A stretch of DNA of 22,654 nucleotides from an uncultured Candidatus Bathyarchaeia archaeon. Its GTDB lineage: Archaea; Thermoproteota; Bathyarchaeia; Bathyarchaeales; Bathycorpusculaceae. The translations under genes and the position numbers were made by a program. Below, piece after piece: positions 1 through 22,654 of the stretch (positions within the stretch are counted from its first letter, which is position 1; each line of letters starts with the position of its first letter). The stretch covers positions 1 through 22,654 of the forward strand of contig CAYVGZ010000017.1 in the NCBI GenBank assembly GCA_964450845.1. Reading direction: 5' to 3'. The notes under the pieces are model-generated. The model saw nothing but the letters and a program-made list of their open reading frames with translations, ran no database searches and was not told the DNA's origin.

Positions 1-42
1 TCCTTAAATTGAGGAAATAGAAGATACTTTTATGCACGCATA

Positions 43-321
43 TTAATCTTTTATTGCTTCTATTAGGCTCATCACATTCCACAGCTTAACCCGCGTATAA
101 GGCGGCATATTCGGATCCTGCAAAATCTCATCCAAAATCGAAATAACATTCGAAGCCCTAACAGCAGGCGTAAACTCACCCGACTGCAAAGCCTCCATAC
201 TATCCTTCGCCGCACGCCTAATATTCCTAGGCGTCGTATTATCCTCAGAAACCGCACCCAACACAACCAACGCCTGCCTAATCTTCTCCTCATACTCCAC
301 CATCTTCTTCTTCCTAACCAC
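43..321 (-). CDS. UPF0147 family protein
   Basis: Contains EDNTTPRNIRRAAKD, RASNVISILDEILQDPNMP and R-x-x-LW motifs typical of UPF0147. Start moved from 354 to GTG at 321, which has GGGGTGG (SD-like) just upstream. Confidence 0.85.
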   Translation of the reverse strand: MVRKKKMVEYEEKIRQALVVLGAVSEDNTTPRNIRRAAKDSMEALQSGEFTPAVRASNVISILDEILQDPNMPPYTRVKLWNVMSLIEAIKD

Positions 322-366
322 ACACGCCACCCCACACAGTTGCATCATAATCAACTTATTATAGGC

Positions 367-374
367 TTTTATAC
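367..374. promoter_or_regulatory. Candidate TATA box in the divergent UPF0147/UPF0148 gap (possibly bidirectional)
   Basis: TTTTATAC on + lies about 25 nt before the TTG at 399; it reads TATAAAA on the - strand. Confidence 0.4.
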
Positions 375-398
375 TATTTCACTCTGAGGCTTTAAAAC

Positions 399-764
399 TT
401 GCCACAAGAAAAACCAGAAGAACAACACATCAAACGAATGGCAGACTTACTGCGACAAGGCTCAACCCTAACAAATCTAGCTTGCCCAGCATGTTCCTCC
501 CCACTCTTCAGACTAAAAAGCGGAGACCTCTGGTGTGCAAAATGCGAAAAAAAGGTCATAGTAGTGAAAGAAGGAGAAGAGCCAACAAAAACAACAAGCC
601 ACATGGTTTTGGACACACTTGAGGCAACACTTCTAACGAAGGTACAAGAAATACAAAACAAAATGCAACACGAAGAACGCATCGAAGAACTGCAAAAACT
701 AGGCACATCACTTTCAGAACTGCTGGAAAACCTCGAAAAAATAAAAAAACTCAAAAGAATTTAG
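399..764 (+). CDS. UPF0148 / SSSCA1 (autoantigen p27)-like Zn-ribbon protein with C-terminal coiled coil
   Basis: MADLLRQGSTLT followed by CPAC-SSPLF-x8-WCAKC; divergent from UPF0147; TTG start. Confidence 0.85.
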   Translation: MPQEKPEEQHIKRMADLLRQGSTLTNLACPACSSPLFRLKSGDLWCAKCEKKVIVVKEGEEPTKTTSHMVLDTLEATLLTKVQEIQNKMQHEERIEELQKLGTSLSELLENLEKIKKLKRI

Positions 765-778
765 GCGGAACCGCTACA

Positions 779-1288
779 ATGCTTGGGTTATACGAGAATT
801 TCCCGAAAACCGTCCACAAAACAGCATCTTTTGCCACCTCAATTTCAAACAAAAGACTACAACAAACATTGATACAAACGCTCCAAAAAACAAACAACGA
901 AAACTTCAATTTAGAAACAATCGCCAACCCATCCGTGCCCCAATGCACGGTGATTTTGGAATTCGGAATAGCCGAAGCCAACAACTTCAACTATTTAGAC
1001 AATGACGAAACAAACAAAGTACTAAAAATCATACAGAAAAAACCCCTCCAAGTCATGGATTTCTTCTGCGCCCTCCGCTATTATAAAACGCAAAATGAAA
1101 AGAAAACTCCGCTAAGATTCGATTACTACATGATACGCTTCACATTTAACAAAGACTCAATCATAATGCAAATTTTCCACGAAAGAGGACCAAGATACGT
1201 ATCACCCGAAGACATCGCCAACTTTGTCGTCAATAAAATCGGCGAAACTTTTTCCAAGAAAATATTAAAAGTAGTTAAGCCTCTTTAA
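779..1288 (+). CDS. Hypothetical protein (169 aa)
   Basis: Clean ORF 14 nt after UPF0148 with matching codon style; stop overlaps the tmk stop (TTAA at 1285-1288). No family recognised. Confidence 0.75.
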   Translation: MLGLYENFPKTVHKTASFATSISNKRLQQTLIQTLQKTNNENFNLETIANPSVPQCTVILEFGIAEANNFNYLDNDETNKVLKIIQKKPLQVMDFFCALRYYKTQNEKKTPLRFDYYMIRFTFNKDSIIMQIFHERGPRYVSPEDIANFVVNKIGETFSKKILKVVKPL

Positions 1289-1887
1289 CCTCTCTTTTCC
1301 AAAAATCTTAGAACAACTTTTAAAATATCATCGGCAACTTCCTTCTTAGACTTGTTCCCGTCTATTCTAACAAGCTCCCCCTTTTCAACAAATTTCACAT
1401 AAACTTCACGAACCTTCCGCTGAGTTTCCAGATTCTCCATAACCGACTTTTTTGGCTTCAATCTTTTGATTACAGCCTCAGATTCAACATCAACGAAAAT
1501 TGCCAAGTCTGGCCGCATCGCATGCTCGTTTATCATTTCAATCCATTCTAAATCAAGCCCAGTCGCCCCCTGATAAGCTAAGGAGGAATAAACATAACGG
1601 TCAGAAACAACAATTTTTCCCTCATTCAAGGCTGGAATAACTTCTCTCTCTACATGCTCGAAACGGTCAGCAGCAAACAACAACGCCTCAACGATTGAAG
1701 AAACCCGCTTTTTACCGTGTAAACAGTATTTTTGAATGAACTTTCCAATTTTCCCGCGGCTTGGCTCTGAAGTATAAACTGCATCCCAACCCATTTCGCT
1801 CAGTCTTCTCACAAGAAGCTTAGTCTGAGTAGTTTTCCCGCAGCCATCCAACCCCTCAACACAAACGAAGAAAACTTTCCCTTTCAT
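1285..1887 (-). CDS. tmk: Thymidylate kinase
   Basis: P-loop EGLDGCGKTT, EP motif, ALLFAADRFEH, SDRY-x-YSSLAYQG, PDLAIFVD. Confidence 0.95.
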   Translation of the reverse strand: MKGKVFFVCVEGLDGCGKTTQTKLLVRRLSEMGWDAVYTSEPSRGKIGKFIQKYCLHGKKRVSSIVEALLFAADRFEHVEREVIPALNEGKIVVSDRYVYSSLAYQGATGLDLEWIEMINEHAMRPDLAIFVDVESEAVIKRLKPKKSVMENLETQRKVREVYVKFVEKGELVRIDGNKSKKEVADDILKVVLRFLEKRG

Positions 1888-1896
1888 CTCATCAAC

Positions 1897-1925
1897 CCTA
1901 ATGCTTTAGGCGTTAGGCATTATAA
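1897..1925 (-). promoter_or_regulatory. tmk promoter: TATA (1919-1925) plus imperfect palindrome (1897-1917)
   Basis: TTATAAT on the - strand; CCTAATGC-tttag-GCGTTAGG (7 of 8 complementary) lies between it and the ATG. Confidence 0.4.
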
Positions 1926-1974
1926 GAGTGAAGATACATTAATAATTATTTCAGAAATATCGGGGAAACAGCAT

Positions 1975-3255
1975 ATGCCTAGAAATTACTGGAGTGAAAT
2001 AAAGGACCCCGTGCATGGATACGTATACATAACCGAAAAAGAAAAAGAAATAATCGACTCTTTCCCATTCCAGAGACTACACAGACTACGCCAACTGGCA
2101 GGCGCAGAATACGTTTATCCAGGAGCAAACCACACGCGTTTTGAACATTCTATCGGCGTTCTGTATTTGGCGGGCAAGGTTGCGGAAAACCCCAATATTG
2201 CCCGAAGCACAAGCGAAGACGAAACAGAAATTGTTAGGATTGCGGCTTTGCTTCATGATGTCGGACATGGACCCTTCTCGCATGTTTTTGAACATTTACT
2301 CGATAAAGAGTTGAGGAAGACGCATGAAGACATGACACATTGGGTGATCACAAACAGCGAATTAAAAGACAAACTCGGCAGAATTGGATATGACTCGAGA
2401 GAAATAGGAAAACTGGCAATAGGCGTCCTTCACAAACCCAAAAAAGCATTCCTAGACCAAATAATAAGTAGTGCTGTTGACGTAGACAAACTAGACTTCG
2501 TCGTACGCGACACACATCATACAGGCGCTGAATACGGGTACATCGACATTTTCCGACTAATCCATGCCCTAGACATCCTAGACGAAAATTTAGCAGTGGA
2601 TTTGGGCGCACTTTCAGCCCTTGAATCTCTCATAATAGCCCGAATAGAATCATTCAAAAGCATATACTTTCACCGAGTCGGAAGAGCAGCACAAATAATG
2701 CTCGCCACGGCTATGGAAAAGGCAAATGAAGAACTCGGCTTAACAAGTTTCAAAACTACAGAAGAGTACCTAGCCATGGATGATTATACAGTGTGGACTA
2801 AACTGAAAAACTGCAAAAAATCAAGCGGAATCATAAAAAATCTTGAGAGGCGAAAACTGCTCAAATGTGTCTATGAGAGAACTTTTTACGAAAAAGACGC
2901 TATGATTTCAAACATTTTTAGCCAAGAAACACATAGAAAACAGCTACAAGTAGACATTTCGAAAAAGGCGGGGGTTGAAACAGAAGCAGTTACAATAGAT
3001 GTGCCTACAGTTCCATCCGTCCCATATCACCATTCAGTTCTCATGGAACCCATGGAAATCCCAGTGTTCTACAAAACATGGGAAGGCAACAGGGTTATAC
3101 AACGTTTAAGCGAAATTTCAAAAATTTTCGAAGTTCTAAAGGGCTTCATAAACATATTACGCGTCTACACAGATGAGGAAAACCGTGAAAAAGTCAGCAA
3201 TGCAGCTTCAAAAATTTTAGGTGACATTCCCACATCAGCAAAAATATCATATTAG
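1975..3255 (+). CDS. HD-domain phosphohydrolase, dNTP triphosphohydrolase/SAMHD1-like
   Basis: DPVHG, FQRL-x2-LRQL, YPGANHTRFEHSIG, ALLHDVGHGPFSH, DVDKLDFVVRD, YFHRV motifs. Confidence 0.9.
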   Translation: MPRNYWSEIKDPVHGYVYITEKEKEIIDSFPFQRLHRLRQLAGAEYVYPGANHTRFEHSIGVLYLAGKVAENPNIARSTSEDETEIVRIAALLHDVGHGPFSHVFEHLLDKELRKTHEDMTHWVITNSELKDKLGRIGYDSREIGKLAIGVLHKPKKAFLDQIISSAVDVDKLDFVVRDTHHTGAEYGYIDIFRLIHALDILDENLAVDLGALSALESLIIARIESFKSIYFHRVGRAAQIMLATAMEKANEELGLTSFKTTEEYLAMDDYTVWTKLKNCKKSSGIIKNLERRKLLKCVYERTFYEKDAMISNIFSQETHRKQLQVDISKKAGVETEAVTIDVPTVPSVPYHHSVLMEPMEIPVFYKTWEGNRVIQRLSEISKIFEVLKGFINILRVYTDEENREKVSNAASKILGDIPTSAKISY

Positions 3256-3265
3256 AGTGCATGAC

Positions 3266-3679
3266 ATGCAGCCAATAACATTAAGGGGAAGAGCAATCGT
3301 AGAGGGATGTTGCAAAGCCGAAGCCCTAGTGTCCACAAAGCCGATAAGCTTTTTGGGAGGAGTCGACCCTGCAGATGGCAAAGTATCCGACAAAAACCAT
3401 GACTTATGTGGTGAATGCATTAAAGACAAGGTTCTATGTTTTCCACATGGACACGGCTCAACCGTAGGCAGTTATGTGCTATATTCTCTAGCGAAGAAAA
3501 AGTTGGCGCCAAAAGCAATAGTAAATCAGAAAGCTGACCCAGTTGTTGTGGTTGGAGCCATAATCGCCAACATTACCATGATTGACCAAATAGACATCAC
3601 ACAAATCAAAACAGGCGACTTAGTTGAGGTTAACGCTTACGAGGGCTTCGTTAAGGTTTTGAAAAGAAAGGAGAACTGA
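3266..3679 (+). CDS. Aconitase X small (swiveling, DUF126) subunit; probable phosphomevalonate dehydratase small subunit
   Basis: PISFLGGVD and GHGSTVGSYV with the catalytic Ser; adjacent to the DUF521 gene. Start set to ATG 3266 rather than the upstream in-frame codon inside the HD gene. Confidence 0.88.
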   Translation: MQPITLRGRAIVEGCCKAEALVSTKPISFLGGVDPADGKVSDKNHDLCGECIKDKVLCFPHGHGSTVGSYVLYSLAKKKLAPKAIVNQKADPVVVVGAIIANITMIDQIDITQIKTGDLVEVNAYEGFVKVLKRKEN

Positions 3680-3685
3680 ATAGGC

Positions 3686-4861
3686 ATGTACTTAACGAGG
3701 GAGGAAGAGCGCATCTACGATGGCGAGTTTGGCTGGGCAAACCAGATATGCATGAAAATACTTGTCCGTTTGGGTGAACTTTTCAACGCAACAAGGCTAA
3801 TTCCAATAAATTCCGCACATGTCTCTGGAGTCTCATACAAAACTCTGGGCGATGCTCCATCAGATTTCCTAGAAGCACTAGCGAATGACGATGCAAGAGT
3901 GAAAGTCAAAGCAACACTAAATCCGCAAAGTTTTGACAGGGAATATCTGTGCAAAAAGTTGCCACAATATCTGCATCGAAAACAGTCAAATATTATGACA
4001 TTTTTTGAGAAAATGGGTTTTACTGAATCATTAACATGCACGCCATACTACATGGAAAACCCAAAGAGAGGTTCACACCTAGCCTGGGCTGAGTCTTCAG
4101 CCGTAATTTTCGCCAATTCTGTCGCCGGAGCATGGACGAACCGCGAAGGAGGACCAAGCGCCCTAGCAGCAGCAATAATCGGAAAAACACCAGATTATGG
4201 AATACACAAAGCTGAAAATCGTCAACCAAAAGTTTTGGTAAAACTGGAAAAGCAGTTGCAAAGCGAAGTAGAATTTGGGGCTCTAGGAATATATTTGGGC
4301 AAAATTTTAGAAGACAAAATTCCAATAATTCAAGGCTTACAAAATGCTTCAGAAGACAATTTAAAACAGTTAGGAGCTGCTCTTGCATCAACAGGCATGG
4401 TCAACATGTTCTACCGTGAAAATAGAGACATAAAATTTAGTGAAACCGAAAAACTAAGCGTAGAAACTAGAGACATAAAGCAGACAACCGAAAATTTGAC
4501 TACGACCTCAACGCAGAAACCAGACTTAGTCTTTGTCGGGTGTCCTCACTGCTCATTAAACGAAATCAAACAAGTAGCAGAGTTAATAGGCATCGGAGAG
4601 GTTAAGGAAGGAACAGAATTTTGGGTTTGCACTTCACGCCATATCAAAGAAAAAACTAGAAAATATGTGGAAAAAATAGAGAAAAGCAGAGGCCACGTAC
4701 TTACAGACACATGTGCAGTGGTCACATGGACTGAAAAACTTGGAATAAAAACGATAATGACAAACTCTGCAAAAACAGCCCACTACGCACCAACATTAAA
4801 CAAAGCAGAAACCATATTCGCACCATTGAAAGAGTGTCTAAAAACAGCCTTTAAGGGATAA
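3686..4861 (+). CDS. Aconitase X large (DUF521) subunit; probable phosphomevalonate dehydratase large subunit
   Basis: MYLTREEE, HVSGVSY, three cluster-ligand Cys motifs (TCTPY, GCPH, DTC), WAESSAV-x2-ANSV-x-GA-x-TNREGG. Confidence 0.9.
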   Translation: MYLTREEERIYDGEFGWANQICMKILVRLGELFNATRLIPINSAHVSGVSYKTLGDAPSDFLEALANDDARVKVKATLNPQSFDREYLCKKLPQYLHRKQSNIMTFFEKMGFTESLTCTPYYMENPKRGSHLAWAESSAVIFANSVAGAWTNREGGPSALAAAIIGKTPDYGIHKAENRQPKVLVKLEKQLQSEVEFGALGIYLGKILEDKIPIIQGLQNASEDNLKQLGAALASTGMVNMFYRENRDIKFSETEKLSVETRDIKQTTENLTTTSTQKPDLVFVGCPHCSLNEIKQVAELIGIGEVKEGTEFWVCTSRHIKEKTRKYVEKIEKSRGHVLTDTCAVVTWTEKLGIKTIMTNSAKTAHYAPTLNKAETIFAPLKECLKTAFKG

Positions 4862-4909
4862 GATTTATTCGAATGAAGATGTATTTTGCATGATGCTCCG
4901 GCATAAGGG

Positions 4910-5013
4910 GCTCCGGTAGAAGAAACCAAAAAGAAAGGTTCTACCGAATATAGCCCGGTCAAGTATTCCGGCCTTTCGAGCCGAAGACGCGGGTCCGAAT
5001 CCCGCCCGGAGCA
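4910..5013 (+). tRNA. tRNA-Glu (anticodon TTC) with 29-nt intron 4920-4948 at position 10/11; CCA not encoded
   Basis: After removing 4920-4948: acceptor GCTCCGG/CCGGAGC plus discriminator A; D-stem GTAT/GTAT; anticodon arm CCGGC-CTTTCGA-GCCGA; T arm GCGGG-TCCGAAT-CCCGC. The intron junctions fit bulge-helix geometry (CGGT/ACCG helix, AG|A and AA|T bulges). Confidence 0.92.
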
Positions 5014-5016
5014 CTA

Positions 5017-5040
5017 TTCTTACTCTTTTATTTATCATTT
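5017..5040 (+). terminator. T-rich archaeal terminator after tRNA-Glu
   Basis: TTCTTACTCTTTTATTTATCATTT immediately 3' of the tRNA. Confidence 0.5.
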
Positions 5041-5102
5041 GCAAAAACTCATATACAGGCTACTCCTATCGAATACTCTTCACTCTTAGAGGCGAATGAT
5101 TT

Positions 5103-6638
5103 ATGGCGGAAAGAGTGTTTTCAAATTATAAGAAACTCATGGAAAAAGTTAAGCACTTGGCAATTCTGCTGTCAGCTGAAGCCATTGTCCATTGGGATAT
5201 GGAAACAATGATGCCTCCAAAGGCAATAAGATTGCGGAGTCAGCAACTAGAATTGCTTAGCCGTATTGAACATAAGATGAGCACAGACCCAGAAATAGGA
5301 ACTTTATTGGAAGAGATTATGCGGCAATCGATGTATGATAAGCTGGATTATGTTCAGAAGAGAAACGTATACTTAATAAAGAAACAATATGATGAACAGA
5401 CGAAGCTTCCTGAAGAACTTGTTGCAGAAACTGCAAAACAACAGGCCATAACCGTAGATGTTTGGAAAAAAGCCAAGGCAGCAAAAAATTTCTCGATGTT
5501 CAAACCTGAATTGGAAAAGCTTGTTGAATTAAGGAAAAAGGCTGCAGAAATTTTGATGGAAGTTAAGGAGACCGCGACACCATACGATGCGTTAGTAGAC
5601 ATTTTTGAGCCGAAAATGACAGCCAAAACAATCACCAAAGTTTTTGACGAATTAAGAGAAGGCTTGGTTTCGCTGCTTAGGAAGTGTGAAGCCTCCAAAA
5701 AACAACCAGACATAAGCATTCTGAAAGGTGAAGTTCCAATAGACATACAACGCAAGATTTCCAAAGCACTTGCAGAATTTGTCGGATATAATGTAGAGTC
5801 GAAAGAGGCTGGTGGCAGAATCGACGAAACGGAACATCCCTTCACAACTGGTTATTATGATGATGTACGAATAACAACACACTATTATGAAGATTACTTT
5901 GCATCTTCACTGTTTTCAGTACTGCACGAAGCTGGACATGCCATCTATGAGCAAAATCTAAAAAAGGATTGGATGTATCAACCAGTAGGCTCAAGCTGTT
6001 CCTCGGGGTTTCATGAATCGCAAGCTCGGTTCGTGGAAAACATTATTGGACGTTCTCGTGAATTCTGGGCTCATTTTCTACCAAAACTGAGAGAAGTTAC
6101 AGGCAATATTCTTTCAGACGTAGACTTAGACAAGTTTGTCCATGCAGTCAACCAAGTTAAGCCTTCCAAGATTCGCGTTGAGGCAGATGAAGTTACATAT
6201 TGTCTTCATATAATTGTAAGGTTCAATATTGAGCGAGATTTATTCGCTGACAAAATAATGGTGAGGGAGCTCCCAGAAATATGGAACCAAAGTTACAAGG
6301 ACTATCTTGGTGTGCATATTGAGAACGATTCTGAAGGCGTAATGCAAGACACTCATTGGGCTAGCGGCTTATATGGCTATTTCCCAAGCTACGCATTAGG
6401 CAACATCTACAGTGGACAAATCCTCGCCACAATGGAAAAAGACTTACCAAACTGGAGAAAACAAATCGAAAAAGGAAACTTCAGTTCTGTGAAAAATTGG
6501 CTAGTCAAAAGCGTTCACAACTACGGAAACTTGTATGATCCACCAGAATTGATCAGAAACATCGCAGGAAAAGAGCTGAGCGTCAAACCATACTTAAACT
6601 ATCTTAACGGAAAATATTCGACGCTTTACGGTTTCTAA
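5103..6638 (+). CDS. Carboxypeptidase M32 (Taq/Pfu type)
   Basis: HPF, DVRITT, HEAGH (HExxH), HESQ, IRVEADE, GVMQDTHW, GYFPSYALG motifs. Confidence 0.95.
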   Translation: MAERVFSNYKKLMEKVKHLAILLSAEAIVHWDMETMMPPKAIRLRSQQLELLSRIEHKMSTDPEIGTLLEEIMRQSMYDKLDYVQKRNVYLIKKQYDEQTKLPEELVAETAKQQAITVDVWKKAKAAKNFSMFKPELEKLVELRKKAAEILMEVKETATPYDALVDIFEPKMTAKTITKVFDELREGLVSLLRKCEASKKQPDISILKGEVPIDIQRKISKALAEFVGYNVESKEAGGRIDETEHPFTTGYYDDVRITTHYYEDYFASSLFSVLHEAGHAIYEQNLKKDWMYQPVGSSCSSGFHESQARFVENIIGRSREFWAHFLPKLREVTGNILSDVDLDKFVHAVNQVKPSKIRVEADEVTYCLHIIVRFNIERDLFADKIMVRELPEIWNQSYKDYLGVHIENDSEGVMQDTHWASGLYGYFPSYALGNIYSGQILATMEKDLPNWRKQIEKGNFSSVKNWLVKSVHNYGNLYDPPELIRNIAGKELSVKPYLNYLNGKYSTLYGF

Positions 6639-6832
6639 ATCTCTCCTTTTTTCCTCATTCGTTCATAAATTTTGAAAACTATTTTTGCCAAAAAACCGCC
6701 AATTATAAGAGAAAAACCTGCCCAACCAATTATTGCATTATAGTAGTTAGCGCCATACAAAAATAGAACCGCACCCATCACAGTTACACATACGCCTAAT
6801 ATTTCTTTCCACGACATCCAAACAGGCTCCAA
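6635..6832 (-). CDS. Small membrane protein with two predicted TM helices
   Basis: Two hydrophobic stretches around a GANYYN loop and a basic C-terminus; convergent 4-nt overlap with the M32 gene; TATATATAG upstream. Start may be ATG 6817. Confidence 0.65.
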   Translation of the reverse strand: MEPVWMSWKEILGVCVTVMGAVLFLYGANYYNAIIGWAGFSLIIGGFLAKIVFKIYERMRKKGEI

Positions 6833-6924
6833 ATGTTAAGTCTAAACTTTTTAGCCCCCTATATATAGACTTGCCGATGGAGATGATAGTGCTTATTAGC
6901 GGAATAGGCAACACATAGTGCTAC

Positions 6925-7026
6925 AATATGCAGGAAAACATGATCTTCAGAATTGCATCCGACAGTTATTGGACCAGATTCATTTCCTTTTCTGCATATT
7001 ATTGTTGATTCCGACAGTTTTATATA
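6925..7026 (+). promoter_or_regulatory. fae-hps upstream region: inverted repeat, direct repeat and TATA box
   Basis: AATATGCAG (6925-6933) / CTGCATATT (6992-7000); TCCGACAGTT at 6958 and 7010; TTTATATA at 7019-7026, about 35 nt before the ATG at 7061. Confidence 0.55.
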
Positions 7027-7060
7027 CAACCTTAACCATTGTTGCTTGTGGCGATTCAAA

Positions 7061-8518
7061 ATGTCGGAAGCCAATATCAGGAAGCCGGCGACGAGGGAAG
7101 AATTTATCAAAATATTGACGGATGCTGCTAAAAAAGAAGTCGAAACTCGTGGTGTTCTGAGGAGGAGACCGACGAAACCGACAATCTCAGGAACGGCTAA
7201 ATTTTTGAACGTACATAGGGACACTCTTTATACGTGGCTTAAAGAGTTTGATGTCGATTTTGACAAGATTTCTGGGGGAATATCGACAAATTTATTGTCG
7301 GAAACTGTCGAAGCGCCCCGAAAATATGCGTATCTGATTGGCGAGGCTCTCGTAGGAGAAGGTAATGAGGTTGCACATATCGACCTTTTGATAGGCGACA
7401 AAGAGGGACCTGTCGGTGAGGCTTTCGCTTCTGGCATTTCTAATCTTTCTGTTGGACATACTCCATTGCTGGCGGTTATAAGACCTAATCTTCCCCCCAA
7501 ACCTCATACGTTGCTTGTGCCAAAAGTCACTATCAAAAACCTTGAAGATGTAGGGAAAATTTTCGGCCCTACACAAGCTGCTGTGGCGAAGGCTGTTGCA
7601 GACTCTGTGGAGGAAGAAGTCATTCCTAAGGATAAAGTGGACGACTGGGTCATCGTGTGCAGTGTCTTTGTGCATCCGCAAGCGAATGACCCGCGCAAAA
7701 TATACCATTACAACTACAGCGCAACCAAGTTAGCTTTGAAAAGAGCTATAGCGAAGTATCCGACGCTGGAAAAAATCCTCTATGATAAGGACAGAGCCAA
7801 ACATCCGATAATGGGATTCAGAGTGCCACGCCTATGGAGACCGCCATATCTGCAAATCTCGCTTGACATTCCAGACCTAGAAAGGACAAAGAAAATCATC
7901 GCTCAAATTCCCAAAAGCGACAGAATAATACTGGAGGCTGGAACACCTCTCATTAAAAGGTATGGAACAAAGGTGATAAGTGACTTAAAAGAAGTTGCCA
8001 AAGAAGTATTTTTCGTTGCTGATTTGAAAACTTTGGATGTTGGAAAGGTTGAAGTAGATTTAGCCTATGATGAAACTGCCGACGCAGTAGTTGCAGCTGG
8101 ACTGGCGCCTGCTGAAACGCTTGATTCTTTCATCCATGAAGCAAAAAGACTTGGAATATATGCTGTAGTTGATATGTTAAACGTTGATGACCCCATTAAG
8201 AAGCTGAACCCACTAAAGGAATTTCCAGACGTGGTCATCTTACACAGAGGAATTGACGAAGAAACCGGAAGAGCAATAGGATTAGAGCAGATCCAACAAA
8301 TGCGACAAATTTTTAAGGATAAGCGATTTTTGATTGCGGTGGCAGGTGGAATAGTGCCAGAAACAGCCAAAGAAGCCTTAGAAAAAGGTGCCGACATAAT
8401 TATTGTCGGAAGGTATGTGACACAATCTAAAGACATTGAACGAGCCGTAAGAGACTTCCTTGAACTGACACCTGCAATGCGAGAAGACGTGGACTTGTTT
8501 AGAGTTCACGTAGAATAA
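7061..8518 (+). CDS. fae-hps: Bifunctional formaldehyde-activating enzyme / 3-hexulose-6-phosphate synthase with an extra N-terminal HTH domain
   Basis: Fae motifs GEALVGEGNEVAHIDLLIG and FGPTQAAVAKAV; HPS motifs EAGTPLI, DLKTLD, HRGID, VAGGI, IVGR; about 88 extra N-terminal residues containing an HTH pattern. Start set at ATG 7061, downstream of the TATA box. Confidence 0.92.
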   Translation: MSEANIRKPATREEFIKILTDAAKKEVETRGVLRRRPTKPTISGTAKFLNVHRDTLYTWLKEFDVDFDKISGGISTNLLSETVEAPRKYAYLIGEALVGEGNEVAHIDLLIGDKEGPVGEAFASGISNLSVGHTPLLAVIRPNLPPKPHTLLVPKVTIKNLEDVGKIFGPTQAAVAKAVADSVEEEVIPKDKVDDWVIVCSVFVHPQANDPRKIYHYNYSATKLALKRAIAKYPTLEKILYDKDRAKHPIMGFRVPRLWRPPYLQISLDIPDLERTKKIIAQIPKSDRIILEAGTPLIKRYGTKVISDLKEVAKEVFFVADLKTLDVGKVEVDLAYDETADAVVAAGLAPAETLDSFIHEAKRLGIYAVVDMLNVDDPIKKLNPLKEFPDVVILHRGIDEETGRAIGLEQIQQMRQIFKDKRFLIAVAGGIVPETAKEALEKGADIIIVGRYVTQSKDIERAVRDFLELTPAMREDVDLFRVHVE

Positions 8519-8528
8519 TACAATCCCC

Positions 8529-8538
8529 TTTTTTGTTT
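8529..8538 (+). terminator. T-tract after fae-hps
   Basis: TTTTTTGTTT about 10 nt after the stop, in a convergent gap. Confidence 0.4.
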
Positions 8539-8568
8539 CAAAATAATATACTCTTCTAACAGTTTACG

Positions 8569-9756
8569 TCATTTGAAGATTTCGAAGGCTATGTAGGCTA
8601 AGAAGAAAATTATGCCAGCGACTACGAATACATACATGAAACCGAGTGCTTGAGCGAGAAAAGGACCGATGAAGGAGCCGCTTGCTCCACCAATGCCGAG
8701 AAGAACATTGAACATGCCTGCTTTCCCAAGAGGTATAAGTTCCATAGATAATGAAAGTGTGTAAACAAGAAAATAAGCATAAGCGACACCCATTAGAACC
8801 AGAATTATTACTGCCAGCACTACACTATATGCAAGTTTCTGCGTAGCAGCCACCAAGAGAAAAGCAAGCATACTTCGAAGTAGCACAGTTCTTACTATGT
8901 TAGATTCTTTCGTCGCCCGAGTTGATCTTCTACTTGCCAGAAAGTAGCCTACGGTTCCCCCACCAGAGTTCAGTACATATATAGCAAAGACAACGCTTGT
9001 TTGCAGGGCTAATTCTTGAGAGAAGAATATTGGTAAAGGCGTGAAAAGTATGCTTGTAGCTATCGAAAAAAGAACTAAACCGCCACAAAAAGCATGCAAG
9101 TTTTCACTCTTTAATCTTTCATTTAGGGATAGCCCATCCCAGAGTTTAGACGCAATAACTGTGCCCTTAAACGTAAAGTCTATTGCTCTCTCTATTCTTA
9201 CTAATCTCCTTTCAAAGATTAGCAGAGGATCCGTTACCAAAATTGCGGATATTACAAAGGCAACCAAGTTTAATGCGGAGCATAACAGCAGAGTAGATGA
9301 TGCAGCAAGCCTATAATAAGACATTAAAAATCCTAATAGTAATCCAATAAGCCACCCAACCTCAGTAAGGCCCTCATAACGTGCAAACGCCTTGTCCCAT
9401 TCCTCACGGGAGTAAAGCTCTGCTATTAGAACATTTTTTGGTGGTTCATGAGCTATGTGAAGTATTGACATAAGCACGTAGAGAATTATCACCAAACCTA
9501 CACTAGTAGTAAGAGTGAAGAGGTAAAGGAAAACTGTTGATGCCAGAAATGAAATGAGAATGTAACGTTTGTAACGTCTTGTTTTATCGCATATGTAACC
9601 CCAATAGAAGGACGCAGGAATCACCAAAAATAGAGCGATAGCAGACATTATCCCTATGTCAACCAACGATCCGCCCACAGCTATTATGTACAACGGAAGG
9701 AAAATTGACAGTAAACCAAAAGCCATTTCGTGAAAGAAGAAACCCAGCCGCCACAT
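8569..9756 (-). CDS. Major facilitator superfamily transporter
   Basis: About 12 hydrophobic segments; motif A variant WGYICDKTRRYK; second-half G-x-F-N-x3-GIG-x3-GSFIG. Confidence 0.9.
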   Translation of the reverse strand: MWRLGFFFHEMAFGLLSIFLPLYIIAVGGSLVDIGIMSAIALFLVIPASFYWGYICDKTRRYKRYILISFLASTVFLYLFTLTTSVGLVIILYVLMSILHIAHEPPKNVLIAELYSREEWDKAFARYEGLTEVGWLIGLLLGFLMSYYRLAASSTLLLCSALNLVAFVISAILVTDPLLIFERRLVRIERAIDFTFKGTVIASKLWDGLSLNERLKSENLHAFCGGLVLFSIATSILFTPLPIFFSQELALQTSVVFAIYVLNSGGGTVGYFLASRRSTRATKESNIVRTVLLRSMLAFLLVAATQKLAYSVVLAVIILVLMGVAYAYFLVYTLSLSMELIPLGKAGMFNVLLGIGGASGSFIGPFLAQALGFMYVFVVAGIIFFLAYIAFEIFK

Positions 9757-9893
9757 AGCCAGAGAACGATTCCAAAGCTGAATTAAAACGTTTACCCGTT
9801 GGACTCTAATTTTGTCTAAAAAAACCGAAGTTTTCGCAAATCCTTAATAGAGAGACACTTAACTTTCATAACACCACTGGAGTGCCATCATTC

Positions 9894-10343
9894 ATGGCTA
9901 AGTTCAAAATAATCGTATCAGACCCTGAAACAGGGACTTCAAAAGTAGTTGAACTCGAAGAAACGCGTGCCGTTCCGTTAGTTGGAAGAGGAATAGGTGA
10001 AGTGATAGATGGATCGATAGTGGATCTGCCGGGTCATAAGGTACAGATAATGGGCGGCTCTGACAAAGATGGATTTCCAATGAGACGAGACGTTCATGGT
10101 GGTGTTCGTCGGCAAGTGATATTAAGTGGTGGAATTGGCTTTAACCCTCAAGACGAGGGAGAGAGAAGACGCAAAACAGTTCGTGGGAACATAATAACAG
10201 ATGAAGTTGTGCAGCTAAACATGAAAATCGTGGAGAAACCAAAGCAACCTAAAGAAAGTAAGAAAACGAAAGAAAAGAGAAAAAAAGAAAAGCCTGAAAA
10301 AGAAATTGAACCAGAAGCTCAGACAGCAGTAAGTAGCACTTGA
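9894..10343 (+). CDS. rps6e: 30S ribosomal protein S6e
   Basis: MAKFKIIVSDP, GGSDKDGFPMR-x-DVHG, RRRKTVRGN; GGAG SD upstream of ATG 9894; K/E-rich C-terminal tail. Confidence 0.96.
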   Translation: MAKFKIIVSDPETGTSKVVELEETRAVPLVGRGIGEVIDGSIVDLPGHKVQIMGGSDKDGFPMRRDVHGGVRRQVILSGGIGFNPQDEGERRRKTVRGNIITDEVVQLNMKIVEKPKQPKESKKTKEKRKKEKPEKEIEPEAQTAVSST

Positions 10344-10404
10344 ACAAGAACTCAAAATTTATTAACTTGCATAATTTAATCCTTTCAATAATTTGTAAAT
10401 ATTT

Positions 10405-11670
10405 ATGGAAAATAGAGAAATGAGTCACAAAAAAAATGCAACTTTACCAAAGCAGCCGGAAGTGAACATAGGCACCATAGGCCATGTTGATCATGGCAAA
10501 ACAACATTGGTGCAGGCATTAACAGGTGTTTGGGCGTCGAGACATAGTGAAGAGTTGAAAAGAGGCATAACAATAAAGTTAGGCTACGCGGACATGCCAG
10601 TTTATAAATGTCCCAAATGTGAACCGCCAAAAAACTATTCAACACACCCCACTTGCCCCAATTGCGGCGCAAAAGCAACTTTTGCCCGTGCAGTTAGTTT
10701 TGTAGATGCCCCAGGTCATGAAGCGTTAATGGCAACTATGCTTTCAGGAGCAGCGATAATGGATGGGGCAATACTTGTAATAGCGGCAGACGAACCATGC
10801 CCACAACCACAAACAAGAGAACATTTAGCGGCAACCGAAATTATCGGTATAAAAAATATTGTTATTGTACAAAGCAAAATCGACATAGTCAACGAAAAAA
10901 GAGCACGCGAAAGTTATGAGGAAATCGAAAACTTTGTAAAGGGAACAATTGCCGAAAACGCACCGATAATCCCCGTTTCAGCACAACACGAGGTAAACAT
11001 AGATGTGCTCATCCAAGCGTTAGAAGAGTTCATACCAACGCCAGAAAGGGATGAAACAAAAACCCCAATGATGTATGTGGTTCGCTCATTCGACGTTAAC
11101 AAGCCAGGCACTCCAATTGAGAAGTTGGAGGGAGGTGTAATTGGAGGCACAATAGTGCAGGGCAAATTTGTCTTTGGCGACGAAATAGAAATCCGCCCCG
11201 GAATAACCACAGAAAAAGAGGAAAAAAACGCTTACAACCCTCTATTCAGCGAAATTGTTAGTTTACATGCAGGTGGAAGAAACGTAAATGAAGCCCATTG
11301 TGGTGGATTGGTAGGGGTAGGAACACTTTTGGACCCGTCATTCTCAAAGGCAGATGGTTTAACGGGAAACATGGTCGGAAAATCAGGCATGCTTCCCGAA
11401 ACACTGTCAGAGTTAGCCTTGGAAACACATATTCTTGACCGCGCAGTTGGAACAAAAGAGCTTATAAAAATCGAAGAAATTCGAATAGGTGAAACCTTAC
11501 TTTTACACGTAGGCGCCGCCATAACAGTCGGAAAAGTTACATCAATAAAAAAGGACATAGTTACAGTTAAGCTTACTCGACCAGTATGCACACGAGCTGG
11601 TTCAAGAGTTGCGATCAGCAGGAAAATAACGGGCAGATGGAGATTTATAGGATACGGAATGATACATTAA
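10405..11670 (+). CDS. eif2g: Translation initiation factor aIF2 subunit gamma
   Basis: GHVDHGKT, RGITIKLGY, CxxC/CxxC Zn knuckle, DAPGHE, QPQTREH, RSFDVNKPG. Start may be ATG 10420. Confidence 0.96.
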   Translation: MENREMSHKKNATLPKQPEVNIGTIGHVDHGKTTLVQALTGVWASRHSEELKRGITIKLGYADMPVYKCPKCEPPKNYSTHPTCPNCGAKATFARAVSFVDAPGHEALMATMLSGAAIMDGAILVIAADEPCPQPQTREHLAATEIIGIKNIVIVQSKIDIVNEKRARESYEEIENFVKGTIAENAPIIPVSAQHEVNIDVLIQALEEFIPTPERDETKTPMMYVVRSFDVNKPGTPIEKLEGGVIGGTIVQGKFVFGDEIEIRPGITTEKEEKNAYNPLFSEIVSLHAGGRNVNEAHCGGLVGVGTLLDPSFSKADGLTGNMVGKSGMLPETLSELALETHILDRAVGTKELIKIEEIRIGETLLLHVGAAITVGKVTSIKKDIVTVKLTRPVCTRAGSRVAISRKITGRWRFIGYGMIH

Positions 11671-11672
11671 AT

Positions 11673-12098
11673 ATGACAGAAAAACCTAAACACACAGAGA
11701 AAAAACAAAAAGTAATTTTAGATTCAAACGCATTGTTTGTTCCGCTTCAATTTAAAATTGACATTTTTGAAGAACTACAGACACTTTTAAGCGTGAGATT
11801 TGAAACAGTGTTACTTTCACCCATCCTGAAAGAGCTCGAAACAATTGCTGAAAAAGGTTCGCCAAAAATGCGTAAATGGGCTTCTTATGCTCTAAAACTG
11901 GCTGAAAAATGCGTTTTTTTAGAGGTTAAGGAGAAAATTGCATGCTCTCCGGATGACGCCATAATTGAAGTAGCAAGAAAATGCAATTGTTTAGTGTTTA
12001 CAAATGATAGAACGCTTCGAAAGAGGCTAAGAAATATAAGCGTGCCAGTTATCTATGTGAGACAAAAGTCACACCTAGAAATTGACGGGAGGATATAG
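11673..12098 (+). CDS. PIN-domain protein (Fcf1/Utp24-like) of the aIF2-gamma cluster
   Basis: VILDSNAL, ELE, DDAII, FTND-x2-LRKRL, VPVIYVRQK; start is the ATG 2 nt after the eif2g stop. Confidence 0.88.
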   Translation: MTEKPKHTEKKQKVILDSNALFVPLQFKIDIFEELQTLLSVRFETVLLSPILKELETIAEKGSPKMRKWASYALKLAEKCVFLEVKEKIACSPDDAIIEVARKCNCLVFTNDRTLRKRLRNISVPVIYVRQKSHLEIDGRI

Positions 12099-12702
12099 TC
12101 CCCTGTTTAAACTTATAACTTTGGAAGATACTATTCGCATACCACCCGAAACCTTTGGTAATCCCCTAGAGGCAGTTGGGCATCAACAGGTTAAAACAAA
12201 ATATGAAGGGGTCGTTGACGAAGAATTAGGCTACGTTATAGCCGTGACTGACGTAAAAGTGAGCTCAGTCGGAAAAATAATTCCAGGAGACGGAGCAACC
12301 TACCACAAGGTAACCTTTTCCCTGTTAACATTTTACCCTAAAGTTCAGGAAATAGTGGAAGGAGAGGTTGTAGAGATTGCCGATTTCGGCGCCTTCGTAC
12401 GCATAGGACCAATTGACGCCTTGCTTCACGTTTCACAACTTATGGATGATTTCATTTCCTATGACGAAAAACAAGGTGTTTTATTAGGAAAAGAAACAAA
12501 AAGAAAACTTACGAGTGGAGACCAAGTTCGTGTTCGAATAACGGCAGTTTCACTTGGCAGAGCTGGAAGCTCCGGAAAAATAGGTGTAACAGCTAGGCAA
12601 CCCTTCCTTGGCAAATTAGAGTGGATTGAGCACGAGGTACAAAAAATAAAGGAACAAACAGAGAAGAAGCCAGCGGAGAAAGTGGAAGCAAGTCAGAAAT
12701 AA
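12082..12702 (+). CDS. rpoE1: DNA-directed RNA polymerase subunit E' (Rpo7)
   Basis: FKLITLEDTIRIPP, GDGATYH, S1 domain EIADFGAFVRIGPIDALLHVSQ, KIGVTARQPFLGKLEW. Start uncertain (TTG 12082 or CTG 12103). Confidence 0.95.
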   Translation: MTGGYSPLFKLITLEDTIRIPPETFGNPLEAVGHQQVKTKYEGVVDEELGYVIAVTDVKVSSVGKIIPGDGATYHKVTFSLLTFYPKVQEIVEGEVVEIADFGAFVRIGPIDALLHVSQLMDDFISYDEKQGVLLGKETKRKLTSGDQVRVRITAVSLGRAGSSGKIGVTARQPFLGKLEWIEHEVQKIKEQTEKKPAEKVEASQK

Positions 12703-12713
12703 AAAGTGATTAG

Positions 12714-12899
12714 ATGAGCGAAAAAGCTTGTCCAACATGCCGGTTCATAACCAGAGAAAACATATGCCCAAAATGTAAAACATCATCTTTAAGCGATGAT
12801 TTCAGCGGGTTAGCAATAATTTTTGATCCTGAAGGCTCAGCCATCTCAAAAGCTATGAATATTAAAGAGAAAGGACGCTACGCATTAAAGGTTAGATAA
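12714..12899 (+). CDS. spt4: Transcription elongation factor Spt4 (RpoE'')
   Basis: KACxxC...CPxC, FSGLAIIFDP, G-x-YALKVR; directly follows rpoE1. Confidence 0.93.
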   Translation: MSEKACPTCRFITRENICPKCKTSSLSDDFSGLAIIFDPEGSAISKAMNIKEKGRYALKVR

Positions 12900-12900
12900 A

Positions 12901-13434
12901 GTGGCAATAGTGTACAGTCTTACGCCAGAACTGCGCATAAAACTTAAGAAACCCATCGGCACATTAATTCGAGGTTCATTTGCTGAAACAATGAAAATCC
13001 TTAAGAATATGACAGAAAAAGAAAAGCCAGCTTTTATAGTCTCTGTTGGAGACACTGTTTCAAAAAACCTTGCAGAAAATCACATGTTTCCTCAGCTATC
13101 AATTGTGGATAGCAGAGTCATGCGAAGAAATGTACAGCCGGTTCCACTCACAGCAGAGAAGATACTCCATGTTAAAAATCCCCCGGGAACAATAACAGAG
13201 GAAGCTCTAGGAGCAATTCAAGAATCATTAAAAAGCAATTGTCGCGTCAAAATAGTTGTAGACGGGGAGGAAGACTTGCTGGCACTTATCGCTGTTTTGT
13301 ATTCGCCGGAAAACGCTTTTGTTATCTACGGCCAGCCTTATGAAGGCGTCGTCGTGGTTAAAGTCACACCCGAGAAAAAGACAGAGGTTGCTGGAACTCT
13401 GAAAGCTATGGAAAATGTTCGAAAAGCTAAATAA
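12901..13434 (+). CDS. GTP-dependent dephospho-CoA kinase (DUF359)
   Basis: LR-x2-LKKPIG, VGDTVS, NPPGTIT, VDGEEDLLAL, YGQP; conserved position after spt4. Confidence 0.88.
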   Translation: MAIVYSLTPELRIKLKKPIGTLIRGSFAETMKILKNMTEKEKPAFIVSVGDTVSKNLAENHMFPQLSIVDSRVMRRNVQPVPLTAEKILHVKNPPGTITEEALGAIQESLKSNCRVKIVVDGEEDLLALIAVLYSPENAFVIYGQPYEGVVVVKVTPEKKTEVAGTLKAMENVRKAK

Positions 13435-13476
13435 TAGGATACCGCATCAAGTCAACACCGCAAACGAGGAAAAACT

Positions 13477-13791
13477 ATGGAAGTTAAGATAGTTTCAGAG
13501 AAGGAAAATCCATTGTTAAAAAGAAGGGAACTCTATTTTCAAGTGGAACACAGCCAAACCGGCAGCACACCTCCGAGGCTAGAGGTGAGAAAGGCTGTGG
13601 CCACTGTACTAAAAAAAGATGCTGATTTGGTTTTTGTTAAAAAATTGGAAACCAAAACTGGAACGCATATAGCATTTGGAGTAGCAAACGTTTACGATTC
13701 CGTTGAACAAGCTAGGCTTATTGAACCCAAATATGTTGTTGAAAGAAACGTGCCACCTGAAAAACCAAAAGAAGAAGAGGAAAAGGGATAG
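13477..13791 (+). CDS. rps24e: 30S ribosomal protein S24e
   Basis: ENPLLKRRE, STPPRLEVRK, G-x-ANVYDS. Confidence 0.95.
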   Translation: MEVKIVSEKENPLLKRRELYFQVEHSQTGSTPPRLEVRKAVATVLKKDADLVFVKKLETKTGTHIAFGVANVYDSVEQARLIEPKYVVERNVPPEKPKEEEEKG

Positions 13792-13862
13792 CAAATGTCT
13801 AAAAAAGCAGAAGAAGCACCAAAAGAAACTCCAAAAGAGGCTCCAAAAGAAGAAGAGGAAAA
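13765..13862 (+). repeat. 20-nt exact direct repeat shared by the rps24e 3' end and rps27ae 5' extension, plus a 3x12-nt tandem
   Basis: CCAAAAGAAGAAGAGGAAAA at 13765-13784 and 13843-13862; GCACCAAAAGAA / ACTCCAAAAGAG / GCTCCAAAAGAA at 13816-13851. Confidence 0.8.
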
Positions 13863-14073
13863 AATAGAAAAACCTGAAAAAACTGGAAAGCCCGAGAAAA
13901 AGAAAAAGAAAGAAAAAGGTGTATTCACGTTATACAAGATAGAAAACGACAAAATTGTAAGGTTACGTCCAACATGTGAACGTTGCGGACCAGGCTATTT
14001 TATGGCTGACCAAGGCGACAGATATACTTGTGGGCACTGTGGCTTTACAAGATACAAACCTGCTGAAAAATGA
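13795..14073 (+). CDS. rps27ae: 30S ribosomal protein S27ae with charged N-terminal extension
   Basis: LYKIE...RLRPTCERCGPG-x-FMA-x4-RYTCGHCGFT; follows rps24e. Confidence 0.95.
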   Translation: MSKKAEEAPKETPKEAPKEEEEKIEKPEKTGKPEKKKKKEKGVFTLYKIENDKIVRLRPTCERCGPGYFMADQGDRYTCGHCGFTRYKPAEK

Positions 14074-14117
14074 ACACGTTTAAATTACTCGATGATTCAT
14101 ATACTTGATGGTTCAAA

Positions 14118-14543
14118 ATGATTAGAGTAAACGTTTCTGTATCTAATGTTTCTGCTGAACGTTTTTTGGACATCAGAAAGCCTATACCGCCGATTCAGAT
14201 AAACACGAATCTTAACCTAGTAGGGATAGAGAAGAAATCGGAAGACTCGTTAGAAGTTCCATTTGTTTTAACAATTAATTATAACCCGTCTGTAGCGCAG
14301 ATAAGCCTAAAAGGAAGAGCGTACGTGGTTGGTGAAAAAGGCGAAATAGGGAAAGTTTACAAAGAATATGAGGAGAAGAAACCGCCGCCACCAATCATAG
14401 TACAGTCAATATCTAACGTTGTCTTCGTAGAATCAGTGGTGATATCCAGAACATTAAATCTTCCACCGCCAATCCCTCTGCCGCAGATACCACAGGGTAA
14501 GCCGCCTGACAAAAAGCCTTCAGAAATAGACTATAGTGCTTAA
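14118..14543 (+). CDS. Conserved archaeal-type hypothetical protein, possible SecB-like fold
   Basis: Alternating beta-strand pattern, then a helix ending ISRTLNLPPPIPLP; TTTAAATT about 30 nt upstream. Confidence 0.75.
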   Translation: MIRVNVSVSNVSAERFLDIRKPIPPIQINTNLNLVGIEKKSEDSLEVPFVLTINYNPSVAQISLKGRAYVVGEKGEIGKVYKEYEEKKPPPPIIVQSISNVVFVESVVISRTLNLPPPIPLPQIPQGKPPDKKPSEIDYSA

Positions 14544-14558
14544 AACCTTAGAAATAGG

Positions 14559-14963
14559 CTATTTTAATGGAACGTACATTGAAGAACGAGAGGCGCCGAT
14601 GCCTGGAGTCCCATGTTTTACTGGTTTATTTGTGACCGCAAATTCGCCTAGATAATGTCCAATCATATCTGGCTTTATTTCCACCGAGACGAAGTCTTTG
14701 CCGTTATGGACTAGAACTGTGGTGCCAACCATTTCGGGCAGAATAATAATGTCTCGCACATGAGTCTTGACTGCCTTGCTACTTCCTTTCGTTAAACTCT
14801 CTTTCGCTTTTCTTATCTTTTCAAGCAATATTCTCTGTTCTGGTGTTAGACCTCGATGGAGACTTCGCCTTTGTCTTGAAGGAAGCAAATTAATGAATTC
14901 ATCCATCGACATGCCTTGCAGTTGATTAAGCGTGTATCCACGAAATGCAAATTCTTTTGGCAT
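14559..14963 (-). CDS. rps19p: 30S ribosomal protein S19
   Basis: FRGYTL-x2-L, RQRRSL-x-RG, KTHVRD-x2-[20 protein letters not shown]. Confidence 0.97.
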
Positions 14964-14993
14964 TTTTTCTCACGTTATTGGTAACGTTAAATG

Positions 14994-15758
14994 CTATAAA
15001 CCTTCTGCTATGCCAGCGGCACGCGCGCTTTTCTTTTTCCGTCCAGCACCTCTAGCCGCAATTAATCCAACCTTTTGCCCAGGTGGAGCGCCATGCGAGG
15101 TTGTCGTGCCTTTTCGCGCACTTCTTTTACTGCTACCATACGGATGCACAGCAGCAACCATTGCTCTTCCACGAGTCCTAGGATATTTACGCCCCCTTGC
15201 CCTCATCAAATGGAATTTCGCGCCAGACTTCAAGAAAGGCTTCTCTGTTCTTCCAGCCCCCGAACCCACACCAATTGTTGCCCTACAATAATCATTTACA
15301 TACTTTGTCTTCCCCGATGGAAGTTTGATTATTGTTCCTTGAGCTGTATGCGTAACAACTACTGCGAATGCTCCTGAAGATTTTGCGATTTTACCACCGT
15401 CTCCGAGGCGGAGTTCTATGTTGCATATCATGGTGCCCTCTGGAATCTTTCCTATCGGAAGAATGTTGCCCACTTCAACAGGGGCTTTACCACCCATCTG
15501 GATTTGTTGACCTAAATATACTCCTTCAGGAACCACATTGTAGCATGTTTTTCCGTTCTCGAATCTTATTAAAGCAAGCGGGGCTCCACGCCCGGGATCA
15601 TGGACAAAATCTTCAATAACGCCTTTTGTTGCTGTTTCAAAATATTCCTTTGTTGTTGCTGTTAATGGATATTGCGCAGGAGCTACTCTTTTATGAGTTG
15701 ACGACCTAAATGTGGATCCGCCGCGCCCGCGCCTTTGAACACGAATTCTTTTACCCAT
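14994..15758 (-). CDS. rpl2p: 50S ribosomal protein L2
   Basis: MGKRIRVQRRGRG, HDPGRGAPLA, KLPSG, CRATIG, GAGR-x-EKP, APPGQKVGLIAAR. Confidence 0.97.
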   Translation of the reverse strand: MGKRIRVQRRGRGGSTFRSSTHKRVAPAQYPLTATTKEYFETATKGVIEDFVHDPGRGAPLALIRFENGKTCYNVVPEGVYLGQQIQMGGKAPVEVGNILPIGKIPEGTMICNIELRLGDGGKIAKSSGAFAVVVTHTAQGTIIKLPSGKTKYVNDYCRATIGVGSGAGRTEKPFLKSGAKFHLMRARGRKYPRTRGRAMVAAVHPYGSSKRSARKGTTTSHGAPPGQKVGLIAARGAGRKKKSARAAGIAEGL

Positions 15759-15779
15759 TACTCACTCCTCTACATAATT

Positions 15780-16040
15780 TTACAATATTCCAAGTTTGAT
15801 TGCAATATCAGTCGCTTTGTAGTTTGGGTGAAGTTTGACAAAGGCTTTCTTTTCTCCTTGGGGTGTTATTAGAAGGTTGACCTTTTCAACTTCAACTTCG
15901 TATAGCTCTTCAACCGCCTTTTTCACATCATTTTTGCTTGCCTTCAGATTGACTATGAGAACTAGTTTGTTTTCTTTTTCAACCATTAGGCTCGCGGACT
16001 CGGTCATCAACGGATAATATATAGTTTCGTAGGGATCCAT
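15780..16040 (-). CDS. rpl23p: 50S ribosomal protein L23
   Basis: YPLMTE, ENKLV, K-x2-VKKAVE-x-LY, G-x-KKAFVKL. Confidence 0.97.
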   Translation of the reverse strand: MDPYETIYYPLMTESASLMVEKENKLVLIVNLKASKNDVKKAVEELYEVEVEKVNLLITPQGEKKAFVKLHPNYKATDIAIKLGIL

Positions 16041-16840
16041 TACGATTCACCTTCCCTGCAGTAAAGTTCATCCAGTTTTCCGACTGCATTGTTTGTCCAT
16101 AATGTTAGCCTTCCCGGATGCGTTCCCGGAGCAAGTATTTCAGCATTCAAATTGTTAACAGTAACAACTTCGACGCCTGGTATGTTTCTTGCGGCTTCCA
16201 TTATTCCCTTGTTTTCAGCCACAACTACAAGGGGGCCTACAGCCTGCTTTGTTTTTCTACCTCTGTGTTTACCTTTTCCAGCGCGGATTTTTCTACTCTC
16301 TTTTACTCGATAAATGTCTGAGAAGACGCCTAAGTGTATAAGGGCTTCTTCGACCTCTTTGACTTTCTTTAACCCTTCTAAATCATCTGTAACTATTAGT
16401 GGGATTTCTGGAACGTCCTCAATTGAATGCCCTCGTGAGGCTACAACTTCTTTGGATGCTGTTGCAGCTATTGCGGAAAGAAGAGCGAGACGTTTTTCCT
16501 TCTTTGGAATTCTTTTAACAATTTTCTTTTCAGAAACTGGTGGGTGTGCTGCCCTTCCGCCAACTGTTCCTGGGGCTAGGGCTCCTCTCCCTCTAGGTCC
16601 TTTACTTCTTGGTATTCTGGCAATACCTAGATTTACGCCTCTGGATTCTGCTGTTGTTCTCTTCCCAGCCATGGGGTCTCTGCCTTGGGATTGAAACCTA
16701 TTTGACTGTATTGCTAGAACAGCGCGTTTAATGACGTCTGGTCTCAACGCTATTCCAAAAACAGGTGGAAGCTCTATTTTTTCGGTAGGTTTTCCTTCAA
16801 GGTTGAAGATTTTCGCTGTTTTTTTGGGCATTGTTTTCAC
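16040..16840 (-). CDS. rpl4p: 50S ribosomal protein L4
   Basis: LRPDVIKRAV, GRDPMAGKRTTAES, APGTVGGR-x-AHPP, RAGKGKHRGR, LAPGTHPGRL. Start may be ATG 16831. Confidence 0.97.
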   Translation of the reverse strand: MKTMPKKTAKIFNLEGKPTEKIELPPVFGIALRPDVIKRAVLAIQSNRFQSQGRDPMAGKRTTAESRGVNLGIARIPRSKGPRGRGALAPGTVGGRAAHPPVSEKKIVKRIPKKEKRLALLSAIAATASKEVVASRGHSIEDVPEIPLIVTDDLEGLKKVKEVEEALIHLGVFSDIYRVKESRKIRAGKGKHRGRKTKQAVGPLVVVAENKGIMEAARNIPGVEVVTVNNLNAEILAPGTHPGRLTLWTNNAVGKLDELYCREGES

Positions 16841-16843
16841 CGT

Positions 16844-17857
16844 TTATCTCCCTTGAGGGGATTTGAGGGATATTTGTGTGATTTGTGGCGGTTCTTCTGC
16901 AGTTTGTTTTGGTGGGCGTGCTGGATAACGTATTTTTATTGGACGCTTTTCTGGGCCTGATATGCTTCCCTCTAATAGCATGTAGGGTCCACGGATTACG
17001 CCGTATCTCGTGAAGCCTCCTTTAGGTGTGATTTCTTTGCCATCAGTGCCTATTTTCAGAATGCGTTTGTTGTACTCGGTTCTTTGGTGGAAGCCCATCT
17101 GTCCAGCCCTTGGGACGCTATACATGACATGGTGGGGGTTCCATGGGCCAAGAGTTGCTATGCCTCTTTTTGTTTTTCTTCCTTTATGTTGGAGTATTCC
17201 TACTCCCCAGCGCTTTACTGGTCCCTGAAAGCCTTTGCCAATAGACACAGCTATTGCGTCTACGTATTGTCCTTCCTTGAATATTTCTGGGGGAGTTATG
17301 GTTTTTCCGATTAGGCTTTTTGCAAATTCAAATTGTTGCTGGATTGCGCCTCCACCCATTTCTATTTCTGCCATTTCTGGCTTTTTCTTTGACATGCTGG
17401 TTTGTTTTGGCTGGGTTACAGCTATGACACGGATTTTTGTCAGCTCGGCTAAATTTTCTTCGACTTTTTTGAAGTTCTCTTCTGTTTTGAAGTTTTCTGG
17501 AAGTGTAAATATTCGTTCTAGCTCTTCTGGCGGTTCTTTCATCCAAGCTTCTGTTAGGATTTGGAGGCCGTTGGGGTTTCTTGTGTAGGCTCTTATGGCG
17601 CATATGAGCATGGGTGGGGTTTCTAAGACCGTTGTTGAACAGAGTATTTCTTTGCCATAATTTGGAGAACGTTTCCTGTCCTCTATGGTGAAAACGTGGG
17701 TCATGCCAGCTTTATAGCCTATAAAACCTAGCAGCCTAGGTGTGTCCGCCTCTATTTTTGGCCAGTAACGTATTCTAGCCAATAAGCGTTTAGCACGTTT
17801 CCTAGGCAAATAAGCAAGTGAACCGTGTTTTGGCGCGTGCTGTTTTCTATGACCCAT
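16844..17857 (-). CDS. rpl3p: 50S ribosomal protein L3
   Basis: HAPKHGSLAYLPRKRA, GYKAGMTH, GKGFQGPVKRWG, PRAGQMGFHQRTEYNKRI. Confidence 0.97.
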   Translation of the reverse strand: MGHRKQHAPKHGSLAYLPRKRAKRLLARIRYWPKIEADTPRLLGFIGYKAGMTHVFTIEDRKRSPNYGKEILCSTTVLETPPMLICAIRAYTRNPNGLQILTEAWMKEPPEELERIFTLPENFKTEENFKKVEENLAELTKIRVIAVTQPKQTSMSKKKPEMAEIEMGGGAIQQQFEFAKSLIGKTITPPEIFKEGQYVDAIAVSIGKGFQGPVKRWGVGILQHKGRKTKRGIATLGPWNPHHVMYSVPRAGQMGFHQRTEYNKRILKIGTDGKEITPKGGFTRYGVIRGPYMLLEGSISGPEKRPIKIRYPARPPKQTAEEPPQITQISLKSPQGR

Positions 17858-17897
17858 TGTTTTTCGCTTCGCGTCTTTTAGGAGTGAAGAAATTAAG

Positions 17898-17904
17898 TTA
17901 TAAA
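17898..17904 (-). promoter_or_regulatory. Candidate TATA box for the rpl3 operon
   Basis: TTTATAA on the - strand about 40 nt upstream of the rpl3 ATG. Confidence 0.5.
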
Positions 17905-18035
17905 CGTTACCGTTATGTTTTGTGTTCAGAGCGTTGTCTTTATTTTTGTTGCTTTGACCTTAATGTTTAGCATTGCATAAACCGTGCAAGAGTGGTTAAT
18001 CTAGTCAAAAAGCTCTCTGCGGGACTAGACCCCCC

Positions 18036-18063
18036 TTTATATAGATTGAACTTTTGGTTCAAT
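18036..18063 (+). promoter_or_regulatory. Candidate pyrE TATA box plus operator-like palindrome
   Basis: TTTATATA at 18036-18043 followed by ATTGAAC-ttttg-GTTCAAT at 18045-18063. Confidence 0.5.
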
Positions 18064-18116
18064 GATTATTATGAAGGGTGATAGCCTCTAGCAAATGTTA
18101 AATTTAGGCGTAGAGA

Positions 18117-18749
18117 ATGGTTTTGGGGATTCGTGTGTCGGATAGTGTATCTCAGGTTGCCGATGCACTTTATCGTTCCAGTTGCCTAAAGTTTGGCAGT
18201 TTTAGGATTAAGTCTGGAGCCTTAAGCCCATACTATATTGATCTTGCATGTTTGCTTTCTTCTCCAAAAGATTTGTGTAATGTTGCAGAAAAAGCGGCGT
18301 GCGAAATAAGGAACATTATGGCTATTGATAGAATAGATAAGTTGGCTTCAATTGAGCTGAAAGGTGCTCTAATCTTACCCAGTATAGCTTGTCAAGTGAA
18401 TCTTCCATGTGTCATCGTGAGAAAAGAAGACAAAGCTTATGGCGTGACTGGTAGAATTGCTGGTGCGGAAGTTGTTAAGGGTGAGAGTATACTGTTTTTT
18501 GATGATGTCGTTAGCGAAGGGTTGTCTAAGCTGGAAGGAATAAAACATTTGGAAGAGCTTGGAGCCCATGTCAAGCATTTGATGGTCGTAGTGGACAGAG
18601 AGCAAGGTGGCAAGGATAGCCTTGAAAAGTTAGGCTATAAAGTTCATGCTCTAGCGAAGATTTCAGAACTTGTCAATTGTCTTCTTCAATCTGGAAACAT
18701 TTCAAAAGGGCAAGCAGATGCCGTTATGAATTACATTAAAAGGTCTTGA
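18117..18749 (+). CDS. pyrE: Orotate phosphoribosyltransferase
   Basis: KFG-x-F-x-IKSG-x2-SPYYID, VRKE-x-K-x-YG, PRPP-binding FFDDVVSEG-x-S, VVVDREQGG. Start may be GTG 18135. Confidence 0.93.
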   Translation: MVLGIRVSDSVSQVADALYRSSCLKFGSFRIKSGALSPYYIDLACLLSSPKDLCNVAEKAACEIRNIMAIDRIDKLASIELKGALILPSIACQVNLPCVIVRKEDKAYGVTGRIAGAEVVKGESILFFDDVVSEGLSKLEGIKHLEELGAHVKHLMVVVDREQGGKDSLEKLGYKVHALAKISELVNCLLQSGNISKGQADAVMNYIKRS

Positions 18750-18794
18750 GGCAAGCATGAAGGGTAGAATTGTGAAGTTAGCGGTGTTCAGGGA

Positions 18795-19616
18795 TTATTT
18801 TAGTGTTTGGCATTTTGGACATATGTATGATGCTGTGCTTCCTGTTTTGATTTTTTCTATGGGCGTTTTGCAGGTGGGGCATGGTTTTCCTGTTTTGTAG
18901 CCTACTAGGAATTCGTTTATGGTGAATTTGCCGTTTTGTCCGTAGAAGTCTTTTTCGTAGGTTAATCCGCCTAGTTTGATGCTATGGTTCAATACGTCTC
19001 TGATTGCGTTGTACAGGTTGTTGATTTCTTTTTCAGACAGTGTGGAGATTTTTCGGTTTGGATGCAGTTTGGCTTTGAACAATATGTCTTGTATGTAGAC
19101 GTTTCCGATGCCTGCCACGTTCTTCTGGTCGATTAGGAAGCTCTTTATTCCTCCTTTTTTATTGCCTAAGAGGCTTTTGAAATGTTCTAGCGTGAATTCT
19201 TTGTCTGTTGGCGAGATTCCGAGTTGAGCCGTTAGCTTATGCTCATTCAAGTTCTTCTCTGATACGAGATGGACGTAGCCGAACCATTGAAATTGTATCG
19301 TGAAACCAGTTTTATCATTGAAGATTAGTTTGAATTGGTATTTTTCTGGAAGCGTTTGGTTTGGCTTAAAATAGAGCAAATCGGCGTTCATTCCACGATT
19401 TATGAACAGGTAGTACGAAGGGTCTAGTTTTATGACTAGCCATTTTCCTTTACTTGAAACACTATTAACTTTTTTTCCTCTAATTGTTTTCACGAATTTT
19501 TGAACTGGCATGTTTAGGTTTTTTGGTTGTTTGGCTTCAATGCCTGCAATGTGCTTTCCCATGATTTCTCTATTCATTTGTTTACTGATTACGGTTATTT
19601 CTGGAAGCTCTGGCAT
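18795..19616 (-). CDS. fpg: Fpg/Nei (MutM) family DNA glycosylase/AP lyase
   Basis: N-terminal MPELPE (start ATG 19616), KGKWL, H2TH motif LIDQ-x2-VAGIGNVY, C-terminal C4 zinc finger CPTC...CPKC. Confidence 0.9.
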   Translation of the reverse strand: MPELPEITVISKQMNREIMGKHIAGIEAKQPKNLNMPVQKFVKTIRGKKVNSVSSKGKWLVIKLDPSYYLFINRGMNADLLYFKPNQTLPEKYQFKLIFNDKTGFTIQFQWFGYVHLVSEKNLNEHKLTAQLGISPTDKEFTLEHFKSLLGNKKGGIKSFLIDQKNVAGIGNVYIQDILFKAKLHPNRKISTLSEKEINNLYNAIRDVLNHSIKLGGLTYEKDFYGQNGKFTINEFLVGYKTGKPCPTCKTPIEKIKTGSTASYICPKCQTLK

Positions 19617-19672
19617 AGTTATCACAAACCAACTTTTAAAATACGAAAAGCCAAGTTATAATTAAACTTTGT

Positions 19673-20221
19673 TTAGACATTGTTTCCCAACAATGTGAAA
19701 ATCTGTCTAGCCGCTTGTTCTGGTGTGTTTTCAGTGGTGTTTATTGTTATTTCTGGTTTTAACGGTGGCTCATATGGTTGTCCAATGCCAGGCACTGTTG
19801 GTGCTTTTCCTTTTAGTGCGCTGGTGTAGATTTGTTTTGGTGCGTGGTAGGTTTTTCCTCGTCTGGCTTCGCGTTCCATGCAAACTTTTAATGGACACTT
19901 CAAGTAGGCTTCTATGAATTTCGGGATTTCCTTTCTTGCGTTTTCGCGGTAACGCCTCAAATTTCCAGTGGCATCAATTACGACGTTTACACCGTTCTGC
20001 GTTAACAGTTTAGCAATGTAAACAAGCGTGACATAGACTATGTCGCGTTCCTTAAGTGAATAAGATGGTTTAGGAGTTAGAACCTTACGTAAAGCATCAG
20101 AAGACAACAACTGAGCACAAATGCCCTTCTGGTTGAGAAGCTTAAGCAAAGCCTCAGAAACAACCGATTTGCCGCTACCAGGCAAACCAGTAACCCAAAC
20201 ACACCAACCGTTTTGAACCAT
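19673..20221 (-). CDS. Adenylyl-sulfate kinase-like P-loop kinase
   Basis: VWVTGLPGSGKS, YLKCPL-x-VC-x2-RE, PK-x-IY...GI-x2-PYEPP; AGGAG SD 8 nt before ATG 20221. Substrate not established. Confidence 0.8.
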   Translation of the reverse strand: MVQNGWCVWVTGLPGSGKSVVSEALLKLLNQKGICAQLLSSDALRKVLTPKPSYSLKERDIVYVTLVYIAKLLTQNGVNVVIDATGNLRRYRENARKEIPKFIEAYLKCPLKVCMEREARRGKTYHAPKQIYTSALKGKAPTVPGIGQPYEPPLKPEITINTTENTPEQAARQIFTLLGNNV

Positions 20222-20234
20222 AACGCCTTCTCCT

Positions 20235-20642
20235 CTACGTTGGTAATATTGTTTCATGCATAAATTCTCTTAAAAACTGACAGCCATCTACTTTGAACAG
20301 ATGGCTTTCGCACTTGCAATCTGACGAACCAAAACCTTTCACCGGGACACCTATTTCGCTTATGTTTTTCGCAATTTTGCATTCTTCAAGCTTTTCTGCT
20401 TTTTTATGGAACACCTTCACAACTTCTACATGAGCGTCATCAAGTAAGTGGTCTATGTGCCAAAACTTCTGCTTAGTCTTTCTAAGGTGCCGTTCTATAC
20501 GCTTTTCCAAATTGTTTTGGGCAGAACCCACATAAGCATACAAGCCCTTCTCAAAGTTTACGCAACCCAAAGCACCAACGTTAACGTCAATATCCTTACT
20601 GACTGAAAGGACTAAAACATAAATGCCCTTTGCCATGCTCAT
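20235..20642 (-). CDS. DUF123 GIY-YIG (Uri superfamily) putative endonuclease
   Basis: KGIYVL, G-x-YAYVGSA, R-x2-RH, WHIDHL, FGSSDC-x-C-x-SHL. Confidence 0.9.
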   Translation of the reverse strand: MSMAKGIYVLVLSVSKDIDVNVGALGCVNFEKGLYAYVGSAQNNLEKRIERHLRKTKQKFWHIDHLLDDAHVEVVKVFHKKAEKLEECKIAKNISEIGVPVKGFGSSDCKCESHLFKVDGCQFLREFMHETILPT

Positions 20643-20734
20643 CTATACCATTTCAAAATTTCCTCAACCGCCCCTTCAGAATAACCTATCTCCCTAAGCA
20701 TTCTCTTCAAATCCTCAACAGATTCAACATCCAA
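20639..20734 (-). CDS. Unannotated 31-aa protein MDVESVEDLKRMLREIGYSEGAVEEILKWYR
   Basis: TTG start with GGTG SD 7 nt upstream; TGA overlaps the DUF123 ATG (ATGA); amphipathic helix-GYS-helix pattern. Confidence 0.7.
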   Translation of the reverse strand: MDVESVEDLKRMLREIGYSEGAVEEILKWYR

Positions 20735-20955
20735 ACACAAACACCACAAACAATAACATCTAGTCAAGAAACTATTTATCCTTTCACCCTCAACGCTTCA
20801 ACTATAACAAAACAAGAACCACTTCACCATATAGCCTGTTGCAGCTTATACTAACGACTATATGTTCACCCCAGTCGCGTACGCAAGAAGCAAACCAGCT
20901 ACAAAAAACGCCAATCGTTGCGCAGTGCACCTAAACATACGGTATGCATGGAAAC

Positions 20956-22092
20956 CTAAGCTTCTAAGACATAGGAATTAACATTGTTTACATCAAATCG
21001 TTCAAAATGCAGAACATTTTTCACAAAACTCAGAATCTTGGTCCTTACATCCTTGCTAAGGTTAGGATACCATATAGGTGAAGCCACAACCAACCCACGC
21101 CAAGCATAAAAGGGCTGAACAGCCTCCAGAATCTCTAAGTCACCGGTTTTCTGTAAATAATTCTCCCAGAATAGACGGAACAAATGTTCAAAAGCCCCGG
21201 CTAATTTGCCATACTTCTGTAGTGAATAGAAAATGTAGTTAATTGTCAGGGCAGTAACATCGTCCGCAGGCTCACCCCATTCGCCTCGGCTTCGATCCAA
21301 AACCGTGAAATCAGTGCCCTCCCGAAACAGCACGTTCCATGGATGAAAGTCACCATGCACTTGACTAAGCCTGTGGGCTTTACGTTTAAGCCGCCAACGC
21401 CAAATGACACAGTCCTGTTCAACGTCAATCAAATTTGACTCGCTGGCAAAATCAAGGTCAGGCGGATAACTATCTAGCAAGCCCATAATGCATTCGCCGT
21501 GTCCAACAAGCTCTCGGGCGCGTCTAACATAAAGCCATGGTGCGTCTCGCTTAACCTTATGGATTTCAACTAAATAATCAGACAAAGCCAAACAACGCTG
21601 TTTGTCTAGCTCACTCAACTGCCCAGTATGCTTTATCCAATCTAGATCAAAATGGTAAAGCTTTCCATCCACAAGTTCAGTCACAATGAAAAATTCGCCA
21701 CAGTCACCTAAAGACCTCATACTTTTCCCATCGGTAGTCAATGCGCCTACATCTATAGAGCGCACATGCCGAGGCAACTTGTTAAATGTTGAATGTTGCC
21801 AAAGCAGAATCTGCGCGCGATCAGAAAAATGGTCATGCCCAAAACCTTCAGAAAACATGGTTTCTAAAACAACACTTTTAACTTCGTCATTAACACGAAA
21901 CTCAACAACGTATGGAACACCATAACCAAAGCCCTTCAGATCCTTTGAAGCCTCAGACTTCTTGCCATCAAGCCTCCAAACCTTACAAATTTCCACATCT
22001 GCGTCATATATGGAAGAGAGATATTTGCAGAGAGTACCTTCAGAAAGTTTTAGCAAACCACTTCCATTCTTTTTTGTTACCATCACTTCCAC
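20956..22092 (-). CDS. Aminoglycoside phosphotransferase (APH)/protein kinase-like superfamily enzyme
   Basis: Catalytic loop HGDFHPWN, metal-binding VLDRSR, GEPADD; Gly-rich KGFGYG. Start may be ATG 22083. Confidence 0.85.
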   Translation of the reverse strand: MEVMVTKKNGSGLLKLSEGTLCKYLSSIYDADVEICKVWRLDGKKSEASKDLKGFGYGVPYVVEFRVNDEVKSVVLETMFSEGFGHDHFSDRAQILLWQHSTFNKLPRHVRSIDVGALTTDGKSMRSLGDCGEFFIVTELVDGKLYHFDLDWIKHTGQLSELDKQRCLALSDYLVEIHKVKRDAPWLYVRRARELVGHGECIMGLLDSYPPDLDFASESNLIDVEQDCVIWRWRLKRKAHRLSQVHGDFHPWNVLFREGTDFTVLDRSRGEWGEPADDVTALTINYIFYSLQKYGKLAGAFEHLFRLFWENYLQKTGDLEILEAVQPFYAWRGLVVASPIWYPNLSKDVRTKILSFVKNVLHFERFDVNNVNSYVLEA

Positions 22093-22309
22093 CCAAGTAA
22101 CAACGCTTTGCTGTAGATTGAAGACTTAAAGTAAAAGTGGTAATTAAATATGTAGCAGGGTGACTTAAAACCGAGTGGCTTTACGAATAGCGTCATAGGG
22201 TTGCTCAAACAAGTTTCCTCACATCATGAATAAACAAACAAGAAGGAAAGTTTAAAAGTTTTAAGGGCACATGTTTTTACATTCCGCAACGTTTTCATGG
22301 CGATTAAAA

Positions 22310-22654
22310 ATGAACAGCATCATTCAAAACGGGACAATCTTAACAATGCATAATAGAAAAACAATTCGGCAGGGCGCAATCGCCATAGAGGATAAAGTCA
22401 TAGTTGACATTGGAAAAAATAGTGAACTTAAAAGAAAATATGGAACAGGCTATGAAAAAATAGATGCAAAAGGCAAGGTTGTCATACCAGGACTTATAAA
22501 CACGCATCAACATGCCGCAATGAGTTTGTTAAGGGGGTACGCAGATGATTTACCACTACAAGAATGGCTTGAGAAATGGATATGGCCCATAGAAAAATGC
22601 ATGAAAGCCCATGACATTTACATTGGAGCCCTACTAACAGCCATAGAATCCATA
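22310..22654 (+). CDS. Amidohydrolase, MTA/SAH or 5'-deoxyadenosine deaminase-like (5' part, truncated by window end)
   Basis: Translated by hand: IQNGTILTM...IDAKGKVVIPGLINTHQHAAMSLLRGYADDLPLQEWLEKWIWPIE; HxH metal motif; open to the window end. Confidence 0.88.
   Translation, partial: MNSIIQNGTILTMHNRKTIRQGAIAIEDKVIVDIGKNSELKRKYGTGYEKIDAKGKVVIPGLINTHQHAAMSLLRGYADDLPLQEWLEKWIWPIEKCMKAHDIYIGALLTAIESI

Follow-up and report, generated by a model that had tools for sequence, protein, structure and literature searches.

A leader copy of the 5′ acceptor strand as a probable folding aid for an acceptor-overlapping intron in an archaeal tRNA-Glu gene

The window analysed here (i.e., the whole stretch of 22,654 nts) comes from an archaeal bin of 1.64 Mb with 41% G+C and carries a tRNA-Glu(UUC) gene between the genes encoding aconitase-X (AcnX) and an M32 carboxypeptidase (Table 1). 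ARAGORN found no tRNA in the window, and the Rfam tRNA match covers positions 9-63 of the molecule only. On the strength of its sequence and of its orthologues, the gene is nonetheless real. In several genomes carrying an intronless orthologue, GCTCCGGTAG runs straight into TATAGCC, while the window and 14 other relatives have 20-35 extra bases between the two, and the borders of both exons and of the intron listed in Table 1 therefore follow. Removal of the intron would join exon 1 to exon 2, restoring the sequence of the intronless orthologues and with it a normal cloverleaf tRNA. The TATA box is kept in orthologues with and without the intron; the TTTATT that the original prediction had noted upstream of the gene is located at 4864-4869.

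Table 1. The tRNA-Glu(UUC) gene, its neighbours and the elements discussed in the text.
Feature	Position	Strand	Remarks
AcnX (aconitase-X) gene	3686-4861		upstream neighbour of tRNA-Glu(UUC)
TATA box TTTATTCG of the tRNA-Glu gene	4864-4871	+	directly 3′ of the AcnX stop codon; putative promoter element
Candidate transcription start, T/G initiator dinucleotide	4894-4895	+	predicted from promoter geometry
Leader decoy GCTCCGG	4895-4901	+	copy of the 5′ acceptor strand; complementary to 5006-5012
Spacer CATAAGGG	4902-4909	+	last GG (4908-4909) with G1-U3 can pair with D-loop AGCCC (4952-4956)
Exon 1, tRNA positions 1-10, GCTCCGGTAG	4910-4919	+	contiguous with exon 2 in intronless orthologues
5′ strand of helix H, C5 G6 G7 U8	4914-4917	+	common to the acceptor stem; partner ACCG at 4943-4946
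Intron of 29 nts, position 10/11, HBh′ type	4920-4948	+	borders from intronless orthologues
Exon 2, tRNA positions 11-73	4949-5013	+	Rfam tRNA match 4947-5005 and orthologue alignment
Anticodon TTC	4975-4977	+	inside exon 2
3′ acceptor strand and discriminator, CCGGAGCA	5006-5013	+	proposed partner of the decoy; duplex -15.1 kcal/mol
Discriminator A	5013	+	end of exon 2
T-rich run TTTTATTT	5026-5033	+	downstream of the gene; likely terminator, judged from the sequence
M32 carboxypeptidase gene	5103-6638		other neighbour of tRNA-Glu(UUC)

With the splice motif defined as in 10.64898/2026.10.13.758758, which cites Marck and Grosjean 2003, the sequence places the intron in the known non-canonical bulge-helix-bulge (BHB) class, as an HBh′ type. 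A central helix H of 4 bp pairs the exon bases CGGU (4914-4917) with the intron bases ACCG (4943-4946), and all four pairs are formed, either as Watson-Crick or as G-U pairs, in 14 of the 15 intron-bearing orthologues, the remaining one (G042) having three. The putative bulges, AG/A (4918-4920) and AA/T (4947-4949), agree with the geometry of the motif, and cuts at these sites restore the sequence of the intronless orthologue. The inner helix (4921-4924 with 4939-4942, AGAA/UUCU, extended by CC/GG) shows compensatory changes among orthologues. An outer helix is possible between GGGCU and AGCCC, which is not adjacent to the splice motif; the complementarity of GGGCT (4908-4912) to AGCCC (4952-4956), claimed in the original prediction, is present and yields a helix with a predicted probability of 0.82. 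The energy model favours a continuous 7-bp helix CGGUAGA:UCUACCG over the 3-nt 5′ bulge, the bulged register being about 3.7 kcal/mol costlier, and it places the 3′ cut site within a larger 1x5 internal loop. Three of the four pairs of H take bases of the acceptor pairs 5:68, 6:67 and 7:66, and H and the full acceptor stem are therefore mutually exclusive.

The genome of the window encodes a putative splicing endonuclease in a single 196-aa ORF (contig C32) with N-terminal and catalytic domains, whose nearest solved relatives are the enzymes of Methanopyrus and Methanocaldococcus. Of 25 relatives, 23 have an RNase P RNA. A search of the window's 93%-complete bin for the archaeal RNase P RNA (RF00373) gave no match; both genomes of the same genus have one, and its lack in the bin is probably an assembly gap.

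The sequence GCTCCGG occurs twice in the gene, in the leader (4895-4901) and as tRNA positions 1-7 (4910-4916), exactly where the original prediction had put the two copies. Likewise, the leader segment TGCTCCGG (4894-4901) is, as claimed, perfectly complementary to CCGGAGCA (5006-5013), with the restriction that the eighth pair, U4894:A5013, requires transcription to start at or before 4894. The heptamer is found six times on both strands of the 22.6-kb window against 1.08 expected, a count reached in none of 100 shuffles, and half of these copies are part of the tRNA-Glu gene (three). A T-arm/acceptor scan of the same genome gave 39 hits, 38 of them scorable and a few not genuine tRNA genes. 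Among these hits, tRNA-Glu(UUC) alone has a second upstream 7-nt complement of its own 3′ strand, and no scorable hit has a stronger leader:3′-strand duplex than this gene (-15.1 kcal/mol); the second strongest duplex of a real gene is -12.4, with a median of about -3.7 for the rest, a single value of -14.6 being a script artefact. No leader decoy is seen in any other genuine tRNA gene of the scorable set of 38, and this includes the genes for tRNA-Gln, -Ser, -Asn and -Met, which in this genome are without a 5′-proximal intron.

Further non-canonical or multiple tRNA introns (in the D-loop, T-loop and D-arm) are present in the window's genome at C117:1712-1802, C48:6054-6125, C18:17895-17998 and C7:11318-11480, and none of these genes has a leader decoy. 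One of them, together with several other candidates, is missed or partly matched by Rfam. In addition, contig C1 of this genome (G000), outside the window, carries at about 168-186 kb at least 20 tRNA genes on one strand of an AT-rich stretch, with sequences that look unlike the archaeal set; a virus-like region or misbinning of the contig could account for them.

The relation between the leader copy and the intron was followed in the tRNA-Glu genes of 60 relatives, spread over 12 families of the same order, in which the 10/11 intron is found in 15 genes from 7 families. In all 15, the leader can form a duplex with the 3′ strand of -12.9 to -16.0 kcal/mol; 13 of these leaders contain the exact heptamer, one has GCTCTGG, with a G-U pair, and one GCTCCGA. 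In the 32 intronless UUC orthologues the duplex ranges from -2.3 to -12.9 kcal/mol, and only two reach -12.9 and are competent for pairing. The leaders of the intronless genes have decayed in various ways (e.g., GCTTCAG, GCCCTTC and GCCAGCA), and many of these genes share the same TATA box and the tgcatgatGC start region. No decoy was found in the 19 CUC paralogues or in genes with only the canonical 37/38 intron. In the tRNA-Glu genes, helix H, on positions 5-8, overlaps positions 1-7 and the leader complement is tied to the intron that forms it, two of the features proposed here for a class of leader decoys, with 6-8 nts complementary to the 3′ strand.

Metagenomic sequences were scanned with a pattern that starts at G1 and is blind to the leader, which returned 102 distinct intron-bearing genes. 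All 102 have a decoy: GCTCCGG in 64 (five of which overlap G1), GCTCCGA in 20, GCTCTGG in 11, GCTCCGC in five, and GCTTCGG and GCTCCGT in one each. Internal substitutions in this set are solely C-to-U changes opposite a G, and otherwise the terminal base alone differs. The internal changes, all compatible with pairing, are predicted by selection for pairing with the 3′ strand and not by selection for identity with the 5′ strand. The surroundings of the decoy are variable: apart from a T at -1, the eight preceding bases differ among the genes, as do the three bases that follow and the spacer of 0-15 nts. A G at position -1 of the tRNA is found in 70 of 81 intron-bearing genes versus 14 of 32 intronless ones. 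The original prediction had raised the question of whether the copy is missing from orthologues with the same intron: all 117 distinct intron-bearing genes keep a leader complementary to the 3′ strand, whereas the leaders of intronless genes are decayed.

In a tree of ribosomal protein L3, intron-bearing genomes are scattered among intronless ones, with seven state changes on the best tree. However, only two independent contrasts fall on well-supported branches, which is too few and leaves a phylogenetic sign test without power, and statistical independence is therefore not claimed. Two intronless tRNA-Glu genes (L073 in G052 and L079 in G060) have A7:U66 in place of G7:C66, and their leaders, TGTTTCGA and TGTTTCGG, are fully complementary to the altered 3′ strand through Watson-Crick or G-U pairs. 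It is also worth noting that three intron-bearing genes (L035 in G035, L076 in G044 and L100 in G042) have, in addition to the 10/11 intron, one or two others in the D-loop and/or at 37/38, i.e., up to three introns per gene. At three other loci (L042 in G031, L049 in G012 and L071 in G046), a tRNA-Glu(UUC) gene lies in a context that elsewhere among the relatives holds tRNA-Glu(CUC), which hints at isoacceptor anticodon switching.

Leader/acceptor covariation, which the original prediction had proposed to look for, has two sides. Within the tRNA-Glu family there is no classical covariation, because all acceptor stems are identical. Decoys in other tRNAs, on the other hand, track their own acceptor strands. 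In three intron-rich relatives, from which all tRNA hits with an Rfam match starting only at position 5-9 were retrieved, four tRNA-Gln genes with an intron at 10/11 have AGCCCGG 8-13 nts upstream of the acceptor strand AGCCCGG. The leader of tRNA-Ser(UGA) (intron 8/9) contains GCCGGGA, that of tRNA-Asn (intron 8/9) GCCGCUG for the acceptor strand GCCGCCG, which is a wobble change, and that of tRNA-Met(CAU) (intron 4/5) GCGGGG. The Gln, Ser and Asn genes form a central helix of four pairs that extends into the acceptor strand, and in the folding predictions these six genes behave like tRNA-Glu. The decoys of other tRNAs are stronger independent evidence than the contrasts on the L3 tree. A search of the genome collection for the pattern of decoy plus exon 1 gave, among the matches listed, chance ones in bacterial genes and one useful locus, a Thorarchaeota (Asgard) tRNA-Glu(CUC) gene whose intron sits at the same position and which has a decoy 14 nts upstream.

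An exception is tRNA-Arg(CCU) of L407 (G039:C117:1240-1620), the 9/10 intron of which places H on acceptor bases 4-7 and which has no 7-nt copy nearby. For its leader, pairing is predicted with the D-arm (about 14 bp) and with the 3′ strand (5 bp), and 74 nts upstream at this locus, beside a second TATA-like box, there is a wobble copy, GGGTTTG. Two further loci, L404 (G044:C126:15980-16370) and L406 (G042:C22:40830-41180), have tRNA introns within the 3′ acceptor strand.

In 78 of 85 scorable intron-bearing genes, the decoy starts 30-33 nts after the first T of the TATA box. The mode is 31, which is also the distance at which GCTCCGG begins in the tRNA-Glu gene of the window. In most of the other seven genes, TTAAAATA stands at the same distance from the TATA box. 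Archaeal transcription is expected to begin about this far from the TATA box, and the spacing therefore puts the decoy where the transcript is predicted to begin. In Thermofilum, promoters are reported 30-49 nts upstream of mature tRNA 5′ ends (PMC3218864). The T at -1 and the GC at +1/+2 of the block are conserved in intron-bearing and in intronless genes and so resemble an initiator. By this geometry, the transcript most likely starts around 4894-4895 and that the RNA begins with (U)GCUCCGG.

The original prediction held that the leader sequesters the 3′ strand and so frees bases 5-8 for the splice helix, and in silico folding agrees with it: the predicted minimum-free-energy (MFE) structure of 4894-5013 is the proposed one, with an 8-bp leader:3′-strand helix, GGGCU:AGCCC and C5-U8 on ACCG. 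From base-pair probabilities, the decoy is paired with the 3′ strand at 0.97 in the gene of the window and at 0.75 or more in all 15 orthologues. With the leader, 14 of 15 orthologues have a probability of H of 0.5-1.0; without it, the values fall between 0.00 and 0.82, with a median of about 0.006. In the gene of the window, the folding results are the same for starts between 4885 and 4897, and H has a probability of 0.97 for transcripts starting anywhere up to 4896, of about 0.3-0.7 when the spacer alone is left and of 0.03-0.06 when the RNA is leaderless. The prediction that the true acceptor stem takes over after splicing fared less well: for 14 of 15 orthologues the nearest-neighbour model still favours the decoy pairing, by 1-8 kcal/mol, and no post-splicing switch was found in this model. 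The switch back must therefore need tertiary contacts, modification or an RNase P that captures a minor conformer.

The in silico predictions of conservation, position and pre-splicing fold thus held, and they support the core of the original reading of the leader as a folding helper. We consider it likely, though well short of certain, that the leader copy acts as a decoy acceptor strand enabling the splicing of an intron that overlaps the acceptor stem. Transcription from about 4894-4895 would put (U)GCUCCGG at the 5′ end of the RNA. The 10/11 intron would be cleavable only with C5-U8 on ACCG, in a 4-bp central helix that excludes the full acceptor stem. The 3′ strand, which is made last, would be captured by the free 5′ decoy in a helix of 7-8 bp and, being held there, would for that reason not displace the splice helix, while G(-2)G(-1)G1C2U3 could pair with AGCCC of the D-loop and close the motif from the outside. 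The endonuclease would then cut after G10 and after A4948, and the ligase would join the exons. Subsequently, the real 5′ strand would displace the identical decoy, and an RNase P cut between 4909 and 4910 would make the exchange irreversible.

A different function for the same helix must be weighed against the decoy reading. The leader:3′-strand pairing could be selected through the intron for another reason, such as processing order or quality control, e.g., by blocking RNase P, CCA addition or aminoacylation until splicing has occurred, or by protecting the 3′ end. This would fit the same intron-dependent conservation, and in the model the decoy conformer offers no RNase P substrate at 4909/4910 and is stable after splicing. 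However, genes with canonical, D-loop or T-loop introns would profit equally from such a device, yet they have no decoy; decoys are seen only where H overlaps the acceptor strand, and the predicted effect of the leader on H is large. We therefore regard this explanation as unlikely.

The copy could also be a neutral relic without function that shares its ancestry with the intron, e.g., through a small ancestral duplication. All tRNA-Glu cases may indeed descend from one ancestral gene, and the well-supported independent contrasts number just two. Against this, the 102 distinct sequences show an island of seven conserved bases between variable flanks and a spacer of 0-15 nts, in which every change is compatible with pairing, the copy decays in differing ways wherever the intron is absent, and the decoys of other tRNAs match their own sequences. 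This reading was already disfavoured and is very improbable. Much the same low standing is given to the conserved block being a promoter-proximal or initiator element that serves transcription and not RNA pairing: it does lie at the predicted start site, and its T at -1 and GC at +1/+2 are also kept in intronless orthologues, but positions 3-7 (TCCGG) decay in those same orthologues despite an identical TATA box and spacing, and decoys in other tRNAs have different sequences, so that this alternative, too, is most improbable.

It is extremely improbable that the upstream copy is the real mature 5′ acceptor strand and that the proximal copy is lost with a larger intervening sequence. In the genome of the window either copy would give the same mature sequence, but there is no bulge-helix-bulge motif at the 7/8 junction that would follow the upstream copy, many decoys read GCTCTGG, GCTCCGA or GCTCCGC, in contrast to a proximal copy without any deviation in the relatives (found via exon 2), and the proximal copy is the exon in intronless orthologues. 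Finally, the leader could act as a stand-alone hairpin, e.g., as a protein-binding or stability element. The UNCG-type hairpin AUGC-UCCG-GCAU that the original prediction had pointed out can be formed by the window sequence as claimed, but such a role was already disfavoured and is scarcely credible, since the hairpin is not kept in the genomes of the same genus, which, like most other orthologues, have no 3′ arm GCAT, and since the predicted ensemble pairs the decoy with the 3′ strand at a probability of 0.97.

The decoy reading can be set beside several known systems. Non-canonical HBh′ introns of archaeal tRNAs, known from the classes of Marck and Grosjean 2003, from Thermoproteales and from the D-arm of Asgard tRNAs (PMC4090602, PMC4033280, 10.64898/2026.10.13.758758), are likewise short, spliced by proteins and located in the region of the D-arm. 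They share with the present intron the 4-bp exon-intron central helix, the 3-nt bulges (putative in the present case), the inner helix and the fact that standard tRNA finders miss them. The difference is that these papers, to the extent that their text is accessible, cover the intron and its motif and do not mention an acceptor-strand copy in the leader. As far as reviews and primary papers could be searched, no description was found of such a copy as a means of settling the competition between motif and stem. Hence the intron class is known and the acceptor-strand leader decoy appears to be the new part, within the searchable literature.

In the split and permuted tRNAs of Nanoarchaeum equitans, Caldivirga and Thermofilum (PMC3218864, PMC4033280), discarded sequence outside the tRNA also pairs to give a precursor competent for splicing. 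There, however, the extra sequences pair with each other and adjoin the splice motif, and it is the splicing endonuclease that cuts them off. In contrast, the proposed decoy of tRNA-Glu pairs with the mature 3′ strand, away from the motif and in cis on one transcript, and RNase P would remove it. The likeness to split-tRNA leader/trailer helices drawn in the original prediction consequently stands for the use of a discarded helper sequence, and not for the pairing partner, the location or the mode of removal. A split-tRNA gene was itself considered and rejected: the gene is one contiguous unit, and the predicted partner of its leader is not a trailer but the mature 3′ strand, outside the splice motif.

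Attenuators and the expression platforms of riboswitches use mutually exclusive helices in which similar strands compete for one partner. They are conceptual analogues only, sharing with the decoy the principle that the choice of strand decides a downstream processing event. No ligand or ribosome is involved in the tRNA-Glu case; the proposed trigger would be the removal of the intron, followed by the irreversible cut of RNase P.

Repeats of tRNA fragments near tRNA genes are also known from att sites of the SSV/pNOB8 type (PMC3293823), in which part of the tRNA gene is repeated close to it. Such repeats exceed the tRNA-Glu repeat in length and have between them kilobases of mobile DNA with an integrase, whereas the tRNA-Glu repeat is 7 nts long, 8 nts apart, within the predicted transcript and conserved across families. 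An integration att repeat was accordingly rejected, the repeat of 7 nts with its 8-nt spacer being kept in the same arrangement in at least seven families and in 102 metagenomic variants; a target-site duplication was rejected as well.

The decoy reading bears on a conflict that catalogues of archaeal tRNA introns have left open, i.e., that the splice motif of a 5′-proximal intron and the acceptor stem claim the same bases. If it is correct, a spare strand of seven nts in the leader resolves this conflict and explains why such introns are tolerated. More tentatively, and with somewhat less confidence than doubt, we propose that leader decoys are general, near-obligatory cis-acting elements of pre-tRNA folding in Archaea, such that introns overlapping the 5′ acceptor strand would persist only with a leader copy or an equivalent leader pairing, and that maturation would proceed via a programmed strand exchange completed by RNase P. 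In that case, the sequence of the leader would determine which sites of a tRNA gene can harbour introns. Decoys would also offer a new signature for tRNA finders, the present tRNA-Glu having been missed by ARAGORN and half seen by Rfam. Furthermore, 5′ leaders could then be functional RNA rather than mere spacers, with a bearing on the evolution of interrupted tRNA genes in sediment and peat archaea and in Asgard archaea.

Follow-up and report, generated by a model that had tools for sequence, protein, structure and literature searches.

A predicted intron between nucleotides 10 and 11 of a bathyarchaeal tRNA-Glu gene, accompanied by a conserved leader copy of the acceptor strand

The tRNA-Glu locus

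The window, by which we mean the whole 22,654-nucleotide stretch of DNA analysed here, lies on contig C17 of a bathyarchaeal assembly (1.64 Mb in 120 contigs, 93% complete, 41% G+C). Across positions 3221–6638 the gene order runs from the AcnX small subunit through AcnX and tRNA-Glu to an M32 carboxypeptidase, and a Fae/Hps fusion gene comes next at 6953–8518. The linkage between AcnX and tRNA-Glu is kept throughout family f1 and beyond, so that orthology is easily established. The letters at 4910–5013 are identical to those quoted in the original prediction, which had read this segment as a tRNA-Glu(UUC) gene with an intron between nucleotides 10 and 11. The features of the gene and of its leader are collected in Table 1.

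Table 1. Features of the tRNA-Glu gene, its intron and its leader, in window coordinates.
Feature	Coordinates	Strand	Remarks
TATA-like box (TTTATT) of the tRNA-Glu promoter	4864..4869	+	start lies 31 nt before the G of the copy; putative function
Leader copy of acceptor nt 1-7 (GCUCCGG)	4895..4901	+	G4895 is the probable transcription start; proposed stand-in ('decoy') strand
Leader spacer (CAUAAGGG)	4902..4909	+	last GG can extend the weak outer helix with D-loop C17/C17a
Exon 1, tRNA nt 1-10 (GCUCCGGUAG)	4910..4919	+	identical in intronless orthologues
Central helix H, 5' strand (C5 G6 G7 U8)	4914..4917	+	pairs with 4943-4946
Intron, 29 nt, between nt 10 and 11	4920..4948	+	absent at the exact junction in about 20 orthologues; removal restores the tRNA
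Intron hairpin h' (AGAA-CC/GG-UUCU)	4921..4942	+	A4925 bulged; loop 4928-4936; predicted by folding
Central helix H, 3' strand (ACCG)	4943..4946	+	pairs with C5-U8
Exon 2, tRNA nt 11-73	4949..5013	+	anticodon UUC 4975-4977; T-loop UCCGAAU 4994-5000; discriminator A 5013; no encoded CCA
3' acceptor strand CCGGAGC	5006..5012	+	can pair with the real 5' strand or with the leader copy

Standard gene finders do not recover this tRNA. Whether its intron mode is on or off, ARAGORN reports nothing for the window or the unspliced stretch; once 4920–4948 is deleted, it returns a tRNA-Glu(ttc) with a 7-bp acceptor stem. The Rfam tRNA model (RF00005) matches only 4947–5005 (30.2 bits, model positions 9–63); the uninterrupted orthologue L035, whose mature sequence is identical, scores 57.6 bits over its full length. 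With the insert removed, the sequence adopts the cloverleaf of an archaeal tRNA-Glu(UUC), complete with a 7-bp acceptor stem, D, anticodon and T arms and the UUC anticodon.

The U54-U55-C56 triplet of the T-loop is universal among tRNAs, and near-universal as regards U55. The T-loop of this gene departs from it, with C55 at 4995. The same base is common to the uninterrupted orthologues in many genera of family f1 and is found in the tRNA-Thr(GGU) on contig C2 of the same genome, and on this comparison we read it as a probable lineage peculiarity rather than as decay. Two further tRNA-Thr genes, on contig C58, have odd T-loops of their own (GUCAAAG and AUCGAAG). In the anticodon stem, positions 4968 and 4984 form a C27-A43 mismatch that recurs in the genus and in several relatives (GCCGAAGAC); other relatives have C27-G43 (GCCGGAGAC).

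The original prediction had proposed looking for another tRNA-Glu(UUC) gene, and there is none in the assembly, where a pattern scan and two further scripts found neither a second tRNA-Glu gene nor another Glu anticodon arm. With no other tRNA-Glu gene found there, this one is unlikely to be a pseudogene; the gene at 4895–5013 is apparently functional, the only tRNA-Glu gene of its host and probably essential. Elsewhere in the assembly, outside the window, a cluster of about 16 tRNA genes of bacterial or phage type, the majority ending in an encoded CCA, sits on contig C1 (G000:C1:168746-186356), which has no tRNA-Glu. At 197 kb and a G+C content of 37.6% (against about 41%), contig C1 has the appearance of a virus or of a foreign contig that entered the archaeal bin.

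Intron position, splice motif and endonuclease

The region 4880–5030 was compared with 40 related genomes by blastn and the loci were then read. An orthologous tRNA-Glu is present in nearly all of these relatives, often at the same site downstream of AcnX. About 20 of them carry an uninterrupted gene in which GCTCCGGTAG is joined directly to TATAG (RNA junction GGUAG|UAUAG), and others carry inserts of 16–37 nt at the identical point. The intron both begins and ends with A, so that only a cut at 10/11 reproduces the conserved G10-U11. Sliding the cut by one base in either direction in this gene yields A10 or a wrong D-stem, which upholds the earlier statement that removal of 4920–4948 alone restores the D-stem. 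For relatives whose intron ends in G, a cut at 9/10 gives the same product as a cut at 10/11. The exact junction in the orthologues, together with an ARAGORN call obtained only after removal of the insert, supports the reading as tRNA-Glu(UUC) with an intron at 10/11, and we consider it very probable that the gene carries a 29-nt, protein-spliced intron at this position, the cleavage itself being deduced from the comparison.

The interrupted form is widespread. Among 401 sampled Bathyarchaeia genomes a pattern scan finds it in 46, spread over 25 of 131 genera and many families, and finds the uninterrupted form in 242; a control scan of the same 401 genomes with the reversed pattern found none. 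The host genome has one interrupted copy and zero uninterrupted copies by the same scan. A comparative approach thus recovers interrupted tRNA-Glu genes in dozens of Bathyarchaeia, genomes of a group that look tRNA-Glu-less because standard tRNA finders miss the interrupted gene. The intron-bearing sample comprises 48 distinct genes from at least 12 families, with 46 distinct introns of 16–37 nt.

Some members of the sample are more heavily interrupted. At loci L090–L107 (family f35, genus g132; L092 is an example) the 10/11 intron sits in tRNA-Glu(CUC), which in this genus carries up to three extra inserts, at the border of D-loop and D-stem, beside the anticodon loop and in the T-loop, making four introns in one gene; the leader copy described below is also present. 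The tRNA-Glu(UUC) genes L059 (G032) and L112 (G364) have a second insert of about 17–19 nt, in the D-loop, besides the 10/11 intron.

The splicing-endonuclease geometry proposed for this gene, in which CGGT (4914–4917) pairs with ACCG (4943–4946), the bulges are AG|A and AA|T, and an intron helix AGAA/TTCT is followed by CC/GG, is present and is conserved throughout the 48 genes. Helix H is intact at 4 bp in every one, with all four pairs standard (192/192 cells), and its intron partner is formed by the four bases before the last two bases of the intron (ACCG, GCCG or GCUG). One-sided changes keep the pairs: U8 faces A in 25 genes and G in 23, and G6 faces C in 46 and U in 2. The 5' bulge is A9 G10|A in 48/48 genes and the 3' bulge is always A-N|U11. 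Next to the 5' bulge, hairpin h' forms 2–7 contiguous base pairs in all 48 genes and, on the opposite strand, runs on into H without a break. Its pairs 2–4 covary; pair 2 is G-C or A-U, and pair 3 is A-U (21 genes), C-G (15 genes), U-A, G-C, U-G or G-U. Pairs 1–3 of h' are paired in 138 of 144 cases (96%) in register. When the 3' partner is slid by 1–3 nt as a control, pairing amounts to 10–72% for H and 17–42% for h'. The geometry of the splice motif is conserved far beyond chance.

Canonical BHB motifs are cut after the second base of each bulge (PMC4090602, PMC4033280). In this gene the 4-bp central helix between exon and intron, and a 3-nt 5' bulge that separates H from h' and would be cut after its second base, correspond to the relaxed form of the BHB family. 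The strict hBHBh' motif, which is the substrate of α4 and α'2 EndA, also has a regular outer exon helix flanking the 3' bulge. None is found here: C4 lies opposite A12/U13, and at best an offset helix of 3–5 bp can form (U3-A14, C2-G15, G1-C16), which in this gene can be extended by leader G's pairing with C17/C17a, an extension that is inconsistent in relatives. As the 3' site lacks a regular outer helix, the motif is a relaxed HBh'/BHL motif and not a strict hBHBh'. The relaxed, BHL-like exon-side helix that had been described is therefore accurate, the 5' site being a proper H-B-h' and the irregularity lying in the 3' outer helix. In the minimum-energy fold of this gene A9 G10 A is paired with UCU instead of bulged, a pairing unavailable to the many relatives with a C-G third pair in h'.

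RtcB is encoded in the assembly, together with one EndA gene only by Pfam search (G000:C32:630-1181, between an MtnA/eIF-2B-like gene and hisS). This EndA is a His-less structural, beta-like paralogue, with Thr at the position of the catalytic His; among solved structures it best matches the EndA of M. kandleri (5x89) and M. jannaschii (1a79). A tblastn search of the 93%-complete assembly found no catalytic paralogue. At least two EndA paralogues, full-length at about 185–215 aa, are encoded in 38 of the 40 relatives. The catalytic one retains the Tyr, His and Lys needed for catalysis and, among solved structures, comes closest to the catalytic subunits of S. tokodaii (2cv8), A. pernix (3p1z_B, 3ajv_B) and P. 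aerophilum (2zyz_B). When it is aligned with the subunits of S. tokodaii and A. pernix, its conserved YKMGFYGKPLGIPKPK stretch falls on their Crenarchaea-specific loop region; the role of this loop in EndA has been described (PMC2724299). A catalytic alpha subunit with the Crenarchaea-type loop is found in a genome of the same genus (G001) and in most of the 40 relatives, and because G001 has it and the present assembly is 93% complete, we take its absence here for a gap in the assembly; within the genus an alpha subunit is encoded at L087:431-985. The original prediction had placed the intron among those of TACK archaea cut at BHB/BHL motifs by a broad-specificity EndA. This agrees with a host that belongs to the Bathyarchaeia and with relatives whose two-subunit EndA has a catalytic subunit resembling the broad-specificity crenarchaeal ones. 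The relaxed HBh'/BHL motif fits the two-subunit EndA of the lineage.

The leader copy and predicted folding

The splice motif borrows acceptor bases 5–7 and U8, and it was correctly argued at the outset that it cannot form on a normally folded tRNA. The resulting competition between motif and acceptor stem is apparently answered by a conserved element that had escaped the first reading, the leader copy of the acceptor strand at 4895–4901. This copy starts 15 nt upstream of tRNA nucleotide 1. A copy of the form GCT(C/T)(C/T)G(G/A) lies 2–15 nt upstream of nucleotide 1 in 48/48 intron-bearing genes; against the 3' strand CCGGAGC it forms 7/7 pairs in 38 genes and 6/7 in the other 10 (GCTCCGA), and the only changes at copy positions 1–6 are from C to U opposite G. 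Information content reaches 1.3–2 bits at T(-1) and the seven copy positions, against 0.2–0.4 bits around them, and the spacers (43 distinct ones of 2–15 nt among the 48 genes) are not conserved. The distance from the TATA-like box to the G of the copy is 30–32 nt in the 12 relatives with upstream sequence in range, and aaGgTTTATTCGA is kept upstream of tRNA-Glu in family f1. By archaeal promoter geometry, T(-1)/G(+1) and this TATA-like spacing would place the transcription start at the copy.

Among 69 distinct intronless genes the copy is found in three (one with 7/7 pairs and two with GCTCCGA), all close relatives of intron-bearing lineages. In the remainder it is broken (GCTTCAG, GCTCATG, GCTCCCT and others) or absent, and intronless close relatives have the decayed copies GCTCCGA, GCTTCAG and GCTCATG. 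Five genomes have both kinds of gene, with a copy on the intron-bearing gene and none on the intronless Glu(CUC) paralogue. The leader segment thus has the properties expected of a spare strand, in that it can pair with the 3' strand and, three intronless genes apart, is confined to genes in which the splice motif takes up the real 5' strand. Throughout the sample the acceptor stem does not vary, which leaves the copy and the 3' strand without true covariation; an intron-bearing gene with the G7A acceptor variant seen in family f7, sought for this reason, was found in 0 of 60 genomes. A tree of the neighbouring AcnX gene (28 rows) requires at least four changes of intron state, which provide only 2–4 independent contrasts, all in the same direction, and with these a sign test cannot reach significance.

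A leader that repeats the acceptor strand is not described in the reviews and papers searched. We considered whether the copy might be the true exon 1 and rejected this: seven nucleotides are kept, U8-A9-G10 follows the downstream copy only, and 10 of the copies end in A. At L036 (G016) the copy covers all 10 nt of exon 1 (GCTCCGGTAG-caa-GCTCCGGTAG), so that an alternative 37-nt intron would yield the same mature tRNA.

For the transcript 4895–5013 the predicted minimum-energy fold (−47.1 kcal/mol) pairs the copy with 5006–5012 and C5-U8 with ACCG, and also pairs GGGCU with AGCCC; the best fold of the same transcript that has a normal acceptor stem reaches −37.6 kcal/mol. Over 46 genes the copy-paired fold has a median advantage of 7.7 kcal/mol, and the median ensemble probability of helix H is 0.956 with the native leader, 0.22 when the copy is replaced by A7 and 0.006 without the leader. 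Helix H is still predicted in some of the A7-replaced genes, so the rest of the leader also contributes. Replacement by A7 is a cleaner control than shuffling the 7-mer, which is a poor one because G+C-rich shuffles still pair. The real acceptor fold was expected to win after splicing, and the two-dimensional energies do not show such a switch. With the intron removed, the copy-paired fold is still ahead by about 3.6–5 kcal/mol, which leaves the return to the normal stem unexplained by these energies; it would need the tertiary structure of the tRNA, proteins or kinetic capture by RNase P.

A processing model, its rivals and known systems

The explanation that best accounts for these observations as a whole is a functional gene with a 10/11 intron, a spare leader strand and an ordered processing pathway, to which we assign a probability of about 0.85. 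The primary transcript would most likely start at G4895, so that its first seven bases duplicate acceptor nucleotides 1–7. In the precursor, this spare strand may pair with the 3' acceptor strand (5006–5012) and thereby free the real C5-U8, which would pair with the ACCG near the 3' end of the intron to give the 4-bp central helix. One flank of this helix would consist of the A9 G10|A bulge and the intron hairpin, the other of AA|U11 within a relaxed loop. The (αβ)2 EndA of the lineage is expected to cut after G10 and before U11, with RtcB joining the exons; the real 5' strand would then retake the 3' strand, and RNase P would remove the leader, probably in this order.

Two statements about the copy are to be kept apart. 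From the comparison and the folding together, it seems probable, with some reservation, that the leader copy helps the splice motif to fold. The further proposal, that the copy is a required, cis-encoded folding switch which forces splicing to precede RNase P and which decays after intron loss, is one that we favour only slightly over its negation.

The strongest competitor accepts splicing of the intron by EndA and denies the leader 7-mer any role as a folding helper. The 7-mer would then be an initiator or promoter-proximal element, belong to a leader hairpin, or be left over from a duplication that arrived together with the intron and has been passed on with it since. The leaders of intronless genes in family f1 also start with tGC(T/A)(C/T)C, often with a small hairpin (GCTCCC...GGGAG or GCTTTT...AAAAGC), so that part of the motif is kept without an intron. 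The duplication of all 10 nt of exon 1 in one relative, L036, an underpowered tree-aware test with its 2–4 independent contrasts, and the failure of two-dimensional energies to predict release of the copy after splicing can all be counted on the same side. Against this explanation, the full 6–7-mer is kept in 48/48 intron-bearing genes from at least 12 families with otherwise unrelated promoters and spacers, it is broken in 66 of the 69 intronless genes, including paralogues in the same genomes, spacers of 2–4 nt leave no room for a leader hairpin, and the substitutions at copy positions 1–6 all preserve pairing with the 3' strand. We regard a leader without a helping role as possible but doubtful.

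That the locus is instead a tRNA-Glu pseudogene disabled by the insertion, with the working gene in the unassembled 6–7% of the genome, is very improbable. The assembly is 93% complete in 120 contigs, and C55 in place of U55 and the C27-A43 mismatch could be taken as signs of decay. Against this, both other genomes of the genus have the interrupted gene, as do 46 of 401 genomes of the class, and the changes in its insert are compensatory; promoter, AcnX synteny and exons are intact; neither of the two other genomes of the genus has a second Glu gene; and C55 is shared with the uninterrupted orthologues of many genera and with the host tRNA-Thr(GGU). Least probable of all is removal of the insert at another junction (9/10 or 8/9) or its retention as an extra arm of the mature tRNA, to which the local Rfam alignment (starting at A4947 and pairing A4948 as position 10) and the equivalence of 9/10 and 10/11 cuts in relatives with introns ending in G might point, since only 10/11 here matches the uninterrupted orthologues, G10 is conserved in every sampled gene, the conserved bulge geometry sets both cuts after the second bulge base, and the core of the tRNA would not survive an arm of 29 nt within its D-stem.

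Non-canonical introns at 'seemingly random' positions, with relaxed motifs and multi-subunit EndA, are well established in archaea (PMC4090602, PMC4033280, PMC8450103), as are structures of EndA (PMC2724299, PMC3488258). Like the BHB/BHL introns of crenarchaeal (Thermoproteales), thaumarchaeal and other TACK tRNAs cut by (αβ)2 or ε2 EndA (PMC4090602, PMC4033280), the intron described here is short and lies outside 37/38, has a 4-bp exon-intron helix and 3-nt bulges that would be cut after the second base, with one relaxed site, and occurs in a lineage with a two-subunit EndA whose catalytic subunit has the Crenarchaea-type loop. The intron itself thus belongs to a known class, the non-canonical archaeal tRNA introns. 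It differs from those introns in its host, one of the Bathyarchaeia, and in its position, as 10/11 is outside those named in review, a list that is left open by an 'etc.' (3/4, 20/21, 22/23, 25/26, 29/30, 30/31, 45/46, 53/54, 56/57 and 59/60; PMC4090602). It differs also in a central helix that uses acceptor bases 5–7 and U8, and in the co-conserved leader copy.

Competition with the acceptor stem has a counterpart in the 3/4 acceptor-stem intron of some Thermoproteales tRNAs (Sugahara 2008, as cited in PMC4090602), which on that summary is likewise near the 5' end and has a motif that must compete with the acceptor stem, at a different position. The nearest published idea to the leader copy is that of the leader and trailer helices of split tRNAs (Nanoarchaeum equitans, Caldivirga) and permuted tRNAs (Cyanidioschyzon), in which sequence outside the tRNA likewise shapes a precursor that EndA can cut (PMC4090602, PMC4033280, PMC3218864). 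In those systems the flanks pair with each other, form the BHB themselves and are removed by EndA, whereas here the leader would substitute for the 5' strand of the acceptor stem, outside the motif, and would be removed by RNase P. A further parallel comes from tRNA genes of Asgard archaea, where a 2026 preprint reports D-arm inserts that are commonly missed by tRNAscan-SE (bioRxiv 10.64898/2026.10.13.758758). According to that report those inserts are also short, found via compact relatives, enriched in BHB motifs, repeatedly gained and lost, and accompanied by two EndA paralogues; they belong to a different phylum, and the main text of the preprint mentions neither leader copies nor position 10/11.

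No explanation is known for the way in which a tRNA of an archaeon accommodates an intron when the splice motif and the tRNA's own helices are in competition. A leader strand standing in for the acceptor strand would, if true, be a simple, RNA-only answer. Such a helper would also impose an obligatory order in which splicing is followed by refolding and then by RNase P, and would link the gain and loss of the intron to changes outside the mature tRNA.

As a mirror case, the tRNA-Asp gene of the host genome was checked for an intron in the 3' acceptor strand and was found to carry a D-loop intron instead. This gene, at G000:C18:17895-18001, is called by ARAGORN as 'tRNA-Gly(gcc) with intron' and is really a tRNA-Asp(GUC), with a D-loop intron of about 29 nt and a central helix CCGG/CCGG.

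Follow-up and report, generated by a model that had tools for sequence, protein, structure and literature searches.

Why should Fae-Hps, an enzyme of two catalytic domains, begin with some 90 residues that precede its canonical start, and could this head read the DNA around its own gene? The question arose at an open reading frame (7061..8518, + strand) of an uncultured Bathyarchaeia archaeon that encodes 485 amino acids and a stop codon in the layout HTH-Fae-Hps. The frame lies on contig C17 of a 93%-complete, 1.64-Mb genome; "the window" is used here for the whole stretch of DNA that was analyzed (22,654 nucleotides), and positions are counted from its first letter. Bathyarchaeia rank with the most abundant archaea of anoxic sediments. 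To our knowledge, none is in pure culture and almost nothing is known of their gene regulation; a regulator-operator pair that is legible from sequence alone is unusual for the group. The parts of the protein are as follows.

7061..7336, + strand: N-terminal extension, residues 1–92 (AF2 models and alignment)
7181..7264, + strand: HTH core, residues 41–68 (alignment and codon-position pattern)
7337..7813, + strand: Fae domain, residues 93–251 (PF08714, E 1.6e-69; 1Y5Y alignment)
7844..8455, + strand: Hps domain, residues 262–465 (PF00215, E 3e-32; aligns with 9LJ9, 3F4W, and 3AJX)

The Fae domain matches PF08714 over its full length (profile positions 1–159 of 159; 233 bits, cut-off 27). Alignment to solved chains placed residue 7 of the M. 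extorquens Fae chain (1Y5Y) at query residue 92, which leaves ~85–90 residues upstream of the canonical Fae start and agrees with the roughly 88 residues counted in a preliminary description of the locus. The GEALVG-x-G-NEVAH(I/V)DL segment is identical to 1Y5Y, active-site His included, and this residue (H106) is invariant in the 34 homologues aligned. The Hps domain scored 112.7 bits against PF00215 (OMPdecase/HPS; cut-off 27), and among its solved relatives HPS 9LJ9 (1.4e-29), 3F4W, and 3AJX came ahead of KGPDC and OMPDC. The D-x-K-x-x-D motif (D321-L-K323-T-L-D326) and the first-strand Asp/Glu ligands in LQISLD (D269) and LEAGTP (E292) are present, align with 9LJ9, and are invariant in the homologue alignment; HRGID is kept at residues 395–399. 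The motifs that had been described as intact (the Fae His in NEVAHIDL, D321/K323/D326, and HRGID) all align with solved chains. It had also been said, rightly, that no phi gene lies within the 22.6-kb window: phi (hxlB) sits elsewhere in the genome (G000:C4:13759-14331; 177 bits, cut-off 160), and with Hps it makes the ribulose-monophosphate route complete in this organism.

Residues 1–92 were then taken as the sole query and retrieved 409 proteins, nearly all of them Fae+HPS proteins of 484–485 amino acids, so the extension is no chance open frame. Identity over the extension among the retrieved homologues was 57–89%. The HTH-Fae-Hps architecture was found in 45 species genomes, and all 45 are Bathyarchaeia MAGs.

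AF2 was run twice, on the whole protein and on residues 1–92 with 39 diverse sequences. The head was modeled as a long helix (12–34), two HTH helices (42–48 and 53–63), and a further helix (67–82), followed by a linker that is poorly conserved and disordered in the models. Both HTH helices were confident in both runs (pLDDT 84–88), and the HTH core contains the invariant residues T41, S43, G44, A46, H52, R53, D54, T55, Y57, W59, E62, V65, and F67. The peptide from which the preliminary description had read an HTH is T41-V65 (nucleotides 7181–7255), as it gave them, and the segment does model as an HTH. Pfam listed only HTH families for the head, every one of them below its gathering threshold: the best match was HTH_29 (21.8 bits; cut-off 28.1), with further sub-threshold matches to HTH_23, HTH_28, and HTH_17. 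The HTH itself was thus upheld by the AF2 helices and the HTH-only Pfam matches. Its description as Fis-type was not: residues 1–90 drew no listed match to HTH_8 (PF02954, Fis-type) up to E = 1, so the sequence gives a Fis-type identity no support.

Structure comparison gave a similar picture of the head. Foldseek against the PDB returned nothing at E ≤ 0.001, and the VIA-align neighbors (Z 4.5–6.3, all below Z 8) were almost all DNA-binding HTH domains, from the sigma-factor, TetR, NtrC1, and AraC classes. The NtrC1 DNA-binding domain (DBD) 4L5E matched at Z 5.3 (rmsd 2.5 over 44 residues), with TetR, sigma, and AraC HTHs scoring equally. When all 1.84 billion cluster representatives were searched with phmmer, the matches were HTH-Fae(-Hps) fragments and otherwise unrelated multi-HTH repeat proteins, and no stand-alone homologue of the head. 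The repeat proteins, its only non-Fae relatives, carry 4–8 tandem HTH repeats and match HTH_23, HTH_17, and HTH_28 strongly. The head is consistent with a simple three-helix HTH whose family is not nameable from matches at Z 4.5–6.3.

Other Fae-Hps proteins proved to carry other heads. Among 150 Bathyarchaeia genomes surveyed, full-length matches to the window protein were found in its own family and three others; outside these, the match begins at residue 80–90, often within open frames of 450–490 amino acids. An RHH head of 58 residues occurs in 18 genomes from neighboring Bathyarchaeia lineages (RHH_1 at 23.6, cut-off 20.5, in one member; ParD at 21.3, cut-off 21, in another), and at least 80 protein clusters of this type, ~448 amino acids long, were found in public data. 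Two genomes encode an HTH_7/HTH_23-like head (HTH_7 26.5, above 23.8; HTH_23 26.0, above 24.6). Sixteen genomes have Fae-Hps without an extension. In one member of the window's own family, G127, the HTH is naturally deleted and the first 12 residues are kept. The Fae and Hps domains of the window protein are collinear with the no-extension Bathyarchaeia forms and 60–73% identical to them, with the catalytic motifs kept; these forms and the canonical Fae-Hps of Methanosarcina barkeri differ in starting 4–20 residues before GEALVG and in having no promoter boxes of the kind found at the window gene, which are listed below.

6959..6964, + strand: distal CCGACA box, 52 bp ahead of the proximal one
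7011..7016, + strand: proximal CCGACA box, which takes the BRE position and adjoins the TATA box
7019..7026, + strand: TATA box TTTATATA, about 35–42 nt upstream of the ATG
7062..7067, − strand: box in inverted orientation (reads TGTCGG on the + strand), lying over the start codon and Ser2

When up to one mismatch was allowed, four of the five matches to TCCGACAGTT in the 22.6-kb window fell between 6958 and 7312. The upstream regions of 45 related loci have the same design, with one CCGACA at the BRE position, another further upstream, and an ATGTCGG start. Boxes were counted over −200 to +7 relative to the start at 48 HTH-type loci (the window, the 45 related loci, G007, and G090), which are related genomes and not independent samples. 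CGACA-N2-5-TWWATA was present at 48/48 HTH-type, 0/18 RHH-type, and 0/16 no-extension loci; three or more CCGACA per locus at 39/48, 0/18, and 0/16, respectively; and an ATGTCGG or GTGTCGG start at 45/48, 0/18, and 0/16. The spacing between distal and proximal boxes peaks at 52–53 bp, with minor groups at 42–43, ~32, and 63 bp (5, 4, 3, and 6 helical turns, respectively), and the proximal box lies 50–56 bp from the start across loci. Spacing by helical turns suggests that the boxes are occupied together, on one face of the duplex.

The array is also unique within the genome. CCGACA-N2-4-TTWWATA has a single occurrence in 1.64 Mb, and the fae-hps locus is the only cluster genome-wide with at least three CCGACA per 130 bp, or at least four per 400 bp; shuffled genomes gave 0–2 such clusters. 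The box is short (6 bp), and isolated CCGACA occurs in 385 copies, fewer than expected from composition. Since the array is found at fae-hps and nowhere else, CCGACA is no general promoter element of the organism. A generic promoter element was likewise ruled out by the absence of the composite word from fae-hps promoters without the HTH (0/34).

The other heads come with promoter words of their own. GTGACAC was found at 17/18 RHH-type loci, usually as a palindrome upstream of TTAAATA plus a distal copy, and at 0/48 HTH-type and 0/16 no-extension loci. At both HTH_7-type loci, two to three copies of TGCGGCA/TGCCGCA surround the TATA box, and none of the CCGACA-type, GTGACAC, or TGCGGCA motifs was found at the 16 no-extension loci. 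The G127 deletion allele has CCGGCA before its TATA box and the start ATGTCAGG, which are decayed boxes. One observation counts against a link between head and boxes: no boxes were found at a diverged paralogue whose head is HTH-like (G102, L087). RHH-type and no-extension loci showed no conserved upstream neighbor that would mark the promoters of the different types as orthologous. In a tree of the Fae-Hps core, all HTH-type genes form one clade (SH-aLRT 100), within which the G127 deletion allele and the box-less paralogue are nested. RHH-type genes are the nearest neighbors of this clade (joint clade support 95), and the HTH_7 type is separate, placed among the no-extension forms. The comparison implies that heads have been gained or exchanged at least twice, with the promoter word changing in step. 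It is this matched change of box type and DBD type that gives the strongest argument for the head reading the boxes, and Fae-Hps with an HTH head most likely controls its own gene.

It could be argued that a separate factor, encoded in trans, occupies the boxes and that the HTH serves protein contact, assembly of the oligomer, or unspecific tethering to the nucleoid. All HTH-type genes belong to one clade, so a factor specific to that clade would show the same correlation; the link between head and boxes is correlative, direct binding of CCGACA by the HTH being presumed from it, and the Pfam HTH scores of the head are sub-threshold. Against this, three unseen factors would be needed, each exchanged in step with one of three fused DBDs, and the boxes have decayed where the HTH was deleted (G127). 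The conserved neighbors of fae-hps at HTH-type loci (M32 carboxypeptidase, a small divergent membrane ORF, S6e, and aIF2-gamma) include no transcription factor or other regulator gene, and a sole box cluster at fae-hps itself is typical of an autoregulator. A separate factor is, in our judgment, unlikely.

Control by the head, if it occurs, appears to be narrow. CCGACA is absent from the promoters of phi (G000:C4) and dapA-fae (G000:C8) in the same genome and from those of two glyA copies (C47 and C78); a lone TGTCG at −100 of the C78 glyA copy is within chance. Looser CGACA-TATA matches genome-wide gave no coherent gene set. With the phi, dapA-fae, and glyA promoters free of boxes, the regulon is fae-hps alone on present evidence. 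The preliminary description had proposed that the enzyme binds repeated operators and regulates C1/pentose genes; comparative evidence at the gene's own promoter favors the first part, and the box-free promoters give the wider regulon no support. The same distribution bears on the idea that the HTH tethers a formaldehyde-capturing enzyme to the chromosome, either to protect nearby DNA or as a site of storage or partition. DNA is damaged by formaldehyde, and a particle with several heads might conceivably sit on it, but boxes concentrated at one locus would give negligible genome-wide protection, and their position at the enzyme's own promoter, over BRE/TATA and the start codon, suits regulation. 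Tethering is very improbable.

Further boxes lie inside the coding region, in the codons of the head and the linker.

7178..7183, + strand: intragenic CCGACA box, codons Pro40-Thr41 (Pro37-Thr38 in most orthologues)
7252..7256, − strand: intragenic TGTCG box, codons Val65-Asp66, conserved at position +191
7284..7310: three linker-coding boxes, CGACA at 7284–7288 (+ strand), TGTCGG at 7296–7301 (− strand), and TGTCG at 7306–7310 (− strand)

Across loci, boxes recur at fixed offsets from the ATG (+1, +109/+118, +191, +223, +235, and +245). Their density falls from 18/kb over the first 270 nt to 2.9/kb in the remaining gene. Codon constraint was ranked over columns that share one tree, a fair internal control although kinship inflates the p-values; the top three of 292 conserved-residue columns were Ser2 (TCG, 37/37), Val65 (GTC, 36/39), and Pro37 (CCG, 37/39), and Thr38 (ACA) ranked sixth. 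All four constrained codons are within boxes.

Boxes placed in this way might work in RNA, with CCGACA/UGUCGG pairing in the 5′ mRNA setting the translation start and the HTH incidental. Both orientations do occur in the transcript, at +1, +118, +191, +223, +235, and +245, and a local CGACAA...UUGUCG hairpin is present in the minimum-free-energy fold. The proximal and distal boxes, which are the best conserved, are nonetheless upstream of the TATA box and thus outside the transcript; the segment 7049–7330 folds no better than shuffles (z −0.27); and the helical-turn spacing points to duplex DNA. We give an RNA function little credence.

That the extension is made as protein follows from how it varies. 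Among 39 full-length orthologues aligned by codon, pairwise differences over the HTH segment (residues 41–68) were 0.14/0.05/0.49 at codon positions 1/2/3, and those of the Fae domain were 0.15/0.06/0.57 in the same alignment; the likeness of the two patterns indicates protein-level purifying selection of equal strength. Sixteen residues of the extension are invariant across the 39 species, and no orthologue has its reading frame interrupted there. In most loci, an SD-like GGTGA or GAGGT lies 6–12 nt upstream of the ATG, and a TATA box lies ~40 nt upstream of it at every locus. No in-frame ATG was found between 7061 and the Fae domain in the window. As judged by these comparisons, the extension is translated and under selection. 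Some homologues have an internal in-frame Met just upstream of Fae, and a short isoform without the HTH may be made in those species. That the extension is outside the working enzyme, with translation starting internally (TTG at Leu79; Met ~85 in relatives) and the frame kept as regulatory DNA, is hardly credible: several family members are annotated by NCBI pipelines as products of 401–408 amino acids and conserved boxes do occur in the DNA of the extension, but the third-position-dominated substitutions equal those of Fae, the invariant residues and open frame speak for a protein, and the TATA box and SD-like element fit the ATG at 7061. An internal start that leaves the HTH unmade, which the preliminary description had held out as fatal to its reading, is contradicted by the codon pattern, the conserved frame, and the placement of these signals. 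The NCBI calls do mean that the head is hidden in part of the public annotation; public names read plain "Fae/Hps," and some records drop the head through an internal start.

We return to autoregulation by the HTH-bearing enzyme. The Hps domain, with the separately encoded Phi, would convert fructose-6-phosphate to ribulose-5-phosphate and formaldehyde, and the Fae domain would trap the released formaldehyde on tetrahydromethanopterin. The HTH would recognize CCGACA at the distal box, the BRE-position box, the start-codon box, and several boxes within the first 250 bases of coding sequence. Since Fae and Hps form oligomers, the particle is expected to be multivalent, with several HTHs per enzyme particle occupying several boxes together. 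Fae in 1Y5Y is presumably a pentamer, consistent with 10 chains in 2 entries, and the Hps fold class is dimeric; the oligomeric state of HTH-Fae-Hps itself we infer from these relatives. Occupied boxes would cover BRE/TATA and the transcription start and hinder recruitment of TFB/TBP and polymerase, which would amount to negative autoregulation. With the BRE replaced by one box and the start region covered by another, autorepression is the sign to be expected, and we infer repression on that basis. Binding of the CCGACA boxes by the HTH head, with the multivalent enzyme repressing its own transcription, is probably the correct account of the locus. Protein and a 120-bp DNA fragment would suffice for an in vitro test.

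If this account is true, some of the boxes are written into the codons of the domain that reads them. A central enzyme of pentose supply and formaldehyde handling appears, in short, to bring its own regulator. As for trigger enzymes, intact catalytic domains and a predicted DNA-binding domain were found in one polypeptide, and an operator is indicated by comparative evidence (48/48 loci, genome-unique, co-varying with DBD type). That substrate or product occupancy modulates DNA binding, as in a true trigger enzyme, is speculative, and so is the sensing of formaldehyde, H4MPT, or hexulose-6-P that the preliminary description had suggested. A fuller version, in which a ligand-gated trigger enzyme has had its heads (RHH, HTH, and HTH_7-like) swapped together with their operators and the particle wraps ~350 bp from −105 to +250, would couple formaldehyde and pentose-phosphate status directly to enzyme synthesis with no separate regulator; it is conceivable and on balance doubtful.

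Enzymes of this general kind are known. PutA of Escherichia coli and Salmonella joins an N-terminal RHH to proline dehydrogenase and P5C dehydrogenase, represses its own gene from several operators in the control region, and has flavin reduction and membrane binding as its switch. Like HTH-Fae-Hps, it adds a small DNA-binding domain at the N terminus to a metabolic enzyme of two activities, and it shares its DBD fold class with the RHH-type Fae-Hps; it differs from the window protein in being bacterial, in its unrelated enzyme domains, and in having an RHH in place of an HTH, and there is no homology between the two. NadR combines an HTH with NMN adenylyltransferase and ribosylnicotinamide kinase, and BirA a winged HTH with biotin ligase; in both, repression is coupled to catalytic state, and the corepressor logic has been established experimentally. 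NadR has the same three-domain HTH-enzyme-enzyme layout; both proteins are bacterial, with unrelated domains. HxlR of Bacillus subtilis, a MarR/DUF24-type protein, is a formaldehyde-responsive activator of the hps-phi operon. It resembles the proposed system in controlling transcription of a formaldehyde-linked hexulose-phosphate synthase gene, but it is a separate protein, unfused to an enzyme, and its operon target includes phi.

The archaeal case is RbkR, a riboflavin kinase/regulator with an N-terminal HTH-type domain, for which PMC5397151 describes operators predicted by comparative genomics that vary between lineages, a regulon that includes its own gene, and DNA binding modulated by the substrate and product of the enzyme. 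On that account, RbkR is likewise an archaeal enzyme-HTH fusion with its own gene among its targets; it differs in its winged HTH, its kinase domain, and a regulon that spans a whole pathway, whereas the fae-hps boxes are found at their own gene alone. A search of full-text literature found no description of a DBD-fused Fae-Hps, in agreement with the preliminary description, which had known of none. By analogy, the design is of the PutA, NadR, BirA, and RbkR kind, with the enzyme and its heads new. The three heads with their own operators, together with a deletion whose operators have decayed, provide a natural experiment in how such a fusion may arise, be swapped, and be lost.

At locus L064 (G127:C5), in the window's own family, the HTH head (the predicted DNA-binding N-terminal segment of the HTH-type Fae-Hps proteins) has been naturally deleted in frame. 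There, the Fae domain is joined directly to the first 12 residues, the proximal CCGACA box (a candidate operator) is mutated to CCGGCA, and the start is changed to ATGTCAGG. A diverged second HTH-Fae-Hps paralogue is found in genome G102 (L087, G102:C94); its HRDTLY motif is changed, and CCGACA boxes are absent upstream of the gene.

A predicted membrane ORF of 65 amino acids lies divergent from fae-hps at positions 6635-6832 of the window (minus strand) and has a TATA-like sequence of its own, TATATATA, at approximately 6860-6868. The ORF adjoins fae-hps in 40 of the 45 HTH-type loci and also in the HTH-deletion locus, and it was not seen upstream of loci of the RHH (ribbon-helix-helix) type or those with no N-terminal extension. 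The RHH-type loci (L065-L082) have their promoter palindrome approximately 12-16 bp upstream of the TATA box, not abutting it; therefore, regulation may differ in sign or mode from that of the HTH type.

The DNA-binding head is not always represented in public annotation. In NCBI records of metagenome-assembled genomes, several members of the same 90% cluster (P0123, P0127, P0129, and P0132) are called as proteins of 401-408 amino acids that start at an internal Met or Leu, so some public protein records lack the head.

The window's genome encodes a second Fae domain (G000:C8, locus L002, 1489..2967, minus strand), which is C-terminal in a 492-amino acid fusion with a DapA/DHDPS-like aldolase. 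Many Bathyarchaeia genomes have similar Fae matches within open frames approximately 495-510 amino acids long. No CCGACA boxes were found in the promoter of this dapA-fae gene. In Bathyarchaeia lineages without Fae-Hps (for example, G026:C68, G015:C16, and G047:C10), Hps-like domains are located in open frames of approximately 720-900 amino acids, which look like a different, larger fusion. The only non-Fae relatives of the HTH head that were found are seven proteins (P0160, P0163-P0167, and P0170), which carry four to eight tandem copies of a simple HTH similar to that of Fae-Hps.
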